Shown here: piece after piece, positions 1-64,000 of the stretch | Layout of the letters: every line of letters begins with the position of its first letter | How positions within the stretch are numbered: the first letter of the stretch is position 1 | Sequence record: MT446422.1 | Reading direction: 5' to 3' (one strand) | Source of the DNA: Escherichia virus TH57 | Length of the DNA: 64,000 nt | Translations under genes and position numbers: made by a program | The notes under the pieces: model-generated | Databases searched by the model: none | What the model saw: only the letters and a program-made list of their open reading frames with translations | Told to the model about the DNA's origin: nothing

Positions 1-143
1 GCACCAGCAGCATGAGGATTTTCCCCATCACCGAGCTGGTAGTAAAGGTCATCAAAGTTATTATTAATTTTTTGACCGCCGAGACGAAGATAATCGCCGG
101 TGCCATCATCGACCATCACGCCTATTTTTAAATTTTGTTTCAT
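1..143 (-). CDS. 10: baseplate wedge protein gp10, N-terminal fragment (continues beyond window start)
   Basis: Minus-strand ATG at 143..141 overlaps gp9 stop (TAATG); N-terminus MKQNLKIGVMVDDGTGDYLR matches the conserved gp9/gp10 N-terminal module; lies downstream of gp9 as in T4. Confidence 0.7.
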   Translation of the reverse strand, partial: MKQNLKIGVMVDDGTGDYLRLGGQKINNNFDDLYYQLGDGENPHAAG

Positions 144-1012
144 TAGATTGCTACCCCAATGGTTTGTGTCTCGGCTACCTTAATGGCGAGCTTCATGGAG
201 ACTGGTGCGCTTACGGTCGCCGTAACGAAGTTGTCAGCGCCTATTTTAAAGTTAATGGTATATAACTCGTCATCGTCATCCACGTGACCACGACGCAATA
301 CACCGTATTCTGTGCTATACACTTGGTTAGTCTGAGTGTCTACAAAGAGCATGACCTCTGATGCTTTGTATTTAGTTTCATCGGTAGATATAGCGGTTAA
401 CAAAAGTTTCATTGTTTTGAAATCACCGCGCAATGCAATGGGAATATCTCTTGCGTTCAGGCCAATATTATAAGTTCGGTCCAAAGGAATGTGTTTTACA
501 CCAAACATATTTTCGATTGAATAATCCCAGGTACCGACACCGTTTGCATCATCAATACACCAAAGAGTAATCTTTGTATAAGGGCTGGTGAAGCGAATTT
601 TGTTGGTCGGAGCCGAAACGAAAGTATCTGTGCCTTGTAGTTCGATTTCTAAAGATTGAGTTGGCGATAAAGTCCCATTAGAGTTAATGAAGATAATACC
701 TTCACCCATTTTACCGCGGGCAATCCTGGCAGTAACAACACCCTTGGAGGTATCAACATCACGGAGAGAACCAAGCGCAACAGGAGTGTTCCATTCGATT
801 ATGTTTGTTGCTTTTTGATAATAACCAGTAGCATGCAAGACTTGGGAGTTCTGACCATTATCGATTGCATAAAGACGTTGGTCACCGAAGGTATTATAGA
901 CGTTATTAAAATCTTCGTTAATTTTACGACCACCATCATATAAGATATCGCCGGTGCTGGCGTTACCAATTTCGCCGACATCTATTAAAAGTTTTGGAGT
1001 TTGATTAATCAT
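143..1012 (-). CDS. 9: baseplate wedge / long tail fiber socket protein gp9
   Basis: ORF track 289 aa, same length class as T4 gp9; synteny gp8-gp9-gp10; RBS and late promoter upstream. Confidence 0.85.
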   Translation of the reverse strand: MINQTPKLLIDVGEIGNASTGDILYDGGRKINEDFNNVYNTFGDQRLYAIDNGQNSQVLHATGYYQKATNIIEWNTPVALGSLRDVDTSKGVVTARIARGKMGEGIIFINSNGTLSPTQSLEIELQGTDTFVSAPTNKIRFTSPYTKITLWCIDDANGVGTWDYSIENMFGVKHIPLDRTYNIGLNARDIPIALRGDFKTMKLLLTAISTDETKYKASEVMLFVDTQTNQVYSTEYGVLRRGHVDDDDELYTINFKIGADNFVTATVSAPVSMKLAIKVAETQTIGVAI

Positions 1013-1039
1013 AGGTAAGCCTCATTATTGATATAGTTA

Positions 1040-1047
1040 TATTTATA
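1040..1047 (-). promoter_or_regulatory. late promoter TATAAATA for gp9
   Basis: Minus-strand TATAAATA upstream of the gp9 RBS. Confidence 0.55.
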
Positions 1048-1051
1048 AAAT

Positions 1052-1073
1052 AAAAAAGGGACCCGAAGGTCCC
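1052..1073 (-). terminator. rho-independent terminator after gp8
   Basis: Minus-strand GGGACC-TTCG-GGTCCC hairpin followed by TTTTTT. Confidence 0.65.
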
Positions 1074-1076
1074 TAG

Positions 1077-2081
1077 TTAGAATTCAAAAATAATATTTAC
1101 TTCTTCAGTTTGGTCCATTGCACGATAAACAGGTGGCCTGTTTTCCATGTAAATCATTTCACCAGAATGACGACTCAAATCAATAGCATCGTAATATTCT
1201 TTTGTTGCTTTGATGTTCGGGTCATTAGGTGCAGCTTTGATTTCCAGAGGGTTGGCGACAATTGAAATCTGTCGAAAACCTTTGTTACCTGGAAGGCTGA
1301 ATTGAGGGAAATAAATCGAATCCATGAAAGCCTTGAAACGAATTGTATTGCCCTTGATACGATAGATTAAACCATAATCATTTTGCTGCCATGTCAGGTT
1401 ATCTTTGTATCCCCAACGTTCCGGGTCTTCTGCAATTTCTTCTGGCCATGGAACAACGATATATTCGTTTGTACAACGGTTAATGGATACATCAGGCGGA
1501 ATCTCATAGAGATATTCCCAGAGATAACCATCACCCATATCAACACGACCTTCGGTGTCACCAGTCCCAGATGGAGCACGACTGGAAGCATAGTCTGACG
1601 TCCATTTGCCGCCAAGCTTAAGACATTCTTGCTTATTGGTGATGGAATAAATCGAACATGTACCAGATTCAGGAATATCCACGCAACGATAAACCATCCA
1701 ACCTTTACCAACATCAGTTCGGTTATATGGAGCTGTATTACTTACGACAATTTCACCAATCTGAAAGTTCAGCGGGTTAGGATAACGAACATCACCCCAA
1801 TCTTTACGAGGAACCACGCAGTCAAGCATGGATTTATAAACCTTGACTGCGCCCATCATATTGGACCAAACATCTTCAACACCTTGAGCATCATCAACCG
1901 GATAAGGTGGAGCAAAGCCCGGGTCGTTTTCGTTTGCGGCCCATGGTTCTGCACGGCCAAACGTGACATACATTGTATTTTCAGTTGCGCCATCTCCGAT
2001 AGCGCTGTAGAAGTTATACATTTTTTCCGTTCTGAATTTTGATGTAACAATTGAACGGTAAACTACGGTAGAGTTATTCAT
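1077..2081 (-). CDS. 8: baseplate wedge protein gp8
   Basis: ORF track 334 aa (T4 gp8 is 334 aa); overlaps gp7 stop; synteny. Confidence 0.85.
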   Translation of the reverse strand: MNNSTVVYRSIVTSKFRTEKMYNFYSAIGDGATENTMYVTFGRAEPWAANENDPGFAPPYPVDDAQGVEDVWSNMMGAVKVYKSMLDCVVPRKDWGDVRYPNPLNFQIGEIVVSNTAPYNRTDVGKGWMVYRCVDIPESGTCSIYSITNKQECLKLGGKWTSDYASSRAPSGTGDTEGRVDMGDGYLWEYLYEIPPDVSINRCTNEYIVVPWPEEIAEDPERWGYKDNLTWQQNDYGLIYRIKGNTIRFKAFMDSIYFPQFSLPGNKGFRQISIVANPLEIKAAPNDPNIKATKEYYDAIDLSRHSGEMIYMENRPPVYRAMDQTEEVNIIFEF

Positions 2082-5000
2082 TTACATTTACCTGTGTAGG
2101 ATTAACCGGGTCTCTTGGATTACCAATATCATCTTTAAGACGTTGGTCAACTAATGCTCTCCAATTTGAGAATGTAACAGCCGACTGGTCAAACAGTGGA
2201 CTATATTTTCCACGACGTTGTGACGGTAACAACCCATAGAACATGGAGAAATCATTCTCGGCATCATAATCGGCTGGTAATGGGAATGGTTGACCAGCAT
2301 TAGGAGCGATGTTATATATTGCTTCACCTGTGATAGGGTTTTTCTCAATAGTACCATCAACACCAATCACTGCAACTCGGTCATTCCATTCTGACGGAAT
2401 ACCAGAAGACCATCTATAGTTACTTAATTTATTAATGATTGTCTCGGTGTGTTTAAGAGTCAAACCAACGTTAACAAACATTGTCAGCAACGTAATACCG
2501 ATGAATCCAAATCCAACCGGGTGAACGAATCGCAAAACATCATTACGATAACGAGAGGTTGGAAGGTTTGACTTAATTGTCATTACGTAATAAGAGCGGT
2601 TACGATTAATATAATCGATGTTGTTGCTCAACAACTCTTTACCACGAACACCTTGCACAATCATCCCCTTGAATGAGGTTCTTTCTGATTTAATTTCTTG
2701 CCCAACAATAAAACGTCCCAGGAGGTTATGAATAGTAATACGCCATCTTAATTTACCGTCTTTATAATCGCGCTCCATATAAGTCACATTACTGCGACCA
2801 GTTGCAGTATAAATGGTTTGGCCTACAATGTCTTCACTGATATTATCAGATTCAACTACGATATCATACTCGGTTCCGTTCTTGGATTCGATGTCAATTT
2901 CAACATCTTCATTATACAGCAATTTGAACAGGAATTTATAAGACGCTTCTGTGCCTTTTGTTGCCCAAAAATCAGACTGTCGGGCCTGGAAGAATCGAAC
3001 AGCTTCGTCACGTTTTTCCTTGGAGAGGTAAATGTTGCGTTTGTACATTTCACTCCAGAGGTATTCCCATGCATCTTCCTCGCGTGGATATTGGTTACGA
3101 ATAAGATTCAACAGGTTGTTATAGTATGTACCAGAACCATCACTGATGAACTGCAAATAATATTCACAGAATTTTTCAAATTTACTATCCTGCAAAAGAT
3201 AGCTATCCGGAACCATCTTCGTTAATAATGGCTGCAGGTCAGGGTCTTTTTCCTTATTCTCATTTTCTGGAGTCCATGGAATATCATGTTCCTGGTTTTG
3301 CAGTTCGGCCATAAGCATAATTTCTTTTGGCTTCCAGATGATACGCACTTCATCGCGCACGCGATAGTCAAACTCAAAATAGCCAATTAATTCCCCAGTA
3401 TTTTTATGAAGCATAATCCCGGAGGCATATTTTTTAAAGCCATTGAATTCGATGTTAGGTGCAGTAATCGTTACTTGACCTTTGTTCCAATATTCATGCA
3501 CGATACGTTCCGGGGAAGTTCCACTAAATGTATCGATGATATACTGGTAAAGAACATCGTTATAGACGACCATTGCTCGGTCTGAAGTCGTAATCCAGCA
3601 ACGAGTATCGTCACGTCTTGACCAGTTAAAGAACGGCTCTGCATAGTAAGTCATACGCCCAGGTTTGAACTCTTCAAAGCCAGAATCTTCGCCAGCTCTG
3701 AAACTCATCATCAGGTAATGCTTATCATGTATCCATTGTTCATCGTAAACGTATTTGACTGCTTCGTTAACTTCATCAGGATATTTAAGAGGAAGTTCAG
3801 TATCAGGCTCAACCGAATATTTGAAGTTGCTGGAGCTAAAGAATACTTCGATGCCATCAGTTGACATGCTTGCATAACCATGTTCGATTCGGCGGCGTTC
3901 TTCTTCTGTATTACCAAAAACTCTCGTCCATGTATCAGTAACAGGGTCTAATTTATAAACACCTTTATCCAGAGAGTCAACAACGTTTTCAGGTTTAGTT
4001 GGGTCTTGTCTTTCTTCTTTAACTTCACCTGTAATTAATGCAAACGTATGGCCTTGAACTGAATCCATTTTATAGCAAACTGCTTTAGGGTTCGCCGTAA
4101 TTGTACTGTAACCAGTTTCAAATAGTTTTTCACCAAAAGTCGGAGACCCTGGGGTTGTATCAATCGGCGCATCAGAGGTTTTTGCTTTATATACACGACC
4201 ACGAGCCGCAACATAAATGAACTCATCCGAAACCGTAATAGCTTCTGCTATTTGCGAAATATATGCCGGAAGTCTTGCATAGTTACCGAAGATTTCAATA
4301 TCAAATCCAAGGTTAATATCCGAACCGACTTTAGCAAATGTAATATCTTCAGAACTGAATCGAACATCATCTGCAGACCATCTTATATCGCTTGATTGGC
4401 GACCATAGAATATACGGTCATACCCCAAAACGTAAGTTGTGGTATCAGTCTGGTAATATACAGTTCTTGATACAGGGTTACCGACCCGCTCGTTAAAGAG
4501 TCTTATGTAATACCAGTTCTGGCCTTTGTCATTGGAGACTTTAACCATCGGCTGGAATCGTTCGAACAAATAAAGAACTCCACCGAGTTCAGCAAGCATC
4601 GTGCGGTTTTGGTCAACACAAACTGCTTGAATCGGTCCCTGGATTTCGTGATATTGGTCTTCTTGTAAAACATAGTTCGAGATTGAAGACAAATGAGAAT
4701 ATGCAGAGGTCCATGTAAAGTCTTCGGTCATCAATGAGGCCATAATAGCATCATTGTTAAAGTTGATATATCTCTGATTGTTATTGGTGAATTTTTCTTC
4801 AATGAATTTATTAGCCAAACTAAATTCGCGCATATGTTCAAAAGTATACGCGTTTGTTGCAAAGGTTTCAAATTCTTCGGTGTATTCCCAATCAGACCGT
4901 TCGAAGCCCATTGCCGCAACAGACACGCGCATCTGATAACTTGTTAACGGACGAATATATTCCTGCTCGAACCATTCATTGTCTGCGGTATAACCAAGGT

Positions 5001-5169
5001 CACGCCAAATTAAATCTCTAGTTGGGATGTGTACTCCATTTTCTGTGATTTGCGCAATCTCCACAAAATAGTAAAAGTTGGAGCCTACATCATCCCATTT
5101 AATACTAACTTGGTTGGCAGATAGTTTATCAATCCGCAAGCTAGTAACAGAAGGGGCTTTAACGGTCAT
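2074..5169 (-). CDS. 7: baseplate wedge initiator gp7
   Basis: ORF track 1031 aa (T4 gp7 about 1032 aa); synteny gp6-gp7-gp8. Confidence 0.9.
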   Translation of the reverse strand: MTVKAPSVTSLRIDKLSANQVSIKWDDVGSNFYYFVEIAQITENGVHIPTRDLIWRDLGYTADNEWFEQEYIRPLTSYQMRVSVAAMGFERSDWEYTEEFETFATNAYTFEHMREFSLANKFIEEKFTNNNQRYINFNNDAIMASLMTEDFTWTSAYSHLSSISNYVLQEDQYHEIQGPIQAVCVDQNRTMLAELGGVLYLFERFQPMVKVSNDKGQNWYYIRLFNERVGNPVSRTVYYQTDTTTYVLGYDRIFYGRQSSDIRWSADDVRFSSEDITFAKVGSDINLGFDIEIFGNYARLPAYISQIAEAITVSDEFIYVAARGRVYKAKTSDAPIDTTPGSPTFGEKLFETGYSTITANPKAVCYKMDSVQGHTFALITGEVKEERQDPTKPENVVDSLDKGVYKLDPVTDTWTRVFGNTEEERRRIEHGYASMSTDGIEVFFSSSNFKYSVEPDTELPLKYPDEVNEAVKYVYDEQWIHDKHYLMMSFRAGEDSGFEEFKPGRMTYYAEPFFNWSRRDDTRCWITTSDRAMVVYNDVLYQYIIDTFSGTSPERIVHEYWNKGQVTITAPNIEFNGFKKYASGIMLHKNTGELIGYFEFDYRVRDEVRIIWKPKEIMLMAELQNQEHDIPWTPENENKEKDPDLQPLLTKMVPDSYLLQDSKFEKFCEYYLQFISDGSGTYYNNLLNLIRNQYPREEDAWEYLWSEMYKRNIYLSKEKRDEAVRFFQARQSDFWATKGTEASYKFLFKLLYNEDVEIDIESKNGTEYDIVVESDNISEDIVGQTIYTATGRSNVTYMERDYKDGKLRWRITIHNLLGRFIVGQEIKSERTSFKGMIVQGVRGKELLSNNIDYINRNRSYYVMTIKSNLPTSRYRNDVLRFVHPVGFGFIGITLLTMFVNVGLTLKHTETIINKLSNYRWSSGIPSEWNDRVAVIGVDGTIEKNPITGEAIYNIAPNAGQPFPLPADYDAENDFSMFYGLLPSQRRGKYSPLFDQSAVTFSNWRALVDQRLKDDIGNPRDPVNPTQVNVNE

Positions 5170-5197
5170 TAAGATTCCTTAAAGCCTCCGAAGAGGC

Positions 5198-7156
5198 TTA
5201 TAATGTAATTGGTTCTAAATTAATAGTCGTATACTGTGGACGAAGGTCATTTTCGAATACGATAAGCGAACCGTCTTTTGTATAGATATTGTCCTGGACT
5301 GGACCTGCATACAATTCGATTGATTGCACTTCAAAACGTTCAGAAGATAAACCAATTGCAGCGATGTCCCAGAAAATATAATCAGACCAATAATCGATTT
5401 CGCCGATTACAAAGTATTGAGTCTGGTCAGCTGGTGCAGCCATCTTATTAAAGTCAGTACCTGTATAAGGTTGAATATTTGTATTAAGCTGAACATCACC
5501 TGGACGGAACGGACCAATGACCATTTTACCATCACCAGATGAGTTGCGGTCAGTCGCTACAATACGGACGTTATATGAGGTAACAGTATCACTTTGGTTA
5601 GTTGGAACAAATTCGAATTCGCTTGATTCCACAGACCTATTAGTATATTGATTATAATATTTAATGCCTGATTCTGGAGTCTTAAAGAAGTTCAAGACTT
5701 CACGAACCATTGTCACCGTTGCAGACGAACCCAAAATACTATGGTCAGTATTATCCACATAAGTGAGCATTTTCGATTTAGCAAAACTGTGGTTAAACAA
5801 TTCAACTTCATCGATATAATAGCGGTCAATCTGGTTAATGATTTGTGCTTGCAACCACTGTTCAGATTCCTGTAATTTATTCAGCGCATAAGACACTTTG
5901 ATATTGTGTTTAAGGAACAAATAATCAGGAGAAATAACTGATGGTGTAATTGTTGATACGTTGAACTCACTAAGGTAGTTTTTGATGTCCTCACGCTGCA
6001 CTGCGGTGAGATACAAGCCCGATTTAGGCTTAACTGATATAAACGCATACCCAGGTTTATTTGCGTCCGTAAACGTCTGTACGGCTTGTACGATTGAGCC
6101 AAATCTTTCTGATACGAAGGTATCATAATCAGTCCCGGTGACAGCACGCATCTGCGCTTCACGTTTAACTACAGCCAGTTCGCGGATTCGTTCAATATCT
6201 TCCGGGTCACCGCCACCATCAGCTCCAACGTAATCTTTATCGTTATTATAGTTTTCGGTAATCTTGTCAACAGTGATATAAGACAAGGAGTCAGCATAGC
6301 TGAAGTCAACTGCACCATTTGCATCAGCCCCTGATGTGCGAAGATATTCGATAACAATTGTTGAATCCTGTACGGGTTTCAGTCCACCAATATAGTTTGC
6401 TTCCAATACGCCACCGGCAACAGATTTGGTCGATTCACCTTCACCGAAGAAGAATTCGGTATTACCATCAACAGTTTCACGCATATAGAAAATAGTGGAC
6501 GTTGAACCAGCATGAACCATTGATTTGTTTGTCCAGTCAGTCCACTCGATGCCGTTCACAAAAAGCTTAACTTCTTTTCGGTCAATATCCGGGTCACGAA
6601 TAAGAATAGGCTGTTTCGGGTCATACAAAAGTTCGGTACGAATAATGCGGCCTTGTGCAAGGGATACAATCGGCAGATATTGGTTATTAATGTCTTTTAC
6701 CGCGATTACATTATCCGTTGTGACAAACATATAAGGGTCAGCTGATGTATCACGAGCATAAGCCAGGAACTTGGTCCCGCGTGGAATTTCAATATTCGAT
6801 GGTTGGAGAGCATGAGAACATGTTAGCATAACCGAAGTCTTTGCGGCCGAACGTGAAGATGGGAGATAACCATTATCCTGTGCAGCCTGAACAACCGAAG
6901 ACCTTAGGTTTGCAGTTCCGATAAATGATTCATAAACTGCTGTATTAGCAAACTGCTGCATATACAATGTATTATATGCAAGCATATCAATCAGGATATT
7001 CATTCGCGAACCTACGAAATCATAATCCTTAAATTCGTCCTGGCTTGATAGCCAGTCTATAATATTCTTTTTAATTTCTTCAAACGTAGCTCCCACAAAT
7101 ACTTTTGGGATAGCGTTAACGGTTCTTGTTAATTGGTAATTCGTAGGAGTAGCCAT
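5198..7156 (-). CDS. 6: baseplate wedge protein gp6
   Basis: ORF track 652 aa (T4 gp6 about 660 aa); synteny. Confidence 0.9.
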   Translation of the reverse strand: MATPTNYQLTRTVNAIPKVFVGATFEEIKKNIIDWLSSQDEFKDYDFVGSRMNILIDMLAYNTLYMQQFANTAVYESFIGTANLRSSVVQAAQDNGYLPSSRSAAKTSVMLTCSHALQPSNIEIPRGTKFLAYARDTSADPYMFVTTDNVIAVKDINNQYLPIVSLAQGRIIRTELLYDPKQPILIRDPDIDRKEVKLFVNGIEWTDWTNKSMVHAGSTSTIFYMRETVDGNTEFFFGEGESTKSVAGGVLEANYIGGLKPVQDSTIVIEYLRTSGADANGAVDFSYADSLSYITVDKITENYNNDKDYVGADGGGDPEDIERIRELAVVKREAQMRAVTGTDYDTFVSERFGSIVQAVQTFTDANKPGYAFISVKPKSGLYLTAVQREDIKNYLSEFNVSTITPSVISPDYLFLKHNIKVSYALNKLQESEQWLQAQIINQIDRYYIDEVELFNHSFAKSKMLTYVDNTDHSILGSSATVTMVREVLNFFKTPESGIKYYNQYTNRSVESSEFEFVPTNQSDTVTSYNVRIVATDRNSSGDGKMVIGPFRPGDVQLNTNIQPYTGTDFNKMAAPADQTQYFVIGEIDYWSDYIFWDIAAIGLSSERFEVQSIELYAGPVQDNIYTKDGSLIVFENDLRPQYTTINLEPITL

Positions 7157-7164
7157 TTTATTTC

Positions 7165-7458
7165 CTATTTTATAAAGACTTTTGATGAGGCTTGAGCCAC
7201 AGTATCACCACATGAAATCGGGTCTGCCATTTGAACAGCTTTCTTGCCGGTAACGAATACCTTCGGAGTTCTTGGTTGTGTTACTCCGCCGTGGGTTTCA
7301 TATGGTTTTTTAATTTCGGTATGCTCGGTAATAGGGTCTCCGGCAACTAATACCGGAATTCCCCCGGTGAATACTTTACCTTGAGTTGCATTGATTACAG
7401 TCGGTGGCCAGGCTTCGTGACCTGCTGTAACACATTGATTGAAACTTAATCCAGCCAT
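7165..7458 (-). CDS. 5.4: PAAR-repeat spike tip protein gp5.4
   Basis: 97 aa, same size as T4 gp5.4; Gly/Pro-rich PAAR-like sequence ([17 protein letters not shown]...GGVTQP); lies between gp5 and gp6. Confidence 0.8.
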
Positions 7459-7979
7459 TAATCCCTCGCGTATACGTATGAACGCAATTTATCTGCCCAT
7501 CTTGACCAGTTACCGACGATAGTTTTTGTGTAAACTTTTGTCATTGTCTTTCTTACTGGAGCAGGAGGTGGGTCGGTCTCATTACCTGTACGGCTATTAC
7601 TGCCACCAGAGTTCCCTGTGTCTCCACCAGAGCTCTCTTCTTGAAAGTCATAGGTTAGGGTTACCGTGTATGAAAAGACCTTCTGGAGGCTCGCTGGGGC
7701 CCTCCAGAGATACAATTGAGTACTCTTATCTGTAGGAAGGTCTTCCCATGAACCGGCAGTTTTGAATTCATCATTAAGCCGATATTTAAGCGCATCATCT
7801 GCAAATCCGAACACGGATTCATAAACACCGTAAAGATGATTACCCTCAACATTAACGCCAGGGGTGGCCTCATATTCAGTTATATTTATTTCGACTAATG
7901 TTTCGTTTGTTTCTAATTGAGCCGTAAACGTAACATCGATTGAGGCTCCTTCCATGGAGTCTCCTAGGTCAGTGCTCAT
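7458..7979 (-). CDS. conserved hypothetical protein at the T4 gene 5.1 position
   Basis: ORF track 7458..8039; first in-frame ATG outside gp5 is at 7979; an alternative ATG with AGGAG RBS at 7955; start uncertain. Confidence 0.5.
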
Positions 7980-7989
7980 TGGAAGTATA

Positions 7990-9732
7990 TTAGCCAATGT
8001 CAATCCTCGAACCATCAATAGTATATTGACCAGATGCAATTGAACTCATTGTTGACATTGTTTCGGACCAATTGCCAGCCACGGTCATATCAACGTTTCC
8101 ATTAACAGACCATTTGACATTACCATTTACCGTATAATCATGGTTACCTTCGACAAGAGTTTTTGCATCACCTTTAACAGTTATTTCAGCATTACCTTCG
8201 ACAAGAATACTTACATTACCTTTGACGATAATTGTACCATCACCTTCGATAGTTTTGGTTTCATTCCCTCTGATATGAATACTTTCGTTTCCATCGGTCT
8301 GGCGACGAACGTTAGCCATATTGTAATAGGTTTCATCACCGCCAACGTTGACTTTATTATTACCACCAACATAAGTACTCGAATCGCCCTGGGTCATATA
8401 ATAACCATCAGCCACAGTCTTCGAAGTTTTACGGCCATCTGGTGCAACTTCCTCATAGGACCCGGTTGGGTGAATCAGTCGATAACGTTCTTGCCCGGGT
8501 GTATTATCGAATTCCTGAATATGACCGCCTTCAGTTTGCATTGTCTGCACGTAAGGATATTCACCCTTGTAACTTGATTCTGGTTCTTTAAATAGAATCC
8601 TCGTATCTTCTGGAGTCCACGGGTCGGCCGGGTCAGAATTTGTAGGGGCTGCAAAGGTTTGAATCATCCTATAAGAACGGCCATTAAATTCTCTTTCTTT
8701 AGGGGCCATAATACCATATGATTCCATATTACCGGTAAGGATAATCATTGATACCCTTGATGCACGCCCTTTAGTTTGGTTAAACCATACTGAATTGCGA
8801 GCTTCCTCAAATGCCTTCTTATAATCGCCTATTAACATTGCACTAAGCATTCCACGGAATTTAGCCAATCCACCTAATCCCATTTGGAAAGCCATGTTTT
8901 CAAGAGCCATTTGTCTCGAACGGTTTTCTTTATTGTAAACCGGACCTACAACACTATGCTTGCCTATATCGTTTTGGACTTTTTTAAGGTCTTCCTGGAA
9001 TAACTTAGAAGCCTCGTCCATTGATATTGCACCAGGGTTACCTTTAACTTCACGGCCTATTTGATTAGATAATATTTTGTTTATCTGATTCATATCTCTA
9101 ATAGGTTGTGGTGCAATTAAGTGCCCTATACCTATAGTAGGATAACCCTCGGTGTCCCAATATACTTTCAAACGAAGACCTTCATCACGGTGAAGCATAT
9201 TTTCAATTGTGAAATTAGGGTTATCATCTGGTTTAACCTGACTCAAATCAAGACCATCCGGGTTAATACCCAAATCAAGGTTTGCATCTTGTATTACGTT
9301 CGAAGTGGCACCATAACCGACTTCGCCTCCACGGTTAAGCGCAGCAGCATCATTACCTACATAAAGCGGATATTGCCCGGTGGGGTCAGAGAAACCTTCG
9401 TTAGGATTTGCTTTTTGTCTTGAGGCTGAACCATATGTGCCAATGACAAGACCGTTGAGCTTCCACTTGTCTAAAAAGTGACCATACACTTGGGTTCCCG
9501 GGACCATACCAGTCATGGCAGTTTGAATTCCAGAAACCGATGCAGATGATGTTGGCATCAATACTGACATCCAAGGAAGGTCTTCAGTTCTGATACCTTT
9601 TACTGGCCCTTGTGCTTTCTCATATGGATGCATACCCCATACGCGAACACGTACACGACCTTGTTGAAGTGGGTCCATTCGGTCTTCAACAACCCCGACG
9701 AACCAACTTACATTATCTGACATATTAATCAT
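7990..9732 (-). CDS. 5: baseplate hub / cell-puncturing protein gp5 with lysozyme domain
   Basis: 580 aa; internal T4-lysozyme-like segment NMLHRDEGLRLKVYWDTEGYPTIGIGHL; C-terminal beta-helix-like VxGxxxVxV repeats; synteny 53-5. Confidence 0.9.
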   Translation of the reverse strand: MINMSDNVSWFVGVVEDRMDPLQQGRVRVRVWGMHPYEKAQGPVKGIRTEDLPWMSVLMPTSSASVSGIQTAMTGMVPGTQVYGHFLDKWKLNGLVIGTYGSASRQKANPNEGFSDPTGQYPLYVGNDAAALNRGGEVGYGATSNVIQDANLDLGINPDGLDLSQVKPDDNPNFTIENMLHRDEGLRLKVYWDTEGYPTIGIGHLIAPQPIRDMNQINKILSNQIGREVKGNPGAISMDEASKLFQEDLKKVQNDIGKHSVVGPVYNKENRSRQMALENMAFQMGLGGLAKFRGMLSAMLIGDYKKAFEEARNSVWFNQTKGRASRVSMIILTGNMESYGIMAPKEREFNGRSYRMIQTFAAPTNSDPADPWTPEDTRILFKEPESSYKGEYPYVQTMQTEGGHIQEFDNTPGQERYRLIHPTGSYEEVAPDGRKTSKTVADGYYMTQGDSSTYVGGNNKVNVGGDETYYNMANVRRQTDGNESIHIRGNETKTIEGDGTIIVKGNVSILVEGNAEITVKGDAKTLVEGNHDYTVNGNVKWSVNGNVDMTVAGNWSETMSTMSSIASGQYTIDGSRIDIG

Positions 9733-10331
9733 AATGCCTTCTCCATTTCACGGATAAGCGCGGAAATAAATGACTCAATGTCTTCCGGGTCAATTATTTT
9801 TATTTCGCGTTTGTATTCATTTTTACGGATAGCATCTTCATAGATATCCACTGCAGCTAATGGACCTTCATACTGCGGGTATAATTTGTTCTTGTCACCT
9901 TTATCGTACCAAGTGTATGGATTATCAGGATAAGAAACAAGGTTCCAGAACTTCTCGCCGTTTTCATTCACATGATAAAGGACCTGGTTACCACCAACAT
10001 TCGAATATTTCTGAATAGATGCCTGGTAAGATGATTCCTGAGAGCCGAGCCAACCATAATAAGGGTCATAGATATCATTGAGCATAAGGAGAACCCAATA
10101 TAGCTGCGTGTTCCCATAGAGCTGATATGCTAATTCTTCAGGTCTCGGAGCTCCTGCGATGTAATAGGTTTTTGGCGTATAATTAGCAGCGACCTTATCG
10201 AAATAAGCACGGTAGTTTCTGAAGATATCAGTCATTGGAATGCTTAAGACGTCTTCTTTCGTCAATGATGCTGAATTTTTTCTGATTGTTTTTGCATCAT
10301 AATCAATTGGGTTAAAAAATGAAAAAAGCAT
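9729..10331 (-). CDS. 53: baseplate wedge protein gp53
   Basis: ORF track 9729..10361 uses a TTG start; ATG at 10331 is preceded by GGAGG and gives MLFSFFNPIDYDAKT, matching the T4 gp53 N-terminus. Confidence 0.8.
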   Translation of the reverse strand: MLFSFFNPIDYDAKTIRKNSASLTKEDVLSIPMTDIFRNYRAYFDKVAANYTPKTYYIAGAPRPEELAYQLYGNTQLYWVLLMLNDIYDPYYGWLGSQESSYQASIQKYSNVGGNQVLYHVNENGEKFWNLVSYPDNPYTWYDKGDKNKLYPQYEGPLAAVDIYEDAIRKNEYKREIKIIDPEDIESFISALIREMEKAL

Positions 10332-10340
10332 AAAGCCTCC

Positions 10341-10351
10341 ATTTATAAATA
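10341..10351. promoter_or_regulatory. bidirectional late-promoter element between gp53 and gp4
   Basis: ATTTATAAATA reads TATAAATA on plus (for gp4) and TATAAAT on minus (for gp53) within the 48 bp between the two ATGs. Confidence 0.5.
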
Positions 10352-10379
10352 AGTATATCAATATTTATTAGGAGGCTAT

Positions 10380-10829
10380 ATGGCATACTCCGGGAAATTT
10401 AAGCCCACTAATATAGAAAAATATAAGGGCGACTGGAAGAAAATACAATACCGGTCAAGCTGGGAGGCTTGGTTGATGAGATGGCTCGACAACCATCCGA
10501 ACGTTGTTCAATGGGGCTCTGAGACTGTGATTATTCCATACTTCTGCAATGCTGAAGGTAAAAAGCGCAGATATTATATGGATTTCTGGGTTAAGTTTGA
10601 TACAGGGCAACAGTTCTTTTTTGAAGTTAAGCCATTAAAAGAAACAAGACCTCCAACCAAACCGGTTAATAATACCGCCGCGAGTAAAAAGAGATTTATT
10701 AACGAGATGTACACTTGGAGCGTTAACTCTGACAAATGGAAAGCTGCACAAGCTACCGCAGATAAAATGGGTATAACGTTCAGGATAATCACTGAAAACT
10801 CACTGAAAAAATTAGGATGGAAAGGATGA
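10380..10829 (+). CDS. 4: head completion protein gp4
   Basis: 149 aa; [18 protein letters not shown]...[19 protein letters not shown] matches T4 gp4; TATAAATA late promoter 29 bp upstream. Confidence 0.85.
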
Positions 10830-11650
10830 GTATTTTTACATTTATCAATGAATCTGTAGATAAACCAGGGCCAAAACCCAGTAAATCCGAACAACAATGG
10901 GTTGAGATAGGGGTTGAATTTTATACAGCAAAAGAAAAAGGAATGACCTCGAAGAAGTTTGCTGAAGAGAAAGGAATCAACTATTCGACCTTTACCAAAA
11001 GCATGTCAAGATACAATTCGAGAATTCAGACTGCTTATAAAGTATCCAAACTCAAAAAGAAACCTGCTGGTAAACTTACGAAGGCAGAACGCCAGCTGAT
11101 AATGGTGAATAGTTTTAGGAAGAGCATAAGAGATAAGATTGCCAACGAAGGCGCTGCAAGCAACACCAAATCTGCCAGATGGTTCGCAGAGACAATTAAG
11201 AAATCAGTTCGCGGACACGTAACGGCTAAACCTCAACCAGGTAAACTTTATGCTTATATCTATGATGCAAAGCATAAGGATACTCTTCCATACTGGGACA
11301 AATATCCGTTAATTATTTATCTTGGTCTAGGTAAGCATAATTTGATGTACGGTTTGAACTTGCACTATATTCCACCGAAGGCACGTCAAGAGTTCCTTGA
11401 GGAACTTCTTAAGCAATATGCTAATACTCCTACGATTACAAACAAGACTCATCTGAAGATTGATTGGTCAAAGGTGAAGGGATTTAAAGGGGCTGACCAG
11501 ATGATTAAAGCATATATACCTGGCAATATAAAAGGTACTATCACTGAAATCAAGCCCAGCGACTGGGCAAACGTTGTTATGCTTCCGTTGCAACAATTTA
11601 TGTCGAAAGGCAAAAGATTCTCTTCCCAGAAAGTATGGAGAAATTCATAA
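10826..11650 (+). CDS. 2: DNA end protector protein gp2
   Basis: ORF track 10817..11650; ATGA overlap start at 10826 after GGAAAGG; size and position match T4 gp2. Confidence 0.75.
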
Positions 11651-11735
11651 TCTATTATCGGTCAGTGTTATTGGTAAGGACAAAAGGTCTAGAACCATTA
11701 TAACACTGATTGTTTTAAAGCAAACAAGGTGCACT

Positions 11736-12335
11736 ATGTCAGGTTTATATAATCAAACTAACACGACTAACTTTATATTAGAGGTAAGCGATTCAAACCT
11801 CACACAGACCTTTAAACTCAACGTTCAAGACGTTACCCTCCCTGGAGTTCACATCCCTGTGACAGATGTCCCTGGGGGAACACAAGGTATAAATCGCTCC
11901 AGTCTTCCTGGTAGTACAATAGAATTCGACCCACTGATTGTCAACTTTCTGTGTGACAAAGACCTAAGAGCGTGGCTTGACATCTATAAATGGATGCTCT
12001 CGCTCAACAACTACATCACACACGAATCAAAAGCATGGCATCCGAAGGGTCGTCCCGAAGCGGTCACGCTTCATATCTTAGATAACAACAAGGACAAAAT
12101 TGTCATGTCAATCCATTACTATGGAGCATGGCCGTCCGACCTGTCAGAGATTCAGTATTCATATAAAGAAGATTCTGACCCTGCCATCAACGCAACAGCA
12201 ACTTTCAACTTCAAGTCTTTTGCTGTAGAAATTGATGGTATAATAATAGAAGGTAGACCACAGATTGATAGCAATGCAGCAATGCAACAGGAAATCAGGT
12301 CTAAGTCAATGCATCCATCTATGAGAAACATATGA
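11736..12335 (+). CDS. 3: tail completion / sheath stabilizer gp3
   Basis: ORF track 11574..12335; internal ATG at 11736 gives MSGLYNQ...; position between gp2 and gp1 as in T4. Confidence 0.7.
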   Translation: MSGLYNQTNTTNFILEVSDSNLTQTFKLNVQDVTLPGVHIPVTDVPGGTQGINRSSLPGSTIEFDPLIVNFLCDKDLRAWLDIYKWMLSLNNYITHESKAWHPKGRPEAVTLHILDNNKDKIVMSIHYYGAWPSDLSEIQYSYKEDSDPAINATATFNFKSFAVEIDGIIIEGRPQIDSNAAMQQEIRSKSMHPSMRNI

Positions 12336-13008
12336 AATTAATTGCGATTGTGGGTAAAAAACGCAGTGGTAAAGATACGACTGCTGATTATGTTATTAGT
12401 CAAAACGGAACAAAGTGGCAGCTTGCGGGTCCGATTAAAGAAGCGCTTTATAAAGCGTGGATTCGTCAAGACCTACCACACAATTTGACCCTGGAAAATT
12501 TTGATGGACAAGGTTATGACCGTGAAAAAACCTTAATAATGAACAACACCGAAGCTTATATTCTTCTGGTTGATGCTCTTGAATGGTTGAAACAACAATA
12601 CAATCTTGACCTTCCGAATCCAGATATGGTTCGTAAAATCATTGAATTTCACACACTAAATAATGTTGAGCCCTGGACAGTTAGACGTTTCATGCAGACC
12701 CTTGGAACTGACATTGTTTGTACAGAGTTCGACAGCATGTTTTGGATTAAAACTTTTGCATGCGACTATCTTGACAACCTCTATTCTGGATATAAATATT
12801 ACGTTGTCCCAGATGTTCGCCAAAAGAACGAACTTGATTCGCTTCGGGCGATGGGTGCTACAATAATTTTTGTAGAACGCGATGAAGCAAATCATTCTAC
12901 TGATACACACATTACGGAAGCTGGACTTCCACCACTAGCTAGTGACATTGTTATTAAAAACAATGGCACACTCGAAGAACTTTTTGATAAAATTAATAAG
13001 GTAATATA

Positions 13009-13009
<1 letters not shown>
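12332..13009 (+). CDS. 1: deoxynucleoside monophosphate kinase gp1
   Basis: MKLIAIVGKKRSGKDTTADYVI P-loop N-terminus matches T4 gp1; 225 aa. Confidence 0.85.
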
Positions 13010-13693
<684 letters not shown>

Positions 13694-13694
<1 letters not shown>

Positions 13695-13733
13695 TGTACA
13701 AATGAGTGTAGGTGCAGTAATATGTTCCTACAC
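13694..13733 (+). promoter_or_regulatory. early promoter with -10 inside an inverted repeat (PeSL-like)
   Basis: -35 GTGTAC, 18 bp spacer, -10 TAATAT inside GTGTAGG...CCTACAC inverted repeat. Confidence 0.5.
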
Positions 13734-13758
13734 TAACGAATGAACAAACGGAGTTAAA

Positions 13759-14091
13759 ATGAACATCAAGACTTACAACGAGTTTTTAGCCGAATCCGCC
13801 ATCAATGAGACCAAATCAATTGATGATAGTGAAGGCTCTCTGAAATTTGGTTTAACCAAAAATGCAGATGGTGTTTTCTTTCAGATTGGTAATGAACGTT
13901 TTCAAACGTCCAAATATTCCAAAGCTGCAGTTGAAGCTGTCCTGAAATCTGGTGGCAAGTGGAAAGGCAAAGAAGGTACTAAAGAAATTGGTATCGCTGT
14001 TGACGGCGGTATGGCTTATTTTAAAATTGGCGATGAACAATTTATTATGTCTGCTCGCGGACGTAAAGAACTGGCAAAACTTTATAAATAA
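13759..14091 (+). CDS. internal protein (IP) with capsid targeting sequence
   Basis: N-terminus MNIKTYNEFLAES resembles the T4 IP capsid targeting sequence MKTYQEFIAE with an x-E prohead-protease site; PeSL-type promoter upstream. Confidence 0.6.
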   Translation: MNIKTYNEFLAESAINETKSIDDSEGSLKFGLTKNADGVFFQIGNERFQTSKYSKAAVEAVLKSGGKWKGKEGTKEIGIAVDGGMAYFKIGDEQFIMSARGRKELAKLYK

Positions 14092-14099
14092 GGTTTCTT

Positions 14100-14372
14100 A
14101 TGAAAACTTTCAATGAATTTTTCAACGAGTCCCAACTGAATGAAGAAGTAAAAATTAGTAAAGCAGTCAAAGCTATGATTGACAATATCAATCACCTGTA
14201 TAGCATTGACTTGACTGACCATATAACAATTGGTAACAAACGCAACTTTTTCGCGTTTGACATTTCAGAACTTGACCAGAACCAAATTAATAACATTGAG
14301 CGTTTTGCCAATGACAAGGGTCTCCGCCATGAGACAGCTGGTTATAAAAAATATGCAATTTATCTAAAATAG
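14100..14372 (+). CDS. internal protein (IP) with capsid targeting sequence
   Basis: N-terminus MKTFNEFFNES; TATAAATA late-promoter motif upstream at about 14083. Confidence 0.6.
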   Translation: MKTFNEFFNESQLNEEVKISKAVKAMIDNINHLYSIDLTDHITIGNKRNFFAFDISELDQNQINNIERFANDKGLRHETAGYKKYAIYLK

Positions 14373-14380
14373 GATTTCAA

Positions 14381-14680
14381 ATGCAAACTTTTCATGAATT
14401 TTTGGTAGAAAATAATTACCTGGCAGAAGCAAAAACCTGGCCTCTGGGCCTTCAGAAGAAAAACACCTACAAATGGGTTGACTTCAAAGACAAAGGCGAC
14501 GCTGAAGACTTTGACCAGCTGCGTAAAAATGGTTATACTTTCCTTGACTCAAACTATAACAAAATTACCTCATTTAGTCAGAAATCCAGCATCGCATATA
14601 TTGAAACTGGTAAAAACACCCCTAAGAACATCACTGACGACTTCGCAGCTTATGGCGTGATTCGCGGTTCAAAAATGTAA
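14381..14680 (+). CDS. internal protein (IP) with capsid targeting sequence
   Basis: N-terminus MQTFHEFLVEN. Confidence 0.55.
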   Translation: MQTFHEFLVENNYLAEAKTWPLGLQKKNTYKWVDFKDKGDAEDFDQLRKNGYTFLDSNYNKITSFSQKSSIAYIETGKNTPKNITDDFAAYGVIRGSKM

Positions 14681-14716
14681 TGTACATGATGGGATAGTTG
14701 CAGTATAATTATCTCA
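14680..14716 (+). promoter_or_regulatory. early promoter cassette (PeSL-like, type A)
   Basis: -35 GTACAT, -10 TATAAT flanked by GGGATAG / TATCTC; conserved downstream CATCAACTACTGGAG leader. Confidence 0.55.
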
Positions 14717-14735
14717 TCAACTACTGGAGCTACTA

Positions 14736-15014
14736 ATGAAAACTTATCAAGAATTTATTAACGAATCAATTAGTCACCCGGATATGCTGGAAGACCTGAA
14801 AGGACATCTGATGGTTAAGGCCAAACCGGTTGATGGTGGCGCATTTGAGTTGTTTCTTGTTAAAGGCGAAAACGGTCCTGATAACAAGAAAGTTTCAGCA
14901 ATGATGTTGACTAAAGGTTACAAAGTCAGTTCTTCCTGGAATGCTCCATTCACTTACGCGGTAAGCCCTCGTGAACTGAAAAAAGTTAAAGCTGGACAAT
15001 ATACAAAAATTTAG
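14736..15014 (+). CDS. internal protein (IP) with capsid targeting sequence
   Basis: N-terminus MKTYQEFINES; early promoter cassette upstream. Confidence 0.65.
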   Translation: MKTYQEFINESISHPDMLEDLKGHLMVKAKPVDGGAFELFLVKGENGPDNKKVSAMMLTKGYKVSSSWNAPFTYAVSPRELKKVKAGQYTKI

Positions 15015-15050
15015 TGTACGTGATGAGATAGTTGTAGTATAATTATCCCA
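15012..15050 (+). promoter_or_regulatory. early promoter cassette (PeSL-like, type A)
   Basis: -35 GTGTAC, -10 TATAAT flanked by GAGATAG / TATCCC. Confidence 0.55.
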
Positions 15051-15068
15051 TCAACTACTGGAGACAAC

Positions 15069-15302
15069 ATGAAAACTTATCAAGAATTTATTAATGAAAC
15101 TGCTGATGTTAAAGTGCAATTCATTTACACCGGCAAGAAAGATAAAATGGGCGAAATGCCTTATGGAACTCTCCGCGACGCCTTAGATAATTACGGTCAG
15201 CTCGGCGGTGAAGAGTTTGGGGACTATTTTGTTATCCAGGGTCCAGCAGAAGTTATCGAGAAATGGGCTAAACAGTATAAATCAATTTTCCGTAAAAAAT
15301 AA
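15069..15302 (+). CDS. internal protein (IP) with capsid targeting sequence
   Basis: N-terminus MKTYQEFINET; early promoter cassette upstream. Confidence 0.65.
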   Translation: MKTYQEFINETADVKVQFIYTGKKDKMGEMPYGTLRDALDNYGQLGGEEFGDYFVIQGPAEVIEKWAKQYKSIFRKK

Positions 15303-15340
15303 GTGTACTTTTAGATATGGGATAGTGTATAATTATCCCA
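15301..15340 (+). promoter_or_regulatory. early promoter cassette (PeSL-like, type A)
   Basis: -35 GTGTAC, -10 TATAAT flanked by GGGATAG / TATCCC. Confidence 0.55.
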
Positions 15341-15361
15341 TCAACTACTGAGGAGAATAAA

Positions 15362-15547
15362 ATGAAACGTTGCGAATTAATTAGAAATGTTACTGCCCTT
15401 GTTGCTGTTTCCGCTTTCGGTTTTAGCATGTTTGCTGGCTTTATGTTGAATATGCTTTCAACTTCTGAGAATACAATCTCTTTAGTAGTTGCATTTTTAA
15501 TTGGTTCAATCTCTTTCGTTATGGATAAAATCTCCAAAGGTGAGTAA
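15362..15547 (+). CDS. small hydrophobic membrane protein
   Basis: 61 aa with hydrophobic segments; promoter cassette and GAGGAG RBS upstream. Confidence 0.5.
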   Translation: MKRCELIRNVTALVAVSAFGFSMFAGFMLNMLSTSENTISLVVAFLIGSISFVMDKISKGE

Positions 15548-15548
15548 A

Positions 15549-15938
15549 ATGTATAAAGTGTATGCGGATTATCAGGCAAATCCATCTGAAAAACCAGAAT
15601 GTCAAATTGGGTGGGCACATGACACCCTGCTTGAAGCGGTAGATAATGCCCAGAAATTAGGATATAGTTACGTAGATATTGTTCAACCATCTGGAACAGT
15701 TATTACTCTTGAAGAATTCAAGAATATCAAAACAAACTTTTTGCTCTTTGCTGGTGATAGCTATTATCCTCGCGGCGGTTATGCTGACTTAATTGCAAAA
15801 GCTGCGACTGAAGATGAACTGCGTGATATCATTAAAGAAAACGAGAAGAAGCCTTGTTATGGTTCCAACCGTTTTGACTGGTGGCAGATTGTTAATGCCA
15901 ATACGCATACTATTGTTGATGAAGGAACATGCGAATGA
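15549..15938 (+). CDS. hypothetical protein
   Basis: ORF track 15501..15938; ATG at 15549 follows the upstream stop. Confidence 0.5.
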   Translation: MYKVYADYQANPSEKPECQIGWAHDTLLEAVDNAQKLGYSYVDIVQPSGTVITLEEFKNIKTNFLLFAGDSYYPRGGYADLIAKAATEDELRDIIKENEKKPCYGSNRFDWWQIVNANTHTIVDEGTCE

Positions 15939-16408
15939 ATATCAAATTTGGTCAGACCATCCCTAAAGGTTATGTGATTGAAATTGAAACCTGGGAAAAT
16001 GATGGTGACAACTATAAAACCCAGACTGTATTTGGTGTAGAAGAACAAGAAATTCAACAGTACAAATATATCCTGGAACTTTTCCATGGTTCGCATTGCA
16101 ACAACCGCAATAAATGTGGTAATTCAGAATGGGATGTGGTTAAACACTTGGTTATCGCCCACATTGAATCTGGTGTAAAATCTGGTCAGTTAACCCATGA
16201 ATTTTTAAGTAAGGTTCTGGGTGTAGAAGATTTAGATGCATTGCTAAATGGCGATGAAGAATACTACCTGAATGAAGCCCTGACCGAACTTTTAGGTATG
16301 GCTTGTGAATATGATGGTGATTTCATGCGTGTAATTTCTTATGTTAAGCTATATATAATCGAAGAAGAAATCCAAATCCCATCTGTTAAAGCGCTTGATA
16401 TGCTTTAA
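15929..16408 (+). CDS. hypothetical protein
   Basis: 159 aa ORF overlapping the upstream gene end. Confidence 0.5.
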   Translation: MRMNIKFGQTIPKGYVIEIETWENDGDNYKTQTVFGVEEQEIQQYKYILELFHGSHCNNRNKCGNSEWDVVKHLVIAHIESGVKSGQLTHEFLSKVLGVEDLDALLNGDEEYYLNEALTELLGMACEYDGDFMRVISYVKLYIIEEEIQIPSVKALDML

Positions 16409-16485
16409 TAAAAACGCGTTATTATTAATAAGTACCCTCTATTACCAAAGGTTCTTCCCTCAAAGAGCCTTTCATAATAGAATTA

Positions 16486-16560
16486 GGCCCTTTAGCTCAA
16501 TGGGAGAGCTGTCAGCTCATAACTGATAGGTAGCTGGATCGAAACCAGCAAGGGCCACCA
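16486..16560 (+). tRNA. tRNA with CAT anticodon (Met, or Ile if lysidine-modified), CCA encoded
   Basis: Manual cloverleaf: acceptor GGCCCTT/AAGGGCC, D-stem GCTC/GAGC, anticodon loop CTCATAA, T-arm GCTGG-ATCGAAA-CCAGC, 3' ACCA. Confidence 0.8.
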
Positions 16561-16564
16561 AACG

Positions 16565-16641
16565 CGGGGTGTAGCTCAATTGTATAGAGCAACGGTCTTC
16601 TAAACCGTAGGTTGTGGGTTAGAATCCCACCACCCCGACCA
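16565..16641 (+). tRNA. tRNA-Arg (anticodon TCT), CCA encoded
   Basis: Manual cloverleaf: acceptor CGGGGTG/CACCCCG, D-stem GCTC/GAGC, anticodon stem ACGGT/ACCGT with loop CTTCTAA, T-arm GTGGG-TTAGAAT-CCCAC, 3' ACCA. Confidence 0.85.
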
Positions 16642-16656
16642 ATTACCGAGGATATT

Positions 16657-16896
16657 ATGGTTATTAGTGAATCATATGCAGTTATGGATATAACCAACAA
16701 CGAGCTGGTTTATAGCTTTGATGAGTTTGATGAAAATGATAAACAAGTCCCATGGTTTGCATTAACTGCTCCACCTGAGCATAATAAATATCTAAGTTTC
16801 CCGACTCGCAGATTAGCAACAAATTTTATGGAATTCAATGACCTTGATTCCAATTATAAGGTTGTTAAAGTCAAATTAGCTATTACAATTGAATGA
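16657..16896 (+). CDS. hypothetical protein
   Basis: ORF track 16612..16896 overlaps tRNA-Arg; first ATG past the tRNA is at 16657. Confidence 0.45.
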   Translation: MVISESYAVMDITNNELVYSFDEFDENDKQVPWFALTAPPEHNKYLSFPTRRLATNFMEFNDLDSNYKVVKVKLAITIE

Positions 16897-17195
16897 GAAA
16901 CCGGGTCGCTACCGGTAAGTCGTCGGACTGATGTTCCCTGTTTAAGGACTGACATTAATAAATCTTTACGATTTGTTGATGTCCCCTTATATCACAGCTG
17001 AAACGGCGCACCGAATTATCGATTCGAGGAAATATCTTTGCCGTAAGCCGAGTAGCGTTTTTGACGGAACGTTCGGATATGGTCGAGATATGGCCTTTTA
17101 AAAATATTGAGTAGCGTCAACTGCTTAATAACCGGGTTCGAATCCCGGCGTTTCGTACAAACACTTGCCTTGCAGGTGGAACCCCGACAAGGTAT
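16897..17195 (+). ncRNA. candidate small stable RNA(s) with a tRNA-like T-arm (analogous to T4 species 1/2 RNAs)
   Basis: About 300 bp without a supported ORF right after the tRNAs; contains CCGGG-TTCGAAT-CCCGG T-arm-like hairpin near 17136-17152; followed by a terminator. Confidence 0.3.
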
Positions 17196-17225
17196 AGCCC
17201 CTCCCGAAAGGTTGGGGCTTTTTTA
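17196..17225 (+). terminator. rho-independent terminator
   Basis: AGCCCC...GGGGCT hairpin followed by TTTTTT. Confidence 0.55.
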
Positions 17226-17259
17226 TACCCCGAATAAATTTGAAATTTTCTTCAAAAAG

Positions 17260-17292
17260 TAGTGTACATCCGAATTGACCGGGTGCATAATG
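17260..17292 (+). promoter_or_regulatory. early promoter cassette (type B, CATAATGATTCCATACTGAGTTAC leader)
   Basis: -35 GTGTAC, 18 bp spacer, -10 CATAAT; same cassette recurs at about 18148, 18676 and 37240. Confidence 0.5.
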
Positions 17293-17342
17293 ATTCCATA
17301 CTGAGTTACACACTGAATCAAACAAAACTTTGGAGAAATAAA

Positions 17343-17768
17343 ATGAACTTTCTGACCCTGACCTCTGCATTCTCTGTTACCCGCATCACTAACAAAATGG
17401 TTGCTGACGAAGTATGTGAAATCTGCATTCGTGAAGATGCACTTATCCATCTGACTTCAACCCAGATTGTTGCCATCGCCAAGTCCCTTAATTCTGAACT
17501 GAAGGTAAACACCAAACAGTCAAAAGAGTCCATCATTGAATTAATCCAAGCTGAAATGATTGAATTCCCAATTGAAGAAGTTAAAGAAGAAAAAATCCAG
17601 TCCAAATCTGGTAATGCTCGTGACATTTGCTTCCAGGCATTTGCAGAAATTGATATGGCAGATGGTGCAGCTCGTCGCGCTCTGATTGATGTTCTGGTTA
17701 ACACCCATGATATCAAAAAGACTGTTGTTCAGTCCTATGCTTCTAACTTCCGCAAAGCTCAAAAATAA
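17343..17768 (+). CDS. hypothetical protein, paralog of 18222..18665 (shared C-terminal domain)
   Basis: ORF track 17262..17768; ATG at 17343 after promoter cassette and GGAG RBS; C-terminus MADGAARRALIDVLV...SYASNFRK. Confidence 0.55.
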   Translation: MNFLTLTSAFSVTRITNKMVADEVCEICIREDALIHLTSTQIVAIAKSLNSELKVNTKQSKESIIELIQAEMIEFPIEEVKEEKIQSKSGNARDICFQAFAEIDMADGAARRALIDVLVNTHDIKKTVVQSYASNFRKAQK

Positions 17769-17778
17769 TTGAGAAAAG

Positions 17779-17815
17779 TGTTTTACTTCCAGGTGGGATA
17801 GTGTATAATTATCCC
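17779..17815 (+). promoter_or_regulatory. early promoter cassette (hybrid A/B)
   Basis: -35 GTTTTAC, -10 TATAAT flanked by GGGATAG / TATCCC, followed by type-B leader ATACTGAGTTA. Confidence 0.5.
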
Positions 17816-17851
17816 ATACTGAGTTAACAAATAAAACACTGGAGAATAAAA

Positions 17852-18148
17852 ATGTTTAACGCACCTGCATGGCACGCTACCCAAGCTCAAGAAGAAAACA
17901 AAGCAATCATTTCTGCTAAAATTGAAGCTCAACTGAATGAATTGTGCGAAACTGCTTCTGAAGAAGTTGTTGCAATCATCAAACAGTATCCTGCATCCAA
18001 CTATTCCCTGGCATGCATCAAAACAGAAATGGTTAACTTGTGGCGCAAGAATAAGAAAACTTTCTTAGGTATGCAGTACCAGGCAATCGCGTCTGCGGTA
18101 GTAAACATGTATGACTTTGAAGTTTATTTCCCAACTTCTGAAAATTAA
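17852..18148 (+). CDS. hypothetical protein
   Basis: 98 aa ORF after a promoter cassette. Confidence 0.5.
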   Translation: MFNAPAWHATQAQEENKAIISAKIEAQLNELCETASEEVVAIIKQYPASNYSLACIKTEMVNLWRKNKKTFLGMQYQAIASAVVNMYDFEVYFPTSEN

Positions 18149-18221
18149 TGTGTACTTTGGAATTTAACTAAGACATAATGATTCCATACTGAGTTACCAA
18201 ATAAACAAACGGGATAATAAA

Positions 18222-18665
18222 ATGAAAACTTCAAAACTGGTTAAGTACATTAAACTGGCATTAAACAACTCTTCTGAAGCTGAAGCACAATCCGCAGCAC
18301 GTATGTTCTTCAAACGTCTGACAGCTGAAGGTATTTCATTTAACCCGGCAGTATTTGGTATCACTCGTGGCGAAGCTGCTAAACTGGCAACGCTGGCAGG
18401 TAAAATTTTTAAAGGTCTGAATGATGGACAGGTTAAACCAGAAGTTAAACCTACTCCTAAAGCTGAACCAAAAGCTGAACGTAAGGCACCTAAACGCTCC
18501 GGCATGAGCAACAAAGATTTATGCTATGATATGTTCAAAACTGTTAATATGTCTAATGGTGCTGCCCGTAGAGCTGTTATTGATATGATTGTGCGTGAGT
18601 TTGGATTCAACAAAGCATCAGTTCAGTCTTATGCTTCCAACTTCCGCAAAGAATTTGAAATTTAA
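18222..18665 (+). CDS. hypothetical protein, paralog of 17343..17768
   Basis: C-terminus MSNGAARRAVIDMIV...SYASNFRK; promoter cassette upstream. Confidence 0.55.
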   Translation: MKTSKLVKYIKLALNNSSEAEAQSAARMFFKRLTAEGISFNPAVFGITRGEAAKLATLAGKIFKGLNDGQVKPEVKPTPKAEPKAERKAPKRSGMSNKDLCYDMFKTVNMSNGAARRAVIDMIVREFGFNKASVQSYASNFRKEFEI

Positions 18666-18671
18666 TTAAAA

Positions 18672-18707
18672 AGGGGGTATACAAGCCCCCTGCTTTAAGG
18701 CATAATG
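18672..18707 (+). promoter_or_regulatory. terminator hairpin fused to a type-B early promoter
   Basis: AGGGGG-TATACAAG-CCCCCT hairpin; loop GTATAC lies 18 bp upstream of -10 CATAAT. Confidence 0.45.
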
Positions 18708-18747
18708 ATTCCATACTGAGTTACCAAATAAAACACTGGAGAATAAA

Positions 18748-19053
18748 ATGAAATTCATCATCAACCTGGCACTTGTTGACTTTGATAAAACTGGTAATTT
18801 CGCATCTGCTGAAAATATGATTCGTAACACCAAGTTCAAAGTGCAAGTCCAACAGGCGGTAGCAAAAGAGTTCTTTACTGATAAATTAACTAACATTGTT
18901 AATCACCTGAATGTACAAGTTAAATTCACTCGTGAAGCGGAAACTACTGTTGCATTTGATTTTGACTGCCAATACCATGATGAATATGTTCGCCGCATCC
19001 TGGATATTGTGTCTGATGAACTTTACTATGGTGTGCAGGAAAACAAAATCTAA
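18748..19053 (+). CDS. hypothetical protein
   Basis: 101 aa ORF after terminator and promoter cassette. Confidence 0.5.
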   Translation: MKFIINLALVDFDKTGNFASAENMIRNTKFKVQVQQAVAKEFFTDKLTNIVNHLNVQVKFTREAETTVAFDFDCQYHDEYVRRILDIVSDELYYGVQENKI

Positions 19054-19125
19054 ATTAGTGCTTTAATGGGAACATGATAGTATGTTCCCTGGATAATAAA
19101 ACATTAACCAACTGAAGGAAATACC

Positions 19126-19719
19126 ATGAATACTTTAAAGAAACTTGTTGAATTCATCCGCTCCAAACTGGGTACTGCAATGGCAAAAAACCTGTCTATT
19201 GAAGACCAATATACTCAAGCGGCGTCTACCCTAATTGACAAGATTACTGAGCTCCAGACTGCCCACGTTAAGTCTGTTAATGAAGAAAAACGCATCCGCG
19301 AGTTAGCGAATGAAAAAGACCAACTCGCCGCTTCAAAAGAGCGTGAAATCCGCAAACTGATTGCTGATGGTGCAGATGTCCAGGTCCATGCTAAACTGGG
19401 TCTCCTGTATCGCCGCACTGCTAAACAACTTCGTAAGAAGGCAGATGATTATGTTGAAATGCGTAATGAAATTAAATTGAAAGTTAAAGAGCTAGATGAC
19501 TCTCGTCAGGAACTAGCTGTTAAACTGGAATACATCCGCGAAACCCGTAAAGTATCTGCCCTAGGTATTGCGACTGCAGATGATGTTGTTGAAATTGCTG
19601 CATTGACTAAGATTGATATTGAAGACACTCTGATGCGTGTTGAAACCTTCAAAGGCCCACAGGTTGGTGTGGATACCACGTCCGCTGACATTGAAGAATA
19701 CATCAATTCACTTAAGTAA
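19126..19719 (+). CDS. coiled-coil protein (weak resemblance to PspA/IM30-type helical proteins)
   Basis: 197 aa, charged and helical-looking; hairpin-embedded promoter upstream. Confidence 0.5.
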
Positions 19720-19762
19720 GATAAAAGGGGGCTTTGCCCCCTAATTGGGAGAGGAGAAAATT

Positions 19763-20317
19763 ATGAGCTTATATACTGACCTTATATCAAATGTAGACTG
19801 GTTTGGCGGTAGTGGCCTTGCTACCGAAACTAATACAGTTCTTTATAGAATCCGTGGCGACTTGGGTTATTCCAATGATTTCTTAAGAAGAACAACAAGT
19901 CGCGGTGATACTACAAAATTGCCTTTTATTTTTGCTTTAGCTGAAGACCTTTCTTTCGCAGATGCCTTGGAAATTATTGATGTAAATCTGGGTATTCAAC
20001 GAGTGGAATTCGCTGGACTACGTTATTCAGTATATGCTTTAAACGAGAGCGATGATTGTATACTTCTTAATATGGCAGATGATGATTACCATTTAGTATG
20101 TTATGTGGCGCTAGAAAATGGTGATGTATTTGGAATGGTTGACCGTCGGCCAGCTTATACTGATATTAAAAATTATGATAAAGCTGAGCTTCTTGATTTG
20201 ACGGCTGAGTACACATTAGAAAGTCATAAACAAAAACGAAAGCTTAATCGTTTTATTGCTGAATGTCGTGAATATGCTAAGGGGGTTCAAAATGCGAACG
20301 TTATATCTGCCAAGTAA
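19763..20317 (+). CDS. hypothetical protein with C-terminal FIxEC motif
   Basis: ORF track 19745 uses TTG; ATG at 19763 after GGAGAGGAG; C-terminus ...LNRFIAECREY. Confidence 0.5.
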   Translation: MSLYTDLISNVDWFGGSGLATETNTVLYRIRGDLGYSNDFLRRTTSRGDTTKLPFIFALAEDLSFADALEIIDVNLGIQRVEFAGLRYSVYALNESDDCILLNMADDDYHLVCYVALENGDVFGMVDRRPAYTDIKNYDKAELLDLTAEYTLESHKQKRKLNRFIAECREYAKGVQNANVISAK

Positions 20318-20651
20318 ACCAGAAAAATTTGTATACGCAGACAAGATTGATAAAGACCTTATGCCTCCATTTGGAGCTTTGTCCATGTGCATCGTTGGGG
20401 TTATAATGATGGTGCTTTGTGGGGATATGGATATCATTAGTGTCGGAGTCGCCTGGGCACTAATAATCGCAGCTCCTTTTATTACCGTCCTGAGCATGAT
20501 ATTGATAAATGTGTGGCATCAAAATCATATGAATAAAGGATATCGTGGTCGAGTTAAAGAGTGGGAACAAAAATGTGTTTCCCTACAAGAAGAGCACAAA
20601 ATTAAATGTGCCGAAGAATTTATTAAGGAGGTTCGTAATGGAACGGCCTAG
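20292..20651 (+). CDS. membrane protein, FIxEC-family C-terminus
   Basis: ATG at 20292 after AGGGGG; hydrophobic helices; C-terminus ...EEFIKEVRNGTA. Confidence 0.5.
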   Translation: MRTLYLPSKPEKFVYADKIDKDLMPPFGALSMCIVGVIMMVLCGDMDIISVGVAWALIIAAPFITVLSMILINVWHQNHMNKGYRGRVKEWEQKCVSLQEEHKIKCAEEFIKEVRNGTA

Positions 20652-20991
20652 TCTTGCCTCACATGTTTATCAATTGGCTGAATATGATATTGGTGGCAAT
20701 TTATTATTAGGGATTGTCACCGCCATGCTTGGTGGTTTGGTTGGTCTGGTAATGACCACGGTTATGGCTGCAATCGAGGGAGTCATGCCTATTGAGATGG
20801 GGTTCTTTATGATAATCGCTCCGGCTGTTGTGGCTTATTTTATCCCTGTTGTGTATGATATCTGTCACACAAACGCCGTGAATGCTCCTAGTCGGAAGAG
20901 ATATGCTTCAGCAATGGCTGAGTATAATAAGTTCCTAGACAAAACAAAACGTAATGACCTTGAAACCTTTATTAAGGAATGTAAATCATGA
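20638..20991 (+). CDS. membrane protein, FIxEC-family C-terminus
   Basis: ATG at 20638 after AGGAGG; hydrophobic helices; C-terminus ...ETFIKECKS. Confidence 0.55.
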   Translation: MERPSLASHVYQLAEYDIGGNLLLGIVTAMLGGLVGLVMTTVMAAIEGVMPIEMGFFMIIAPAVVAYFIPVVYDICHTNAVNAPSRKRYASAMAEYNKFLDKTKRNDLETFIKECKS

Positions 20992-21278
20992 ATAAAATTG
21001 AAATTGCTATCCCCAAGTATTATGATGAGAAATCTGCAGAAAAAGCTATCTATTCTCTTCTAAATAAGACCTCTGAAATTGAAAAACACTGTGAAGAAAT
21101 CGCAGATGAATATGGCATCGAATTCAGCACTGGCGATTACGGCACCGGCCGTACATATCACCCAGTCGGTTATGAATGTTCCGAATGGTTCGCTCACCAT
21201 ATTGAAAACAACGGCGGACAAGTTGAAAACGGCATTGTTACTGTTGGTGCCTGGGTTTCCTCTTCTGAGGTGTGCTAA
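20988..21278 (+). CDS. small protein, member 1 of GxW[VF]xSSxxC-tail paralog array
   Basis: C-terminus GAWVSSSEVC; ATGA overlap with upstream gene. Confidence 0.6.
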   Translation: MNKIEIAIPKYYDEKSAEKAIYSLLNKTSEIEKHCEEIADEYGIEFSTGDYGTGRTYHPVGYECSEWFAHHIENNGGQVENGIVTVGAWVSSSEVC

Positions 21279-21279
21279 T

Positions 21280-21561
21280 ATGATGAATGATTACCGTAAA
21301 AATAAAGAACTGGCTAACGCAGTAAATGATATCCATAAAGCTATTCGTCGTGCCGAGGAAATTGCAGACAAATATGAGACTCATTTTAATATATACCCTG
21401 CTCGCGGTATGGGCGGTGACTATTATTCTCCTGGCGCCTTGAAAGCCGACCTTGCTCATTGGGAAGAACATGGTCATCCTGAATGGGCTATTGTTAATAC
21501 TCATGACTATACAACTGACCTGGAAAATGGTGGTTGGGTGTCCTCTTCTGTTGAATGTTAA
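21280..21561 (+). CDS. small protein, member 2 of GxW[VF]xSSxxC-tail paralog array
   Basis: ORF track 21079..21561; ATG at 21280 just after member 1 stop; C-terminus GGWVSSSVEC; shares EEIADxY segment with member 1. Confidence 0.6.
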   Translation: MMNDYRKNKELANAVNDIHKAIRRAEEIADKYETHFNIYPARGMGGDYYSPGALKADLAHWEEHGHPEWAIVNTHDYTTDLENGGWVSSSVEC

Positions 21562-21570
21562 GGAATTATT

Positions 21571-21768
21571 ATGTCTCGTGAATTAGATTGTGCAATCCGT
21601 ACTGCCGCGGCAGCTATTGAAAACGTTATCCAGATTTGTAAAGAAGAACGTGAAGAAGCCGACATCTATATCGAAGGTGAAAACCATCTGGACCGTCATA
21701 TCACGATTTACAATGGCTGTATTACAATTACGGGTGGCTCCTGGGTGTCCTCCTCTTACGAATGCTAA
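21571..21768 (+). CDS. small protein, member 3 of GxW[VF]xSSxxC-tail paralog array
   Basis: C-terminus GSWVSSSYEC; TAAGGA RBS upstream. Confidence 0.6.
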   Translation: MSRELDCAIRTAAAAIENVIQICKEEREEADIYIEGENHLDRHITIYNGCITITGGSWVSSSYEC

Positions 21769-21777
21769 GGAAATAAA

Positions 21778-22005
21778 ATGACTGCTAAAACTGTTAAAGA
21801 AATTGAAGACCAAATCCGTGCACTAATCTGTGAAGGTGAACAACTGGCCGATAAAACTGGTGAATACTTTCATGTGTATGCTGACAGTCTTCAACGATAT
21901 ATTCCTGCGGGTTGTCCAGAATACGAAGAGTATGACTGGATTCGCGGTGATTATGGTATCCCAGATGGTAAAGGTTTCTGGTTTAACTCCTCTATGTCTT
22001 GCTAA
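21778..22005 (+). CDS. small protein, member 4 of GxW[VF]xSSxxC-tail paralog array
   Basis: C-terminus GFWFNSSMSC; TAAGGA RBS upstream. Confidence 0.55.
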   Translation: MTAKTVKEIEDQIRALICEGEQLADKTGEYFHVYADSLQRYIPAGCPEYEEYDWIRGDYGIPDGKGFWFNSSMSC

Positions 22006-22014
22006 GGTGATAAA

Positions 22015-22248
22015 ATGACTACTGCTGTTGAATATGCTGAATTAGAAAAAGCTGCCCTTGAATTGGCTGCGCTGTATAAGAAAGTAAAAGATATGGCGTC
22101 TGCTCAAGATTTCGGTGTTGAGCTTGATGATTATGACGGCGAAGTCCGTCTTGAAGACTGGTTGAACAGCTCTTGTTATGGTGAAGAAGCGGGCCGTACC
22201 TTCGTTGCTCGTGCCGATGGTAAAATCTGGTACCCGAGCAGCTGCTAA
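22015..22248 (+). CDS. small protein, member 5 (divergent) of the paralog array
   Basis: C-terminus KIWYPSSC plus internal WLNSSCYGEE; TAAGGTGA RBS upstream. Confidence 0.5.
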   Translation: MTTAVEYAELEKAALELAALYKKVKDMASAQDFGVELDDYDGEVRLEDWLNSSCYGEEAGRTFVARADGKIWYPSSC

Positions 22249-22278
22249 AATTATCACAAGGATGTGATAGGAGGACTT

Positions 22279-22608
22279 ATGCACAGAGATTCAGTATTTA
22301 AATATCTTTTAAAAACAGATAAAGAATTTTATATGGATGGACAAGCATTCTTGTTCGTTCGCGGTAAGCGTGAAATGTTTTATAAATGCGACCTCTCCAT
22401 GCATCATCACATGTACCATACCCATGGCGAGTCCATACTAGGGTTCTCTGGTGATGAGACTAAACATATAGCTATGTATTATGACCATTTCAAGCTCAAT
22501 GATTGTGGTGATAATGCTTTGGTCTGGAATCCATCTTGGTGCCGGTGGGATACAATAGACAACAATAAATTATTTTTAGAATATTGCAGAAGTAGTATAC
22601 AACTCTAG
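22279..22608 (+). CDS. hypothetical His/Cys-rich protein
   Basis: ORF track 22264 uses GTG; ATG at 22279 after AGGAGG. Confidence 0.5.
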   Translation: MHRDSVFKYLLKTDKEFYMDGQAFLFVRGKREMFYKCDLSMHHHMYHTHGESILGFSGDETKHIAMYYDHFKLNDCGDNALVWNPSWCRWDTIDNNKLFLEYCRSSIQL

Positions 22609-22672
22609 AAAATCGTGTTACTATTCTCTTATCAACTGATGACAATCACGTTATCAGAACAGGAGAATAAAA

Positions 22673-22873
22673 ATGTCTATCGCAAACGAATTAATCAAAG
22701 TTCTGAACGAAGCCAAAGCCAACCAACTGGAGGTTAATCTCCAGGAAGTTTCAGATGGCATTAAAGTAACCATCAGCGGCGATGGCGTTCCAGGCACTAC
22801 AGAGGTTTACGATTCTTTGGAAGAAGTGGTTTCTTGCATTAAAAGAGCCGTTTACTTATATGGTATAATTTGA
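22673..22873 (+). CDS. hypothetical protein
   Basis: 66 aa ORF with GGAG RBS. Confidence 0.45.
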   Translation: MSIANELIKVLNEAKANQLEVNLQEVSDGIKVTISGDGVPGTTEVYDSLEEVVSCIKRAVYLYGII

Positions 22874-22883
22874 GGAAAATATT

Positions 22884-23051
22884 ATGTATAATGTTCTTAT
22901 TGTTTTTGTCACTCACCCGCAAGGTGGAGTAAGACAGAATACTTCTCAAGTGGTTCAATTTTCTTCACTAGAGGCCGCCAATCTTGCTGCCTCACGAATT
23001 GAAGCGAAAAAATCGGCACTTGGAAAATATGAAGTAACTCGTCTTTACTAA
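22884..23051 (+). CDS. small hypothetical protein (55 aa, below ORF-track cutoff)
   Basis: ATG preceded by GAGGAAAATATT, the same RBS context used by neighbouring genes; fills a gap. Confidence 0.4.
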   Translation: MYNVLIVFVTHPQGGVRQNTSQVVQFSSLEAANLAASRIEAKKSALGKYEVTRLY

Positions 23052-23064
23052 TGAGGAAAATATT

Positions 23065-24024
23065 ATGATGTTAGTTATTGGCTCTCGCGCATTGCATAAC
23101 GCCGGTCTGATTGAAAGTAAGAAAATTGAAAACTCTGATTGGGACTTTATAGCAGACCAAGGTTCCTGGAACAACTTTAAAACCCAGATGATGGGGCAGC
23201 ACGTGCATGTGGATAACCCAGATGTTCAAGCTTTTAAATGTATGCACAATGGCAAAGAAACCTATTTTGAAGCATACATCGTCCGGGCACTGACAAGTGT
23301 TCGTGAACTGACTGATGAGTTACAAGAGGAAGATTTTACCTCTAGTTATCGTCTGCTCAAATATGCGAAGGCGAATATTCAGAAAGACCGTCTATCTGGT
23401 TTTTACTGGGCGACTCCTGATATTTGTCTGGCAATTAAACTGTCTCATCGTTACCTGAAGAACAATCCATTCTTCCTGAAGACCATGAGTCATATTAATT
23501 ACCTTCGCAATAAGGGTGTTGTTCTTAATGATGAACTGCAGAAAATTATGCAACAACGCCAGGCAGAAACACTGTCATATAGTCACCCTAAACTAGATGT
23601 GGGCAAGAAAACTTTCTTTAATGATACAATCTATACCCTTGACCATGACTCCATCCACGAGGCTGTGGCGCTTGCTGATAAGCCTGCATATAAGTTCTAT
23701 ATGAAGGATGATTCAGAAGTCATGACCTCGCGTGAAAAATTTGAAGCACTCCCTGAGATTATTAAACTGGCTGGGGTTTATGAAGAAGCATGTGTACTTG
23801 CTCTGGAGCGTTCGCAGGTTCCCAATGAGTTCAATATCTCTCCATCCGTGAGCTTCCATATTGCTCTGGAAAAAGTCTGCACCTCCATTACTTCTGGATG
23901 GTTCCGCGAGTATGCCTGGGAACATTACCAGGAAGTGGTTAATATGTACAACACCCTGGGTCACGAAGACTATGTTAAACGTTTCAAAGCTAACCAGCAT
24001 TTAATTCGCCCTTTCGAAAAATAA
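23065..24024 (+). CDS. hypothetical protein (319 aa)
   Basis: Long ORF with GAGGAAAATATT RBS context; no domain recognised. Confidence 0.6.
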   Translation: MMLVIGSRALHNAGLIESKKIENSDWDFIADQGSWNNFKTQMMGQHVHVDNPDVQAFKCMHNGKETYFEAYIVRALTSVRELTDELQEEDFTSSYRLLKYAKANIQKDRLSGFYWATPDICLAIKLSHRYLKNNPFFLKTMSHINYLRNKGVVLNDELQKIMQQRQAETLSYSHPKLDVGKKTFFNDTIYTLDHDSIHEAVALADKPAYKFYMKDDSEVMTSREKFEALPEIIKLAGVYEEACVLALERSQVPNEFNISPSVSFHIALEKVCTSITSGWFREYAWEHYQEVVNMYNTLGHEDYVKRFKANQHLIRPFEK

Positions 24025-24083
24025 TTGTGTACATCCAAGTGGGACTATGACACAATAGTCCCACAATCAATGAGGAAAATATT

Positions 24084-24770
24084 ATGAACGGTCCAAAAAC
24101 TTTTAATTCTCAAGCTCATGCAGTAGGCAGTTTCGCTGGTAAAATTTCTAATGATAAAATCAAAAACGAAACTATGTTCTTCAACAGCTCATTGGCTTTC
24201 GCTTTTGACAATGGCGGTCCTATTACTCGTAGCTTTATCATGAGTCTGCCGGATGATTGGAACACTGACCAGGTTGTATTTGATTCTCGGGTTCATATGC
24301 TGATGCCTGGTTGGTATCCCGCTATCCCAGGTTATCACCATGATGATGTACCACGCCCGGATATTCCGGTTGGTCAACACTTTATTACTGCAGGGCAACC
24401 TGATTATGATAATCCTCGTTACCATTCTGAACATATTCTTGGTCTTGTTAACGCTGATGTGTGTCCTACTTATTTTGCAACCGGAACTGCAGAATTCAGT
24501 CAGATTCCTGAAGGCGAACTTATCTATCGCCAGTGGCATAAAGAAGTTCTGGAAAAAATTGAGTCCAATGAATTAACCAAGTGGGATGCTCCTGACCGCA
24601 CGTTGCTCCAGTTTGATTGGCAGACATGGCATACAGGTTCTCGTGCAGTAAGTAACGGTTGGCGCTGGTTTGGTCGTGTGTCTCGTAATACCGACCGTGT
24701 TAAAAAGATTACAAATGAAATCCGCGTTAATGCTCAAGTATATCTGGAATTCCCTATGGAGGGCTGGTAA
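24084..24770 (+). CDS. hypothetical protein (228 aa)
   Basis: Promoter with hairpin-embedded -10 and GAGGAAAATATT RBS upstream; no domain recognised. Confidence 0.6.
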   Translation: MNGPKTFNSQAHAVGSFAGKISNDKIKNETMFFNSSLAFAFDNGGPITRSFIMSLPDDWNTDQVVFDSRVHMLMPGWYPAIPGYHHDDVPRPDIPVGQHFITAGQPDYDNPRYHSEHILGLVNADVCPTYFATGTAEFSQIPEGELIYRQWHKEVLEKIESNELTKWDAPDRTLLQFDWQTWHTGSRAVSNGWRWFGRVSRNTDRVKKITNEIRVNAQVYLEFPMEGW

Positions 24771-25357
24771 TGGCCCTTTATGAACCTGGCTGTATGGGTG
24801 TTGATGTAAACTTCATCCGACGGGCAGAAAATGCAGGTATAATTGTATCAAGAGACGAATTTATGATTACCAAAAAATATTGGGCAAACCTTGATGATGG
24901 TGATGAAGGAATCAAGGTTGAAAACGTTGATTGGTCGCGATGCAATCGTCATGTGAAAGAGCTTTTAATTAAGGAATATAAAATGGGATATATTGTTAAT
25001 GGGTATCAACCGGAACCACTCAAAGAACAGACACCCGACCCATTAATTTCTTATAGCAAGAAATATGGATTTCGTACCTGGAAAGATGAATTTGATAAGT
25101 TAATTTGTTCCAGGTTTTATGTGTGGGCTGGAATCTTATTTTTACCAATCCTGTTGTTTTTCTTGACAGGTAAAAATGAAGCGCCTGTGGCTGTAATGGG
25201 CGCGTGCATTTCTTCTGCTGCTGTTGGACTTATTGCATCATTTTTATGGACTATGGTTATTGAAGTACCTTTTCGTATTTCTAAAGTTAAAAAGGTATAT
25301 GACGATATCACTAAGAAAAATACATTGAACTCTTTTATTGAGGAATGCCGTAAATGA
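24770..25357 (+). CDS. membrane protein, FIxEC-family C-terminus
   Basis: Hydrophobic helices (GILFLPILLFFL..., AAVGLIASFLW); C-terminus ...LNSFIEECRK. Confidence 0.55.
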   Translation: MALYEPGCMGVDVNFIRRAENAGIIVSRDEFMITKKYWANLDDGDEGIKVENVDWSRCNRHVKELLIKEYKMGYIVNGYQPEPLKEQTPDPLISYSKKYGFRTWKDEFDKLICSRFYVWAGILFLPILLFFLTGKNEAPVAVMGACISSAAVGLIASFLWTMVIEVPFRISKVKKVYDDITKKNTLNSFIEECRK

Positions 25358-25590
25358 GTATTGCAATTTATATTAAATCAGAGTCGTGTGATTCTTATCT
25401 GTATTCCTATGACACTGGAACATCAGAAGAGAAAATCAAAGATGATTTAGAAACCGACTTGGATATGTTCCGACCTATTTCTGAATACAGAATTCAAATT
25501 TCTGATAGTGAATCCCCTTCATTGGAAAATAGACTTGAATTTTTAATGAGTGATATTTTTAACCAATCCTGGGAACGTGACGATGAGTAA
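25354..25590 (+). CDS. acidic hypothetical protein
   Basis: 78 aa ORF overlapping neighbours. Confidence 0.45.
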   Translation: MSIAIYIKSESCDSYLYSYDTGTSEEKIKDDLETDLDMFRPISEYRIQISDSESPSLENRLEFLMSDIFNQSWERDDE

Positions 25591-26041
25591 GAAAAACAAG
25601 GTGAAAGAATTATCTGCTGGCATTATTTTCATGACTGAAGATAAAGAGTTATTCATGGGTCGTGTGACCGGTTCTCGTAAACCAGGTATGCCTGCACACA
25701 AATGGGACATCCCTAAGGGTCATGTTGAAGCTGATGAATCCCCGATTGAAGCTGCTATCCGTGAAACTGAAGAAGAAACTGGGTTTACCCAATATGACCC
25801 AGCATTCTTAAAGGACCTGGGTGAATTTCGTTATTCAGATAATAAAAACCTTCACCTGTTTTTGTACACGGTTCCGGTCGAGCATGAGCAGTTCAGACAT
25901 AGTAAATGCTCTGCCTATCATACCTTCCCGGATGGTAGTTCAGTCCCCGAGTTTGATGCATTTGCTCTGATTAAACCGAGCCAATGGCAATACGTAATGG
26001 GTAAATCGATGTACAAGGTAATGACTCAAATTTTCGGATAA
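25583..26041 (+). CDS. nudE: Nudix hydrolase NudE
   Basis: Nudix box GHVEADESPIEAAIRETEEETG; directly upstream of endolysin e as in T4; ATG at 25583. Confidence 0.85.
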   Translation: MSKKNKVKELSAGIIFMTEDKELFMGRVTGSRKPGMPAHKWDIPKGHVEADESPIEAAIRETEEETGFTQYDPAFLKDLGEFRYSDNKNLHLFLYTVPVEHEQFRHSKCSAYHTFPDGSSVPEFDAFALIKPSQWQYVMGKSMYKVMTQIFG

Positions 26042-26068
26042 TAAATACCCCTATATAAGGGGGGTATT

Positions 26069-26560
26069 ATGAATATATTCGAAATGTTACGCATAGATGA
26101 AGGTTGTAAGTTGGATTTGTACCGTGACACCGAAGGCTTTTGGACCATCGGCATCGGTCAATTGATAACTAAGAACCCATCGAAAGACGTTGCTCGCGCT
26201 GAGCTGGACAAATTAATGGGTCGTGTTTGCAACGGTAGGATTACCCAGATTGAAGCTGAAACCTTGTTTAACCGTTCAGTGGAAAAAGCTAAAGCCGGAA
26301 TCTTGAAACATCCTGTCTTAAAACCTGTTTATGATGTACTGGATGAAGTTCGTCGTTGCGCACTCATTAATATGGTATTCCAAATGGGTGTAGCTGGTGT
26401 AGCTGGTTTTCCTAAGGGGCTGCGATTGCTCAAGGCTAAATCATGGGAAGCTGCTGCTAAGGAACTGGCTGACTCAAGATGGTATAAAGTCCAGACTCCG
26501 AACCGGGCCAAACGAGTTATTGAAACTTTCCGTACTGGAACTTTTGACGCATACAAATGA
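26069..26560 (+). CDS. e: endolysin (T4 lysozyme, gene e)
   Basis: [12 protein letters not shown]...DTEG..TIGIG...PNRAKRVI matches T4 lysozyme closely, with catalytic Glu11/Asp20/Thr26 positions conserved. Confidence 0.95.
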
Positions 26561-26616
26561 GTTTACATCTCCAAATGATAGGGTTATAATGACCCTATCA
26601 ACTACGGAGAACAAAC

Positions 26617-27033
26617 ATGACTCGCATTAATTTAACCCTGGTATCTGAACTCGCTGACCAACATCTTATGGCTGAATATCGTGAACTTCCTCGCGTGTTT
26701 GGTGCTGTTCGTAAGCATGTGCAAAATGGTAAAAAGGTGTCTGACTTTAAAATCCCATCATCTTTTCTTTTAGGGACTGGCCATGTCACCTTCTTTTATG
26801 ATAAGCTTTTGTTCCTTAAAAACAGGCATCAAGAACTTATTGCGGAATGTTTAAAGCGAGGGTTTAACATAAAAGATATTTCTACCCAAGATTTAAATGA
26901 TATTCCTGATGAATGGAAGAATGATTATCAACCATCAATCTGGTCAATTGAAATCAGTCAAGCCAGACTGAATGAGAAAATTTCTCAAAAGCCTACCTGG
27001 TACAAATACTATGGGAAAGCTGTGTACGCTTAA
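26617..27033 (+). CDS. denV: endonuclease V (pyrimidine dimer DNA glycosylase, DenV)
   Basis: [35 protein letters not shown]... matches T4 endo V over its full length; 138 aa. Confidence 0.95.
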
Positions 27034-27081
27034 CTAAAAAGGTTGTATAATGATTTTATCAACCAAACAATGGAATATAAA

Positions 27082-27396
27082 ATGAAAACTTATCAAGAAT
27101 TTATTACTGAATCTACCCAAAAACGTGTTGAAGGCGGTTATGTCTGGATTGAACAATTAACCCCACCAAGTGAAACGAGCACGGGTTCGTGGAAAATTAC
27201 TGTTGATGGCCCTGGTGGAAAACGTAAGACTATTAAAGAAATTAAAGGCTATTATGATGAAGCCAAATCATGGGCTGGTAGTCATGTAATGCAGATTAAA
27301 ATTGCAAACCCGGATAACGTTCATGCGGCAAAAGCATTCCGTCGCATTGGTAATAAACTTTATGATGCGTTTTTGCGTGATTTCCCTAAAGAGTAA
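27082..27396 (+). CDS. internal protein (IP) with capsid targeting sequence
   Basis: ORF track 27043; ATG at 27082 gives MKTYQEFITES; position next to denV as ipII/ipIII in T4. Confidence 0.6.
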   Translation: MKTYQEFITESTQKRVEGGYVWIEQLTPPSETSTGSWKITVDGPGGKRKTIKEIKGYYDEAKSWAGSHVMQIKIANPDNVHAAKAFRRIGNKLYDAFLRDFPKE

Positions 27397-27409
27397 TTAA
27401 AGAGACATT

Positions 27410-27673
27410 ATGAAAACTTATCAAGAATTTATTACTGAATCTGCTAAAGCTCCTACCGGTGCTTTTAAAGTCCGCGCCTTCGCTGGTGATGCTGAAGACT
27501 TTGGCACCATGAAGCGCAATGGTTATTCTTTCTTTGGTGGCGATGGTAAAGAAATTGTTACCTATGCAAAACGCCGCGAAATCGCATTCGTGGTTGCTGG
27601 TAAGAAAGTTGATGTTGACGATATTGAATGGGATTTTGATACCTTTGGTATTGTTTCTGGCGGTAAAGCATAA
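27410..27673 (+). CDS. internal protein (IP) with capsid targeting sequence
   Basis: N-terminus MKTYQEFITESAKA. Confidence 0.65.
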   Translation: MKTYQEFITESAKAPTGAFKVRAFAGDAEDFGTMKRNGYSFFGGDGKEIVTYAKRREIAFVVAGKKVDVDDIEWDFDTFGIVSGGKA

Positions 27674-27675
27674 CT

Positions 27676-27710
27676 GTTTACTTTATGATGGGATAGTGTA
27701 TAATTATCCC
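27676..27710 (+). promoter_or_regulatory. early promoter cassette (PeSL-like, type A)
   Basis: -35 GTTTAC, 17 bp spacer, -10 TATAAT flanked by GGGATAG / TATCCC. Confidence 0.6.
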
Positions 27711-27729
27711 ATCAACTTGGAGCGAATAA

Positions 27730-28029
27730 ATGAAAACTTATCAAGAATTTATTACTGAAGCCAAAGCTCCTAAAGCATTTCAAATTGGGGTTCAGGGTAA
27801 TTTAGACCAACAATACGTTGATGCTATTGTAGCAAGCCTCGGCAAGCAGGGTGTACAAGTGGATTTGGTTGATTTTACTAAAGGTAATACTTTTAATATT
27901 GTCACATCTAAAGGTTCTTTAGCTAAAGTTAAAAAGGCCTTTGGCGTAGCACAAGCATATGAAATCGACCATTCCGAATTGGAAAATAAAGGTCGCCAGA
28001 ACACAATTAAAGGCTCTGGTTCTTTCTAA
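27730..28029 (+). CDS. internal protein (IP) with capsid targeting sequence
   Basis: N-terminus MKTYQEFITEAKA; promoter cassette upstream. Confidence 0.65.
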   Translation: MKTYQEFITEAKAPKAFQIGVQGNLDQQYVDAIVASLGKQGVQVDLVDFTKGNTFNIVTSKGSLAKVKKAFGVAQAYEIDHSELENKGRQNTIKGSGSF

Positions 28030-28190
28030 TAAAGGCAAGCCGGCCCTCTCCTCATGAACGTCGCGTCCTCTGAGTGATGGACCTTTCCCTACCTGTAATA
28101 AGGTCGAGCCCGAGTGCGGTAAGGGGTTTACATTCGGATACATGGACGAATTAATGTGCCAAGGAATGGCCCTACAACTAAGAGACAACT

Positions 28191-28718
28191 ATGAAATTTT
28201 TAACTCCAATTTATCTAACCTTAATGCACGCCTTCGCTGAACGCGCCATTGAACGCTTAGATTCAGACCAATACACCTGGTATGAACCCGCTTCAAGAAT
28301 GCAAGAGTTTGGTACTCTTCGACTTGATGGTGGTCGTCAAACAGGTAAAACAAGTGCCCTTGCACAGTTCGCTGCGGATTGGGTTTCCAAGGGTAATGAT
28401 GTGATTGTTATGTCGAGTTCTTCACATCGCTCCCGAGAAATCTGTGATATAATAAAGCGGGTTTCTAAGGCGCAACCACATCTTAATGTTGAGCGACCTG
28501 GTTTTGTTGTATATGATACTGTTCGTTCATTTTTAGACGAAGATAATTTCCATAAGTACCGTGGATTGCGTTTTACGCGTCTTTTAATCATTATTGAAGA
28601 ACCTATTCGCCTCCCTACAATGGATAAGTTCTATGAAGCTTATCAGGTAATGATGAATAAATTTATGTGTCAAGGTGATAAGCCTTTGCCGTTATTCTTT
28701 GTGATAGGAATGCAATAA
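28191..28718 (+). CDS. small P-loop NTPase-like protein
   Basis: Walker A-like GGRQTGKTS and Walker B-like LLIIIEE. Confidence 0.5.
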   Translation: MKFLTPIYLTLMHAFAERAIERLDSDQYTWYEPASRMQEFGTLRLDGGRQTGKTSALAQFAADWVSKGNDVIVMSSSSHRSREICDIIKRVSKAQPHLNVERPGFVVYDTVRSFLDEDNFHKYRGLRFTRLLIIIEEPIRLPTMDKFYEAYQVMMNKFMCQGDKPLPLFFVIGMQ

Positions 28719-29014
28719 TGACTCATGAAGAGCTTTTTGACCAAATCTATTTTATTCCAAAGGTTAGGTCTGAAGATTTCGTAAAGAATTTTGAAATCTT
28801 TAATAAAGCAAATTTCTTTGAGTACGTGTTTTTGTCTGGACCTTTTATTGGGTCCAGATTTCGTTGCACTGCTCCGAGTATTCGCTTAATGAAGCTGGTT
28901 CCTTACTTTACTCTGGAATTTATTTCTGGACCATGTAAGGGTATTATAACTCGTAGCCTCCTGACATATGACCAGGATGTGCGATTAATTAGTGACTGGA
29001 AAAAATATGTCTAA
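28718..29014 (+). CDS. hypothetical protein
   Basis: 98 aa ORF, ATGA coupling. Confidence 0.45.
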   Translation: MTHEELFDQIYFIPKVRSEDFVKNFEIFNKANFFEYVFLSGPFIGSRFRCTAPSIRLMKLVPYFTLEFISGPCKGIITRSLLTYDQDVRLISDWKKYV

Positions 29015-29221
29015 ATTGACTATTGAAGGTTCTGAAGAAGCTCTGAAGATGTTTGTTGACTGGTTCCACGGTCAAGGCGAACAGGACTTTATGGAATGTT
29101 GGGACGGTGGCCAATGGAACGGTAAAGAAATTGTTTATCCGAGCACATATATCTCTGTTCGCGGCGGATATGATGGCCTTCGTTTGGTAGAATATGATAT
29201 TGCATCTGATGAGGAAGTGAA

Positions 29222-29225
<4 letters not shown>
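29007..29225 (+). CDS. hypothetical protein
   Basis: ORF track 28992; ATG at 29007. Confidence 0.45.
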
Positions 29226-29805
<580 letters not shown>

Positions 29806-29861
29806 TGTACAAGCAGATTGAAATGAGTTATGATTATCCCATCAAACAAAAGGAGATAATC

Positions 29862-30320
29862 ATGACTACTATCGATTCAAGTGTTTACATTCGCCGCAAT
29901 AAACTTCGTCGCATTTTTGAAACGGAGTTCCTCAAAATTAATAATGCTATCAACAAGGCTTGTAAAGAAGCAGGTCTTGAAGCATTCTTCATTAAGTACA
30001 GTCCGCACCTGTTGGACCGTGCAATCCAACGTGAAATTGACGAACAATATGTTTTTGACTTGTTTGGAAAAATCACACCACATGTAAAAGAAATCGTTGA
30101 ATTCTTGGAGATGAAACCACTCCCGGAAGTTGAAGCACAAATTGACCCGAATGTGAACTACCGTCCACTTCGTCTGGAAATCACAGACAAGAACCTGTGG
30201 TTAGGAATGACAGTTAACCCCGCTATTCCTGGGAAGTCTCCAACCATGTGTTGCCGTATGGCGTTTGTTAACTCTAATCGTCTGGAAGGAAAAATTAGCA
30301 CAAAAGTGATTTATATCTAA
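29862..30320 (+). CDS. regB: RegB endoribonuclease
   Basis: ORF track 29805; ATG at 29862; YIRRNKLRR...KYSPHLLDRAIQREIDEQYVFDLF...YRPLRLEITDKNLWLG matches T4 RegB. Confidence 0.85.
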   Translation: MTTIDSSVYIRRNKLRRIFETEFLKINNAINKACKEAGLEAFFIKYSPHLLDRAIQREIDEQYVFDLFGKITPHVKEIVEFLEMKPLPEVEAQIDPNVNYRPLRLEITDKNLWLGMTVNPAIPGKSPTMCCRMAFVNSNRLEGKISTKVIYI

Positions 30321-30330
30321 TGGGGAATTC

Positions 30331-30873
30331 ATGAAAAAAGTAATCGCCACCTTACTATTGACAGTTAGTATGTCTGCCCATAGCGTAGAGCCTACTTTCA
30401 GTAATGAACAAATGGAGAATCTCCAATATGCTTATGCATTTGGAGAACAGTTCCAGAAAAATGGTAAGTACAAAGAAAATCCGCACCAACATAATGGTTT
30501 GGGATATATCATGGCTGGTTTAACCTGGCAGGAAAGTTCTGCTGGCGTTAATACAGGATTAAATAAAGATAAGCATCATGCATATGGTATATTCCAAAAT
30601 TATCTTCCAACCGTGCGCGAGCGCGTAAAACAGGTTGGGTGGACAATGACAGATAAAGAAATAATCAAGATGATAAGCAAGAGAGAGAACAGTGCACGCT
30701 GGGCTTATATTGAGCTTTCATACTGGTTGAATATTCATAAGGGGGATATAAGAAAAACGCTATCATCATATAACGCAGGGTGGAATGTGAAAGCTGGAAA
30801 TACGTATGCTTCACAGGTTCTAGAAAAAGCTAACTACTTAAAATCACGAGGCCTATTAAAAACGGTGGATTAA
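30331..30873 (+). CDS. secreted lytic transglycosylase-like protein (SLT-type motifs)
   Basis: Signal-peptide-like MKKVIATLLLTVSMSAHS; motifs QES...GIFQ...SYNAG resemble SLT ES/GLMQ/AYNAG. Confidence 0.5.
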   Translation: MKKVIATLLLTVSMSAHSVEPTFSNEQMENLQYAYAFGEQFQKNGKYKENPHQHNGLGYIMAGLTWQESSAGVNTGLNKDKHHAYGIFQNYLPTVRERVKQVGWTMTDKEIIKMISKRENSARWAYIELSYWLNIHKGDIRKTLSSYNAGWNVKAGNTYASQVLEKANYLKSRGLLKTVD

Positions 30874-30875
30874 AA

Positions 30876-31235
30876 ATGGTAAGAGTTATCACTTTAGCCA
30901 TAGGGTTAGTATTCAGCATGGGAGGAATAGCTTCAGTACAGAGCGACGACAACAACAGCATCGTAGAATATGCAACGAGGACGGCTAAAGATTATTGCGC
31001 ATCAAGCAATGTGGATTGTGTAATCCGGTTCAGTGCCAAGCTCACAGCAGCCTATAAAGATGGTCAAAATGATGTTGAACATACGCTTTTGAAAAAGAAT
31101 GTATTATCCAACAAATATGAAAAGAAATTATTTGAAATGGATTGCATTCTATCAAGTGCAAAATATAAAGCGGCCTGCACCAGTATGGTTGACAGGTTAG
31201 TGGATTCATATAATAGAGGATTGAACTCTAAATGA
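30876..31235 (+). CDS. secreted small cysteine-containing protein
   Basis: Signal-peptide-like MVRVITLAIGLVFSMGGIASVQS; coupled to the upstream gene. Confidence 0.5.
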   Translation: MVRVITLAIGLVFSMGGIASVQSDDNNSIVEYATRTAKDYCASSNVDCVIRFSAKLTAAYKDGQNDVEHTLLKKNVLSNKYEKKLFEMDCILSSAKYKAACTSMVDRLVDSYNRGLNSK

Positions 31236-31705
31236 TTACCCAGTATATTAAGGGCGATATCGTCGCCCTCTTTCTTCAAGGCAATATTATTGCGCATGGT
31301 TGCAACTGCTTTCACACAATGGGTTCTGGCGTAGCTGGACAGTTGGCGAAGGCTTATCCAAAAGTTTTAGAAATAGATAAAACCACTACTGAATATGGTT
31401 CTCGTAATAAATTAGGCGATATGTCTATCGTTTTTAAACATAATCCAACTGGATTTGGTATGTGCTATAATTTGTATACGCAATACGAACCAGGCCCTAA
31501 TCTTGATTATGGTGCTTTAGTAAATTGTATGATAGAATTAAATCTACAAGCAGAAACCCTTTTGTTTAAACCTGTAATTTATATTCCTCGTATTGGTTGT
31601 GGTATTGCAGGTGGAGATTGGGAAAAGGTTTCTAAATTAATCGACATGTTTACTCCTGACATTGATTTGATAGTGGTGGATTATGAGCCAAGTCCGAATT
31701 CTTAA
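31232..31705 (+). CDS. macro-domain protein, TARG1/OARD1-like (ADP-ribose processing)
   Basis: [22 protein letters not shown] and [16 protein letters not shown] align with recalled TARG1 motifs [22 protein letters not shown] and MPRIGCGLDRLQWENV. Confidence 0.6.
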   Translation: [157 protein letters not shown]

Positions 31706-31889
31706 AACGGCCAAATGTGAAAAATGCGAATGGCCAGTAATCGCAGCTTTATGCAACGATGAAATGAATTGCGAATATGATTACTGGTGGTACTGTTCTA
31801 ATAAAGGATGTTCTAATCATAAGGGTGAAGGTTTTCATTCTGGTTATTGCGAACATCCTAAATTTGTGCGATATGGTGAACCGAAATGA
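31683..31889 (+). CDS. small Cys-rich (zinc-binding-like) protein
   Basis: 68 aa with CxxC pairs (CEKCEW..., CSNKGCSNHKGEGFHSGYCEH). Confidence 0.45.
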   Translation: MSQVRILKTAKCEKCEWPVIAALCNDEMNCEYDYWWYCSNKGCSNHKGEGFHSGYCEHPKFVRYGEPK

Positions 31890-32071
31890 GTTTAAGCATT
31901 AGTCAGAAAAGTAGATTATTTGAGCTTATCCATGAGCTTTTGGATGAGCATACGGAAGCAAACGCCTTTTATGATGAATATGGCCCGATAGATGCCGACC
32001 ATCTGGAAGAATTTGCTAATCGATTTGATGAGAAAGAAAACGAATTAATAGCTTATGTGAATACGCTTTAA
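31886..32071 (+). CDS. hypothetical protein
   Basis: 61 aa acidic ORF. Confidence 0.4.
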   Translation: MSLSISQKSRLFELIHELLDEHTEANAFYDEYGPIDADHLEEFANRFDEKENELIAYVNTL

Positions 32072-32080
32072 GAAGGTGAT

Positions 32081-32653
32081 ATGGCGAGTTTAATTTATCA
32101 TTACGCAGCAATGAATGCAGGCAAAACAGCTTCATTGCTGACTGCAGCTTATTCCTATAAAGAGCGTGGAATGAGTGTGCTTTTGCTAAAGCCTGTTATT
32201 GATAATCGGGACTCGGAATCTGAAATTAAATCACGTATTGGTATTAGTCAGGAAGCAAACCTGGTAACGGCCGACATGAACCTGTTTGAATTCTATAAAT
32301 GGGCCGAGTCTCAAAAGGATATCCATTGTGTCCTGGTCGATGAAGCTCAATTTTTGTTACCAGAGCAAATTGACCAGTTAGCTCAAGTGGTTGATAATTA
32401 CAATATCCCCGTTATGTGTTACGGGCTAAGAACAGATTTTCGGGGTCAGTTATTTCCCGGTTCAGCCAGACTTCTGGCTATTTCGGATAAACTGGTTGAA
32501 TTAAAGGGCGTCTGCCATTGCGGCCGGAAAGCAACCATGACCGCTCGAGTAATCGACGGTGCTGCTGTAAAGGACGGCGAGCAAGTATTGGTCGGTGGGA
32601 ATGAATCGTACGTATCTTTATGCAGGAAACATTGGCTCGAATTGACAAGCTGA
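32081..32653 (+). CDS. tk: thymidine kinase
   Basis: MASLIYHYAAMNAGKTASLL P-loop N-terminus and C-terminal CHCGRKAT zinc ribbon match T4 Tk. Confidence 0.9.
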   Translation: MASLIYHYAAMNAGKTASLLTAAYSYKERGMSVLLLKPVIDNRDSESEIKSRIGISQEANLVTADMNLFEFYKWAESQKDIHCVLVDEAQFLLPEQIDQLAQVVDNYNIPVMCYGLRTDFRGQLFPGSARLLAISDKLVELKGVCHCGRKATMTARVIDGAAVKDGEQVLVGGNESYVSLCRKHWLELTS

Positions 32654-32660
32654 GGTCCTT

Positions 32661-32936
32661 ATGATATATAAGATTTGGACGTATATCTCTATTTTTGTTA
32701 TTGCTGGAATTGCATTTATCCCCACACAAACAGATAGCGAGAGATATGAAAGGGAAATTGAAATAGTAGCAAGCACGTATCATTCTGTTAATAAAGAATG
32801 CCCGAATAAAAATGGAATAAATTTACAAAAAGCACATTATATGCTGACTGTTACTAGTCCGGTGCAAAGAATATGGGTTGATAGCCATTTTTCTGATTTA
32901 TTTGCAATATATTGTTTCAAGTTTAAAAGATTATAA
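32661..32936 (+). CDS. small membrane protein
   Basis: N-terminal TM helix IWTYISIFVIAGIAFI. Confidence 0.45.
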   Translation: MIYKIWTYISIFVIAGIAFIPTQTDSERYEREIEIVASTYHSVNKECPNKNGINLQKAHYMLTVTSPVQRIWVDSHFSDLFAIYCFKFKRL

Positions 32937-33010
32937 ATACAGTTACTAACTAGTATTCCGCTATGTTAAGGCTGCAAAGCGTAATCATGACCAACAATAA
33001 GGAGTCCTTT

Positions 33011-33304
33011 ATGGACCTTATTCGAGGACTTTCTCTAAGTCTATTACTAATGGGCTGTTTAGGCCCAAATCTGTCCTCTGCTACAGATGGTAAATTTACA
33101 CAGTATGCAGATAGTGCGATGCAAATCTATTCGCAATTCAAAGAACCTAGCGTCGAGCAGTCCGAACAATTTTGGGCTTTTATTAAAACCGAATGGAACA
33201 ATAAGAGTCAATGTGTAAATGAAATCACATGTCAAATTGATGGCCGTGCTGCTGCAGTCGAATACGCTAAATTAATGAAGGTAAAATTGGAAGATGAAAT
33301 TTGA
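33011..33304 (+). CDS. rI: RI antiholin (lysis inhibition)
   Basis: ORF track 32963; ATG at 33011 after AAGGAG; signal-anchor N-terminus; SVEQSEQFWAFIKTEW...C...C...YAKLMKVKLEDE matches T4 RI C-terminal domain. Confidence 0.65.
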   Translation: MDLIRGLSLSLLLMGCLGPNLSSATDGKFTQYADSAMQIYSQFKEPSVEQSEQFWAFIKTEWNNKSQCVNEITCQIDGRAAAVEYAKLMKVKLEDEI

Positions 33305-33677
33305 TGATTTCGTAACGGGTCGTGGGTCTGAGGTGGATTCATATATTGGGTGGTTGTTAGTCTCTTTGGCTTATTTTAAATCCGCCCATCTTGAAACCAA
33401 AAGTTACGCCCGCCATAAAGCTTATGATTTCTACTTCACAGAAATCCAAGGTCCACTCGACCAGTTCAGTGAGCAATGGTTAGGTTACAGCGGGAAACAA
33501 TACAAAGCTGCATTACCGTCCGCCTCGGACTTGCCGAAAGATACAATTTTGTTTTTAGATGAAATGATTAAAAGCTCGGAAAGAGTCTATAAAGTTGTAC
33601 CCAAGGCTATTCAATCGACTCTGGACGATATCGTTGGAGTTTTCTTTCAGACTAAGTATCTGTTAACATTAGAGTAA
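33294..33677 (+). CDS. hypothetical protein
   Basis: 127 aa ORF followed by a terminator. Confidence 0.5.
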   Translation: MKFDDFVTGRGSEVDSYIGWLLVSLAYFKSAHLETKSYARHKAYDFYFTEIQGPLDQFSEQWLGYSGKQYKAALPSASDLPKDTILFLDEMIKSSERVYKVVPKAIQSTLDDIVGVFFQTKYLLTLE

Positions 33678-33680
33678 TTC

Positions 33681-33710
33681 AAAAGGTCTGCCTTCGGGTG
33701 GACCTTTTTT
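33681..33710 (+). terminator. rho-independent terminator
   Basis: AAAAGGTC...GACCTTTT stem with TTCG loop region, followed by TTTTTT. Confidence 0.6.
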
Positions 33711-33778
33711 CATTTAGGGGGTTTACATCCTCATCAAAAGGGTGTACTATTATCCCATCAACTACTGAGGAGAACACA

Positions 33779-33982
33779 ATGAGAATTAAAAATATCAAGA
33801 TTGATGCAGTTAATACTGGTGATGAGGTTGTTATCTATCTTAATGATTATGCAATCTTTATGGACAGTGCCACTGATGAAGAAATGGTTGAACTCTTACA
33901 GAAAGCTCCATTTGAACTGTGTGAAGAAGATGCTACCCATCTTTCATCAGCAATTTTCTCATTATCATATGTGGTGGAATAA
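33779..33982 (+). CDS. hypothetical protein
   Basis: ORF track 33698; ATG at 33779 after promoter cassette and GAGGAG. Confidence 0.5.
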   Translation: MRIKNIKIDAVNTGDEVVIYLNDYAIFMDSATDEEMVELLQKAPFELCEEDATHLSSAIFSLSYVVE

Positions 33983-34218
33983 TGAAACTTACAAATACCA
34001 TGGTTTCATTGGAATATGAAACCAATAATCATATTCTTGAAATTAAGATATTTGATGACGGAAGCATATTTGCTGATTACCGCGGATATAGAATTCGCCT
34101 GGAAAAGGAACAGCTTAAAGATGTTGAGCTTTTTAAAGAAACATTAAAAAGTTGTGGGTGTAAACTGAAAAATACTCAAGTCCAAGAATTAATTTCTACC
34201 ATCAACAAATACTGGTGA
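33982..34218 (+). CDS. hypothetical protein
   Basis: 78 aa, ATGA coupling. Confidence 0.45.
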   Translation: MKLTNTMVSLEYETNNHILEIKIFDDGSIFADYRGYRIRLEKEQLKDVELFKETLKSCGCKLKNTQVQELISTINKYW

Positions 34219-34222
34219 TATT

Positions 34223-34405
34223 ATGTTAACTACTGAACAAATTGAAAAAATTATTAAACTCGCCTGGCATATTGAAAATGCATCTAATGACCTGGCAGTG
34301 GAATTATGTGAAGGCTATTCATATTCTGGAATAGAACAGTGTAAGCGTGATTTGAATAGTTCTAAAGCTAATTTGGTTGAATATCTGAATGGGTTGAAAG
34401 CATAA
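34223..34405 (+). CDS. hypothetical protein
   Basis: 60 aa ORF. Confidence 0.4.
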   Translation: MLTTEQIEKIIKLAWHIENASNDLAVELCEGYSYSGIEQCKRDLNSSKANLVEYLNGLKA

Positions 34406-34662
34406 TGGCTGTTGGATTTGCAAAAGATGGCGCTGAACAGTTAGAGATGGAAGCGGTTGTACAAGCCGCTATCACCCATGCGAGAGCACAGGTTGCAGTT
34501 GAAAGGGAGTCTGCTGAATTCTGTTTTGACTGCGACGAAAAAATTCCTGAAGCGCGGAGACAAGCGATTAAGGGTGTGATATATTGTGTTGGTTGTCAAT
34601 CAATGCATGATGAAATTTTTAAACGTGAGCCACGAAACTGTTGGCACAGGAGCATGAGATGA
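34405..34662 (+). CDS. DksA/TraR-type C4 zinc-finger protein
   Basis: CFDCDEKIPEARRQAIKGVIYCVGCQ is the CxxC-x17-CxxC TraR/DksA signature. Confidence 0.65.
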   Translation: MAVGFAKDGAEQLEMEAVVQAAITHARAQVAVERESAEFCFDCDEKIPEARRQAIKGVIYCVGCQSMHDEIFKREPRNCWHRSMR

Positions 34663-34753
34663 TTTACTATCTTGAACCTTGGGCTTGGTTAATAATGGCT
34701 GTAGGGCCTGTTTTAATTGGTTTATTCTTTTCATGGTTAGCGAGGAAACTGTA

Positions 34754-34969
34754 ATGTTATATGACCCTAGTGGTAATTCTGAAAATGGTGTGATTGTTCT
34801 GGAGCCTGAGCATCCAGTTGGTGACGTATACCGCCCGGTTGAAGTGTGCGAATGTAATTTTGTTAAAGGTAATACTGGTGGTATTTCCATTGAGCAAGAT
34901 GATGATGTTATTTACCTGGATGCAAGCCAAGTAGAAGCGCTTTATAGTATTTTAAAACACAACCGGTGA
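34754..34969 (+). CDS. hypothetical protein
   Basis: ORF track 34679; ATG at 34754. Confidence 0.4.
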   Translation: MLYDPSGNSENGVIVLEPEHPVGDVYRPVEVCECNFVKGNTGGISIEQDDDVIYLDASQVEALYSILKHNR

Positions 34970-35167
34970 TTTATGAAAACTAAAGAAAAGCATTTAAAGC
35001 TTGAAGAGCTTATCGAGGCCTTATGCAGGTACAGTTGCTAGATTCGAAACAGCATTTTGTCACCAATACTCGGTTGATGATTGTACTAGGCTTTCTAAAG
35101 AAGAAGATAATGCCCTTAAAGAATTGCTAAATTTTATTAAACAAAATGTGAAATGAGGAAATAGAAA

Positions 35168-35728
35168 ATGATTATTGAAACGACTGAATTGTTTGGCGAA
35201 CTGACCGCTGAAGTAGTTAATAACGCAATTGAGCTTTGTCAAGAAGACGATAAAATCGTACTGACTATCGCTGATATTAAACCGCTTTATGATTTAATGG
35301 TTTTGGATAGACACGATTATCTTAATGGTCGTGCTAGTGCTCCTATTGATATCAATGATGATATGTATGCCTATATCTATAAAAATGAAGCTGGGTTTAA
35401 TCTGGAAAATGGTATTGAATGTCTGAGCATCAGCGATTCTGATAAATTCTTTGATTGTATTTTCAAACTCTTTCAGGAAGAATGTAAACCAGAAGTTGAA
35501 TGGAAAGTCCCAGGACAAGACGCACTGATTCGTTCTAGCGAAACGTTTGAAGGCGATGAAGAGGAATTAGATTATAACACTGAACTGACTGTGCATCAAC
35601 ATAACGGCCGTGACTTGTTGTCCATTGTCCAAAGACATGACGGCGAAAGTGAAGTAGTATTTACTAAGGACGAGCTAAAAGTTTTAGTCTCTTATCTGAA
35701 CTCTGTTATCCCAACTATGAACGCTTAA
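35168..35728 (+). CDS. acidic hypothetical protein
   Basis: 186 aa ORF with GAGGAAATAGAAA RBS region. Confidence 0.5.
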   Translation: MIIETTELFGELTAEVVNNAIELCQEDDKIVLTIADIKPLYDLMVLDRHDYLNGRASAPIDINDDMYAYIYKNEAGFNLENGIECLSISDSDKFFDCIFKLFQEECKPEVEWKVPGQDALIRSSETFEGDEEELDYNTELTVHQHNGRDLLSIVQRHDGESEVVFTKDELKVLVSYLNSVIPTMNA

Positions 35729-35738
35729 GGAAAATATT

Positions 35739-36191
35739 ATGATTATCAATACAAACTCATGGCACGCTCGTTTCCACGACCGTTTTTATGACCGCCATTC
35801 TCGACCACACTCTTTGTGTGCTTACTTTTGGAAAATTGTATGGGCCTGCTTTATTTGTTCTGTGCTTGCAGGTAGTACAATCTTCGCCTTATCTGCTGCA
35901 GGTGCTGGTATATTGGAGCAGTTCTTTGTATTAAGTATTCCTGTTGGTTTAGGGTTAGGGTTTATTTTAGGACTAGCTACAGTAGCTCTTATTCTGGCTG
36001 TAGCATTTGGTTTAATGTACGGTCTAATGAATTTATGGTCCTGGTACGATTTACATAAAGAAGAAAAAGAATGGAAACGTATTCAAGCTGAGCGTGAAGG
36101 CCGAGAAACTAAAGAAAACGTTTTCATTCAATATATCAAAGCTCGTAAATCTAAGATGTGTCCGGTAATCCATTTTGAGGCGAAGAAATGA
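35739..36191 (+). CDS. multi-pass membrane protein
   Basis: Several hydrophobic helices; translationally coupled (ATGA) to the downstream nucleotidyltransferase-fold gene. Confidence 0.55.
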   Translation: MIINTNSWHARFHDRFYDRHSRPHSLCAYFWKIVWACFICSVLAGSTIFALSAAGAGILEQFFVLSIPVGLGLGFILGLATVALILAVAFGLMYGLMNLWSWYDLHKEEKEWKRIQAEREGRETKENVFIQYIKARKSKMCPVIHFEAKK

Positions 36192-37198
36192 GAACAGTTA
36201 TGAAAGGCTACTTCGGTAGCCATCTTTATGGAACAAGTACTCCTGAATCTGATGTCGATTTTAAGGAAATCTTTGTTCCACACCCACGTGATATTCTGTT
36301 AGGTACGGCTATGAACCATACCAACTTGAACACGAATAATACGGCATCCAAAAACACTAAAGACGATGTTGACCACGAGCTTTATAGTCTGAAATATTTC
36401 TTTAAACTGGCGGCTGAAGGCGAAACTGTTGCTCTGGACATGATTCACACTCCGGCTAACCTGGTAGTCAAATCCGATTTACCAGATGTATGGAAATTTA
36501 TCCAAGACAACCGTTCACGGTTCTATACAACTAACATGAAAGCCTATTTGGGGTATGTCCGTAAGCAAGCTTCAAAATATGGTGTTAAAGGTTCTAGACT
36601 GGCTGCTCTGCGTGGTGTACTGGCAATTGTTAACCAGATTCCTGAACAGTGGGTCGATTATCAAGAAGATGGTTCTGTTAAACAGCGTCGAACTAAGGTA
36701 GAAGATATTAAGCACCGACTCCCTGAAAACGAGTTCTGTGAATGGGTATTTCATAACCATGAGAAAACAGGTCCTCAAACGTTCTATACTGTCCTCGGTC
36801 GTAAATACCAAACCACTTTGTCGTTAATCGAGCTTAAGCAATCTCTGAATAAGCTTGATTCTGAATATGGTGAACGTGCTCGCAAGGCCGAAGCCAATGA
36901 AGGTATTGACTGGAAAGCTCTGAGCCACGCTTATCGTGCTGGATATCAGTTGAAGGAAATTTATATGACCGGTGACCTTCAATATCCTTTACGAACAGCC
37001 CCATTTATCCTTGAAATCAAACAAGGCCTACACGCTTTTAAAGATGTACAAGCTGAACTTGAAGCAATCGTCGATGAAGTCGAAACCAATGCCATCTGGG
37101 CGGCCAAGAACGGCATGCCAGACAAGGTAGACATGAAGTTCTGGGACAAGTTTGTTGAAGAGGTATATCTTGACAACCACAATTCCTATTATTGTTAA
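36188..37198 (+). CDS. Pol-beta-superfamily nucleotidyltransferase-fold protein
   Basis: N-terminal GS-x11-DxD motif (GSHLYGTSTPESDVDF) typical of the NTase fold; 336 aa. Confidence 0.55.
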   Translation: MRTVMKGYFGSHLYGTSTPESDVDFKEIFVPHPRDILLGTAMNHTNLNTNNTASKNTKDDVDHELYSLKYFFKLAAEGETVALDMIHTPANLVVKSDLPDVWKFIQDNRSRFYTTNMKAYLGYVRKQASKYGVKGSRLAALRGVLAIVNQIPEQWVDYQEDGSVKQRRTKVEDIKHRLPENEFCEWVFHNHEKTGPQTFYTVLGRKYQTTLSLIELKQSLNKLDSEYGERARKAEANEGIDWKALSHAYRAGYQLKEIYMTGDLQYPLRTAPFILEIKQGLHAFKDVQAELEAIVDEVETNAIWAAKNGMPDKVDMKFWDKFVEEVYLDNHNSYYC

Positions 37199-37204
37199 AT
37201 TCTA

Positions 37205-37229
37205 AGGACCCTTCGGGGTCCTTTTTTTA
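37205..37229 (+). terminator. rho-independent terminator
   Basis: AGGACCC-TTCG-GGGTCCT hairpin followed by TTTTTTT. Confidence 0.65.
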
Positions 37230-37241
37230 TTTTAAAAAGTA

Positions 37242-37271
37242 GTGTACGACCAGATGGTTATGAGGCATAAT
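37242..37271 (+). promoter_or_regulatory. early promoter cassette (type B)
   Basis: -35 GTGTAC, 18 bp spacer, -10 CATAAT, conserved leader. Confidence 0.5.
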
Positions 37272-37311
37272 GATTCCATACTGAGTTACCAAATAAAAAC
37301 TGGAGAATAAA

Positions 37312-37518
37312 ATGTTAGAATTAATCAAAGCTGCTGGTGAAAAAGGTCTGATGGTTAACACTCGTGACCCTGAACAACGTCAAGCATTTGGTGAGTTAAA
37401 AGCCAAAGGTCTGGTTAAAGCATCCCTTGGTATTGGCAATGCTTTGCGTGTGACTTTGACCCCTGCAGGTAAAGCAATGTTCTTCCCTAAACCATTACCA
37501 AAACGTCGTCGCAAGTGA
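37312..37518 (+). CDS. small basic protein
   Basis: 68 aa ORF after promoter cassette; basic C-terminus KRRRK. Confidence 0.5.
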   Translation: MLELIKAAGEKGLMVNTRDPEQRQAFGELKAKGLVKASLGIGNALRVTLTPAGKAMFFPKPLPKRRRK

Positions 37519-37524
37519 GGAATT

Positions 37525-37827
37525 ATGAAAAAGTATGAAATTGACATGATTGATGCATGTCTTAAATCTGCTGACCATTTTAAGTTGAAAATGCACAAGT
37601 TAAGAGGAATGGTCAAAACTCCAGAAGAGAAGAAACGTTATGCTCTGAAGGAGAAATGTAAAGCTCTTATCATGATGGATAAGTTGCAAATAGTCGCCGC
37701 AGAAGCTCACAGGACACGTAAAGCTGAGGCCCTTAGTGTTTATATGGCAGAACAGCTACAGCGCGCACAGCAAGCCGTTAAGAGCGCGTGGTTCAGTGGT
37801 GAAAATACTGAAAGAACTTTTAATTAA
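37525..37827 (+). CDS. hypothetical protein
   Basis: 100 aa ORF. Confidence 0.45.
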   Translation: MKKYEIDMIDACLKSADHFKLKMHKLRGMVKTPEEKKRYALKEKCKALIMMDKLQIVAAEAHRTRKAEALSVYMAEQLQRAQQAVKSAWFSGENTERTFN

Positions 37828-37896
37828 ATGTGTACATAGTATGGGGATAGCCGTATAATGTTCCCATACTGAGTTACCAAATAACTGGAGAATAAA

Positions 37897-38421
37897 ATGG
37901 AAGCCAAATCAATCTTTAATCTGATTAATTACAATAATGGTAATTTTAAATCAGAAGCACAAAGTAAGTTCTTTAATGATGTTGCTTGTGTGGGTGAGAT
38001 TACAGTATCAGGTGGTCAGACTTATAAAAACGCCTGGAACTGGATTGTGACTGTTGATTCAGTTGGTATTGTTGATGTATATAAAAACACCAATAAAAAT
38101 CGCTCCTTGTTCTGGTCAAGAGAGACTAATGCTGAGTATCAGGCAACAAGAGCAAAGAAAAATATGCCTACTGAATCTGATGTACAGAACATCAAATCAG
38201 ATATCCAATATTATGATGGTCTGATTGCTGAACAACAAGCGGTGCTTGATAAGTTCAATGAAATCAAAGCATGTAAAGAGATTCCTGAATTCATGCGGGA
38301 ATCGGTTAATGAACAATACAATCTCACTTCAGAGCGTATTGAAACCTATACCAAACAAAGAGCAGAGCGCCAGGTACTCCTTCAGAAGTTTGAAGAGCGT
38401 TTAAAGACGGTTCACGCATAA
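37897..38421 (+). CDS. hypothetical protein
   Basis: 174 aa ORF after promoter cassette. Confidence 0.5.
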   Translation: MEAKSIFNLINYNNGNFKSEAQSKFFNDVACVGEITVSGGQTYKNAWNWIVTVDSVGIVDVYKNTNKNRSLFWSRETNAEYQATRAKKNMPTESDVQNIKSDIQYYDGLIAEQQAVLDKFNEIKACKEIPEFMRESVNEQYNLTSERIETYTKQRAERQVLLQKFEERLKTVHA

Positions 38422-38484
38422 ACGCTTTATACCAAGGATGGTATAATGGTTCTGACCTTTGATTAATCTATTGAGGAAATTATT

Positions 38485-39333
38485 ATGTCACAAGCAATTA
38501 ATGAAATTCGTTCTGAAGTTAAAAAAGTTGTTAAATTCGGGCGTATTCCAAGCACTAAAGATGTGGTTTTAAATGTTCTATATATGATGTGGAATAAGTT
38601 CAATGTTTGTACTAATTCCGCTGAATTCACTAAAATCTTTGAAAAGACCAACGGTCTTCTTACATTAGAAGACCGAGTCATGAAATCTCTTCATCGTTCA
38701 GGTATGTTGTCTCGTGCTAATGCCAAAATTATTCTTAAAAAATATAACAAAGGTTACGACCTTTATGGTCGTGCGATTAGCACCATGACGTTTGATGAAG
38801 TGGTTAAAGACCTTTGGAAAAACCAGCGCCGTTTATTGGCATTAGGTGCTCGTTTAGCAAGCGGTCAAGATAAACAAATGACCTTTAAAACCAATAATTC
38901 TTTAGATTATAAACTATTTAATGTTATTAAAGGTCAAAATGAAGGCGAATACAGTATTTCTTCTTTTAGTGGATGTCAATACGAAAACTGGAAATTCCAC
39001 CTCCGTTTGGCTTTGTCTGAACTCGAATGTCACGGGGTTCTTACCTTTTATGATGTTAAAACTGGAGGCGTCCAGCGTATTAAATTATGTCAAATTAAAG
39101 ACCGAGTTGAAGTCGAGAGCCCCATTGAACAAGCTCCTAAAATGGAACCTGTTCCAGTGCGAAGCAATGAAAAATATTCAGAGCAAATTGAGCTTTTCAC
39201 TAAACAGATTGAAGAGCTCAACATCACCATCCAGCAGCAAGATGATGAAATTTTCCGTCTGTCGGGACTGAACAATGCAGCGAAAGCCGAACGTCAAAAA
39301 CTGATGAACGTTATTGAATTGCTTAAGGATTAA
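38485..39333 (+). CDS. hypothetical protein with C-terminal coiled coil
   Basis: 282 aa ORF; GAGGAAATTATT RBS context. Confidence 0.55.
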   Translation: MSQAINEIRSEVKKVVKFGRIPSTKDVVLNVLYMMWNKFNVCTNSAEFTKIFEKTNGLLTLEDRVMKSLHRSGMLSRANAKIILKKYNKGYDLYGRAISTMTFDEVVKDLWKNQRRLLALGARLASGQDKQMTFKTNNSLDYKLFNVIKGQNEGEYSISSFSGCQYENWKFHLRLALSELECHGVLTFYDVKTGGVQRIKLCQIKDRVEVESPIEQAPKMEPVPVRSNEKYSEQIELFTKQIEELNITIQQQDDEIFRLSGLNNAAKAERQKLMNVIELLKD

Positions 39334-39334
39334 T

Positions 39335-39550
39335 ATGACCATTTTGATTATCAGTATTATTTTTGGTTATCTTTTGACGGGATTTATTACTACCCTGTTG
39401 CTCCACAAGTTTGATAGTCCCTACGAAAGTGGGGACGAGTATGATGCGGTGTTCACAACATTTTGCTGGCCTATATTCTGGGTAGTCGCTGTTATAATGT
39501 GTGTGACCTGGCCTTTTGCTAAACTCTATGAAAAATTACTTGGAATATGA
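39335..39550 (+). CDS. small membrane protein
   Basis: ORF track 39314; ATG at 39335; hydrophobic helices. Confidence 0.45.
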   Translation: MTILIISIIFGYLLTGFITTLLLHKFDSPYESGDEYDAVFTTFCWPIFWVVAVIMCVTWPFAKLYEKLLGI

Positions 39551-39551
39551 T

Positions 39552-40439
39552 ATGAACATTAAAACACGTAAAGAATATTCTCGATTTGAACAGCGTGAAG
39601 GTCGTGCGACTCGTCTTATCGCGATGAATTCTCTGGTTAACTTTGGCAAAATTAAATCAGGTTCTGCCACCCAGGGGTATGGACAACGTATTGTAAGAAT
39701 TAACTCTCTGAATGATTACTGCCGCCGCCCGGCGTTTTTGTTTGGTGCCACAGTTCGTAAGAGCATCAAGGAAATCCTGGCTGCTGGGCTTCGTATTCGT
39801 AAAGCTCCGGTTAACATCAAGAACTATAATTTCAATTCTAGTAACTTGATTATCAATATCAAGAATGATGGTGTGCAGATTAAGTTCAAGCCAACTACTA
39901 AAGGCGATGTTGCCCTTTGTGATACCTTTAAAGAGGTTATGGGTATTGCTCTGTTTTATATGCGTCATGCTGTTGAAGCATACACGTTTGAAGAAGATAC
40001 AAATTATATCCATCAAACAGAAAAATTCCTTAAAACTATAACCATTGATATTAAATTAACTAAAGAATATCTTTTGTCTTATGCTCCTTATCAAGAGAAA
40101 AATGAACCAGAAGAGAAAAAGGAATCAGAAATGGAACGTATCCCTACTGCATCATATGGCCCAGCATTTGCAGGTCAGTATAAAACACAACCTATTTCAC
40201 CACCGGACGTTAAAAATATGTACAAATGGAACGTCCAGCCATCCAGCTCTCTTGGAATCTTTAACCCATCAATGAAACCTATTGAGAGCCATCATGCTGA
40301 TGCTATCCAGGAATCAGTCAACCGCTTAAACGGTCTGATTGAAGATGAGAAAAAGGGTATTCAGGACGTCCTGAATCGCATCAAGAACATGGAAAAACAA
40401 CGCAATAAATTGCAAGCTGCAATCAAAGCATTAAAATAA
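39552..40439 (+). CDS. hypothetical protein with C-terminal coiled coil
   Basis: ORF track 39516; ATG at 39552. Confidence 0.55.
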   Translation: MNIKTRKEYSRFEQREGRATRLIAMNSLVNFGKIKSGSATQGYGQRIVRINSLNDYCRRPAFLFGATVRKSIKEILAAGLRIRKAPVNIKNYNFNSSNLIINIKNDGVQIKFKPTTKGDVALCDTFKEVMGIALFYMRHAVEAYTFEEDTNYIHQTEKFLKTITIDIKLTKEYLLSYAPYQEKNEPEEKKESEMERIPTASYGPAFAGQYKTQPISPPDVKNMYKWNVQPSSSLGIFNPSMKPIESHHADAIQESVNRLNGLIEDEKKGIQDVLNRIKNMEKQRNKLQAAIKALK

Positions 40440-40496
40440 TGTTTACTTCCAAGGATGGAGGGAGTATAATGAATTCCTACTTTTGAGGAGAACACT

Positions 40497-41489
40497 ATGA
40501 CACGTAATGAATATATCCGGGCCTTTAACACCACTATCGATGCAAAAGTAAAACCATTAATAGGTGAATCGGCTATCCTTTCGATTATCAATTTCTGGTT
40601 AAATCAGATTGACGCATCGATTGTTGCATCCGGTCGTTTTAAGAAAGACATCATGACTATTGCGAGTCGTGCTGGTAATGATGATATCAAGAAAACTTTT
40701 AAAGGTTCCCGAGTCCTGGCATACCTGGTTAATAAAGACCTTCTTAATAAGTTTGGTGTTGAATCCAGACGTGGTAAAGGTACAATTGGGTATCATTGGT
40801 TTGGTGATGTTGAAAAATACTACCTTGATACGCAAGGCTATACTGTTTCTGAATTCGCAAATTGTTGGGCTCGTGAATTCAGAGATAACAAAATGTCTAT
40901 CATCAAATCAGCGACAAAAATGATGGGTGGTGATTTTCGCACTATCTCCCATTTGGCTGAGCACATGATAAATGTTAAAGATTCTGGTGAAAACCAGGTA
41001 ATTATTGCAGTTAAGTATGAATTCTTTACGCCAGTGGCTACCCCAGAAAATGTCAAAAAGTATCTTGATGTTGCATGTGTTCTTACTCATCAGCTGCAGT
41101 GTGCCCTTAACTATATGCGTACTGTTGAAAAAATTAAAGTAGACCCTATCACCAGTACTCATGGTTGGAAGGGTTATAAAATTGTGGTAACATTACGCAA
41201 AGTTAAATGTGCAAAGCAACCAACTGTTGCAGAAATCCATAAAAAGAAAAGTGAGGAAATTATGAATGCACCGCAAGAAGTTACCACCCTTGAAGACCTG
41301 ATTGATAATCTGAATAATGAACCAGTGAAACAAAAAGCGCCTGAAATTGTTGCCCTGGAAACAGCGTATAATGAAGCTCTTGTTATTAATAAAAAGGCAA
41401 CTGAAGATTATACAAAAGCCAAGCGACTTTGGGAAGAATCAACCAATCGTCTGGATAAACTGGAACAGGCTCTGGAGCTGCTGAAATGA
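40497..41489 (+). CDS. hypothetical protein with C-terminal coiled coil
   Basis: 330 aa ORF with promoter and GAGGAG RBS upstream. Confidence 0.55.
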   Translation: MTRNEYIRAFNTTIDAKVKPLIGESAILSIINFWLNQIDASIVASGRFKKDIMTIASRAGNDDIKKTFKGSRVLAYLVNKDLLNKFGVESRRGKGTIGYHWFGDVEKYYLDTQGYTVSEFANCWAREFRDNKMSIIKSATKMMGGDFRTISHLAEHMINVKDSGENQVIIAVKYEFFTPVATPENVKKYLDVACVLTHQLQCALNYMRTVEKIKVDPITSTHGWKGYKIVVTLRKVKCAKQPTVAEIHKKKSEEIMNAPQEVTTLEDLIDNLNNEPVKQKAPEIVALETAYNEALVINKKATEDYTKAKRLWEESTNRLDKLEQALELLK

Positions 41490-41803
41490 AAAATCGTTTA
41501 AGAGAAGATATTGCTGCGGCCTCTAATACAGATTTATTGAAATTTATTAAAGAAGCCGAGCTCGATGAAGTTAAATTGAATGGAAAAATTCATGGCTGTG
41601 ATGATTATAGCCGAGATATTCCTGATTGGAATGCTATTATTAAAATTGTCGAACGTCGTGAAAAAGCTTCTAAGAACGTTCCTAACTGTCCTATGTGTGG
41701 AACTGAACAAGTCCAGTTGATTCAATGGCGACATAATCCGCTTCAGTATAAATGTCGCATGTGTAAACACAAATTTGAGCGAGATGAAAATGGCAAAGCG
41801 TAA
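41486..41803 (+). CDS. zinc-ribbon protein
   Basis: C-terminal CPMCG...CRMCKH four-cysteine ribbon. Confidence 0.5.
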
Positions 41804-42035
41804 AGAATATGTTGAGACCGCCGAAAGGGTGGTCCGTGAATTAACTCTGGCCTATTATAAAGAACACGGCAAATTTCCGGATAGTTATTCGGTATTGAAA
41901 TCTGCTTTAACTCGTTCATATAATAATATCCTTACTGAAGTGCATGATATCAGAAATGCGCACCTTAAAGAAACCGGAACAGAGCTTGACCGCTCTGAAG
42001 TATTCAAACAAGTATTAGGAATTCAAGATGTTTAA
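41775..42035 (+). CDS. hypothetical protein
   Basis: 86 aa ORF; start uncertain (41775 or 41790). Confidence 0.4.
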
Positions 42036-42291
42036 AGTATATGGCTATGATTCAAACATTCATCGTTGTGTTTTCTGCGACAATGCAAAACGTCTACTTG
42101 ACGTTAAAAAACAGCCTTACGAATTCATCAACGTGATGCCTGAAAAAGGTGTGTTTGATGATGAGAAGATTGCTCAACTCCTGGCTGCACTTGGTCGCGA
42201 ATCCCAAATTGGTTTGACTATGCCACAAGTGTTTGCTCCTGACGGAAGTCATATTGGTGGCTTCGACCAACTGCGAGAATATTTCAAATGA
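42028..42291 (+). CDS. nrdC: glutaredoxin NrdC
   Basis: [24 protein letters not shown]...[21 protein letters not shown] matches T4 NrdC; 87 aa. Confidence 0.9.
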
Positions 42292-42455
42292 TTGAATTAA
42301 TGTTGGGTGTTTTGTATCTTATCATTGGTATTGGTTATGCTAAGACCCTAGCTAAATTAGATGATTTCGGTGCAGGTGACTTTTGCTGGTGGCTGACGTC
42401 TATGATTTGTTGGCCTTTATTTCTGGTTGGTGCTTCATTCTGGAACTTTAAATGA
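42288..42455 (+). CDS. small membrane protein (55 aa)
   Basis: ATG overlaps nrdC stop; hydrophobic. Confidence 0.35.
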   Translation: MIELMLGVLYLIIGIGYAKTLAKLDDFGAGDFCWWLTSMICWPLFLVGASFWNFK

Positions 42456-42477
42456 TTGACGAATTTATGGTGGAATT

Positions 42478-42786
42478 ATGATTGGATTAAATGAACAGAC
42501 TATTTTTCTAGGTGATGGTACCGAAGATGACCTAGAATATAAACTCTATGAATACATGGTAGCCCTGGCGAAAGAAGAAGGTATTGACTTTGCTGTGGCT
42601 AATCCATATGGCGAGAACACCGTTGTAATCGGTGGCACTGCTTATGAAGTCCAATGGCAATACGTTGGGCTTGAATCTGAAGAATATGAAGAAGATAAGC
42701 ATGGCGATTGGCATCCGGTTGGTCCTTGGTATTGGGACGACGGTGAGCCTGATTTTGAAGTATCAAGCTATTGGAGTGACCAATGA
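42478..42786 (+). CDS. acidic hypothetical protein
   Basis: 102 aa ORF. Confidence 0.45.
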   Translation: MIGLNEQTIFLGDGTEDDLEYKLYEYMVALAKEEGIDFAVANPYGENTVVIGGTAYEVQWQYVGLESEEYEEDKHGDWHPVGPWYWDDGEPDFEVSSYWSDQ

Positions 42787-43103
42787 CTATTGAAAATGAA
42801 TTAGATGTTGATGCTGTTTTAAGCGAAATCATTGAAGACCATGATGCGTTTACCGAATCATACGAGTTTGAATTTTCGGACTACCTGGTTCCGGTTGAAT
42901 TAGGCGAATGGACACAAACCGGCAAATACCAATATCGCCAGGCAATTTATTTCAGCAAAAAACATAATGTGCATGTGGCTGTAAACGAAACTCGTACCGG
43001 CTCTTATCATACCGATTGGGACTATATGGTCCCGACTGTTGAACTGGTTAAGCTCCAAGAACGTGTCGTAACCCAAACTATCAGAGAATGGATTACGCTA
43101 TAA
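42783..43103 (+). CDS. hypothetical protein
   Basis: 106 aa ORF, ATGA coupling. Confidence 0.45.
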   Translation: MTIENELDVDAVLSEIIEDHDAFTESYEFEFSDYLVPVELGEWTQTGKYQYRQAIYFSKKHNVHVAVNETRTGSYHTDWDYMVPTVELVKLQERVVTQTIREWITL

Positions 43104-43220
43104 AACCATGGTATACCGCTCGATGGGAAACTGTCGAGCCAGAGGAACCTGTTTACAACGATTCCGAAATAGATTATAATGAACCTTCAAACAATGATTT
43201 AATCGATATGGAGTTTGGAT

Positions 43221-43394
43221 ATGAGTACCAAAATTGAAGTTGGCCGCCACAAAGGTCGTTTAATTGAACATTCACTTTACGAATTGTCGGATTCTCGTAA
43301 GTTACCCGATGAAGAATCTGCTTTAATTTTTGCCGCGGCGGATTATATCCATTGGCTTGAAGCACAACTTCGCTTTTCTGATGAGGTCTTTTAA
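43221..43394 (+). CDS. small hypothetical protein (57 aa)
   Basis: ATG at 43221; stop overlaps the next gene start (TAATG). Confidence 0.35.
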   Translation: MSTKIEVGRHKGRLIEHSLYELSDSRKLPDEESALIFAAADYIHWLEAQLRFSDEVF

Positions 43395-43663
43395 TGTTTT
43401 TAGAAATTGTTAATATTCATGCTGCTCAATCAGGTTTTATGAAAGAGCTTCAAGACGCAGGATTTAAAAATGGCGATGTTATCCAGGCGTTAAGACAACG
43501 TTTTGACCCTGATGTTGAATGTAATGTTTGGGACGTTGTTGAAACAGATGAATACCTTTTTGATACCATAGAAATTGAAGGGTCATGGACTTGTATCACT
43601 GAGTATATGATAATTGATAATGGTAACGTTGAATGCCATTATCCTTGTTTTAGGATTGTTTAA
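43394..43663 (+). CDS. hypothetical protein
   Basis: 89 aa ORF. Confidence 0.45.
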   Translation: MFLEIVNIHAAQSGFMKELQDAGFKNGDVIQALRQRFDPDVECNVWDVVETDEYLFDTIEIEGSWTCITEYMIIDNGNVECHYPCFRIV

Positions 43664-43839
43664 TGAAAACTAAATTAGTCTATACTGAAAAGTTAAATGG
43701 TGCCAAGGTCTGGAAACTTCTTATCAAAGGAAGTCCTACTGACCAGTTTATGGCCACCTGTGTGGGATTGTATACTCGCCCTACCAAAAAGATGATTCGT
43801 CAATTTAAACGGTTGCATCGCTCGTTCTATAATATTTAA
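43663..43839 (+). CDS. small basic protein (58 aa) upstream of gene 49
   Basis: ATG at 43663 overlaps the upstream stop. Confidence 0.35.
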   Translation: MKTKLVYTEKLNGAKVWKLLIKGSPTDQFMATCVGLYTRPTKKMIRQFKRLHRSFYNI

Positions 43840-43874
43840 TAAATACCCTTATCTAATAATGGTAAGGGTTTATT
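43838..43874 (+). promoter_or_regulatory. hairpin sequestering the gene 49 RBS, with a late-promoter-like AATAAATA at its 5' edge
   Basis: ACCCTTA...TAAGGGT stem (43845-43851 / 43863-43869); the 3' arm contains the AAGGG Shine-Dalgarno 6 nt before the ATG. Confidence 0.5.
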
Positions 43875-44348
43875 ATGTTGTTGACTGGCAAATTATACAA
43901 AGAAGAAAAACAAAAACTTTATGATGCACAAGCTGGTAAGTGTCCAATTTGCCACCGTGATTTGGACTCTGATGTTCAGGCCAACCATCTTGACCATGAC
44001 CACGAATTGAACGGGCCAAAAGCCGGTAAGGTTCGCGGGTTACTATGCAATCTGTGCAATGGAACAGAAGGGCAAATGAAGCATAAGTTCAGCCGTTCGG
44101 GTCTGAAAGGTCGTGATGTTGACTACCTGGAATGGTTGGAGAGTTTGCTTGTCTATCTGAAATCTGATTATACCGAAAACAATATTCACCCCAATTTTGT
44201 AACAGACAAAGCCAAAGAGTTTGGCCGCCTGGGGAAAGAAGAAATGATTCGGGAAATGCTTTTGAATGGTATGACTTATAATGAATCTGACACCAAAACA
44301 CAATTAATGGCTTCATTTAAGAAGCAGCTTAGAAAGAGTTTAAAATGA
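43875..44348 (+). CDS. 49: endonuclease VII (Holliday junction resolvase gp49)
   Basis: MLLTGKLYKEEKQKLYDAQAGKCPICHRDLDSDVQANHLDHDHELNGPKAGKVRGLLCNLCN matches T4 endo VII; 157 aa. Confidence 0.95.
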   Translation: MLLTGKLYKEEKQKLYDAQAGKCPICHRDLDSDVQANHLDHDHELNGPKAGKVRGLLCNLCNGTEGQMKHKFSRSGLKGRDVDYLEWLESLLVYLKSDYTENNIHPNFVTDKAKEFGRLGKEEMIREMLLNGMTYNESDTKTQLMASFKKQLRKSLK

Positions 44349-46162
44349 CAATTGAAAACGAAATTGAAGGATTGATTCATAAAACTAATAAAGACCTTTT
44401 AAACGAGAATGCTAATAAAGATTCTCGTGTTTTTCCAACTCAACGTGACCTTATGGCTGGTATTGTATCTAAACACATTGCCAAAAATATGGTCGCGTCT
44501 TTTATTATGAAAGCACATGAAAGCGGAATTATTCATTTCCATGATATTGATTATTCCCCTGCTCTTCCATTTACTAATTGCTGTTTAGTAGATTTAAAAG
44601 GAATGCTTGAGAACGGATTTAAGCTTGGTAACGCACAGATTGAAACTCCTAAATCAATTGGTGTTGCTACTGCAATTATGGCACAAATTACTGCACAGGT
44701 TGCTTCTCACCAATATGGTGGAACGACTTTTGCTAATGTAGACAAAGTATTTTCTCCTTATGTTAAACGTACATACGCAAAACATATTGAAGACGCAGAA
44801 AAATGGCAAATCACTGATGCATTGAATTATGCCCAATCTAAAACAGAAAAAGACGTATACGATGCATTCCAAGCTTATGAATACGAAGTAAATACTCTCT
44901 TTAGTTCAAACGGACAAACGCCTTTTGTAACCATTACATTTGGTACGGGAACTGACTGGACTGAACGAATGATTCAGAAAGCAATTCTGAAAAATCGTAT
45001 CAAAGGTCTTGGTCGCGATGGGATAACTCCTATTTTCCCTAAACTTGTTATGTTCGTTGAAGAAGGTGTTAATCTTTATAAAGACGACCCGAACTATGAT
45101 ATTAAGCAGCTTGCTCTAGAGTGTGCAAGCAAAAGAATGTATCCTGATATTATTTCAGTTAAGAATAATAAAGCTATCACCGGTTCATCTATTCCTGTTT
45201 CTCCAATGGGTTGCCGTAGTTTCTTGAGCGTATGGAAAGATTCGACTGGTAATGAAATTCTTGATGGACGTAATAATCTTGGCGTTGTAACACTGAATCT
45301 TCCTCGTATTGCATTAGATTCTTATATTGGAACACAGTTCAATGAACAGAAATTTATCGAATTGTTTAATGAGCGAATGGATTTATGTTTTGAAGCATTG
45401 ATGTGCAGAATTAGTTCCTTAAAAGGAATTAAAGCGACTGTTGCTCCTATTCTTTACCAAGAAGGTGCGTTCGGGGTTCGTCTTAAACCTGATGATGATA
45501 TAATTGAGTTATTTAAAAACGGTAGAAGTTCAGTGTCTTTGGGATACATTGGTATTCACGAATTGAATATTCTTGTCGGTCGTGATATTGGGCAGGAAAT
45601 TTTAACTAAAATGAATGCTCGTCTTAAGCAGTGGACCGAAAGAACCGGTTTTGCTTTTAGCTTGTATTCTACTCCCGCTGAAAACCTTTGTTATCGATTC
45701 TGTAAACTTGATACTGAAAAATATGGAAGTGTAAAAGATGTTACCGATAAAGGATGGTACACTAACAGTTTCCATGTTTCAGTAGAAGAAAATATTACTC
45801 CGTTTGAAAAGATTTCTCGCGAAGCACCATATCATTTCATTGCGACAGGTGGTCACATTTCTTATGTTGAACTTCCTGATATGAAAAATAACTTAAAAGG
45901 TCTTGAGGCTGTATGGGATTATGCTGCACAACATTTAGATTATTTTGGTGTTAATATGCCAGTAGATAAATGTTTTACGTGTGGAAGTACCCATGAGATG
46001 ACTCCTACTGAAAACGGATTTGTTTGTTCTATTTGTGGAGAAACTGACCCTAAAAAGATGAACACAATAAGAAGAACATGCGGCTATCTTGGAAACCCGA
46101 ACGAACGCGGATTTAATCTCGGCAAAAATAAAGAAATCATGCATAGGGTTAAACACCAATGA
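44345..46162 (+). CDS. nrdD: anaerobic ribonucleoside-triphosphate reductase NrdD
   Basis: 605 aa, same length as T4 NrdD; C-terminal Cys cluster CFTCGSTHEM...CSICG; followed by nrdG. Confidence 0.9.
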   Translation: MTIENEIEGLIHKTNKDLLNENANKDSRVFPTQRDLMAGIVSKHIAKNMVASFIMKAHESGIIHFHDIDYSPALPFTNCCLVDLKGMLENGFKLGNAQIETPKSIGVATAIMAQITAQVASHQYGGTTFANVDKVFSPYVKRTYAKHIEDAEKWQITDALNYAQSKTEKDVYDAFQAYEYEVNTLFSSNGQTPFVTITFGTGTDWTERMIQKAILKNRIKGLGRDGITPIFPKLVMFVEEGVNLYKDDPNYDIKQLALECASKRMYPDIISVKNNKAITGSSIPVSPMGCRSFLSVWKDSTGNEILDGRNNLGVVTLNLPRIALDSYIGTQFNEQKFIELFNERMDLCFEALMCRISSLKGIKATVAPILYQEGAFGVRLKPDDDIIELFKNGRSSVSLGYIGIHELNILVGRDIGQEILTKMNARLKQWTERTGFAFSLYSTPAENLCYRFCKLDTEKYGSVKDVTDKGWYTNSFHVSVEENITPFEKISREAPYHFIATGGHISYVELPDMKNNLKGLEAVWDYAAQHLDYFGVNMPVDKCFTCGSTHEMTPTENGFVCSICGETDPKKMNTIRRTCGYLGNPNERGFNLGKNKEIMHRVKHQ

Positions 46163-46629
46163 ATTACGATAGAATATATCCTTGCGATTTTATTAATGGT
46201 CCTGGCTGCAGGGCCGTTCTTTTCGTTACAGGTTGTTTGCATAAATGCGAAGGGTGTTATAATAAATCAACATGGAATGCTAGAAATGGTGTTCCATTCA
46301 CTGGTGAAACACTAGAACAATTAATTGAATGTTTGAATAATGATTATATAGAAGGATTGACTATAACTGGAGGAGACCCTCTCTATCCCGATAACCGAGA
46401 TGTTATTCACTCTGTGGTTCAAACTATTAAAAATCTTTATCCCAATAAAAGCATTTGGTTGTGGACCGGATATAAGTTTGAAGATATTAAACAACTAGAA
46501 ATGCTTAAATATGTTGATGTTATTATTGATGGGAAGTATGAGAAAAATCTTCCGACCAAAAAACTGTGGCGAGGGTCAGATAATCAGCGACTTTGGTCAA
46601 ATACCGATGGGGTGTGGAAACATGATTAA
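46159..46629 (+). CDS. nrdG: anaerobic RNR activating enzyme NrdG (radical SAM)
   Basis: N-terminal CLHKCEGC radical-SAM cysteine motif; 156 aa; coupled to nrdD. Confidence 0.9.
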   Translation: MNYDRIYPCDFINGPGCRAVLFVTGCLHKCEGCYNKSTWNARNGVPFTGETLEQLIECLNNDYIEGLTITGGDPLYPDNRDVIHSVVQTIKNLYPNKSIWLWTGYKFEDIKQLEMLKYVDVIIDGKYEKNLPTKKLWRGSDNQRLWSNTDGVWKHD

Positions 46630-46743
46630 ATTTAATTATATTATGGACACTATAAATGATATGATTTTTCATTTTGGTCCAGAATTTTATTCGCAGTATA
46701 GTTTAGTGTTTATCAATGCTTGGTTAATCAATTAAGGGTAAAT

Positions 46744-46959
46744 ATGAATAAATTTCGTAATGCTACAGCAGATATTCTGGCAAACATAACGCTTGTGTTG
46801 TTCATCGTTTGTCTGCTTATTCTGGCTATCCCGTTTGGTTTACTGTTTGTTATCATCGGTTGGTTAAGCACCAATCCTGGCCTAGAAAGCTCTGAATTCA
46901 ACAAACGAATCCAGGCTATTCATAGTACCATTGCAAAAATGATGAAGGTGAAAGAATGA
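46744..46959 (+). CDS. small membrane protein
   Basis: ORF track 46720; ATG at 46744; hydrophobic helices. Confidence 0.45.
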   Translation: MNKFRNATADILANITLVLFIVCLLILAIPFGLLFVIIGWLSTNPGLESSEFNKRIQAIHSTIAKMMKVKE

Positions 46960-47255
46960 AACGTTTTGAAGAATATGTAGCTACTAATTGGACCGCGTGG
47001 GACAAATTCGGTGATGAATGGTACTTCCACGACTGTGACCTGGACCCGAAATTCTTTGCTGATAAAGAAGAAGACCTTAAAGATATCTATGCTCTATCTG
47101 AGATTCATGGAATCAAACCGACGGTTTATTTCTCTTTCAATGACACAGGTTTCCTTATTCAGGTTTATGTCCCGTATGCAACCGCCAGCGATGAAGAAGT
47201 TATTAAAACCTGGAACTACCAAGGAGTGATTTCCTGTGGGCCAAAACTCGACTAA
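46956..47255 (+). CDS. hypothetical protein
   Basis: 99 aa ORF. Confidence 0.45.
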   Translation: MKRFEEYVATNWTAWDKFGDEWYFHDCDLDPKFFADKEEDLKDIYALSEIHGIKPTVYFSFNDTGFLIQVYVPYATASDEEVIKTWNYQGVISCGPKLD

Positions 47256-47553
47256 GATTGAAATTTATGGTATCCCCGAAGAAGTCGGTCGATGCCCTGG
47301 TTGTATGCACGTAAGGAGCCTTCTGGGCTCCTTAAACCTTCCTTATACATTCTATTCAGTCCTTAACAAACAAGGCTCTGAAATCGCTTATGACAGGCCT
47401 TTAATCATGTCTTTGGCTAAGCGTGCTGGATATCCTACCCTTAACATTCGTTACCCAGTGATTTTTGTCAATGATGAAAAAATGACAAATATTCCTGCCT
47501 TTAAAACAAAACTGATATCCCTGGGGTACGACCAGGACTTAATTGAAGATTAA
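47236..47553 (+). CDS. glutaredoxin/thioredoxin-like protein (NrdH-like)
   Basis: CPGC redox motif near N-terminus; GTG start after AAGGAG. Confidence 0.55.
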   Translation: MGQNSTKIEIYGIPEEVGRCPGCMHVRSLLGSLNLPYTFYSVLNKQGSEIAYDRPLIMSLAKRAGYPTLNIRYPVIFVNDEKMTNIPAFKTKLISLGYDQDLIED

Positions 47554-47554
47554 A

Positions 47555-47574
47555 AAGGGGTGTACAAGCCCCTT
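47555..47574 (+). terminator. terminator-like hairpin whose loop carries the -35 of the next promoter
   Basis: AAGGGG-TGTACAAG-CCCCTT hairpin followed by T-rich run. Confidence 0.5.
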
Positions 47575-47620
47575 TGAACGGTGTATCATTATCCCATCAA
47601 CTACTGATGAGGAAAACAAA

Positions 47621-47803
47621 ATGGTTATTGAAGATAAAGAAATTAAACTTGACCATTATTATTCTGTAAATGGTTATCCTATACAAGTAACCAAAGTGAC
47701 TGACCAAGATGTATGGTATCGTCCTTTGAAATGGCCAGACGCTCCGTTGATGGTGTGCGACCGTAGCTTGTTCAATACAGTTGCGAAAGGACCTAAATTA
47801 TGA
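47621..47803 (+). CDS. hypothetical protein
   Basis: ORF track 47543; ATG at 47621 after promoter cassette. Confidence 0.45.
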   Translation: MVIEDKEIKLDHYYSVNGYPIQVTKVTDQDVWYRPLKWPDAPLMVCDRSLFNTVAKGPKL

Positions 47804-48054
47804 GCCTGAAATTACACTCAATGAAAAATATCATTACCCTTAATCTGGATGATGAGCGCCTGATTTTTCTCACCGTCACTGATAAGAATATTGAAATTGC
47901 AAATGGTCCTAAGACTTATTGTTGCCCAGTGAAGAATTGGAAACATGTAACCTTTTTGACCCTGGGTGAACGCCTGAAAGACCTTAAGTTGGATTTGGAT
48001 GTCAAAGATATCCAGTACATTAAAAATCTTATTGGATACAAACTGTTGAGGTAA
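47800..48054 (+). CDS. hypothetical protein
   Basis: 84 aa ORF. Confidence 0.45.
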   Translation: MSLKLHSMKNIITLNLDDERLIFLTVTDKNIEIANGPKTYCCPVKNWKHVTFLTLGERLKDLKLDLDVKDIQYIKNLIGYKLLR

Positions 48055-48056
48055 CT

Positions 48057-48350
48057 ATGGGTAAAACTATCCGTCGTAAAGAATTGTCTGTAAAAGATTT
48101 TTATTATTCCGGACGTCGTAAAGCACCAGACGGTGTAAGTCAGGAACAAGTTGAAGAAAATATTTTCCGTTCAGACAAATGGAAGCGTATGCGTGGCGTT
48201 GATTCAGAAGTCAAGAATGAAATGAATCGTCAACTGCGCAAAGAAGTTCGCCAGTTGAAAAAAGATGTATACGTTGAGGATGATTTTGATTATAATACTT
48301 CTCACCGTGTTGCAAAGCGTAAATCAAATGAATGTTATCGTTACAGTTGA
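48057..48350 (+). CDS. basic hypothetical protein
   Basis: 97 aa ORF. Confidence 0.45.
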   Translation: MGKTIRRKELSVKDFYYSGRRKAPDGVSQEQVEENIFRSDKWKRMRGVDSEVKNEMNRQLRKEVRQLKKDVYVEDDFDYNTSHRVAKRKSNECYRYS

Positions 48351-48357
48351 GGAAAAT

Positions 48358-48489
48358 ATGAATATCAAACGTATGCTTTTTAAACAAGGGTTATACACTT
48401 TAAATTCTGCTCCAAAAGGCGATACAACCAAGTGGTCAGTAAATGACTGGATTGAATTTATTGATGAAAACGGTAACTGGAAAATTTAA
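48358..48489 (+). CDS. small hypothetical protein (43 aa)
   Basis: ATG at 48358 after GAGGAAAATATG context. Confidence 0.3.
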   Translation: MNIKRMLFKQGLYTLNSAPKGDTTKWSVNDWIEFIDENGNWKI

Positions 48490-48687
48490 ATGAACCCTGA
48501 ATCTAAATTATCACAGCGAATTGCTGAAGCTCGTCGCCAGTTTTTTGAAAATATGATAGCTCAAGGTATCGATGACGAAGTTTTTCTAAACTGGTTTTGG
48601 AATCACAAGTATTCAAGTTGTTCAGGAGCGATATTCATATCAGCCGCAATGATGTATGAAGGCTGGAAAGCGGCTAAAGCGCAATAA
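48490..48687 (+). CDS. hypothetical protein
   Basis: 65 aa ORF. Confidence 0.4.
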   Translation: MNPESKLSQRIAEARRQFFENMIAQGIDDEVFLNWFWNHKYSSCSGAIFISAAMMYEGWKAAKAQ

Positions 48688-48759
48688 AAACCAACGGGGT
48701 CATGGTATAATGACCCTAGGATAATAAAATTTTAATTTAATGAGACTGAGGAATATATC

Positions 48760-49086
48760 ATGACTGCATCTATCACTAACATCATCGCTAATTTCGCATT
48801 TACTAAAGTTAACACTCTGATGAAATCTGGTTTTGTTACTCCTGAGATTCTGGACCAGTGGGAAGGCGATGTACAGAAACTGATTATTGCAGAAGGTCAG
48901 ACAATGGGTAAAGCGCGTATTCGTGAAAGCCTTGTCCAGTATATCCTGAATGAATTTGATGTAGTAGCGTTTGGTTTACCGCTTCTGCGTGAAAACAAAG
49001 AAGTTTCTGATAAAGCTATCAAGCGTATGAAGTCCCAACGCAAGAAGGGGTTTGTTGACCTGAAAATTGTTAAGGGTGCAAAATGA
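48760..49086 (+). CDS. hypothetical protein
   Basis: 108 aa ORF after hairpin-embedded promoter and GAGGAA RBS. Confidence 0.5.
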   Translation: MTASITNIIANFAFTKVNTLMKSGFVTPEILDQWEGDVQKLIIAEGQTMGKARIRESLVQYILNEFDVVAFGLPLLRENKEVSDKAIKRMKSQRKKGFVDLKIVKGAK

Positions 49087-49346
49087 TGTGCCCTGCTATT
49101 GAATTACCTGAAGGTGTTGCGGTAATAGTATCCTACAAACATACGTATGCTAATGGAATTCGCCGAGCTCATAAAATTAGTCACGGTTACTATTTACAAA
49201 GGACTTTAAATTATTTCATTTCAATGGGATATGAATTCAGAATCTATCCTATGTGTACTAAAACCAAGTACACTAAAATCGATGCTTGGGAAGCTTGGGC
49301 GGAAGGCATGACATTAGACGAATTCCTGGACTACTTAAATGATTAA
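49083..49346 (+). CDS. hypothetical protein
   Basis: 87 aa ORF, ATGA coupling. Confidence 0.45.
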   Translation: MMCPAIELPEGVAVIVSYKHTYANGIRRAHKISHGYYLQRTLNYFISMGYEFRIYPMCTKTKYTKIDAWEAWAEGMTLDEFLDYLND

Positions 49347-49605
49347 AATAAAACTCTCTAATTACGATAAAAACCTGGAAATGATTACTATGAAAGAAGA
49401 ACTCCTGAATGATGTCCGCTTGACGGGTTATGCAGTTCAATTTAATGATGTTGGTGTCCTCCAGATTGAAGGCGACCACTTTATTATTGAATATGAATTC
49501 CATCAGTATTGGTTGTATGCCAAAGATGAAGTAGGTGGGATTGATTATGTTGACCAGTTTGATAAGCTTGACGATGTTTTAGAAGCTGCCCAGATGGTTT
49601 ACTGA
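49339..49605 (+). CDS. hypothetical protein
   Basis: 88 aa ORF. Confidence 0.45.
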   Translation: MIKIKLSNYDKNLEMITMKEELLNDVRLTGYAVQFNDVGVLQIEGDHFIIEYEFHQYWLYAKDEVGGIDYVDQFDKLDDVLEAAQMVY

Positions 49606-49871
49606 TGCACATCAATCATACAATGATATCCGTCCAGGACCTGGGAACGTTTTGGGTGGATGAATTTATGAAAATAACATTCTTCCCGCATGCAGAAGGG
49701 TATGGCTCTTGGGAGTCTCATATCGGTATGCTGAATGAAGGACAATACCGCAACGAGCATGACCGTTTGATGGAATTCATTAGCGATGCCGAGGTTATTC
49801 CTTATATTGACATCCATGAATTTAAGGCAATTATGGAGAAGGTCTTTCAGGCTTACTGTTTACTTCGCTAA
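49605..49871 (+). CDS. hypothetical protein
   Basis: 88 aa ORF. Confidence 0.45.
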   Translation: MHINHTMISVQDLGTFWVDEFMKITFFPHAEGYGSWESHIGMLNEGQYRNEHDRLMEFISDAEVIPYIDIHEFKAIMEKVFQAYCLLR

Positions 49872-49919
49872 TGCTTTGTATTAAGGATGATATAATATTC
49901 ATATACTAAGTGAGGCGAT

Positions 49920-50477
49920 ATGAACGAAATTAAATTAACCAAGAATAACTATGTAAATAATAAAGAGCTTTTGAAAGCTATTTCGGAGTGGAAACAGAAG
50001 CTGAATGCGAACACCGACCCGAACAAAATTATTCGCCAGAACGATGTTATTGGTCTGGCGATTATGCTTATAGCCGAAGGTCTTAGCAAACGTTTCAACT
50101 TCTCCGGATATACCCAATCCTGGAAGCAAGAAATGATAGCAGACGGAATTGAGGCCGCAATAAAAGGTCTTCATAACTTCGACGAAACAAAATACGATAA
50201 TCCACATGCTTACATAACAATGGCTTGCTTCAATGCTTTCGTTCAGCGTATCAAAAAAGAACGTAAAGAAATGGCAAAGAAATATAGCTACTTCGTCCAT
50301 AACGTATATGATTCACGTGACGACGATATGGTGGCTCTGGCTGATGAAACATTTATCCAGGACATCTACGACAAAATGACACAGTACGAATCCTCTTTAG
50401 TTAAAGCGCCAGGGTCTGATAAGAGCGCCAAAGATAAAGAAGGTGATTTGGATTTTTTATATGGAACATCAATTTGA
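49920..50477 (+). CDS. 55: late sigma factor gp55
   Basis: 185 aa; NYVNNKELL...[46 protein letters not shown]... matches T4 gp55. Confidence 0.95.
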
Positions 50478-50694
50478 TATTACCGATTTTTTAGATAAAA
50501 TCGAGGAAGACTTTACTGCGCTCCCATATTTCATTAAACTTTATCTGCGAGACATAAAAGGTCTTCCAATTGATATCGACCCTTTAAACGTCCGGAATCT
50601 GGAATTTACTTCACCGGATAATAACGTTGATTACCGTTATCATGTGGATAATGCTAATCTATATTTTACAATTGAGTTAACTCCCAAGGATTAA
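50461..50694 (+). CDS. hypothetical protein
   Basis: ORF track 50443; ATG at 50461. Confidence 0.45.
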
Positions 50695-50695
50695 T

Positions 50696-51007
50696 ATGCA
50701 AGCTCCAGATATTTCTCAACTGACCGATAAGCAGATTGAAGAAGCACAGGAACGTCTCGAAGAAGCGAACGCACTCGAAGCGCAGAGTCAAGCAGCAAAG
50801 ATTCTGAAAAAGAATGCTCGTGAAATTGCACGACTGAATAAGCATGCTCAAGGGGCAGTGCTGGAAAACAATTTTGAAGCATACAAATATGCTTTAGTTA
50901 AACTGCGTGGAATTTACCGCCAACCAGTTACGGAAGACCTGATTAAGTTGATGTGGGAAACTACTCGCAAACAAATTTGGGAAATCGTAAATGGCATTAG
51001 TAAATAA
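50696..51007 (+). CDS. hypothetical protein
   Basis: 103 aa ORF. Confidence 0.45.
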   Translation: MQAPDISQLTDKQIEEAQERLEEANALEAQSQAAKILKKNAREIARLNKHAQGAVLENNFEAYKYALVKLRGIYRQPVTEDLIKLMWETTRKQIWEIVNGISK

Positions 51008-51194
51008 ACCTTTTAAACGGCTTCTTGTTGGAGCCGCTTTCAGACTTCGCTCATACGGTAATATCTGTATCAAGCAGACCGAAACCGAATATAAAATGGT
51101 TGGTCAGTATTCTGATGGTATTTTTCAGATTGAGCCTGTGGCCAAGGTTTGGGTGGATTCACACCAACTTAAGAAATGGTGGCAACGATGGTAG
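50991..51194 (+). CDS. hypothetical protein
   Basis: 67 aa ORF. Confidence 0.4.
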   Translation: MALVNKPFKRLLVGAAFRLRSYGNICIKQTETEYKMVGQYSDGIFQIEPVAKVWVDSHQLKKWWQRW

Positions 51195-51284
51195 GATTTT
51201 ATGAAAGCGGATGTAACGAAGACGAACATCCGGATTTTTAAGCTTATGAACGACGAATAAGAAAAAGTTTAAGAGGTTTTATGA

Positions 51285-51458
51285 ATGACGAATTCGACGG
51301 ATTTTGATAAGATTAAATCTGGCAAAAATGAGATGATACTTCAATTTGAAGCCGCTCGTATTAAAGCAGAAAATGAAGGCACTATTACCCATAAGAAAAT
51401 CAAGTTCAAGTCTAATCGCGAACCTCTGTATGGTGTATTAATTGGAAAGGAAGCCTAG
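51285..51458 (+). CDS. small hypothetical protein (57 aa)
   Basis: ATG 8 nt after AAGAGG; stop lies in the loop of a terminator hairpin. Confidence 0.35.
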   Translation: MTNSTDFDKIKSGKNEMILQFEAARIKAENEGTITHKKIKFKSNREPLYGVLIGKEA

Positions 51459-51470
51459 TGCTTCCTTTTT
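51448..51470 (+). terminator. rho-independent terminator
   Basis: AGGAAGC-CTAGT-GCTTCCT hairpin followed by TTTTT. Confidence 0.55.
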
Positions 51471-51514
51471 GCTTTATATTCGGGATGATAAAATGAACCA
51501 ACTGAGGAGAACAT

Positions 51515-51658
51515 ATGGAATTATTTTTAGGATATGTTGTGTTATTCATGGCATTCTACACATTCACACGAGCTTGTTGGATAGGATTCTTTTCTACTCC
51601 TGACGGGTTCATTTCAATAATTTTATTTTGCACTGCGATAACGGCGCTTGGCTTATGA
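51515..51658 (+). CDS. small hydrophobic protein (47 aa) overlapping gp47 start
   Basis: ATG after GAGGAG; hydrophobic; stop overlaps gp47 ATG. Confidence 0.35.
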   Translation: MELFLGYVVLFMAFYTFTRACWIGFFSTPDGFISIILFCTAITALGL

Positions 51659-52674
51659 AAATTTTAAATTTAGGTGATTGGCACTTGGGTGTCAAAGCTG
51701 ACGACCCATGGGCTCAAAACATTCAACGTGATGGTATTTTACAGGCGATTGCATATTCCAAAGCGAATGGAATTAAAGTTTGGATTCAATATGGTGATAT
51801 TTTTGACGTCCGTAAGGCCGTAACGCATAAGACAATGGAATTCAGCCGCGAGATTATGGAACTCCTTCGTGAAGCAGGAATTACTATGCACACGATAGTC
51901 GGGAACCATGACATGAATCTGAAGAATAAGATTCATCCTAATGCTATCACCGAACTCCTGAATAAGTATGACCATGTTAAAATCTACGACAAGCCAACGA
52001 CTGTTGATTTTGACGGTTGTCAGATTGATATGATTCCATGGATGTGTGACGAGAACGCGACTGACATTCATCAACACATCAAAACTTCTGGTGCCGAATA
52101 TTGCATCGGTCACTGGGAATTAACCGGGTTTTATTTCTATAAAGGATTGAAATCCCACGGGCTTGAGCCTGATTTCCTTAAGAAGTACAAGCAAGTTTGG
52201 TCTGGGCACTTCCATACCATTTCAGAAGCTGCGAACGTTAAGTACATAGGAACGCCATGGACATTAACAGCAGGTGATGAGAATGACCCGCGCGGATTCT
52301 GGGAATTTGATACAGAAACCGAAGAGATGAAATTTATTCCGAATGAAACCACCTGGCATCGGAAGATTTTTTATCCAAACGAAACTATTAACTACGACGA
52401 CTTCAAAGACTTATCAGTCCGTGTTATTGTAGAAAAAGTCGATAAAGACCTGACCAAGTTCGAATCTGAATTAGAAAAGCGTGTACATGAATTGCGTGTT
52501 GTCAATAAGGTTGATAACAGTGTTGATACGACTGACTCCGAAGAAGAGTTAGACATAAAACGCTTAACTGATATGATGGCAGAATATATTGATGCATTAC
52601 CTGACACCAATGAGAAAGAATCAAAAGCTCTTAAAGCATTGGCCAACAAATTATATCTTGAGGTGCAACCGTGA
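51655..52674 (+). CDS. 47: recombination nuclease subunit gp47 (Mre11-like)
   Basis: ORF track 51628; ATG at 51655 gives MKILNLGDWHLGVKADD..., matching the T4 gp47 N-terminus; GNHDM phosphoesterase motif. Confidence 0.9.
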   Translation: MKILNLGDWHLGVKADDPWAQNIQRDGILQAIAYSKANGIKVWIQYGDIFDVRKAVTHKTMEFSREIMELLREAGITMHTIVGNHDMNLKNKIHPNAITELLNKYDHVKIYDKPTTVDFDGCQIDMIPWMCDENATDIHQHIKTSGAEYCIGHWELTGFYFYKGLKSHGLEPDFLKKYKQVWSGHFHTISEAANVKYIGTPWTLTAGDENDPRGFWEFDTETEEMKFIPNETTWHRKIFYPNETINYDDFKDLSVRVIVEKVDKDLTKFESELEKRVHELRVVNKVDNSVDTTDSEEELDIKRLTDMMAEYIDALPDTNEKESKALKALANKLYLEVQP

Positions 52675-52934
52675 GACTTTATGATTTTAATGAAGCGGGG
52701 CTTGAACATATCCGCGAATGTGATGTGGTTGACGACGATAATCAACCGAATACTATTAAGTATTGGTTTGAAGCTATCACTGACCGGGAAACCGGTCAAC
52801 TTATCAAAGTCTATGTAGTCACCGATTGGGCCGTAGAATTTAGTTTTAATGTAATGGAAGATGATACTCCAGAAACATTAATTCATATGGCTGAATCATG
52901 CATCAAGGATGCTTATAATGATGAAAATGTATAA
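52671..52934 (+). CDS. hypothetical protein (T4 46.2 position)
   Basis: 87 aa ORF between 47 and 46. Confidence 0.45.
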   Translation: MRLYDFNEAGLEHIRECDVVDDDNQPNTIKYWFEAITDRETGQLIKVYVVTDWAVEFSFNVMEDDTPETLIHMAESCIKDAYNDENV

Positions 52935-53133
52935 ACATGATTTTCATATTGGCGATGGCTGGTTCGGTAATGTAGAATGGGACGTGGATGGTTCTTGGTA
53001 TACCGGAACTATGTATGTCACTTCTGAATATTCTGAAGGTGTTTCATGGGTCATGGAACTTGACGACGTGTTTGCTTCTTCCGAAGAAATGCTAGAATAT
53101 GCTGAACAAACAATTCGTGAGAACAATACATGA
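52909..53133 (+). CDS. hypothetical protein (T4 46.1 position)
   Basis: 74 aa ORF between 47 and 46; start uncertain. Confidence 0.4.
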   Translation: MLIMMKMYKHDFHIGDGWFGNVEWDVDGSWYTGTMYVTSEYSEGVSWVMELDDVFASSEEMLEYAEQTIRENNT

Positions 53134-54812
53134 AAACGTTTAAGCTTAAGAAAGTTATCTATAAAAATATTATGTCGGTTGGTGCTCAACCGATTACTGT
53201 TGAACTGGATAAAGTCCAGAAAACTCTTGTAACTGGCAAGAATGGCGCAGGGAAATCTACGTTCCTTGAAGCGGTTACCTTTGCTATGTTCGGTAAGCCT
53301 TTCCGTGATGTAAAGAAAGGTCAGCTGATTAACTCGAGCAACAAAAAAGATATGCTCGTTGAATTGTGGATGGAATATGATGGAAAAGAATACTATATCA
53401 AACGCGGGCAAAAACCCAATGTTTTTGAAATCTCTTGTGGCGGTAAACGTCTTGATGAATCTGCCAGCAGTAAAGACTTCCAAGCGGAATTTGAACAGCT
53501 TATCGGAATGTCATACGCAAGCTTCAAACAAATTGTCGTACTCGGCACAGCTGGATATACCCCTTTTATGGGCCTATCCACTCCTGCCAGAAGAAAGCTT
53601 GTCGAAGACCTTTTAGAGGTTTCTGTACTGGCCGATATGGATAAGCTGAACAAATCTCTTATCCGCGAAGTCAATAGCCAAATCCAGGTGATGGATGTAC
53701 AGCATGACGGTATCGTTCAACAGATTAAAATCTATCAGGACAACGAAGACCGTCAAAGAAAATTGTCAGGCGATAATCTGTTGCGACTGCAAACGATGTA
53801 TGATGAACTTGCCACAGAAGCACGTGGAATCAAGGCAACTATCGAAGAAGCAACGACAAGACTGACCGAGATAATCTTGGGAGAAGACCCTGAGCACGAA
53901 CTCACAAAGTTAAAGCAGGAATCATTCCTGATTAAATCGAAGATTGACGATTATCGAAAGGTTGTTGGTCTGTACGAGAAAGGTGGTTGTTGTCAGACCT
54001 GTGCCAGTCAGTTGCATCCAGGAGACCCTATTGTCGCCAGGATTGAGTCAAAGATTGAAGAATGTAATGCATCGGCTGATAAGCATAAAGCTCGCCAGAA
54101 TGCTGTTCAGGAGCAATTTGATGCGTATACCAAGGCAAGACAAAACCAGCGTACAATAGCTCAAGACATTCAAACTAAGAAACAAACCTTAGTCCAGACT
54201 GTCGAAAAAGCTAAAAAGGTTAAAGCATTAATCGAGCAAGCCAAGTCAGAATTCATTGACCATGCAGCAGACATTAAAATGCTTCAAGACCAGCTTGATA
54301 AAATAGTCAAACAGAAATCTGACCTTGTGATGGAAAAATATCAACGTGGTATCCTAACGGATATGTTGAAAGATTCTGGTATCAAGGGCGCGATTATTAA
54401 GAAATATATTCCTATCTTTAATAAGCAGATAAACGCTTATCTTAAAGTTATGGAAGCTGATTATAGCTTTACGTTAGATGAAGAGTTCAACGAAACGATT
54501 AAATCTCGTGGACGTGAAGACTTTAGCTATGCATCATTTAGCCAGGGTGAAAAAGCTCGTATAGATATTGCATTGCTGTTTACATGGCGCGATATTGCTG
54601 CGAAAGTATCTGGTGTTAATATTAACACATTGATTCTGGATGAAGTTTTTGACTCGGCCACTGATGTAGAGGGTGTTAAAGCAATTGCTACCATCCTGAA
54701 CAAATTGGAAGACACCAACATTTTTATTATCAGTCACCGAGACCATGACCCGGAAGCATACGGGCAACATCTCCAGATGAAAAAAGTTGGTCGATTCACC
54801 GTTATGGAATAA
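53130..54812 (+). CDS. 46: recombination ATPase gp46 (Rad50-like)
   Basis: 560 aa; Walker A GKNGAGKST; long central coiled coil; synteny with 47. Confidence 0.9.
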   Translation: MKTFKLKKVIYKNIMSVGAQPITVELDKVQKTLVTGKNGAGKSTFLEAVTFAMFGKPFRDVKKGQLINSSNKKDMLVELWMEYDGKEYYIKRGQKPNVFEISCGGKRLDESASSKDFQAEFEQLIGMSYASFKQIVVLGTAGYTPFMGLSTPARRKLVEDLLEVSVLADMDKLNKSLIREVNSQIQVMDVQHDGIVQQIKIYQDNEDRQRKLSGDNLLRLQTMYDELATEARGIKATIEEATTRLTEIILGEDPEHELTKLKQESFLIKSKIDDYRKVVGLYEKGGCCQTCASQLHPGDPIVARIESKIEECNASADKHKARQNAVQEQFDAYTKARQNQRTIAQDIQTKKQTLVQTVEKAKKVKALIEQAKSEFIDHAADIKMLQDQLDKIVKQKSDLVMEKYQRGILTDMLKDSGIKGAIIKKYIPIFNKQINAYLKVMEADYSFTLDEEFNETIKSRGREDFSYASFSQGEKARIDIALLFTWRDIAAKVSGVNINTLILDEVFDSATDVEGVKAIATILNKLEDTNIFIISHRDHDPEAYGQHLQMKKVGRFTVME

Positions 54813-54846
54813 TGCTTTAAACAAGGATGTTATAATAGAGGCTATT

Positions 54847-55038
54847 ATGGCTGACTTCTTAACCGGGCAGCATTTACTGGCTGTCCCTGAAATTAAACGG
54901 TATGTGTTAGTTAATACCTTTTCGAAAGATGAACACCTTGTCACTGAACGTGACTTGCAAAACGCTTTCGGTGAAGAATATGTTAAAATAATCGCGAACA
55001 GACACAATGCCTGGTTCGCATATGAATACTTTGATTAA
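54847..55038 (+). CDS. hypothetical protein (T4 45.2 position)
   Basis: ORF track 54787; ATG at 54847 after TATAAT promoter and AGAGG. Confidence 0.45.
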   Translation: MADFLTGQHLLAVPEIKRYVLVNTFSKDEHLVTERDLQNAFGEEYVKIIANRHNAWFAYEYFD

Positions 55039-55062
55039 TTGATAATGAATAGAGAGAATATT

Positions 55063-55470
55063 ATGAACAACGTAACTGCTAAAGATATCCAAGTTAAAAC
55101 CATCCGCACTGACGCTAACCCGCATAACCAAAACCGTGTGCGCAAATCCTGGGTTCTGGCCTGTGATGAAGCATCTGCTACCCGTCTGCAGTCTCTGCCG
55201 CAAGAAATTAAATTCATGCTGTACGGTGTGATTGATACTGATGTATCTGATAAGTGGATTGAACTGATGCGTAATCACTACAACGATTCACTGGCTGCTG
55301 GTGCTAAACTGGTTATCGACCGTGATGGTTCCGAACGTCTTGAAGATGATTATTGTGTTAACTCGGACGACCATCTGGTGCAAGCCGGTTCTATTATTGC
55401 TGCGCAACTTCCAGAGTATATTGAATCTCTTCCGGAAGCTATCCGCAAACAAATGGCAGTTGTTGCTTAA
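55063..55470 (+). CDS. rpbA: RNA polymerase binding protein RpbA
   Basis: ORF track 55039 uses TTG; ATG at 55063; position directly upstream of gene 45 as in T4. Confidence 0.6.
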   Translation: MNNVTAKDIQVKTIRTDANPHNQNRVRKSWVLACDEASATRLQSLPQEIKFMLYGVIDTDVSDKWIELMRNHYNDSLAAGAKLVIDRDGSERLEDDYCVNSDDHLVQAGSIIAAQLPEYIESLPEAIRKQMAVVA

Positions 55471-55500
55471 TTAATTTTGATTTGAATAAAAGGTAATTAA

Positions 55501-56196
55501 ATGAAATTCTCTAAAGACACTATCGCAGTTCTGAAAAACTTCACCTCCATCTACTCTGGCATTATGCTTAAGCCAGGTAATACCATCCTGACCCGTTCTG
55601 TAACTGGAGCGTCATATGGCGAAGCCGAAATCAATGATACAATTGACTTTGAAGCTGCGATTTATGACCTGAACGGCTTCTTAAGTATCCTGGGCCTGGT
55701 AACTGACCAAGCTGAAGTATCTCTGGCTGAAGATGCATCGAATATCATTATCAAAGACCAACGTTCAACGATTCACTGGCCTGCAGCAGACCCGAGCACT
55801 ATCGTGTTCCCTGCTAAGAAGATTCCTTTCCCGGTAGCTAAGGTTATCTTCGACCTGAAAGGCAGTGACCTGCAGCAGCTTCTGCGTGTGGCTGGTGGTT
55901 TGTCTCTGGATACTTTTGCAATCACCAACAAAGACGGTAAGATTGTTATCCATGGTTATAACCAGCTCGAAGATAAAGAATTAGCGCGTCCATTGTATTC
56001 CCTGGTGTGTGGTGATTACGAAGGTGATGCAGCGTTTAAATTTATCATTAACAAACTGAACATGAAAATGATTCCGGCTGATTACCGTGTTATGCTTTGG
56101 GCAAAAGATGATAAATTTGCTACGAAGTTTGAAGGTACACAAGCAAGCTATGTGATTGCAATGGAACAAGGCTCTAGCCACGAATTCCAAGATTAA
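55501..56196 (+). CDS. 45: sliding clamp gp45
   Basis: 231 aa; MKFSKDTIAVLKNFTSIYSGIMLK...HWPAADPST...LQQLLRV... matches T4 gp45. Confidence 0.95.
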   Translation: MKFSKDTIAVLKNFTSIYSGIMLKPGNTILTRSVTGASYGEAEINDTIDFEAAIYDLNGFLSILGLVTDQAEVSLAEDASNIIIKDQRSTIHWPAADPSTIVFPAKKIPFPVAKVIFDLKGSDLQQLLRVAGGLSLDTFAITNKDGKIVIHGYNQLEDKELARPLYSLVCGDYEGDAAFKFIINKLNMKMIPADYRVMLWAKDDKFATKFEGTQASYVIAMEQGSSHEFQD

Positions 56197-56254
56197 TAAA
56201 TGGGGCTTCGGCCCCATGGAGTACAAAGTAGAAACTAATATGAGGAAAATAATA

Positions 56255-57232
56255 ATGGCAACAGTAATTAACGGTCTAACAGTCAACGAATCCGACTTCA
56301 TGTGGGAACAAAAATACCGCCCAGGCACATTATCAGAGTGTATTCTGCCGGCTCATGATAAAGAAACGTTAGAGGCGATTGTTAAAAAAGGTTTGATTCC
56401 TAACTTGATTCTGGTCAGTAGTTCCCCTGGCACCGGTAAGACAACAGTTGCGAAAGCTATGTGTGCGGATACGAATTCTGATATGTTGTTTGTTAACGGC
56501 TCCGATTGTCGAATTGACTTTGTGCGTAATGAATTGACTCGCTTTGCATCATCCAAATCAATCGAAGGGCGCCGTAAGGTAATCGTTATCGATGAGTTTG
56601 ACCGTGCAGGTCTGGCAGAATCCCAGCGACATCTTCGTAGTTTCATGGAAGCTTATTCGAGCAACTGTTCAATCATTATGACCGCGAACAACATCGATGG
56701 TATCATCACTCCATTGCAGTCCCGTTGCCGTGTGATTAAATTCGGTGAGTCAACCGATGAAGACCGTACCTCCATGCTTAAACAGATGATTCATCGTTCA
56801 GTGGCTATCTGTAAGAACGAAGGTGTTGAAATCGAAGACCTGAAAGTTGTTGCTGCCCTGGTTAAGCATAACTTCCCGGACTTGCGTAAGACAATTAACG
56901 AGCTTGACCGTTACTCTGCGAAGGGTGTTATCGATTCTGGTATCTTAAGTATCGTGACAAATAATCGCACTCCAATCGATGATGTGATTGATGCCCTTAA
57001 GGACCGTAACTTTAAAGTTCTCCGTGGCCTGGCACCGAAATTTGCAAATGATTATTCAAACTTCATTGCCAAGCTCGCTGATGAAATGTACGGCAAACTG
57101 ACTGGTGCAAGCATCATCCGTATGTATGAGATTGTGGGTGAGAACAATCAGTATCACGGGCTGGCAGCGAACACCGAAGTTCACTTGACTTATCTGTTTG
57201 CTCAACTGGCTGGGGAAATGAAATGGCTGTAA
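56255..57232 (+). CDS. 44: clamp loader large subunit gp44
   Basis: ORF track 56156; ATG at 56255 after GAGGAAAATAATA; EQKYRP...SPGTGKTTVAKA...VIVIDEFDR matches T4 gp44. Confidence 0.9.
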   Translation: MATVINGLTVNESDFMWEQKYRPGTLSECILPAHDKETLEAIVKKGLIPNLILVSSSPGTGKTTVAKAMCADTNSDMLFVNGSDCRIDFVRNELTRFASSKSIEGRRKVIVIDEFDRAGLAESQRHLRSFMEAYSSNCSIIMTANNIDGIITPLQSRCRVIKFGESTDEDRTSMLKQMIHRSVAICKNEGVEIEDLKVVAALVKHNFPDLRKTINELDRYSAKGVIDSGILSIVTNNRTPIDDVIDALKDRNFKVLRGLAPKFANDYSNFIAKLADEMYGKLTGASIIRMYEIVGENNQYHGLAANTEVHLTYLFAQLAGEMKWL

Positions 57233-57801
57233 GTCTCTTTGATGATGACGTTCAATTAAACGAACATGAGGTTGCGTGGAAATCACGTGACTTTAACAAA
57301 ATTCAGGAATTGTCCGATTCATACAAAGAGAAAGCAGAAAATGAATTGTTCGCGATTCTTAATGACATAACCGTTAGCAAAAAACCACGGAACCTGATTC
57401 AATCGGAAAACTACAATAAATTCTGGTTGGAAAACGCATTGAGCCAACATGTCGATTGCATTATGCAGGTGAACGTGATGAACTTAATCGGTTCCGGGTT
57501 AACAGACCAACAGCATTATAATTATTTGCTGCATGCGGTTCCACAAGGCAAACGTTATGGTAAATGGGCAAAGGCTGAGCCGGATGCGGTCAACGTCCAG
57601 CTTGTGTTAAAGCTTTTAATGAAATATTATACAATTAATGCAGATGATGCTTTGATGTATATGGAAACATTGAAAGTCAAAGGTAGTCTTAAAGATGTTT
57701 TGAAAAAGACAAAAGGTCTGGTAACGGATGAATTCTTAAAGACCGTTACCAGTAATGTGAAAGAACAAAAAGAAATTAAAAAACAAATATTGGAATGGTA
57801 A
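57223..57801 (+). CDS. 62: clamp loader small subunit gp62
   Basis: 192 aa between 44 and regA as in T4. Confidence 0.85.
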   Translation: MAVSLFDDDVQLNEHEVAWKSRDFNKIQELSDSYKEKAENELFAILNDITVSKKPRNLIQSENYNKFWLENALSQHVDCIMQVNVMNLIGSGLTDQQHYNYLLHAVPQGKRYGKWAKAEPDAVNVQLVLKLLMKYYTINADDALMYMETLKVKGSLKDVLKKTKGLVTDEFLKTVTSNVKEQKEIKKQILEW

Positions 57802-57802
57802 A

Positions 57803-58171
57803 ATGATTGAAATTACATTAAAGCAACCTGAAGACTTCCTGAAAGTTAAAGAAACTCTGACCCGTATGGGCATCGCAAATAATAAAGACCGTGTGCTGTA
57901 CCAGAGCTGCCACATCCTCCAGAAGCAAGGTCGTTACTATATTGTTCACTTCAAAGAAATGCTGCGTATGGATGGTCGCCAGGTAGATATTGATGGTGAA
58001 GACTATCAGCGCCGTGATTCCATTGCTCAACTGCTCGAAGACTGGGGCTTAATCACTATCAAAGAAGAAGAGCATAATGAATTGTTCGCAGTAACAAACA
58101 ACTTCCGTGTTATCTCCTTTAAACAAAAAGACGACTGGAAGCTCGTAGCCAAATATACAATTGGTAATTGA
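57803..58171 (+). CDS. regA: translational repressor RegA
   Basis: 122 aa; MIEITLKQPEDFLKVKETLTRMGIANNKD...NNFRVISFKQK matches T4 RegA. Confidence 0.95.
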   Translation: MIEITLKQPEDFLKVKETLTRMGIANNKDRVLYQSCHILQKQGRYYIVHFKEMLRMDGRQVDIDGEDYQRRDSIAQLLEDWGLITIKEEEHNELFAVTNNFRVISFKQKDDWKLVAKYTIGN

Positions 58172-58172
58172 T

Positions 58173-58388
58173 ATGAAGCATGAAATTGAAACATGCGAAC
58201 GCCTTAAAGAAATATATGGACTTTCCCCAACTCAAACTATTTTTGACCTTTCCGAAGAACTTCAAATAGAATTTCAAAAGGAACTCAAGAAATTATTGCA
58301 TCCTGGGCAGAGAGTCTTCCAGGCTATGGTTAGAACTAAAGATGAAAAGGGGAATCCGACCATCGAACGTCGTACAATAGAAATTTAA
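58173..58388 (+). CDS. hypothetical protein between regA and 43
   Basis: ORF track 58161; ATG at 58173. Confidence 0.45.
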   Translation: MKHEIETCERLKEIYGLSPTQTIFDLSEELQIEFQKELKKLLHPGQRVFQAMVRTKDEKGNPTIERRTIEI

Positions 58389-58391
58389 AGC

Positions 58392-58412
58392 AAAGGGACT
58401 TCGGTCCCTTTT
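58392..58412 (+). terminator. hairpin (terminator or gene 43 regulatory structure)
   Basis: AAAGGGAC-TTCG-GTCCCTTT perfect hairpin followed by T-rich sequence and a TATAAT box. Confidence 0.55.
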
Positions 58413-58473
58413 GTAGTATAATAGCGTCAAGTCATAAAACAAAAGTCAATCACTCGACTATAAAGGAAACCAA

Positions 58474-61188
58474 ATGCAAGAATTTTATTTAACTATCGAA
58501 CAAATCGGTGACAATCTGCTTGAACGATACATTGACAAGAACGGTCATGAACGTGTTCGTGAAATCCCTTATGCTCCATGCTTGTTTATGCATGCCCGTG
58601 AAGACCAGGCTGCAAAGTATACAGACATCTATAATAAAGGTTGTGTGAAAAAAGAATTCGATTCCATGCGTGATGCATCCCAGTGGATGAAGCGAATGAA
58701 TGACATGGGTCTCGAAGCTATGGGTATGGATGACTTTAAACTCGCATACTTGTCCGACCGTTACCCGCACGAAATCAAATACGATTCAAGTAAAATCCGT
58801 GTGGCTAACTTCGATATCGAGGTGACATCTCCTGATGGGTTCCCTGAGCCGTCTGAAGCACGTCACCCTATTGATGCCCTGACGCACTATGATTCGGTAG
58901 ACGATAAATTCTATGTCTTTGACCTTTTGAGCTCACCATACGCCACTGTGGAGCAATGGTCTATCGATATTGCTGCTAAGCTGCAAGAAGATGGCGGCGA
59001 TGAAGTCCCCGAAGAAATCCTGGAAAAAATTGTTTATATGGCCTTCGATTCAGAAGAAGAAATGCTCCAGCAGTATTTGGTATTCTGGAACGAGAAAACT
59101 CCGGTTATGTTGACTGGTTGGAACATCGAGAAGTTTGATATTCCATATATCTACAACCGCCTTAAAAATGTGTTTGGTGAAGCTACGGCAAAACGTCTGA
59201 GTCCACATCGTCGTACAAAAGTTAAGGTCATTAACAACGGATTCGGTGAAGAACAAGAAATCATTCAGATTCTGGGTATCTCTGTTCTGGATTATCTGGA
59301 CCTGTATAAAAAGTTCAGCTTCACAAACCAACCATCTTATTCGTTGGATTATGTTGCAGAATCTGAGCTGGGTGTTGGTAAACTCCCGTATGATGGTCCG
59401 ATTTCTAAACTGCGTGAATCAAATCACCAACGGTATATTTCTTATAACATCATCGACGTTTATCGTGTTGTGCAGATTGACCGTAAGCGACAGTTTATTA
59501 ACCTAAGCCAGTCAATGGGTTATTATGCAAAAATGCAGATTCAGTCTGTATTCAGCCCAATCAAAACTTGGGATGCGATTATCTTTAACAGCCTGAAGAC
59601 GCAAAACAAAGTCATTCCGGAAACCAAATCGCATGTTCGCCAATCGTTCCCTGGTGCATTTGTTAAGGAACCGATTCCGAACGCATACAAATACGTTATG
59701 AGCTGTGACTTAACATCTCTGTATCCGAGCATCATCCGACAGATTAACATCAGTCCAGAAACGATTGCCGGGTCATTTGCACCTGCGCCGATGTACGAAT
59801 ACATTGCAGGAACTGCTGACCGTCCATCTGATACATTTAGTTGTGCTCCAAACGGTATGATGTATTTTAAAGATGTTGCGGGTATTATTCCGACAGAAGT
59901 CACCAAGGTGTTTAATCAGCGTAAAGAACACAAAGGCTATATGCTTGCGGCTCAACGTAATGGTGAACTGATTAAGGAAGCTCTGCGTAATCCAGGAACT
60001 GGTACAACCGAGCCTGAAGTTGATTATCGTTATGACTTTGATGACAATATGAAAACAACCTTGCATGGTCTGAATCAAACAGTCCTGAATGGTATGTTGT
60101 ACAAAGCGCAGATGGAAGAAGTTGCTGGTATGACCGCACAGATTAACCGTAAACTGCTTATCAACAGTTGTTATGGTGCTCTGGGTAATATCTGGTTCCG
60201 TTACTTTGACCTGCGAAATGCAACCGCGATTACATCTTTCGGGCAACTTGCATTGCAGTGGATTGAGCGTAAAGTTAACGAATATTTTGATAGTGTTTGT
60301 GGTACAAGTGGTGAAACATATGTATTCTATGGCGATACTGACTCCATTTATATCCAGTGCGATAACCTGATTAAAAAGGTTGGTGGCGAATCTAAATTCC
60401 GCGATACAAACCACCTGGTTGACTTCATGGACAAGTTTGCGAAAGACCGTCTGGAACCAGCAATCGATAAAGCTTTCCGTGAACTAGCTGAATACATGAA
60501 CAACAAACAGCACCTTATGTTTATGGACCGTGAAGCGATTGCATGTCCTCCACTTGGTTCTAAAGGTGTTGGTGGATTCTGGACGGCGAAGAAGCGTTAT
60601 GCTCTGAACGTGTACGATATGGAAGGCACACGATATGCTGTTCCGAAACTGAAAATCATGGGTCTGGAAACTCAAAAGTCGAGCACACCAAAAGCATGTC
60701 AGAAAGCTCTGAAAGAATGTATCCGCCGTATGTTGCAAGAAGGTGAAGAATCTCTGCAGACGTACTTCAAGGAATTCAACAAGGAATTTAATGAGCTTAA
60801 TTACATGACCATCGCAGGTGTATCATCGGTTAACAACATCCAGAAATATAATGAGGGTGGTTTCCCTGGATTTAAGTGTCCGGCTCATATCAAAGGCGTG
60901 CTTGCTTACATGCGTGCAACCAAAGGGCTGAAGACTGTTCCACAAATCATGGAAGGGGAAAAGGTGTATGTGCTTCCTCTTAAAGTTGGTAACCCGTTTG
61001 GCGAAACCGTGATTGCGTGGCCATCAGGGATTGAACTCCCGATTGAAATTCGTGACCAAGTCTTGCAGTGGATGGACTACAACACACTGTTCCAGAAGAC
61101 TTTTGTTAAGCCATTGACAGGGTTCTCTGAAGCAGCTAAGGTTGATTACGAGAAAAAAGCATCTCTTTTTGATATGTTTGACTTTTAA
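58474..61188 (+). CDS. 43: DNA polymerase gp43
   Basis: 904 aa; MQEFYLTIEQIGDNLLERYIDKNG... and VANFDIEVT exonuclease motif match T4 gp43; uninterrupted. Confidence 0.95.
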   Translation: MQEFYLTIEQIGDNLLERYIDKNGHERVREIPYAPCLFMHAREDQAAKYTDIYNKGCVKKEFDSMRDASQWMKRMNDMGLEAMGMDDFKLAYLSDRYPHEIKYDSSKIRVANFDIEVTSPDGFPEPSEARHPIDALTHYDSVDDKFYVFDLLSSPYATVEQWSIDIAAKLQEDGGDEVPEEILEKIVYMAFDSEEEMLQQYLVFWNEKTPVMLTGWNIEKFDIPYIYNRLKNVFGEATAKRLSPHRRTKVKVINNGFGEEQEIIQILGISVLDYLDLYKKFSFTNQPSYSLDYVAESELGVGKLPYDGPISKLRESNHQRYISYNIIDVYRVVQIDRKRQFINLSQSMGYYAKMQIQSVFSPIKTWDAIIFNSLKTQNKVIPETKSHVRQSFPGAFVKEPIPNAYKYVMSCDLTSLYPSIIRQINISPETIAGSFAPAPMYEYIAGTADRPSDTFSCAPNGMMYFKDVAGIIPTEVTKVFNQRKEHKGYMLAAQRNGELIKEALRNPGTGTTEPEVDYRYDFDDNMKTTLHGLNQTVLNGMLYKAQMEEVAGMTAQINRKLLINSCYGALGNIWFRYFDLRNATAITSFGQLALQWIERKVNEYFDSVCGTSGETYVFYGDTDSIYIQCDNLIKKVGGESKFRDTNHLVDFMDKFAKDRLEPAIDKAFRELAEYMNNKQHLMFMDREAIACPPLGSKGVGGFWTAKKRYALNVYDMEGTRYAVPKLKIMGLETQKSSTPKACQKALKECIRRMLQEGEESLQTYFKEFNKEFNELNYMTIAGVSSVNNIQKYNEGGFPGFKCPAHIKGVLAYMRATKGLKTVPQIMEGEKVYVLPLKVGNPFGETVIAWPSGIELPIEIRDQVLQWMDYNTLFQKTFVKPLTGFSEAAKVDYEKKASLFDMFDF

Positions 61189-61190
61189 GT

Positions 61191-61221
61191 GTTTACAACG
61201 GCAAAGGACTGCCGTATGATT
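61191..61221 (+). promoter_or_regulatory. early promoter upstream of the Imm-like gene
   Basis: -35 GTTTAC, 18 bp spacer, -10 TATGAT, followed by type-A-like leader CCATCAACTGATGA. Confidence 0.45.
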
Positions 61222-61257
61222 ACTCCATCAACTGATGAATAACTTAAGGATATTAAA

Positions 61258-61500
61258 ATGGAAACATTAATTGCGGGTACTGTTGTTCTGGGTGCTGGCT
61301 CTTTCTTCCTGGCTGCACTGGCATATTTTCTGCCGTGGATTATCGCACTACTGCGAGGAACCAAAAGTAATTGCGGAATCTTCTTTGTTAACCTCCTGTT
61401 AGGTTGGACAATGGTCGGATGGTTTATTGCATTTATCTGGGCACTCGTTGCTGAGCGTAAATCAAACGCACAAGTAATTATCATCAAGGAAACCAAATGA
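61258..61500 (+). CDS. small two-helix membrane protein (Imm-like position)
   Basis: 80 aa with two hydrophobic helices, directly after gene 43 where T4 carries imm. Confidence 0.5.
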   Translation: METLIAGTVVLGAGSFFLAALAYFLPWIIALLRGTKSNCGIFFVNLLLGWTMVGWFIAFIWALVAERKSNAQVIIIKETK

Positions 61501-61650
61501 AGATAATTACAATTATTATACTGATTGCATTTTTTAGTATGTCAATCTATTGGGCAATAATGACTCCGCATATGATTCCAACTTTAATTTTGGGTTGGGT
61601 ATTTTTGGGGCTCCAAGCTCGCTATGAATGTTTTAATTGAGGAAAATACA

Positions 61651-62154
61651 ATGAAAAAGTTAGCTATCGCAGCTGTTATGCTGCTATCTGGTTGTGCTTA
61701 CCAGGGCGATGTAGTTAATGTCAGTGAAATTGGTAAAGCGCGAATTGCTGCAGACCGTCAGGTGCATAATGGTTCCTTTGATTTCAAAGGTGGTACTGGA
61801 CTTATCTACAAACGCGACAACAATCAATGTGGAAACAACTGCGCAAAATATGCTCAACAAGAAATTGAGTACAAACGCGAGCAAGCTGCAAAGCATGACG
61901 AAATCATTGCCAAGCTGGAAGCAGAAACTAAGCGACAAAATGACTTGGATACTGTTAACCAGATTTCACAGGTCTGCATGTCATACATCAATATGCAGAT
62001 AAACATCATGCGCGCGGAAGCTTATCAGGCAGCGGAGACGGGTTCTCCAAAAGCCAATGAGTATCGCGATATGTATCAGCGGTCTGCTCAAAATCGTCTG
62101 AGCTATATTAATAAATGTGTGGCTAAAGAGAAAGCCCGCCAAGGTATTAACTAA
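61651..62154 (+). CDS. putative lipoprotein
   Basis: ORF track 61624; ATG at 61651 after GAGGAAAATACA; lipobox-like LLSGC. Confidence 0.5.
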   Translation: MKKLAIAAVMLLSGCAYQGDVVNVSEIGKARIAADRQVHNGSFDFKGGTGLIYKRDNNQCGNNCAKYAQQEIEYKREQAAKHDEIIAKLEAETKRQNDLDTVNQISQVCMSYINMQINIMRAEAYQAAETGSPKANEYRDMYQRSAQNRLSYINKCVAKEKARQGIN

Positions 62155-62239
62155 CATTAATTGCTCTAAAAATACAGTGATATAATTATCCTATCTTAAA
62201 CCTGTGAGAAAAATATAATGGTGCCTATGGAAAAAATGA

Positions 62240-63418
62240 ATGTCTATTGCAGATTTGAAATCCCGTTTGATTAAAGCTTCTACATCCAAAATGACTGCGA
62301 CTCTTACTAAGTCCAAGTTTTTTAATGATAAAGATGTAGTTCGTACAAAAATCCCGATGCTGAACATTGCAATCAGCGGTGCACTAGATGGTGGTATGCA
62401 GTCAGGTTTGACTATTTTTGCTGGTCCGTCAAAACACTTTAAATCCAATATGGGTTTAACGATGGTCTCTGCATATATGAACAAATACCCCGAAGCAATC
62501 TGTTTGTTCTATGATTCAGAATTTGGTATCACAGAAGCCTATCTGCGTGCAATGAAAGTAGACCCGGAGCGTGTTATCCACACACCAATCCAGTCGGTTG
62601 AACAATTGAAAGTTGATATGGTTAACCAGCTTGAAGCAATTGAGCGTGGTGAAAAAGTCATTATCTTTATTGACTCAATCGGTAACATGGCGTCAAAAAA
62701 AGAAACAGAAGATGCGATGAACGAAAAAGTCGTTGGCGATATGACTCGTGCTAAATCCCTGAAATCTCTGTTCCGTATTGTTACCCCATATTTTAGTATC
62801 AAGGATATTCCTTGTGTCGCGGTTAACCATACAATCGAGACGATTGAGATGTATAGCAAAACCGTTATGACCGGTGGTACAGGTGTTATGTATTCTGCGG
62901 ACACCGTATTCATTATCGGCAAACGCCAGATTAAAGAAACTGGTAAAGAACTTGAAGGTTTCCAATTTGTTCTGAATGCCGAAAAATCTCGTATGGTCAA
63001 AGAGAAAAGTAAATTCTTCATTGATGTAAAATTCGATGGTGGTATTGACCCGTATTCTGGCCTGCTTGATATGGCAATGGAAATCGGATTTGTAGTGAAA
63101 CCGAAAGTTGGTTGGTATAACCGTGAATATCTTGATGTTGAGACCGGTGAAATGGTCCGCGAAGAAAAATCATGGCGTGCAAAAGATACTAACTGTACTG
63201 AATTCTGGGGCCCGTTGTTTAAGCACGAACCTTTCCGTGACGCAATCAAACGCCATTACCAACTGGGTGCAATCGATAGCAATGCTGTTGTTGATGCCGA
63301 AGTTGATGCGCTTATTGCCTCCAAGGTTGAAAAATACTCTGCCCCTGAAGGTAAGGCAAAACCATCTGCGGCAGATATCGAAAACGATTTAGATATGATG
63401 GAAGACCTTGATGAATGA
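62240..63418 (+). CDS. uvsX: recombinase UvsX (RecA-like)
   Basis: 392 aa; LKSRLIKASTSKMTA...GPSKHFKSN...SLFRIVTPYF... matches T4 UvsX. Confidence 0.95.
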   Translation: MSIADLKSRLIKASTSKMTATLTKSKFFNDKDVVRTKIPMLNIAISGALDGGMQSGLTIFAGPSKHFKSNMGLTMVSAYMNKYPEAICLFYDSEFGITEAYLRAMKVDPERVIHTPIQSVEQLKVDMVNQLEAIERGEKVIIFIDSIGNMASKKETEDAMNEKVVGDMTRAKSLKSLFRIVTPYFSIKDIPCVAVNHTIETIEMYSKTVMTGGTGVMYSADTVFIIGKRQIKETGKELEGFQFVLNAEKSRMVKEKSKFFIDVKFDGGIDPYSGLLDMAMEIGFVVKPKVGWYNREYLDVETGEMVREEKSWRAKDTNCTEFWGPLFKHEPFRDAIKRHYQLGAIDSNAVVDAEVDALIASKVEKYSAPEGKAKPSAADIENDLDMMEDLDE

Positions 63419-63752
63419 TATCGATTTATCTGATTTAGATAATTTCGAGAAAGATGCGGAGGGAGCTAAGGCTCCTTCTGTGCCTTACTACGAAAAAAGT
63501 TTGGAGATTATCCGGCAATCCATGGGAACCGTACGACAGGAAATTCTGTTATCACTCCCTGATGGGTCCAATCACATTGTGTACGTAACCGGAATTAAAA
63601 TTGAACCATCTGGAAAAGTTTCCGTTGATTTCGGCACCCCTTCTGAAGACCGCAAAGCGGAGCTTGCAGTGCATGTAGAAAAGTGTGTTACAATGCAAAT
63701 ACAAGATGAAATTGATAAGATTAAAATGAAAAAGAGGTGGTGGAAGTGGTAG
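63408..63752 (+). CDS. 40: head vertex assembly chaperone gp40
   Basis: 114 aa ORF between uvsX and 41 as in T4. Confidence 0.7.
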   Translation: MMNDIDLSDLDNFEKDAEGAKAPSVPYYEKSLEIIRQSMGTVRQEILLSLPDGSNHIVYVTGIKIEPSGKVSVDFGTPSEDRKAELAVHVEKCVTMQIQDEIDKIKMKKRWWKW

Positions 63753-64000
63753 AAACTATTTTATCCCAGCTACTCTTTAACAAGGAATATTTTGTTAAAG
63801 TCTGGCCATATCTTAATAACACATATTTTGAAAAGGGTCCAGCAAAGACCCTTTTTAATACGATTAACGAACACGTAAAAGAATATCAAGCGGTACCAAC
63901 TAAGACTGCACTTGATATCGCGCTCGACAGTTCTGACCTTTCTGAAGTCGAATATGAAGGCACAAAGAAACTCTTAGGAGTCCTGGCCGATACTCCAGAA
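63746..64000 (+). CDS. 41: replicative helicase gp41, N-terminal fragment (continues beyond window end)
   Basis: GTG start overlapping gp40 stop; VVETILSQLLFNKEYFVKVWPYLNNTYFEKGPAK matches the T4 gp41 N-terminus. Confidence 0.8.
   Translation, partial: MVETILSQLLFNKEYFVKVWPYLNNTYFEKGPAKTLFNTINEHVKEYQAVPTKTALDIALDSSDLSEVEYEGTKKLLGVLADTPE

What the first reader, a model, noticed from the sequence alone, without database searches (positions are those of the whole stretch)
30331..31235. Two coupled secreted proteins: an SLT-like lytic transglycosylase and a small cysteine-containing partner
Both ORFs begin with signal-peptide-like segments. The first has ES...GIFQ...SYNAG spacing reminiscent of family-1 lytic transglycosylases. 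The second is a 119 aa protein with four cysteines and starts 3 nt after the first ends. A periplasmic murein-active enzyme made early could act in superinfection exclusion or lysis timing, and the partner might be an inhibitor.
Basis: partly seen in the sequence, partly recalled or inferred. Interest (0 to 1): 0.5.

Follow-up and report, generated by a model that had tools for sequence, protein, structure and literature searches.

The report
Phage T4-type vs.1–vs exported gene pair
These two genes are this phage's versions of the T4 genes vs.1 and vs: a secreted cell-wall-cutting enzyme, and a small partner that looks exported even though databases label it a modifier of a cytoplasmic tRNA synthetase, a contradiction that can now be tested.

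Summary
ORFs 30331-30873 (180 aa) and 30876-31235 (119 aa) are real and abut with a 2-nt spacer. They are orthologues of T4 Vs.1 (66% identity) and Vs (45%), in the T4 gene order regB-vs.1-vs-tk.4-tk. The phage is a Gaprivervirus (VR7/SP18-like).

Vs is predicted to be a four-helix bundle. Across the family only four Cys and two Gly are invariant. All homologues keep a signal peptide, and the CC31-like ones have a lipobox. A Vs-like ORF starts within -7 to +8 nt of the vs.1 stop in 55 of 57 T4-like loci. This conflicts with its annotation as a "valyl-tRNA synthetase modifier".

Published T4 transposon data show that insertions in both vs and vs.1 are about 10-fold depleted in LB, and vs is the gene most depleted in minimal medium. 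That argues against a pure enzyme/antidote pair and favours a shared periplasmic function, or polarity of vs.1 insertions on vs.

The genes are known. The localisation paradox is the interesting part.

The parts
30331..30873 (+). vs.1 orthologue: 180-aa precursor of a secreted single-domain SLT/GH23-fold lytic transglycosylase-like protein (mature form about 162 aa, 18.7 kDa, pI 9.4)
   Evidence: (66% identity to T4 Vs.1)
30331..30384 (+). Predicted Sec signal peptide of Vs.1 (MKKVIATLLLTVSMSAHS | VE)
   Evidence: the n/h/c architecture is kept in 41 of 41 homologues although the sequence there diverges. The model has low pLDDT at residues 1-20. SignalP was not available.
30532..30537 (+). Codons for E68-S69, the predicted catalytic Glu-Ser motif (WQESS)
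   Evidence: E68 is invariant in alignments A3 and A5, including Felixounavirus homologues. The profile alignment to goose-type lysozymes places it on the E of their 'SRESRAG' segment, which I take from memory to be their catalytic Glu.
30864..30869 (+). Shine-Dalgarno-like GGTGGA for vs, inside the 3' end of vs.1 (translational coupling)
   Evidence: Read directly from the sequence. The junction is -7 to +8 nt in 55 related loci.
30876..31235 (+). vs orthologue: 119-aa precursor of a small four-helix-bundle protein with four invariant Cys (mature form about 99 aa, 11.1 kDa). It is annotated in databases as 'valyl-tRNA synthetase modifier'.
   Evidence: (45% identity to T4 Vs)
30876..30935 (+). 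Predicted Sec signal peptide of Vs (MVRVITLAIGLVFSMGGIAS | VQ)
   Evidence: kept in every full-length homologue (the N-terminally truncated P0114 lacks it). CC31-like homologues have a lipobox, LSGC, instead.
29805..30320 (+). Flanking gene regB (site-specific RNA endonuclease), which defines the T4-type synteny. It is not part of the module.
   Evidence: Pfam REGB_T4 at E=3.2e-72
31232..31705 (+). Flanking gene tk.4 (macro domain; T4 AdfM). Its start overlaps the vs stop (ATGA). It is not part of the module.
   Evidence: HIDEN-SEQ preprint

Best explanation
The two ORFs are the vs.1 and vs genes of a T4-like phage (genus Gaprivervirus), sitting in the conserved block regB-vs.1-vs-tk.4-tk.

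Shown:
- Vs.1 has a family-1 lytic transglycosylase (SLT/GH23, goose-lysozyme-like) fold, with an invariant Glu68-Ser motif and the GxxQ, YNxG and Y motifs.
- Vs.1 is preceded by a conserved cleavable Sec leader.
- Vs is predicted as a four-helix bundle. Its only invariant residues across the wide family are four Cys, placed at the two helix-hairpin turns, and two Gly.
- Vs is also preceded by a conserved Sec leader, which is a lipoprotein leader in CC31-like phages.

Inferred:
- Both proteins are made from one mRNA with coupled translation and are exported by Sec.
- Vs is oxidised to a disulfide-stapled bundle.
- The two act together in the periplasm of the infected cell. Vs.1 cleaves MurNAc-GlcNAc bonds, giving 1,6-anhydroMurNAc ends, with Glu68 as the single acid/base. 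Vs is a non-catalytic partner that tunes or directs this activity.
- This resembles the small 'specialised' transglycosylases of secretion systems, which depend on a partner. It does not resemble a toxin/antidote pair.
- The module contributes to phage fitness, most strongly on nutrient-poor hosts.

Open: whether this same polypeptide is also the classical ValRS-binding factor.
For: Identity and synteny:
-.

Vs.1 fold and motifs:
- AF2 model, pLDDT 85.9.
- Foldseek: the top nine hits are lytic transglycosylases or goose lysozyme, probability up to 0.99.
- 40 of 41 family members hit Pfam SLT.
- E68, G86, Q89, Y147, N148, G150 and Y159 are invariant down to 31% identity.
- The profile aligns E68 with the E of the goose-type lysozymes' 'SRESRAG' segment, which I take from memory to be their catalytic Glu.

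Export:
- The signal-peptide architecture is kept in all 41 Vs.1 homologues and in every full-length Vs homologue (the N-terminally truncated P0114 lacks it), while the sequence there drifts.
- CC31-type Vs has an LSGC lipobox.
- Only C41, C48, G63, C90, C101 and G115 are invariant in the broad Vs alignment.
- The pI of the Vs family ranges from 4.2 to 9.0.
- N-terminally His-tagged T4 Vs is insoluble (PMC8076793).

Linkage:
- A Vs-like ORF starts -7 to +8 nt from the vs.1 stop in 55 of 57 T4-like loci. These include Acinetobacter-type phages that lack regB, tk.4 and tk nearby.
- All 27 contigs found starting from Vs also carry Vs.1.
- In 24 loci a third secreted ORF follows Vs.

Shared phenotype in T4 (HIDEN-SEQ supplement, mean transposon-insertion read counts):
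- In LB liquid competition, vs 26.6 and vs.1 22.6, against regB 179, tk.4 290, vs.3 652 and vs.4 265.
- In M9, vs falls to 5.0 (log2FC -2.19, adjusted p 0) and vs.1 to 11.9 (log2FC -0.87, p 0.0055).
- The same pattern appears in two other data sets.
Against: - Classical work, recalled from memory and not retrievable here (Neidhardt & Earhart 1966; McClain et al. 1975; Mueller & Marchin 1977), assigns gene vs to a ~10-kDa factor that binds cytoplasmic ValRS and acts in vivo. Databases repeat this.
- No interaction between Vs and Vs.1 was tested. No co-fold was possible.
- Synteny is generally conserved in T4-like genomes: regB-vs.1 adjacency holds in 52 of 57 loci too. Adjacency alone is therefore weak evidence.
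- Vs.1-like proteins occur without Vs in Felixounavirus, in Ackermannviridae and in loci L054, L055 and L057.
- The signal peptides were judged by rule-based criteria, not by SignalP.
- Four Cys at one end of a bundle could instead bind zinc in the cytoplasm.
- The depletion of vs.1 insertions could be polarity on the translationally coupled vs.
- The window protein's own Pfam SLT score is below the gathering threshold.
Confidence: 0.45

Rival explanations
1. The annotation is right and the pairing is incidental. Vs is the cytoplasmic factor that binds host valyl-tRNA synthetase. Its hydrophobic N-terminus is not a working export signal, or only part of the protein is exported. Vs.1 is an unrelated periplasmic enzyme that happens to sit upstream in a conserved gene block.
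For: - Long-standing annotation, repeated in UniProt-derived text and in most GenBank records.
- The T4 vs knockout has a defect specifically in minimal medium, which the authors read as a translation or nutrient effect.
- T4-like synteny is conserved for functionally unrelated neighbours too.
- The predicted mature mass (11.1 kDa here) is close to the ~10 kDa recalled for the factor, and the window and T4-type proteins are basic.
Against: - Every full-length homologue keeps an n/h/c leader with a cleavage site, and the CC31-type has a lipobox.
- Only Cys and Gly are invariant, and the pI ranges from 4.2 to 9.0. That is odd for a ligand of a highly conserved enzyme.
- A ~10-kDa size fits the leader-cleaved form, and leader cleavage happens outside the cytoplasm.
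- vs.1 insertions share the fitness defect.
- The assignment of the genetic locus vs to this ORF could not be traced.
Confidence: 0.3
2. One reading: Vs is a periplasmic inhibitor (immunity-like protein) that holds the Vs.1 transglycosylase in check until lysis, like effector-immunity pairs of type VI secretion systems.
For: - The genes are adjacent and coupled, and both products are predicted to reach the same compartment.
- Vs is never seen without Vs.1, but Vs.1 is seen without Vs.
- Vs evolves much faster than Vs.1: 45% vs 66% identity to T4.
- vs loss is more harmful than vs.1 loss in M9.
Against: - vs.1 insertions are about 10-fold depleted in LB, like vs insertions. If Vs only neutralised Vs.1, losing Vs.1 should be neutral.
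- Vs has no fold or sequence similarity to Ivy, MliC/PliC, PliG, LprI, Spackle or Tsi proteins.
- In this window both mature proteins are basic.
Confidence: 0.12
3. Both proteins are periplasmic but work independently. For example, Vs might block lysozymes of superinfecting phages or host autolysins (Spackle-like), while Vs.1 remodels the wall.
For: - Both have export signals.
- The region holds several envelope or lysis-timing genes. RI lies about 1.7 kb downstream.
- Felixounavirus and Kuttervirus Vs.1-like genes lie near rIIA/rIIB, spanin or holin genes, without a Vs.
Against: - The junction is maintained in 55 of 57 loci, even where all other neighbours have changed.
- The two genes have similar fitness profiles in T4.
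- Vs has no structural match to Spackle.
Confidence: 0.13

Closest known systems
Bacteriophage T4 Vs.1 (NP_049725, PHROG 600)
   Same: - 66% identity over the full length.
- Same position between regB and vs.
- Same leader and motifs.
- A marginal SLT match was already reported for T4-type vs.1 (PMC1524935).
   Different: Nothing of substance; it is an orthologue. No biochemical function has been shown for any member.
Bacteriophage T4 Vs, 'valyl-tRNA synthetase modifier' (NP_049724, PHROG 1256, PF26829)
   Same: - 45% identity over the full length.
- The same four Cys.
- The same C-terminal SMVDRLVDSYNRGL motif.
- The same position.
   Different: The annotated cytoplasmic function does not fit the conserved export signal, the lipobox variants, or the Cys-only conservation seen here.
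Small 'specialised' family-1 lytic transglycosylases of secretion systems and plasmids (EtgA, MltE/EmtA-like cores; IagB, IpgF and P19 recalled from memory)
   Same: - Sec leader plus a single SLT domain of about 160 aa.
- The EtgA structure that was matched is a fusion with its partner EscI.
   Different: - Sequence identity is only about 15%.
- Vs.1 has an extra N-terminal helix (residues 25-38) and an invariant Glu128 of unknown role.
- It is encoded by a virulent phage, with no envelope-spanning machine known to need it.
Goose-type lysozyme (GH23 hydrolases)
   Same: - Best sequence-level PDB hits (E about 0.07), aligned across residues ~61-174, including the 'ES' and 'YNAG' segments.
   Different: I saw no conserved second acidic residue in the stretch after the catalytic Glu. 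This fits a single-carboxylate transglycosylase better than a hydrolase, based on knowledge of GH23. It was not tested.
T4 Spackle and bacterial lysozyme inhibitors (Ivy, MliC/PliC, PliG, LprI)
   Same: Small, exported, disulfide-containing periplasmic proteins that deal with muramidases. This is the same kind of role as the one proposed for Vs.
   Different: No fold match in the PDB (best Foldseek E 1.8). No Pfam match for any of 25 family members.

Membership tests
Family-1 lytic transglycosylase / SLT domain (Pfam PF01464, GH23) | Goose-lysozyme-like alpha-helical fold | tested here: met
Family-1 lytic transglycosylase / SLT domain (Pfam PF01464, GH23) | Catalytic Glu followed by Ser (motif I), plus G-x-x-Q, (A/S)-Y-N-x-G and Tyr motifs | tested here: met
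   E68-S69, G86-I-F-Q89, S146-Y-N-A-G150 and Y159 are present. E68, G86, Q89, Y147, N148, G150 and Y159 are invariant in 29 sequences down to 31% identity. The motif definitions come from my knowledge of the family.
Family-1 lytic transglycosylase / SLT domain (Pfam PF01464, GH23) | Score above Pfam's gathering threshold | tested here: inconclusive
   The window protein scores 14.7 bits against a 21.3-bit cutoff, E 0.024. But 40 of 41 family members match at E<=0.1, best 1.3e-7, and several carry a precomputed PF01464 hit.
Family-1 lytic transglycosylase / SLT domain (Pfam PF01464, GH23) | Non-hydrolytic cleavage that gives 1,6-anhydroMurNAc | not testable with these tools
   Needs an enzyme assay on sacculi.
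T4 Vs.1 family (PHROG 600) | Full-length homology and the position between regB and vs | tested here: met
   E=1.9e-67. 66% identity to T4 Vs.1. Synteny.
T4 Vs family (PHROG 1256 / PF26829) | Full-length homology, four conserved Cys, and the position after vs.1 | tested here: met
   E=2e-32. 45% identity to T4 Vs. PF26829 is precomputed on all 28 homologues. Cys conservation.
T4 Vs family (PHROG 1256 / PF26829) | Binds and modifies host valyl-tRNA synthetase | not testable with these tools
   Only the annotation and old literature support it. The sequence features point to export.
Sec-dependent cleavable signal peptide (both proteins) | Basic n-region, hydrophobic h-region of 7-15 residues, small residues at -3 and -1 | tested here: met
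   A rule-based scan found this in all 41 Vs.1 homologues and in every full-length Vs homologue; the N-terminally truncated P0114 lacks it. The models have low pLDDT in these segments. SignalP was not available.
Proteinaceous lysozyme/transglycosylase inhibitors (Ivy, MliC/PliC, PliG, LprI, Spackle, Tsi immunity proteins) | Fold or sequence similarity to a known inhibitor family | tested here: not met
   Foldseek of the Vs model against the PDB gave a best E of 1.8, and all hits were generic helical bundles. The PDB profile search found nothing relevant. Pfam found nothing for 25 members.
Enzyme/immunity (toxin-antidote-like) gene pair | Loss of the enzyme gene is neutral, while loss of the immunity gene is harmful | tested here: not met
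   T4 HIDEN-SEQ read counts for vs.1 are 22.6, 15.0 and 75.7, against about 180-650 for the neighbours regB, tk.4, vs.3 and vs.4. Polarity of vs.1 insertions on vs cannot be excluded.

The most novel reading that the evidence does not exclude
The protein labelled for decades as the T4 'valyl-tRNA synthetase modifier' may really be a Sec-exported, disulfide-stapled envelope protein, lipid-anchored in some phages. On this reading its job is to work with the secreted transglycosylase Vs.1. The ValRS-binding factor would then be encoded by another ORF of the region, or its association with ValRS would be secondary. The vs.1-vs module would be a phage-encoded peptidoglycan-remodelling unit that matters most in nutrient-poor hosts, which would explain why vs is the T4 gene most depleted in minimal medium.
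Probability: 0.3. Interest if true: 0.7.

Novelty: new member of a known kind. Interest (0 to 1): 0.45.

Why it matters
vs.1-like secreted transglycosylases occur in more than 2000 sequenced large virulent phages (T4-like, Vi1-like and FelixO1-like). None has a demonstrated role.

vs is one of the oldest named 'non-essential' T4 genes, and nobody knows why the phage keeps it. A 2025 transposon screen has now given it a clear phenotype.

If Vs acts in the periplasm with Vs.1, then a textbook annotation copied into hundreds of genomes is wrong or incomplete. It would also mean that phages remodel the host wall from within long before lysis.

A handful of simple experiments on existing mutants would settle this.

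Tried and rejected
- **Sequence searches of the PDB.** The Vs.1 profile gave nothing usable or only E~0.07 hits. The fold had to be shown with a model.
- **Vs similarity searches.** There was no PDB sequence hit and no fold hit. No Pfam family was found for any of 25 members, including LprI/DUF1311, which I suspected from memory.
- **Exhaustive profile search for Vs.** It found only 8 clusters, all phage except one. The exception is a 3694-aa repeat protein whose score is inflated by 17 repeats, which I judged spurious.
- **Locus search with the broad Vs alignment.** I used the narrower alignment instead.
- **Literature.** Miller 2003 and Mueller & Marchin 1975 are not held. I could not trace how the locus vs was assigned to this ORF. 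Other searches gave nothing on Vs localisation.
- **Transcription signals.** The sigma-70 promoter scan was not above chance. There is no MotA-box middle promoter upstream of vs.1; the nearest is inside tk.4 at 31513. Expression timing is therefore not established from this sequence.
- **Vs.1 as the endolysin (signal-arrest-release type).** I set this aside because the leader has a good cleavage site and T4-like phages have their own lysozyme gene e. It is not formally excluded.
- **Mirror-tree co-evolution test.** I did not run it, because linkage and shared phylogeny would confound it.

Full report
**What is there.** The window carries two abutting + strand ORFs exactly as described. ORF1 is 30331-30873 (180 aa) and ORF2 is 30876-31235 (119 aa). 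ORF1 ends with TAA at 30871-30873. Two bases later ORF2 starts, and a GGTGGA ribosome-binding sequence lies inside the end of ORF1. The ORF2 stop overlaps the next gene's start (ATGA at 31232-31235).

**Identity.**
- The region is 97% identical in DNA to Gaprivervirus phages (VR7, VR20, SP18, RZ and relatives). ORF1 is 100% identical to Vs.1 of phage VR7.
- Upstream lies regB (Pfam E=3.2e-72). Downstream lie a macro-domain gene and thymidine kinase. This is the T4 order regB-vs.1-vs-tk.4-...-tk.
- ORF1 is 66% identical to T4 Vs.1 and ORF2 is 45% identical to T4 Vs.
- The pair is therefore a known gene pair. A marginal SLT match for T4-type vs.1 was published in 2006, with reference to earlier PSI-BLAST results (PMC1524935). 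Some GenBank records already call it 'SLT domain-containing protein'.

**Vs.1 is a secreted SLT-fold protein.**
- On its own, the window protein is below Pfam's threshold for SLT (14.7 vs 21.3 bits). However, 40 of 41 family members hit SLT (best E 1.3e-7).
- An AlphaFold model built on 41 homologues is confident (pLDDT 85.9).
- E68, G86, Q89, Y147, N148, G150 and Y159 are invariant even when FelixO1-like homologues at 31-34% identity are included.
- A profile search aligns E68 with the E of the 'SRESRAG' segment of goose-type lysozymes, which from my knowledge is their catalytic Glu.
- I saw no conserved second carboxylate after the catalytic Glu. From what I know of GH23 enzymes, this fits a transglycosylase better than a hydrolase.
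- All 41 homologues keep a basic n-region, a hydrophobic core and a small-x-small cleavage site, while the leader sequence itself drifts.

**Vs looks exported too.**
- The model (pLDDT 78.6) is a four-helix bundle. C41 and C48 flank the first hairpin turn, and C90 and C101 flank the second.
- In a broad alignment that includes Klebsiella, Enterobacter, Pseudomonas and Acinetobacter phage homologues at 18-30% identity, only these four Cys and two Gly are invariant.
- Every full-length homologue has a Sec-type leader (the N-terminally truncated P0114 lacks it). The CC31-like ones have a canonical lipobox, LSG|C.
- The family is confined to T4-like phages: 8 clusters in 1.8 billion representatives.
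- It has no detectable relative among solved structures or Pfam families.
- Its pI ranges from 4.2 to 9.0.
- T4 Vs expressed with an N-terminal His tag was insoluble (PMC8076793).
- These are the marks of a fast-evolving, disulfide-stabilised envelope protein. They are hard to square with the database label 'valyl-tRNA synthetase modifier'.
- From my memory of the classical papers, that label rests on a ~10-kDa factor that binds cytoplasmic ValRS and acts in vivo. The leader-cleaved form would be 11.1 kDa here. I could not retrieve the papers that tied the genetic locus to this ORF.
- A cytoplasmic zinc site made of the four Cys is a formal alternative.

**Are the two linked?**
- In 57 T4-like loci found through Vs.1, 55 have a Vs-like ORF (signal peptide, four-Cys pattern) that starts -7 to +8 nt from the vs.1 stop.
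- This holds in Acinetobacter-type phages, where regB, tk.4 and tk are not nearby.
- Starting from Vs, all 27 contigs found also carry Vs.1.
- Vs.1-like genes do occur without Vs: in three T4-like loci, in Felixounavirus (right after rIIA/rIIB, with spanins 1.2 kb downstream) and in Kuttervirus (a holin 1.1 kb upstream).
- The dependence therefore runs one way. This argument has limits, because T4-like synteny is conserved in general. regB-vs.1 adjacency holds in 52 of 57 loci, and tight junctions are the rule in T4 early clusters.

**Functional data from T4.**
- A 2025 preprint (HIDEN-SEQ, doi 10.1101/2025.11.20.689424) found vs to be the T4 gene most depleted in M9-glucose compared with LB. 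It confirmed a plaque defect of a vs knockout on minimal medium.
- The supplementary tables give mean insertion read counts. In LB liquid competition, vs scores 26.6 and vs.1 scores 22.6. The flanking genes score 179 (regB), 290 (tk.4), 652 (vs.3) and 265 (vs.4).
- In M9, vs falls to 5.0 (log2FC -2.19, adjusted p 0) and vs.1 to 11.9 (log2FC -0.87, p 0.0055, adjusted p 0.16).
- The same low counts for both genes appear in the reference library and in another LB control.
- The two genes therefore share a specific fitness cost. If Vs only neutralised a dangerous Vs.1, insertions in vs.1 should be neutral, and they are not.
It favours either a joint positive function, or polarity of vs.1 insertions on the translationally coupled vs. 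regB insertions just upstream are not depleted, so general polarity seems low. That last point is an inference.

**Verdict.** The SLT and signal-peptide parts of the interpretation are supported. The inhibitor part is not supported. My best reading (confidence about 0.45) is a co-expressed periplasmic module: a secreted family-1 transglycosylase plus a non-catalytic, disulfide-stapled partner, comparable to the small specialised transglycosylases that depend on a partner protein. The main rival (about 0.3) is that Vs is the cytoplasmic ValRS modifier after all and the pairing is incidental.

**Novelty.** The genes themselves are known, so this is a new member of a known kind. The unresolved conflict between a 50-year-old functional label and a consistent export signature is worth a specialist's attention, especially alongside the new mutant phenotype. 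It can be tested directly with existing mutants.

Noticed in passing
window 31232-31705 (+): The gene after vs is a macro-domain protein, the tk.4 orthologue (Pfam Macro E=1.4e-8; NCBIfam DarG antitoxin E=9e-8). The HIDEN-SEQ preprint names T4 tk.4 AdfM, an anti-DarTG2 factor. This phage probably carries the same counter-defence gene.
   Followed up: partly
related loci, e.g. L035:4866-5267, L053:4842-5267, L014:4869-5303: In 24 related T4-like loci, those with the divergent type of Vs, a third ORF of about 130-150 aa follows Vs directly. It has a signal peptide, a conserved 'AWEKLPGYP'-like start and two Cys. This makes a three-gene block of exported proteins. No homologue exists in this window (tblastn).
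   Followed up: partly
L006:4541-4798 and L036:4549-4876: Vs is damaged in a few phages: an 85-aa internally deleted form (also P0117, phage vB_EcoM_005) and a frameshift-split form in a CC31-like contig. Vs.1 stays intact next to them.
   Followed up: no
L008, L011, L021, L022: There is a mosaic boundary between vs and tk.4. These loci have tk.4 at 90-94% identity to the window, but Vs at only 42-61% and Vs.1 at 66-77%. This indicates recombination right at the vs/tk.4 junction.
   Followed up: no
L110:3001-3549 (Salmonella phage GEC_vB_B1) and L111:2456-3073 (Salmonella phage Maynard): Vs.1-like secreted SLT proteins occur outside T4-like phages. In Felixounavirus the gene sits directly after rIIA-rIIB and 1.2 kb before the spanins, and is annotated 'lysin'. 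In Kuttervirus it sits 1.1 kb after an annotated holin. The Felixounavirus proteins carry two conserved Cys of their own and have no Vs partner.
   Followed up: partly
window 30331-30873, residue E128 (nt 30712-30714): A second glutamate (E128, in 'IELSYW') and W132 are invariant across the whole Vs.1 family, including the FelixO1-like members. Neither belongs to the classical SLT motifs I know, and their role is unexplained.
   Followed up: no
L002 (Yersinia phage vB_YenM_P8, PP693301) and many records: Annotation drift: Vs is often labelled 'valyl-tRNA synthetase', that is, the enzyme itself. In the P8 record several small neighbouring ORFs carry implausible names ('DNA ligase' for a 98-aa ORF, 'head assembly GroEL cochaperone', and a second 'valyl-tRNA synthetase modifier').
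   Followed up: no
window 31513-31538 (+): A MotA-box-type middle-promoter match (TGCTTTA, 13 nt, TAGAAT) lies inside tk.4, upstream of the small tk.x ORFs and tk. Twelve such matches occur in the window, against 5.1 expected by chance.
   Followed up: no
P0118: A 3694-aa protein made of about 17 near-identical repeats scored E=6.5e-11 against the Vs profile, only because the repeat scores add up. It looks like an assembly or eukaryotic repeat protein and is not a relative.
   Followed up: partly

Follow-up and report, generated by a model that had tools for sequence, protein, structure and literature searches.

The tk.4 ortholog of Escherichia virus TH57 encodes a standalone macrodomain with a predicted glutamine-type active site and a probable role against DarT2

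The open reading frame at 31232..31705 (+ strand, ATG start) of Escherichia virus TH57 (MT446422.1) encodes a 157-aa standalone macrodomain protein of the T4 Tk.4, or 'AdfM', type (~17 kDa, pI 5.0) and is the Gaprivervirus (SP18-like) positional ortholog of T4 tk.4. Positions refer to the window, the whole 64,000-nt stretch of this record that was analysed. From the combined analysis of alignments, structure prediction and published T4 genetics, we consider it likely that the protein is a standalone Gln-type hydrolase that removes the ADP-ribose attached by DarT2 to thymidine in phage DNA. The anti-DarTG2 role of T4 tk.4 was already known; the type of active site and the exchange of alleles between T-even phages are new here, and modest. 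No second macrodomain or DarG-type gene was detectable among the ORFs of the window.

Alignment with T4 Tk.4 (155 aa, NP_049723) was gapless over 153 residues, with 57% identity (E=1e-69), and the PHROG 335 profile matched the protein with E=6e-71. The gene order regB–vs.1–vs–tk.4–tk.3–tk.2–tk is common to the TH57 stretch and T4, and in both the gene has vs directly before it and tk.3 directly after it, with tk further downstream. In TH57 the upstream neighbour is the vs ortholog (valyl-tRNA synthetase modifier; 30876..31235, + strand; 45% amino acid identity to T4 Vs) and the downstream neighbour is the tk.3 ortholog (phage zinc-binding domain; 31683..31889, + strand; Pfam PF23895, E=5e-29), which overlaps the 3' end of tk.4 by 23 nt; both assignments also draw on the SP18 annotation. 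The synteny anchor tk (thymidine kinase; 32081..32653, + strand; 71% amino acid identity to T4 Tk) begins 376 nt downstream, which bears out the tk-proximal location given in a preliminary description of this DNA. The SP18 record names the gene tk.4, and over 2.4 kb of this region its DNA matches the TH57 stretch at 96.6% identity. The tk.4 ortholog belongs to a co-directional regB–vs–tk gene array. The preliminary description had also held that this was not a T4 gene; this was an error, and the implied novelty falls away because T4 carries tk.4 in the same slot.

The two proteins are nearly equal in length and share every family-invariant residue, including those in HGCNC, NLYTQ and PRIG.G. 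They differ in loop 2, where the TH57 protein has the family consensus GCGIAGGDW, whereas T4 Tk.4 has the deviant GAGIGKGNW. Two divergent tk.4 alleles circulate and have been swapped between T-even phages, and a mosaic signal was located in RB3. The gene was also considered as a hot spot of divergence from T4, and this was rejected: an identity of 57% is typical, and tk.4 is no outlier because its neighbours are equally diverged (45-71%). Homologs of the family were found in 2,756 of 50,697 phage records and, in addition, at no fewer than 504 bacterial loci.

Inspection of the sequence upstream of the gene revealed a GAGGA Shine-Dalgarno element (31216..31220, + strand) 11 nt 5' of the ATG. 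The ATG overlaps the stop codon of vs (ATGA, 31232-31235), which suggests translational coupling between vs and tk.4. A promoter scan of 28500-33500 yielded no convincing separate promoter for tk.4; since it returned 12 sigma-70-like sites against 15.8 expected from shuffled sequences, it is uninformative on tk.4 expression. At E<=1, the segment 29500-33500 had no match in Rfam.

The protein is a macro domain, with a similarity far beyond chance, as the preliminary description had proposed. Pfam Macro (PF01661) was matched with E=1.4e-8 and 35.1 bits, above its cut-off of 22, over profile positions 2-117 of 118. The AlphaFold (AF2) model (pLDDT 95.1, pTM 0.90) comprised 6 strands and 5 helices in a three-layer alpha/beta/alpha fold, with a predicted ADP-ribose cleft between two Gly-rich loops and the loop-1 Asn. 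Structural comparison with the PDB using Foldseek placed human TARG1 first (E=3e-10, TM 0.72/0.80), and ranks 1-26 were occupied by TARG1, Poa1p, BT1257, DarG, SCO6735, ALC1, TTHA0132 and designed hydrolases; coronavirus Mac1, YmdB and MacroD ranked below the ALC1-like proteins, and the best 50 PDB matches listed were all macrodomains or designed proteins derived from macrodomains. The sequence ranking agreed. In a single-sequence search of PDB chains, BT1257 was the best match (E=4.5e-11) and human TARG1 had E=2e-3, while a family profile built from 64 sequences (phage and metagenome homologs down to 39% identity) matched BT1257 (3e-19), TARG1 (4e-17), SCO6735 (2e-15), Poa1p (1e-14) and DarG (8e-12). 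The protein belongs to the ALC1-like class (TARG1/DarG/SCO6735/Poa1p) and not to the MacroD, PARG or viral Mac1 type.

When the active-site segments were examined in the 64-sequence alignment, the residues H22, N25, G31, G33, N80, Q84, G122 and G124 showed no variation, even in homologs with identities as low as 39%. In the loop-1 motif H22-G23-C24-N25-C26 (31295..31309, + strand), G23 and C26 were invariant as well, and the HxCNC pattern is common to the TH57 protein and yeast Poa1p (HSCNCNGSWGGGIA). N25 is the conserved macrodomain Asn of the ADP-ribose site and aligned in MAFFT with the corresponding Asn in SCO6735 (N27), DarG and PhiKZ gp104; in PhiKZ gp104, the N23A mutation lowers activity (PMC13309987). 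The GxG phosphate-binding loop (G31-S32-G33; 31322..31330, + strand; MAFFT alignment) follows, and its two glycines are the same in the phage proteins, BT1257, SCO6735, TARG1, DarG and PhiKZ AdfM. In the N80-L-Y-T-Q84 motif (31469..31483, + strand; Q84 codon 31481-31483), Y82 was also invariant; among the 80 bacterial relatives examined, the pattern N-x-x-(T/S)-Q was present in 77 and NxYTQ in 76. The second glycine-rich loop, for diphosphate or substrate binding, extends from P119 to W130 (31586..31621, + strand), with P119 and W130 likewise invariant and A126, G127 and G128 conserved in >=90% of the 64 sequences; it aligned with TARG1 PRIGCGLDRLQW by HMMER and MAFFT. The two motifs quoted in the preliminary description, at residues 23-36 and 118-133, are present and pair with TARG1 as it had stated (HMMER, MAFFT), and both glycine-rich loops are intact in the alignments.

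The catalytic residues gave a different result. According to HMMER and MAFFT, Q84 aligns with TARG1 K84, DarG (Taq) K80, the Lys of PhiKZ gp104, SCO6735 Q85 and the Gln of BT1257, and A126 aligns with TARG1 D125. With Q84 assigned to the catalytic position by aligning the sequence and the family profile with proteins of solved structure, the active site is predicted to be Gln-type, like that of SCO6735 and BT1257, and not Lys-type, like that of TARG1 or DarG. The conservation of a catalytic Lys/Asp pair, which the preliminary description had named as a check, did not hold, K84 being replaced by an invariant Gln and D125 by Ala. Its label 'TARG1/OARD1-like' stands for the fold class; because the K84/D125 dyad is unconserved, the protein is not of the TARG1 family in the mechanistic sense. 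TARG1 itself (OARD1; PDB 4j5r/4j5s) is of similar size and loop lengths, with 23-25% identity, and reverses thymidine ADP-ribosylation by DarT (PMC12879935).

Comparison with SCO6735 from Streptomyces coelicolor (PDB 5e3b) and BT1257 from Bacteroides (PDB 2fg1), both standalone macrodomains of ~150 aa with no adjacent toxin, showed 26-30% identity, a shared Gln (Q85/Q84) in an N-x-x-x-Q motif and a common PRIGCG(L/I)AGG.W loop. Because Gln rather than Lys is at the catalytic position, the Tk.4-type AdfM family would be placed with SCO6735 mechanistically. SCO6735 cleaves ADPr off thymidine in DNA and rescues cells from DarT, its Q85A/E variants are inactive on T-ADPr DNA, and T-ADPr reversal has been argued to be a unifying activity of the ALC1-like class (PMC9411070). 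The SCO6735/BT1257 subclass is defined by a 'mobile loop' that is 5 residues longer than in TARG1/DarG (PMC9411070), and this insert is absent from the TH57 protein: the HMMER alignment to BT1257 has a 6-residue gap after G88, and MAFFT placed a 5-residue insert in BT1257 and SCO6735 only. In addition, the DNA-binding K34 of SCO6735 corresponds to S32, and V25 to G23. The mechanism of SCO6735 may thus fail to apply to a protein lacking both the mobile loop and an equivalent of Lys34. The TH57 protein is also acidic, whereas SCO6735 and BT1257 are basic (pI 8.4-9.5); the low pI is no obstacle, since PhiKZ gp104, which is active on ssDNA, has a pI of 5.05.

The DarG2 macrodomain (PDB 5m31, 5m3i) and PhiKZ gp104 belong to the same macrodomain class and have the same proposed role, reversal of DarT2. 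PhiKZ gp104, a DarG-like phage protein also named AdfM, de-ADP-ribosylates ssDNA (PMC13309987). DarG and PhiKZ gp104 carry FPTK(K/D)xWRxPS with the catalytic Lys, at which position the TH57 protein has NLYTQ with Q84. The NCBIfam DarG model scored 31.7 bits against a 250-bit cut-off, the PADLOC DarG model scored 32.4 bits compared with 132.9 for PhiKZ gp104, and pairwise BLASTP to PhiKZ gp104 aligned two short segments alone (E about 1e-3). The C-terminal DarT-binding domain of DarG is missing from the TH57 protein, which consists of the macrodomain only. A DarG identity was rejected on the sub-cut-off score, the Gln in place of the catalytic Lys, the missing C-terminal domain and the lack of any DarT2 homolog detected near the 80 bacterial relatives examined. 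These differences in motif, DarG score, BLASTP alignment and domain content indicate that the 'AdfM' of T4 (Tk.4) and the 'AdfM' of PhiKZ represent different lineages. ICP1 AdfB was also considered for comparison and was set aside, because the part of DarG that it imitates is the C-terminal domain, not the macrodomain.

In a transposon screen with DarTG2 (HIDEN-SEQ), T4 tk.4 was the single significant match, and its clean deletion sensitised T4 to DarTG2; the gene was named "AdfM", for anti-DarT factor Macrodomain, in this November 2025 preprint, whose evidence is genetic (bioRxiv 10.1101/2025.11.20.689424). The DarT reversal suggested in the preliminary description therefore has genetic support in the ortholog, and as a whole the earlier interpretation is partly supported. 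We infer that the 57%-identical TH57 allele acts as T4 tk.4 does, catalytically through Q84. The T4 allele tested elsewhere shares 57% identity overall and 46% over residues 48-153, which is a point against transfer of function, and activity is known to differ between alleles in the other anti-DarT factors, AdfA and AdfB (PMC11481870). Further points against are the absence of the catalytic Lys of DarG and TARG1 and the weak match to the DarG model.

We considered that the tk.4 ortholog would function as an antitoxin-like enzyme against DarT2. On firing of the host DarTG2 system, DarT2 modifies thymidine with ADP-ribose at TNTC motifs of phage ssDNA, which blocks replication. The macrodomain would bind the ADP-ribose with its two glycine-rich loops on either side and would hydrolyse the N-glycosidic bond between ribose and thymine, leading to the release of free ADP-ribose and the restoration of the DNA. 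The chemistry would probably be of the SCO6735 type and not of the TARG1/DarG type, given Q84 in place of Lys and A126 in place of TARG1 D125; a bound water would carry out the proton transfer, with the Gln setting the position of both the distal ribose and the transition state.

The bacterial relatives bear on this reading. The 80 relatives examined are standalone proteins of about 150 aa, and no DarT2 homolog was found within 6 kb of them at E<=0.01 (phmmer, all ORFs) with P. aeruginosa DarT2 as the one query, a search that very divergent DarTs could escape. Clustering of neighbouring ORFs at the 80 loci revealed no conserved partner such as KptA/Tpt1, 2H or a sirtuin; the clusters, none of them at more than 7 loci, were housekeeping genes particular to individual lineages (IleRS, RpoC, EF-G, ribosomal proteins). 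Because these standalone relatives have no detectable DarT2 nearby, the ancestral role of the Tk.4-type family may be something other than DarT2 reversal.

One alternative is that the protein erases a different ADP-ribosylation, such as Glu/Asp-linked protein marks or phosphate- or base-linked RNA/DNA marks made by CmdT-like or Tpt1-like toxins, or tunes the phage's own Alt/ModA/ModB marks, with DarT2 reversal as one activity or a side activity. Both TARG1 and SCO6735 also strip Glu/Asp-linked protein ADPr, TARG1 reverses 5'-phosphate-linked nucleic-acid ADPr (PMC11833690), T-even phages meet other ADP-ribosylating defences, for example CmdTAC (PMC11618068), and two divergent, swapped tk.4 alleles would fit differing specificities. 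However, the T4 screens report tk.4 as a match for DarTG2 only (bioRxiv 10.1101/2025.11.20.689424). SCO6735, the closest characterised Gln-type enzyme, is reported to be inactive on 2'-OH RNA ADPr and guanosine ADPr. Cleavage of the arginine linkage that the Alt/Mod enzymes make is not known for macrodomains, which also counts against this alternative, and we regard it as unlikely.

Processing of a metabolite was also weighed and appears quite improbable. Here the macrodomain, like Poa1p, would have ADP-ribose-1''-phosphate phosphatase or O-acetyl-ADP-ribose deacetylase activity, or would break down toxic metabolites or signals derived from ADP-ribose that NAD+-based defences of the host produce. 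T4 Tk.4 is annotated 'phosphatase; contains A1pp phosphatase motif', and the 'phosphatase' annotation recurs in SP18 and PHROG 335; the A1pp/macro domain of T4 tk.4 has been on record since 2006, but the label derives from the SMART A1pp domain name, without an assay behind it (PMC1524935). Yeast Poa1p (ADP-ribose-1''-phosphate phosphatase, PDB 6lfq-6lfu), whose known substrate is a soluble metabolite, was one of the top matches by both sequence and structure, with high structural similarity and a common loop-1 H-x-C-N-C-x-x-(S/T)-x-G-x-G; H22 and T29 fall opposite H23 and S30 of Poa1p, which, if the numbering is taken from the PDB titles, are the positions changed in PDB 6lfs and 6lft. Poa1p differs in its length of 177-180 aa with insertions and in a poorly similar central part, where the phmmer alignment was broken between residues 78 and 116. 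According to Iyer, Burroughs and Aravind, standalone phage macro domains mainly hit soluble ADPr derivatives (PMC9503650), and the missing DarT linkage of the bacterial relatives would agree with this. Against it stand the lack of a recurrent KptA/Tpt1 or 2H partner beside these relatives and the sole known phenotype of the T4 ortholog, DarTG2 sensitivity.

A non-catalytic or mainly stoichiometric DarT2 inhibitor, which would bind DarT2 or its product with no need for hydrolysis, seems very unlikely: although the dead variants SCO6735 Q85A, DarG K80A and TARG1 K84A still inhibit DarT in vitro by 'interaction-inhibition', SCO6735 most strongly (PMC9411070), the phage factor AdfB counters DarT via direct interaction (PMC11481870) and the canonical catalytic Lys is missing from the TH57 protein, the invariance of the ligand-binding and active-site positions listed above argues for conserved chemistry, the DarT-binding domain of DarG is lacking, and the bacterial relatives have no detectable DarT2 nearby.

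The DarTG2 defence halts phages through ADP-ribosylation of the thymidine of phage DNA. Under the preferred reading, hydrolysis of this mark by the TH57 protein, the presence of such an eraser would indicate phages able to infect DarTG2-carrying E. coli, Shigella and Yersinia, which matters for the choice of phages in therapy. This point was previously made for T4 tk.4 (AdfM); the Gln at the catalytic position, the wide spread and the allele exchange are testable refinements and not a new kind of system.

A scan for terminator-like elements found one in codons 7-13 of tk.4 (31251..31269, + strand), where a T-rich tract is preceded by a GC-rich hairpin of 8 bp with a folding energy of about -12.6 kcal/mol. 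Speculatively, and with more doubt than conviction, the Tk.4-type proteins could form a third, independent lineage of thymidine-ADP-ribose DNA hydrolases (Gln-type, short loop, acidic, of non-DarG origin), whose two allele cassettes would be swapped by recombination at this conserved 5' hairpin and would differ in specificity, for example towards DarT2 variants or other nucleic-acid ADP-ribosylating toxins. The hairpin is equally found in T4, SP18, RB3 and one Krischvirus, Ec_Makalu_002, whose record labels it 'terminator'.

The ORF at 31232..31705 (+) starts with ATG and encodes 157 aa, as the preliminary description had it; this ATG overlaps the stop of the preceding gene (ATGA) and follows a GAGGA at a distance of 11 nt. 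The two motifs quoted in that description were found at residues 23-36 and 118-133, and the macro-domain call was statistically solid (Pfam PF01661, E=1.4e-8, with 35.1 bits where 22 are required). The protein also matched PHROG 335 (E=6e-71). Used as a single sequence, it matched the PDB sequences of BT1257 (4.5e-11), Poa1p (8e-10), SCO6735 (3.5e-7), Mycobacterium tuberculosis DarG (1.8e-5), and human TARG1 (2e-3); with a 64-homolog profile, the respective values were 3e-19, 1e-14, 2e-15, 8e-12, and 4e-17. The AlphaFold2 model, which had 63 homologs as input, was very confident (pLDDT 95.1, pTM 0.90), and its best PDB matches were TARG1, Poa1p, BT1257, DarG, SCO6735, and ALC1, with coronavirus Mac1 and YmdB ranking lower.

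Escherichia phage 212, vB_EcoM_RZ, Yersinia phage vB_YenM_P8, and Shigella phage SP18 matched the 2.4 kb around the gene at 96-97% identity. The record of SP18, which is the type of Gaprivervirus (Tevenvirinae), names the gene tk.4 and calls it a 'phosphatase'. The earlier remark that the gene is not one of T4's was wrong, because T4 carries tk.4 between vs and tk.3 (NP_049723; 155 aa; annotated 'contains A1pp phosphatase motif'), with 57% gap-free identity over 153 residues of the product, and shares with the window the order regB–vs.1–vs–tk.4–tk.3–tk.2–tk, except that tk.1 is missing from the window, where tk directly follows tk.2. The divergence of the neighboring genes from T4 (45-71% identity) matched that of tk.4. 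Homologs occurred in 2,756 of 50,697 phage records, and a 2006 table already listed an A1pp/macro match for tk.4 orthologs (PMC1524935). The accessory genes between tk.4 and tk vary (window 31886-32653; SP18 4593-4799): in SP18 and RB3, tk.3 and tk.2 are separated by one or two additional small ORFs, which are absent from the window.

When the active site was examined by HMMER alignment to TARG1 and by MAFFT alignment with T4 Tk.4, BT1257, SCO6735, TARG1, both DarG structures, and PhiKZ gp104, the two methods consistently placed Gln84 (NLYTQ) opposite TARG1 K84, DarG K80, and the lysine of the PhiKZ gp104 FPTK motif, and Ala126 opposite TARG1 D125, so that the catalytic Lys/Asp dyad of TARG1 is absent. 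Q84 was invariant in 64 homologs with identities down to 39%, as were H22, G23, N25, C26, G33, A35, D49, N80, Y82, G88, P119, G122, G124, and W130. BT1257 and SCO6735 (Q85) have the same glutamine, and the window protein is thus a Gln-type ALC1-like macrodomain. It is not a full member of the SCO6735 subclass, whose mobile loop is 5 residues longer and which has Lys34, whereas the window protein lacks both; it is also acidic, and Poa1p is the nearest likeness for its loop 1 (HGCNC..T.G.G). SCO6735 with Q85A/E no longer hydrolysed thymidine-linked ADP-ribose on DNA; SCO6735 rescued cells from DarT, and the mechanism proposed for it is water-mediated, with the glutamine positioning the distal ribose (PMC9411070).

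In a T4 transposon library screened on E. coli expressing DarTG2, a host defense whose DarT2 toxin attaches ADP-ribose to thymidine of DNA, tk.4 was the single significant hit, and its clean deletion rendered T4 sensitive to DarTG2; the gene was given the name adfM (anti-DarT factor Macrodomain), its product being inferred by the authors to remove ADP-ribose from DNA enzymatically (November 2025 preprint, 10.1101/2025.11.20.689424). The DarT reversal put forward in the preliminary description thus has genetic support in the T4 ortholog and, having been published for that ortholog, is no longer new; apart from the two details corrected here, that interpretation was largely right. What remains of value is the Gln-type active site, the naming of two unrelated lineages AdfM, and the allele-swapping signal.

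With the ORF, its domain and fold class, its orthology, and the residues of its active site established, and on the literature basis that T4 depends on its ortholog to withstand DarTG2 and that the Gln-type SCO6735 cleaves T-ADPr DNA, we consider it reasonably probable that the window allele acts on single-stranded phage DNA, where it would hydrolyse the ribose–thymine bond that DarT2 makes. Q84 and N25 would position the distal ribose, water would be the proton donor, and ADP-ribose would be released. The pI of the window protein is 5.0, and PhiKZ gp104 is acidic too, so acidity is no argument against a DNA substrate. Action on other ADP-ribosylated substrates, metabolite processing by a Poa1p-like 'phosphatase', and stoichiometric inhibition of DarT all seem unlikely, in slightly falling order. 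A NUDIX hydrolase ORF (25550-26041, +; Pfam E=1e-15) adjoins the lysozyme gene about 5 kb upstream of tk.4, in the position of T4 nudE (e.1). T4 NudE hydrolyses ADP-ribose, the expected macrodomain product.

The window protein scored 31.7 bits with the NCBIfam DarG equivalog, below its 250-bit cut-off, and 32 bits with the PADLOC DarG model, compared to 36 bits for T4 Tk.4 and 133 bits for PhiKZ gp104. Unlike DarG, it has no C-terminal DarT-binding domain. Relatives with 33-44% identity were encoded at no fewer than 504 bacterial loci in many phyla. At the 80 loci examined, they were standalone proteins of about 150 aa, N-x-x-(T/S)-Q matched in 77 (NxYTQ in 76 of these), and neither a DarT2 homolog within 6 kb nor a conserved neighbor gene was detected. 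The low DarG scores, the missing C-terminal domain, and the standalone relatives without nearby DarT2 argue against seeing the tk.4 family as a DarG that was orphaned recently; it rather resembles a free-standing 'guardian' macrodomain, which is what has been proposed for SCO6735. Standalone NxYTQ macrodomains are widespread in bacteria, including in Rhodobacteraceae (Ruegeria), Desulfobacterales, Verrucomicrobia, Planctomycetota, and Hyphomicrobiaceae.

In a 2026 Cell Reports paper, AdfM is also the name of PhiKZ gp104, which was biochemically shown to strip the ADP-ribose of DarT2 from ssDNA, with lower activity in N23A (PMC13309987). BLASTP of the window protein against gp104 returned only two short segments, and T4 Tk.4 is Gln-type (NLYTQ), whereas gp104 is DarG/Lys-type (FPTKDNWRNPS); the name thus covers two different macrodomain lineages.

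Comparison of window 31290-31680 with RB3 3501-3980 and T4 revealed that Tequatrovirus RB3 follows T4 at 98-100% identity across vs.1, vs, and the opening 60-100 nt of tk.4, that the rest of its tk.4 is the window-type allele (identity 82-95% with the window and 46-64% with T4), and that it is T4-like again in tk.3. A window-type Tk.4, with 90% identity as the lower limit, occurred in 316 phage records, but only 42 records matched the whole 2.4-kb region, consistent with exchange; tk.4 thus behaves as a cassette whose alleles are exchanged between phages. The RB3 junction coincides exactly with a hairpin, AGGGCGAT-ATC-GTCGCCCT (31251-31269, +, tail to about 31279), within codons 7-13 of tk.4, comprising an 8-bp GC-rich stem followed by a T-rich tract (about -12.6 kcal/mol). 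Its nucleotide sequence is kept in T4, SP18, RB3, and Krischvirus Ec_Makalu_002, whose record labels it 'terminator' and where comparison showed a GTC-to-ATC change converting a T·G pair to T-A; the hairpin is absent from the Kanagawa-, Jiaoda-, and Lazarusvirus orthologs. The amino acids of this region are also conserved, and the conservation of the hairpin is therefore no proof of selection on its structure.

Shortened tk.4 forms were seen in Shigella phages SHFML-11 and SHFML-26 (130 aa) and in vB_Eco_TB37 (81% coverage). In Edwardsiella phage PEi20 (601-1056), tk.4 is annotated as a 138-nt CDS only and is probably under-annotated: by tblastn, 97% of the window protein aligned there in one piece with 60% identity.

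Follow-up and report, generated by a model that had tools for sequence, protein, structure and literature searches.

The window analysed is a stretch of 64,000 nucleotides from Escherichia virus TH57 (sequence record MT446422.1). The locus is located between two genes on the + strand. On its 5′ side lies a DUF7189 gene (34754-34969, PF23819, PHROG 4844; 71 aa, Gaprivervirus type), always immediately upstream of the small gene described here, and on its 3′ side an intact y05I-like gene, also named 'MobD.1' (35168-35728, PF24449 and PF24448; 186 aa), which starts at ATG 35168 as the first-pass annotation had noted. The Shine-Dalgarno sequence of the y05I-like gene, GAGG at 35155-35158, overlaps the native stop codon of the small gene and is spaced 9 nt from the ATG. 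Between the two neighbours, an ORF of 22 aa, MKTKEKHLKLEELIEALCRYSC, extends on the + strand from ATG 34973 to a premature stop TAG at 35039-35041 (34973-35041). In the +1 frame, no stop codon occurs from 34998 until TGA 35154-35156; this frame reads ...SLSRPYAGTVARFETAFCHQYSVDDCTRLSKEEDNALKELLNFIKQNVK (up to this TGA also given as ...YAGTVARFETAFCHQYSVDDCTRLSKEEDNALKELLNFIKQNVK). The short ORF that ends after 22 codons and the coding-like continuation in another frame, both reported in the first pass, can thus be read directly in the sequence. Upstream of the DUF7189 gene, a hydrophobic micro-ORF of 31 codons, MIYYLEPWAWLIMAVGPVLIGLFFSWLARKL (34659-34754, +), separates it from a DksA-like gene and shares ATGA and TAATG start/stop overlaps with its neighbours; the micro-ORF is annotated in P479, CLB_P2, VR5 and SHP1 and omitted in SP18, dhaeg and VR20.

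The two ORF pieces are the halves of one gene. In a multiple alignment with the intact CDS of CLB_P2 and dhaeg, the orthologous GGCC-TATGC becomes GGCCTTATGC in the window; one extra T in codon 17 (35021-35022, +) gives TT where all orthologs have a single T. The shifted frame reaches its stop 6 codons past the extra T, such that the 22-aa product has native residues 1-16 and out-of-frame residues 17-22 (LCRYSC). When the window copy is aligned with the intact CDS (183 nt) of CLB_P2, dhaeg and NC-G, there is one 1-nt gap and no other indel. Together, the two pieces align end to end with the annotated Dhakavirus CDS of 183 nt across one 1-nt gap, far beyond what chance would give. In silico deletion of one T followed by translation gives a protein of 60 aa, MKTKEKHLKLEELIEAYAGTVARFETAFCHQYSVDDCTRLSKEEDNALKELLNFIKQNVK. 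The frameshift-disrupted copy of this 60-codon accessory gene, a member of PHROG 2758, occupies 34973-35156 (+, 184 nt including the stop), and its C-terminal remnant (35042-35156, +), comprising native codons 23-60 and the native stop TGA 35154-35156, is orphaned. The sole in-frame start for the remnant is TTG 35001, located inside the truncated ORF, and no Shine-Dalgarno-like sequence precedes it (34985-35000 read). Besides the extra T, the only window-specific change is the codon AAT at 35109-35111 (+; unique base at repaired position 138), which encodes Asn46 of the repaired protein; the orthologs all have Lys or Glu there. The alignment with orthologs therefore bears out the frameshifted small gene upstream of 35168 proposed in the first pass, and the locus is a single gene split by the insertion of one base, an ordinary kind of event.

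The intact form belongs to a defined family. The query, an ortholog of CLB_P2 type that shares 97% identity with the repaired window protein, matches PHROG 2758 over residues 1-59 of 59 profile positions (E 9.5e-27, 93.9 bits). Membership of PHROG 2758 calls for an uninterrupted ORF of ~60 codons and the window copy stops after 22; it is a disrupted member of the family, a pseudogene. Residues 1-60 are recovered as an intact single tblastn piece in 24 of the 24 GenBank phage records with the gene, and the 187-nt query from the window matches 186 nt in nearly all of these records (183 nt in one). The 16 non-redundant orthologs have no gap at 35021/35022 and translate to 60 aa (59 aa in one unverified record). 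In a collection of 15 billion proteins, all distinct members of the two main clusters (22/22) are 60 aa long. The comparison with orthologous loci thus gave intact single-frame genes everywhere, the opposite of the shared two-frame arrangement that the first-pass annotation had named as counting against its reading. The mean dN/dS is ~0.14 (Nei-Gojobori, 66 pairs, average restricted to pairs with dS above 0.3), and the variable columns of the ortholog alignment fall at codon positions 1, 2 and 3 in the numbers 11, 6 and 25. By these measures the family is under purifying selection and its intact form is a real gene. The nearest relative is phage NC-G, with a DNA identity of 97.9% and 98% identity to the repaired protein; the repaired copy differs from NC-G by two synonymous changes and one non-synonymous change (K46N). 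The family is narrow, with three clusters at 90% identity. At 50% identity, an HMM search of 1.84 billion representatives found one family cluster; the other matches are long repetitive proteins and are spurious, and no functional homolog was found in this search.

AlphaFold2, run with an alignment of three sequences, predicts a hairpin of two helices (H3-31 and H34-58) at modest confidence (pLDDT 68). A Foldseek comparison of this model with the viral models of BFVD returned generic helical hairpins only (best E 0.9). Pfam DUF7438 scores 23.6 bits (E 6.9e-5), under the gathering cut-off of 25 bits, and the precomputed Pfam annotation of the intact orthologs is '-'. By hhalign, the probability of a match to DUF7438 is only 57.8% (E 1e-4, 55 aligned columns), and by BLASTP the protein shows 31% identity (E 0.009) to the window's own MobD.3-like gene (34223-34405). 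The evidence is weak but consistent, and the protein is possibly a distant MobD.3/DUF7438 paralog, with membership not established. The tandem copies of the MobD.3-like DUF7438 genes (~60 aa) vary among close Gaprivervirus genomes: three are found in TH54, two in some genomes and one in the window. Such loci lie at 34223-34405 in the window and at 591-1152 and 776-1152 in the related loci L028 and L024, respectively, and the paralogs share only ~23-26% identity.

The sequence around the site (1.4 kb) matches T4-like Straboviridae. Among the records, Gaprivervirus (P479, TH54, phage 212 and SP18) comes closest, with 93-97% identity in two pieces that cover only 87% of the query, whereas Dhakavirus (CLB_P2, dhaeg) matches end to end at ~84%. 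The part of the query that has no Gaprivervirus match is exactly the split gene. In P479, SP18 and VR20, the DUF7189 and y05I-like genes are 11 nt apart and the site is empty; in CLB_P2 the slot is filled by an annotated CDS of 183 nt, and in dhaeg the same ORF is present and unannotated. Alignment with the empty sites of P479 and SP18 defines a plug-in cassette at 34970-35156 (+), consisting of TTT, the gene and TGA, with a length of 187 nt here and 186 nt when intact. The cassette is bounded by a direct repeat of TGA (34968-34970 and 35154-35156). Whether the slot is filled or empty, GAGG, the ribosome-binding site of the y05I-like gene, shares bases with a stop codon; in the empty site the DUF7189 stop abuts GAGG. 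In the window, the spacer between this Shine-Dalgarno sequence and the ATG (35157-35167) reads GGAAATAGAAAATG; it is one base shorter in both parental types (GGAACAGAAAATG in Gaprivervirus, GGAACGGAAAATG in Dhakavirus). The 3′ junction of the cassette, ~140 nt from the frameshift, therefore has another length change of 1 nt.

Dhakavirus genomes usually carry the cassette and almost no Gaprivervirus does, and the site is empty in 10 further contigs that encode an identical DUF7189 protein. Compared in steps of 50 nt, the window and P479 share 97-100% identity up to ~34950 and again from ~35200. Over the cassette, an identity of ~98% is instead found with Dhakavirus NC-G and ESCO10, and in the flanks these two phages reach only 50-85% identity to the window. 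Since the similarity of the cassette is discordant with that of its flanks, the data point to recent acquisition here rather than ancestral retention; for the same reason, an ancestral gene lost in the other Gaprivervirus is unlikely. A 72-kb metagenome scaffold (L036) combines an upstream flank of Gaprivervirus type (96.6% identity to the window) with an intact cassette of CLB_P2 type. A family member with 77% identity (P0003) follows DksA-like and DUF7189 genes in a different phage contig of 141 kb with another downstream gene, which suggests that the cassette travels together with DUF7189 as a linked pair. This locus (L020 3001-3183, Logan SRR24653453) is succeeded by a gene of 93 aa that has an NMN_transporter Pfam hit and is not y05I-like. 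The slot lies directly after the DUF7189 gene in CLB_P2, dhaeg, NC-G, ESCO10, VR5, the metagenome contigs and the unrelated backbone of L020. Judged from these arrangements, the cassette moves between backbones and does so linked to DUF7189.

Public annotations of the cassette region cannot be relied on. SHP1 (SHP1_062, L014 401-583) and C6 call both the 60-aa and the y05I-like protein 'thymidine kinase', several records name the NrdC.11-like RlaP nucleotidyltransferase 'thioredoxin', and small neighbouring ORFs of ESCO10 are labelled 'tail fibers protein', 'deoxycytidylate deaminase' and 'polynucleotide kinase'. Loci with doubtful labels also include L010 594-986 and L001/L002/L003, in which a cut CDS extends from ~2099-2280 to the end of the locus. 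Elsewhere in the window, two lysozyme-e-like genes are located at 8716-9207 (-) and 26069-26557 (+); the syntenic copy is 82% identical to gene e of VR20, and the divergent copy on the opposite strand is 36% identical (E 2.6e-26). Adjacent genes for tRNA-Met(CAT) and tRNA-Arg(TCT) occupy 16486-16641 (+), and the pair is also found in VR20.

The first-pass annotation had offered a decayed gene or a sequencing error, and the intact orthologs support this pair of readings; of the two, real mutation is favoured, though not proven. We regard it as probable that the accessory gene was recently inactivated and that the extra T is a true mutation. An error of sequencing or assembly is unlikely, although it is the likeliest of the alternatives: the phage would then have a single T and an intact gene of 60 codons, and the extra T would be a consensus indel. 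Single-base length changes are the commonest kind of consensus error, and the copy looks otherwise healthy, with three substitutions relative to NC-G. The context is, however, a TT dinucleotide rather than a long homopolymer. A run of two is minimal, and it specifically favours neither polymerase slippage in vivo nor homopolymer error of the instrument. The accuracy of the consensus was assessed with all plus-strand ORFs of at least 40 aa from a syntenic 49.5-kb stretch of VR20 (n = 154) as tblastn probes. None of the 144 probes that match the window is split into two adjacent frames, and the scan flagged only a paralog match and short spurious ORFs; the window consensus is therefore not error-prone.

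The extra T is also reproduced in a second assembly, which, like the ORF scan, indirectly favours a real mutation. The Logan k-mer assembly of run SRR11772948 holds a contig of 9.5 kb in which window 33668-37228 is matched at 100% identity, extra T, AAT codon and intergenic GGAAATAG included. Because another window protein is likewise found only in this run, the run comes from the same phage and the contig probably from the same reads. The contig rules out an artefact of the assembler, but a systematic error in the reads would be inherited by this sole corroborating assembly. The only other contigs with the frameshift allele come from the same run and are 100% identical; they are not an independent replicate. 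A literature search on SRR11772948 found no publication. Neither exact nor degenerate patterns of the frameshift junction were found in IMG/VR or the JGI metagenome contigs. The intact junction is absent from IMG/VR too, and both collections are uninformative on this point; a search for related loci yielded from IMG/VR just the genomes of VR5, IME341 and vB_EcoM_005, all known already, and nothing from the metagenomes. Across GenBank phage records, IMG/VR and JGI metagenome contigs, no second, independently sampled genome with the frameshift was found.

If the inactivation is real, as we consider probable, its history can be proposed as follows. A one-gene cassette of 186 nt, otherwise typical of Dhakavirus, would have entered the backbone of a Gaprivervirus-type T4-like coliphage, and duplication of a T at 35021/35022 would then have inactivated the gene. 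As there are only three substitutions relative to NC-G, the extra T probably arose after or around the arrival of the cassette. Ribosomes starting at ATG 34973 would translate 16 native and 6 out-of-frame codons and stop at TAG 35039-35041, leaving the last 44 native codons untranslated. The peptide of 22 residues would keep only half of helix 1, and the allele is presumably null. The loss appears to be tolerated and the gene dispensable, since most Gaprivervirus genomes do not have the cassette. Termination would now occur 127 nt before the y05I-like start and not on its Shine-Dalgarno sequence, so that any termination-reinitiation coupling would be lost; as GAGG 35155-35158 and its spacing are intact, y05I-like expression should nevertheless persist. 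A further proposal, that the frameshift is genuine and adaptive and that a cassette newly arrived from a Dhakavirus was knocked out because its small hairpin product, a distant MobD.3/DUF7438-like paralog, was redundant or harmful in the new genome, strikes us as improbable; if true, the locus would be a snapshot of plug-in gene acquisition followed by purging in T4-like phages.

Two further readings would make the split functional. According to the first, the locus holds two mini-genes, which yield the N-terminal peptide of 22 aa and/or a product of 51 aa from TTG 35001. Both ORFs exist mechanically, but the split arrangement is seen in one phage only and the predicted hairpin of the family needs both helices, H3-31 and H34-58. 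TTG 35001 moreover lies within the translated ORF of 22 codons with no Shine-Dalgarno-like sequence upstream, and the 51-aa product has no record as a called gene in the public protein collection. We give this reading very little weight. Less weight still is due to programmed or leaky +1 ribosomal frameshifting within 34998-35038, which would produce the full-length protein of 60 aa with 0-2 residues altered. The two frames overlap by ~40 nt that are stop-free in both, and the zero frame of the overlap has a rare AGG codon (35027-35029); AGG pausing provokes +1 shifts in E. coli. A shift site such as TGC-AGG-T (35024-35030), with the rare Arg codon AGG in the A site, can be proposed on this basis. 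However, the two-frame layout is absent from all orthologs (split in 0 of 16 non-redundant orthologs and in 0 of 22 cluster members), and as all of them are single-frame, nothing is conserved that could be 'programmed'. No known +1 motif of the CUU-UGA-C or CUU-AGG-C type is present in 34998-35041. Re-pairing of the P-site tRNA is impossible at GCC-U, UUA-U or UGC-A and likewise at the extra base (GCC-T-TAT), the downstream RNA folds no better than shuffled sequence (z = +0.63), and the phage's own tRNA-Arg(UCU) (16565-16641) should relieve hunger for AGG. With no split ortholog, motif or stimulatory RNA structure, a programmed +1 frameshift was rejected, and this option of the first-pass annotation falls away because every ortholog is intact and single-frame. 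Transcriptional slippage was rejected since the TT run is too short.

Overall, the locus shows nothing out of the ordinary: an ORFan that is dispensable and laterally mobile carries a single-base frameshift in a T4-like phage. Its annotation should read frameshifted pseudogene, or carry a flag for verification at read level, instead of giving two tiny ORFs or a recoding site. Beyond annotation it matters very little, and the broader point is only illustrative: gene-sized cassettes move between T4-like genera with the junction of stop codon and Shine-Dalgarno sequence of the next gene kept, and accessory phage genes can be lost by one single-base event.

Compared with known systems, the sites of prfB (CUU-UGA-C) and Ty1 (CUU-AGG-C) make the net +1 shift that the window would need, and an AGG is found in the window overlap. 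Unlike these sites, the window has no slippery P-site codon, internal Shine-Dalgarno sequence or structural stimulator, and its two-frame layout occurs in no ortholog, with single-frame copies everywhere else. The MobD.3/DUF7438 proteins resemble the cassette protein in their length of ~60 aa, the N-terminal M-x-T-x-E motif and the predicted helical hairpin, and the MobD.3 subgroup has the central C-x-x-Y...C pattern in common with it. Their genes, in one to three tandem copies, share its hyperplastic region and precede it by a few genes; the cassette protein, in contrast to DUF7438 members, scores under the Pfam cut-off and is at best a distant paralog. The likeness is closest to the Dhakavirus proteins of PHROG 2758 (CLB_P2 UNI73078.1, NC-G QBP35708.1 and VR5_095 AIZ01882.1), which are equal in length and 95-98% identical to the repaired window protein. 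Their genes share the slot of the window copy, separated from the upstream DUF7189 gene by 3 nt and from the downstream y05I-like gene by ~10 nt, whereas the +1 T frameshift at codon 17, the unique K46N and the Gaprivervirus-type backbone set the window copy apart. The hyperplastic regions of T4-like phages contain gene-sized 'plug-in' ORFs that are present or absent between genomes, part of the mosaicism of the T4 superfamily. As in these, the indel in the window is exactly one ORF, flanked by a short direct repeat (TGA) and with a similarity discordant with that of its flanks, and the cassette keeps the overlap between the stop codon and the Shine-Dalgarno sequence of the next gene. Nothing essential differs from this system; in the window, the transferred ORF is also broken.

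Follow-up and report, generated by a model that had tools for sequence, protein, structure and literature searches.

The leader of gene 49 in Escherichia virus TH57 (sequence record MT446422.1) very probably carries the Gaprivervirus-type orthologue of the early/late translational switch of phage T4 gene 49, in which a hairpin covers the ribosome binding site of endonuclease VII and a late-promoter box lies at the 5' edge of that hairpin. The analysis was made on a window of 64,000 nucleotides, that is, the whole stretch of DNA under study, and all positions given below are counted from its first letter. The device is already known, as its T4 orthologue was described in 1988, and the gene 49 switch opens no new question; our addition to it is modest and consists of the covariation of the helix across the family and the non-conservation of the internal start. 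Nevertheless, a classical T4 regulatory device proved recognizable here from sequence alone.

The region matched T4-like phages of the genus Gaprivervirus (the VR20, SP18 and VR7 group) with about 97% identity, and Tequatrovirus phages showed about 81% identity over the region and the gene 49 flanks. The 157-aa ORF downstream of the hairpin matched Pfam families PF02945 (Endonuclease_7, 6e-20) and PF09124 (Endonuc-dimeris, 2e-25), and its product shares 97-99% identity with endonuclease VII as annotated in Gaprivervirus phages, in agreement with the original prediction, which had taken this gene for endonuclease VII. Contiguous ORFs on the same strand lead from nrdC through gene 49 to nrdD and nrdG, a layout from which the transcripts of the block are predicted, and the order nrdC ... 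49, nrdD is that of T4. The start of nrdD overlaps the stop of gene 49 (ATGA, 44345-48), and nrdG follows nrdD. The TAA stop of the 58-aa ORF upstream of gene 49 (43837-39) overlaps the late box, and the complete hairpin is present in any transcript that reads through this ORF. Past the hairpin, nrdD lacks a usable promoter-like site, the -10 element of the sole candidate ending beyond the nrdD ATG, so that transcription must pass through the hairpin. The window also encodes gp55, the late-transcription sigma factor, which would recognize the box in trans. The features are collected in Table 1.

Table 1. Positions of the gene 49 switch elements and of the neighboring genes within the 64,000-nt window.
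Feature	Position	Strand	Basis or remark
nrdC	42028-42291	+	heads the run of small ORFs 5' of gene 49
58-aa ORF upstream of gene 49	43663..43839	+	DUF7279, phrog_3272
Late-promoter box AATAAATA, gp55 type, taken as -13 to -6	43838..43845	+	sequence
Core helix, 5' arm ACCCUUAUC (anti-SD strand)	43845..43853	+	MFE and centroid folds, covariation
Predicted late start (+1)	43851	+	predicted from the box at -13 to -6 (PMC1524935)
Loop UAAUAAU, 7 nt	43854..43860	+	fold; sole part unlike T4
Core helix, 3' arm GGUAAGGGU, with Shine-Dalgarno UAAGG at 43863-43867	43861..43869	+	fold
SD-AUG spacer UUAUU, then AUG	43870..43877	+	folds of 40-, 101- and 141-nt segments
Gene 49, endonuclease VII, 157 aa	43875..44348	+	ORF, Pfam; gene under the predicted control of the hairpin
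nrdD, 605 aa, one uninterrupted ORF	44345..46162	+	
Gene 55, late sigma factor	49920..50477	+	phrog_234 'late sigma transcription factor', 3.7e-68

The hairpin is built on a 9-bp core in which ACCCUUAUC pairs with GGUAAGGGU (43845-53 with 43861-69). Beyond a 2-nt bulge, a 5-bp outer stem is formed by AAUAA (43838-42) and UUAUU (43870-74), and in the 101-nt and 141-nt contexts the pairing extends further, 43829-37 with 43875-81, and includes the AUG. The elements named in the original prediction were all located where it had placed them, with AATAAATA at 43838-45, ACCCTTA at 43845-43851 pairing TAAGGGT at 43863-43869, and the ATG at 43875; the ACCCTTA/TAAGGGT stem described there is present, but the helix is larger than that stem, as it comprises the 9-bp core plus the 5-bp outer stem. 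The 40-nt segment 43838-43877 has a minimum free energy (MFE) of -12.7 kcal/mol compared with a mean of -4.9 kcal/mol for its shuffles (z -3.74; 0 of 200 shuffles as stable), and just 1.3% of all 40-nt segments on both strands of the 64 kb fold equally well.

Access to the Shine-Dalgarno (SD) sequence in these folds depends on the 5' end of the transcript. With 5' ends at 43600-43820, the probability that the SD is unpaired, taken as the mean over 43863-69, was 0.01, that of the AUG was about 0.06, and opening the stretch from SD to AUG (43863-77) cost 15.9-17.9 kcal/mol; the proposal that the hairpin sequesters the gene 49 SD in transcripts started upstream is thus borne out by folding. The core helix still formed with 5' ends at 43838-43845 (SD unpaired with probability 0.01-0.03). 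With 5' ends at 43849-43855 the helix was gone, the probability for the SD rose to 0.3-0.67 (0.5-0.67 from 43851 onwards), and the cost of opening SD to AUG fell to 2.7-4.0 kcal/mol. The series therefore switches at 43847-43849, just 5' of the predicted +1 at 43851, and a transcript beginning at this predicted start has its SD unpaired with a probability of about 0.6 and an opening cost of about 3 kcal/mol. The AUG is unpaired with a probability of about 0.5 with late 5' ends, and the late-type RNA, at an MFE of -2.9 kcal/mol, is no more stable than its shuffles (z +1.3 and +2.5). The comparison of early and late 5' ends, which had been put forward as a way to check the idea, accordingly gave an SD that is buried in the former (0.01) and largely freed in the latter (about 0.6 at 43851). 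The size of the effect on translation is inferred.

The box AATAAATA differs from the perfect late-promoter sequence TATAAATA by an A at -13. In T4 the late-promoter box covers positions -13 to -6, and T(-13) shows little conservation among T4 relatives (PMC1524935); the 50 T4 late promoters listed in PMC2988020 include 32 perfect ones and nine with A(-13) instead of T, A at this position being the commonest T4 late-promoter variant. The single mismatch noted in the original prediction is therefore real and is no weakness, as T4 gene 49 uses the same box: AATAAATA is identical there, so that the box with one mismatch is T4's own. With the box at -13 to -6, the predicted +1 falls 6 nt past the box, at base 7 of the nine that make up the 5' arm. 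This position, 43851, agrees with the proposal that a late transcript would start within the 5' arm, and folding from there frees the SD.

On the other hand, the box by itself is statistically unremarkable. In the 64-kb window AATAAATA was found 5 times against 8.6 expected and TATAAATA 5 times against 5.7 expected, so neither sequence is enriched. The significance of the box derives from its position next to the hairpin, from the masking of the ribosome binding site by that hairpin and from the conservation of this arrangement. One feature counts against the late-promoter reading: the CCC just 3' of the box is not A+T-rich, whereas T4 late promoters usually have an A+T-rich context just downstream of the box (PMC2988020). 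The + strand from 42547 to the hairpin contains no further late-like box at one mismatch or less, and the nearest perfect late box upstream of the hairpin is at 32932; late starts 5' of the hairpin, which would contradict the switch as originally proposed, are thus without obvious support close upstream in the sequence. A sigma-70-like site at 43804-43833 (TTTAAA-18-TATAAT, 10/12) was considered as a competing promoter and rejected: it is absent in VR20 and in T4, sigma-70-like sites in the window are no commoner than in shuffles, and RNA started from it (~43840) keeps the whole core helix, with a probability of 0.02 that the SD is unpaired. A search of the literature for modern genome-wide maps of T4 start sites yielded nothing usable.

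In the mechanism that we propose, early and middle transcripts would start upstream, read through the block from nrdC to nrdD and carry the hairpin in full. Its 5' arm (43845-53, with outer pairing to about 43829) would pair with the SD and also, when the transcript is long, with the AUG, binding of the 30S subunit would be blocked, and no full-length endonuclease VII would be made early, while the same early RNA would still serve the downstream genes nrdD and nrdG. Once replication begins, RNA polymerase with gp55 would use AATAAATA (43838-45) and start at about 43851. The resulting late RNA would be without six of the nine bases of the 5' arm, leaving no helix and a free ribosome binding site, and endonuclease VII would be made late, when branched DNA must be resolved for packaging.

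To analyze the conservation of the arrangement, viral contigs were scanned twice with gp49, and the scans covered proteins from 99% to about 47% identity and a few distant non-T4-like homologues. The first scan yielded 46 loci (52-99% protein identity) with 29 distinct leaders, and across roughly 40 distinct T4-like leaders the box is kept and the stem covaries. All 29 leaders of the first scan contain N[A/C/T]TAAATA, and the core [A/C/T]TAAATA was also found in more distant T4-like groups. Positions 3-8 of the box (TAAATA) are invariant in 29/29, the sequence 5' of the box being unalignable between groups. In every one of these leaders the box abuts the 5' arm, which begins 0-2 nt before the box ends, the predicted +1 is located 6-8 nt into that arm, and the SD is within the 3' arm. 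Their early-type folds range from -16.6 to -29.7 kcal/mol and their late-type folds from -0.6 to -6.5 kcal/mol.

The stem sequences, on the other hand, vary widely. About 20 different complementary arm pairs occur across T4-like phages, and divergent examples are CCCUUAUC/GGUAAGGG, GUUCAUC/GAGGUGAAC, CUCUUAUC/GAGGUAAGAG, CCUCUAUA/UAUAGAGG and GAGUCAU/AUGACUC. In a MAFFT alignment, 89.6% of the cells were paired, whereas sliding the partner by 1-3 columns gave 38-44%. Both bases vary in four of the nine pairs (51 cells), and covariation scored 0.447 against 0.07-0.13. A covariance-model alignment, built from a search with a stricter threshold and freed of reverse-strand matches to the palindromic stem, gave 94% paired, compared with about 40% for slid controls, and a covariation score of 0.476. 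RB43-like leaders follow the same logic with ACACC/GGUGU arms, and RB43-like, putative 44RR-like and putative Aeh1-like loci have unrelated stem sequences with the logic kept. In the putatively Aeh1-like group (contigs of about 220-233 kb) the box reads CTAAATA, which is the published Aeh1 late-promoter consensus (PMC1524935, PMC2988020). The box thereby appears to track the lineage-specific late-promoter (gp55) specificity, as with CTAAATA in Aeh1-like phages. The device is under strong selection, as box and helix persist in very divergent T4-like phages even though the sequence of the stem turns over.

Some loci showed other layouts. In L102 (about 540-600) the loop holds the TATAAATA box, with the 5' arm, UUCCUCCAAUA, upstream of the box, and in L107 (about 550-612; putatively 44RR-like) the AUG and the first codons are in the stem, with the SD in the loop. 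The distant non-T4-like homologues (L111-L117) had no recognizable box beside the gene start.

In the T4 annotation, gene 49 has a nested product of 105 aa (NP_049693) whose start is the internal GTG at codon 53. This codon (44031-44033) reads GTT here, as it does in most T4-like relatives, and GTA in one close T4 relative. The original prediction that the known T4 gene 49 switch is reproduced in this DNA consequently holds for the box, both arms and the spacer, which are identical, but not for the nested proteins of T4, since the internal GUG is GUU. The nested protein appears, from the codons compared, to be specific to the T4 lineage, which suggests that the internal-start product of T4 is not a general feature of T4-like phages. 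As the internal GUG is absent, the hairpin would in this phage be the sole determinant of any gene 49 product from early RNA. A wider joint reading, to which we give about even chances, is that box and helix form a deeply conserved, co-evolving module, that this module is the only gate where there is no GUG, and that the 12-kDa protein of T4 is a lineage-specific oddity. If this were true, phages without the internal GUG would make no gene 49 product early.

We consider it improbable that the hairpin is mainly a rho-independent terminator or attenuator which ends the upstream early unit and overlaps the ribosome binding site only incidentally. It shares with rho-independent terminators a stem-loop and U-rich sequence, which pattern scanners pick up: the consensus scan flagged 43845-43869 with the tail TTATTATGTT as terminator-like (hairpin plus UUAUUAUGUU), and in the clade of the window and T4 four of the first five bases past the stem are U. 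Moreover, the homologous hairpin of phage vB_EcoM_OE5505 is annotated as 'putative transcriptional terminator, ARNOLD' (MK373785). However, the U-rich tail is not conserved while the helix is, the stem of most relatives running straight into the AUG, and in L039, L043-L045, L047 and L048 there are at most three U in the next eight bases after the stem. What is conserved is the SD or AUG in the 3' arm and the box abutting the 5' arm. The hairpin further differs from rho-independent terminators in that its U tract is interrupted (UUAUUAUG) as well as non-conserved, and in that essential downstream genes need read-through, nrdD overlapping the gene 49 stop and having no usable promoter-like site after the hairpin; four of the nine stem pairs are G-C. 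Termination as the conserved function is rejected on the basis of the non-conserved U tail, and a secondary, partial attenuator effect could still exist in this clade. The feature annotated in vB_EcoM_OE5505 (L049, 494-516; MK373785.1, 44596-44618) is 23 nt long, lies 8 nt 5' of the gene 49 start and sits in the intergenic gap between pin/DUF7279 and gene 49, which is the position of the hairpin. The terminator label in MK373785 is probably a mis-annotation of a stem that sequesters the ribosome binding site, and automatic 'terminator' annotation of this element is probably misleading.

Two further readings leave the box without a role. According to one, the hairpin would be an RNA processing or stability element (an RNase target or a 3' protective stem) and AATAAATA a mere A+T-rich sequence, as would fit the fact that AATAAATA is not over-represented in the window and that 5' ends from T4 primer extension cannot always separate initiation from processing (PMC2988020). 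We judge this very unlikely, because TAAATA is invariant in the 29 leaders despite unalignable sequence upstream and a changing stem, because most of the invariant box bases lie outside the core helix, so that pairing does not explain them, and because the box becomes CTAAATA exactly in the lineage whose late promoters use CTAAATA (PMC1524935). The gene 49 leader contains no GGAG site for RegB, and an Rfam search of 43500-44100 with E up to 10 gave chance-level matches only, all far below the gathering scores and without a family match. The other reading, a functionless chance inverted repeat in A+T-rich intergenic DNA, we find scarcely credible. Short hairpins are indeed common, as 5% of 40-nt segments reach -10 kcal/mol or better, but this one is set apart by its z score of -3.7 and by the small fraction of segments that match its stability, and its helix is kept with compensatory changes down to about 47-50% gp49 identity; the covariation among the compared leaders effectively refutes a chance repeat already. 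Both readings are disfavored by the same combination of invariant unpaired box positions, a lineage-specific change of the box and a covarying stem, and the early/late translational switch is the reading that we retain.

Comparison with T4 itself shows how closely this switch is shared. The leader of T4 gene 49 (AATAAATACCCTTATCTATTTAAGGTAAGGGTTTATTATG in NC_000866) matches the present one in 37 of 40 bases; the box, both arms, the SD and the SD-AUG spacer are identical, and all three differences fall within the loop, which is UAUUUAA in T4 and UAAUAAU here. It occupies the orthologous position directly 5' of endonuclease VII, in the same context of upstream tail, gene 49 and nrdD. The flanks differ in two respects: the gene 5' of gene 49 is pin in T4, whereas here it is the 58-aa DUF7279 ORF with its stop overlapping the box, and nrdD is split in T4 by a group I intron with I-TevII but is free of introns here. 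An intact pin gene is not present in 43215-43839. Residues 102-145 of T4 Pin are matched by a 59-aa ORF (43215-43394) and residues 144-160 by the final 17 aa of the 58-aa DUF7279 ORF (43663-43839), and an 89-aa ORF (phrog_17711) lies between these two ORFs; the match of residues 144-160 in the 58-aa ORF indicates that the gene 49 leader travels together with the C-terminal tail of T4 Pin.

For the late promoter and ribosome binding site hairpin of T4 gene 49, PMC2988022 and PMC2988021 cite Barth, Powell, Trupin & Mosig 1988. An RNA helix that sequesters the SD and/or AUG is listed for gene 49 as well as for e, soc and I-TevI (PMC3014915), and for gene e and I-TevI the helix is present in transcripts initiated upstream and absent from those of the late promoter (PMC3014915, PMC2988022). 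The T4 genes e, soc and I-TevI share the logic of gene 49, in that a late gene in an early/middle polycistronic unit has its SD or AUG sequestered and the position of a late promoter deprives the late RNA of the 5' strand, but their sequences and genes are unrelated to gene 49.

The window contains further leaders that can be set beside these. Within 12791-12853, a perfect TATAAATA is followed by a structured 52-nt leader that precedes a 52-aa ORF, which could be a chance ORF; this structure survives the late start (-13.3 vs -11.5 kcal/mol). The gene 49 covariance model gave a single match in the window, at 43838-72, and did not match the leader of gene e. The lysozyme gene e of the window (ORF 26069-26560) has a switch of the same type at 26040-26071 (AATAAATACCCCTATATAAGGGGGGTATTATG), with an A(-13) box, and its helix goes from -10.8 kcal/mol to 0 in RNA from the predicted late +1. 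Nine NATAAATA boxes precede ORFs in the window, and a helix that is abolished by the late start follows only two of them, those of gene 49 and gene e, which are the classic T4 cases of such a switch.
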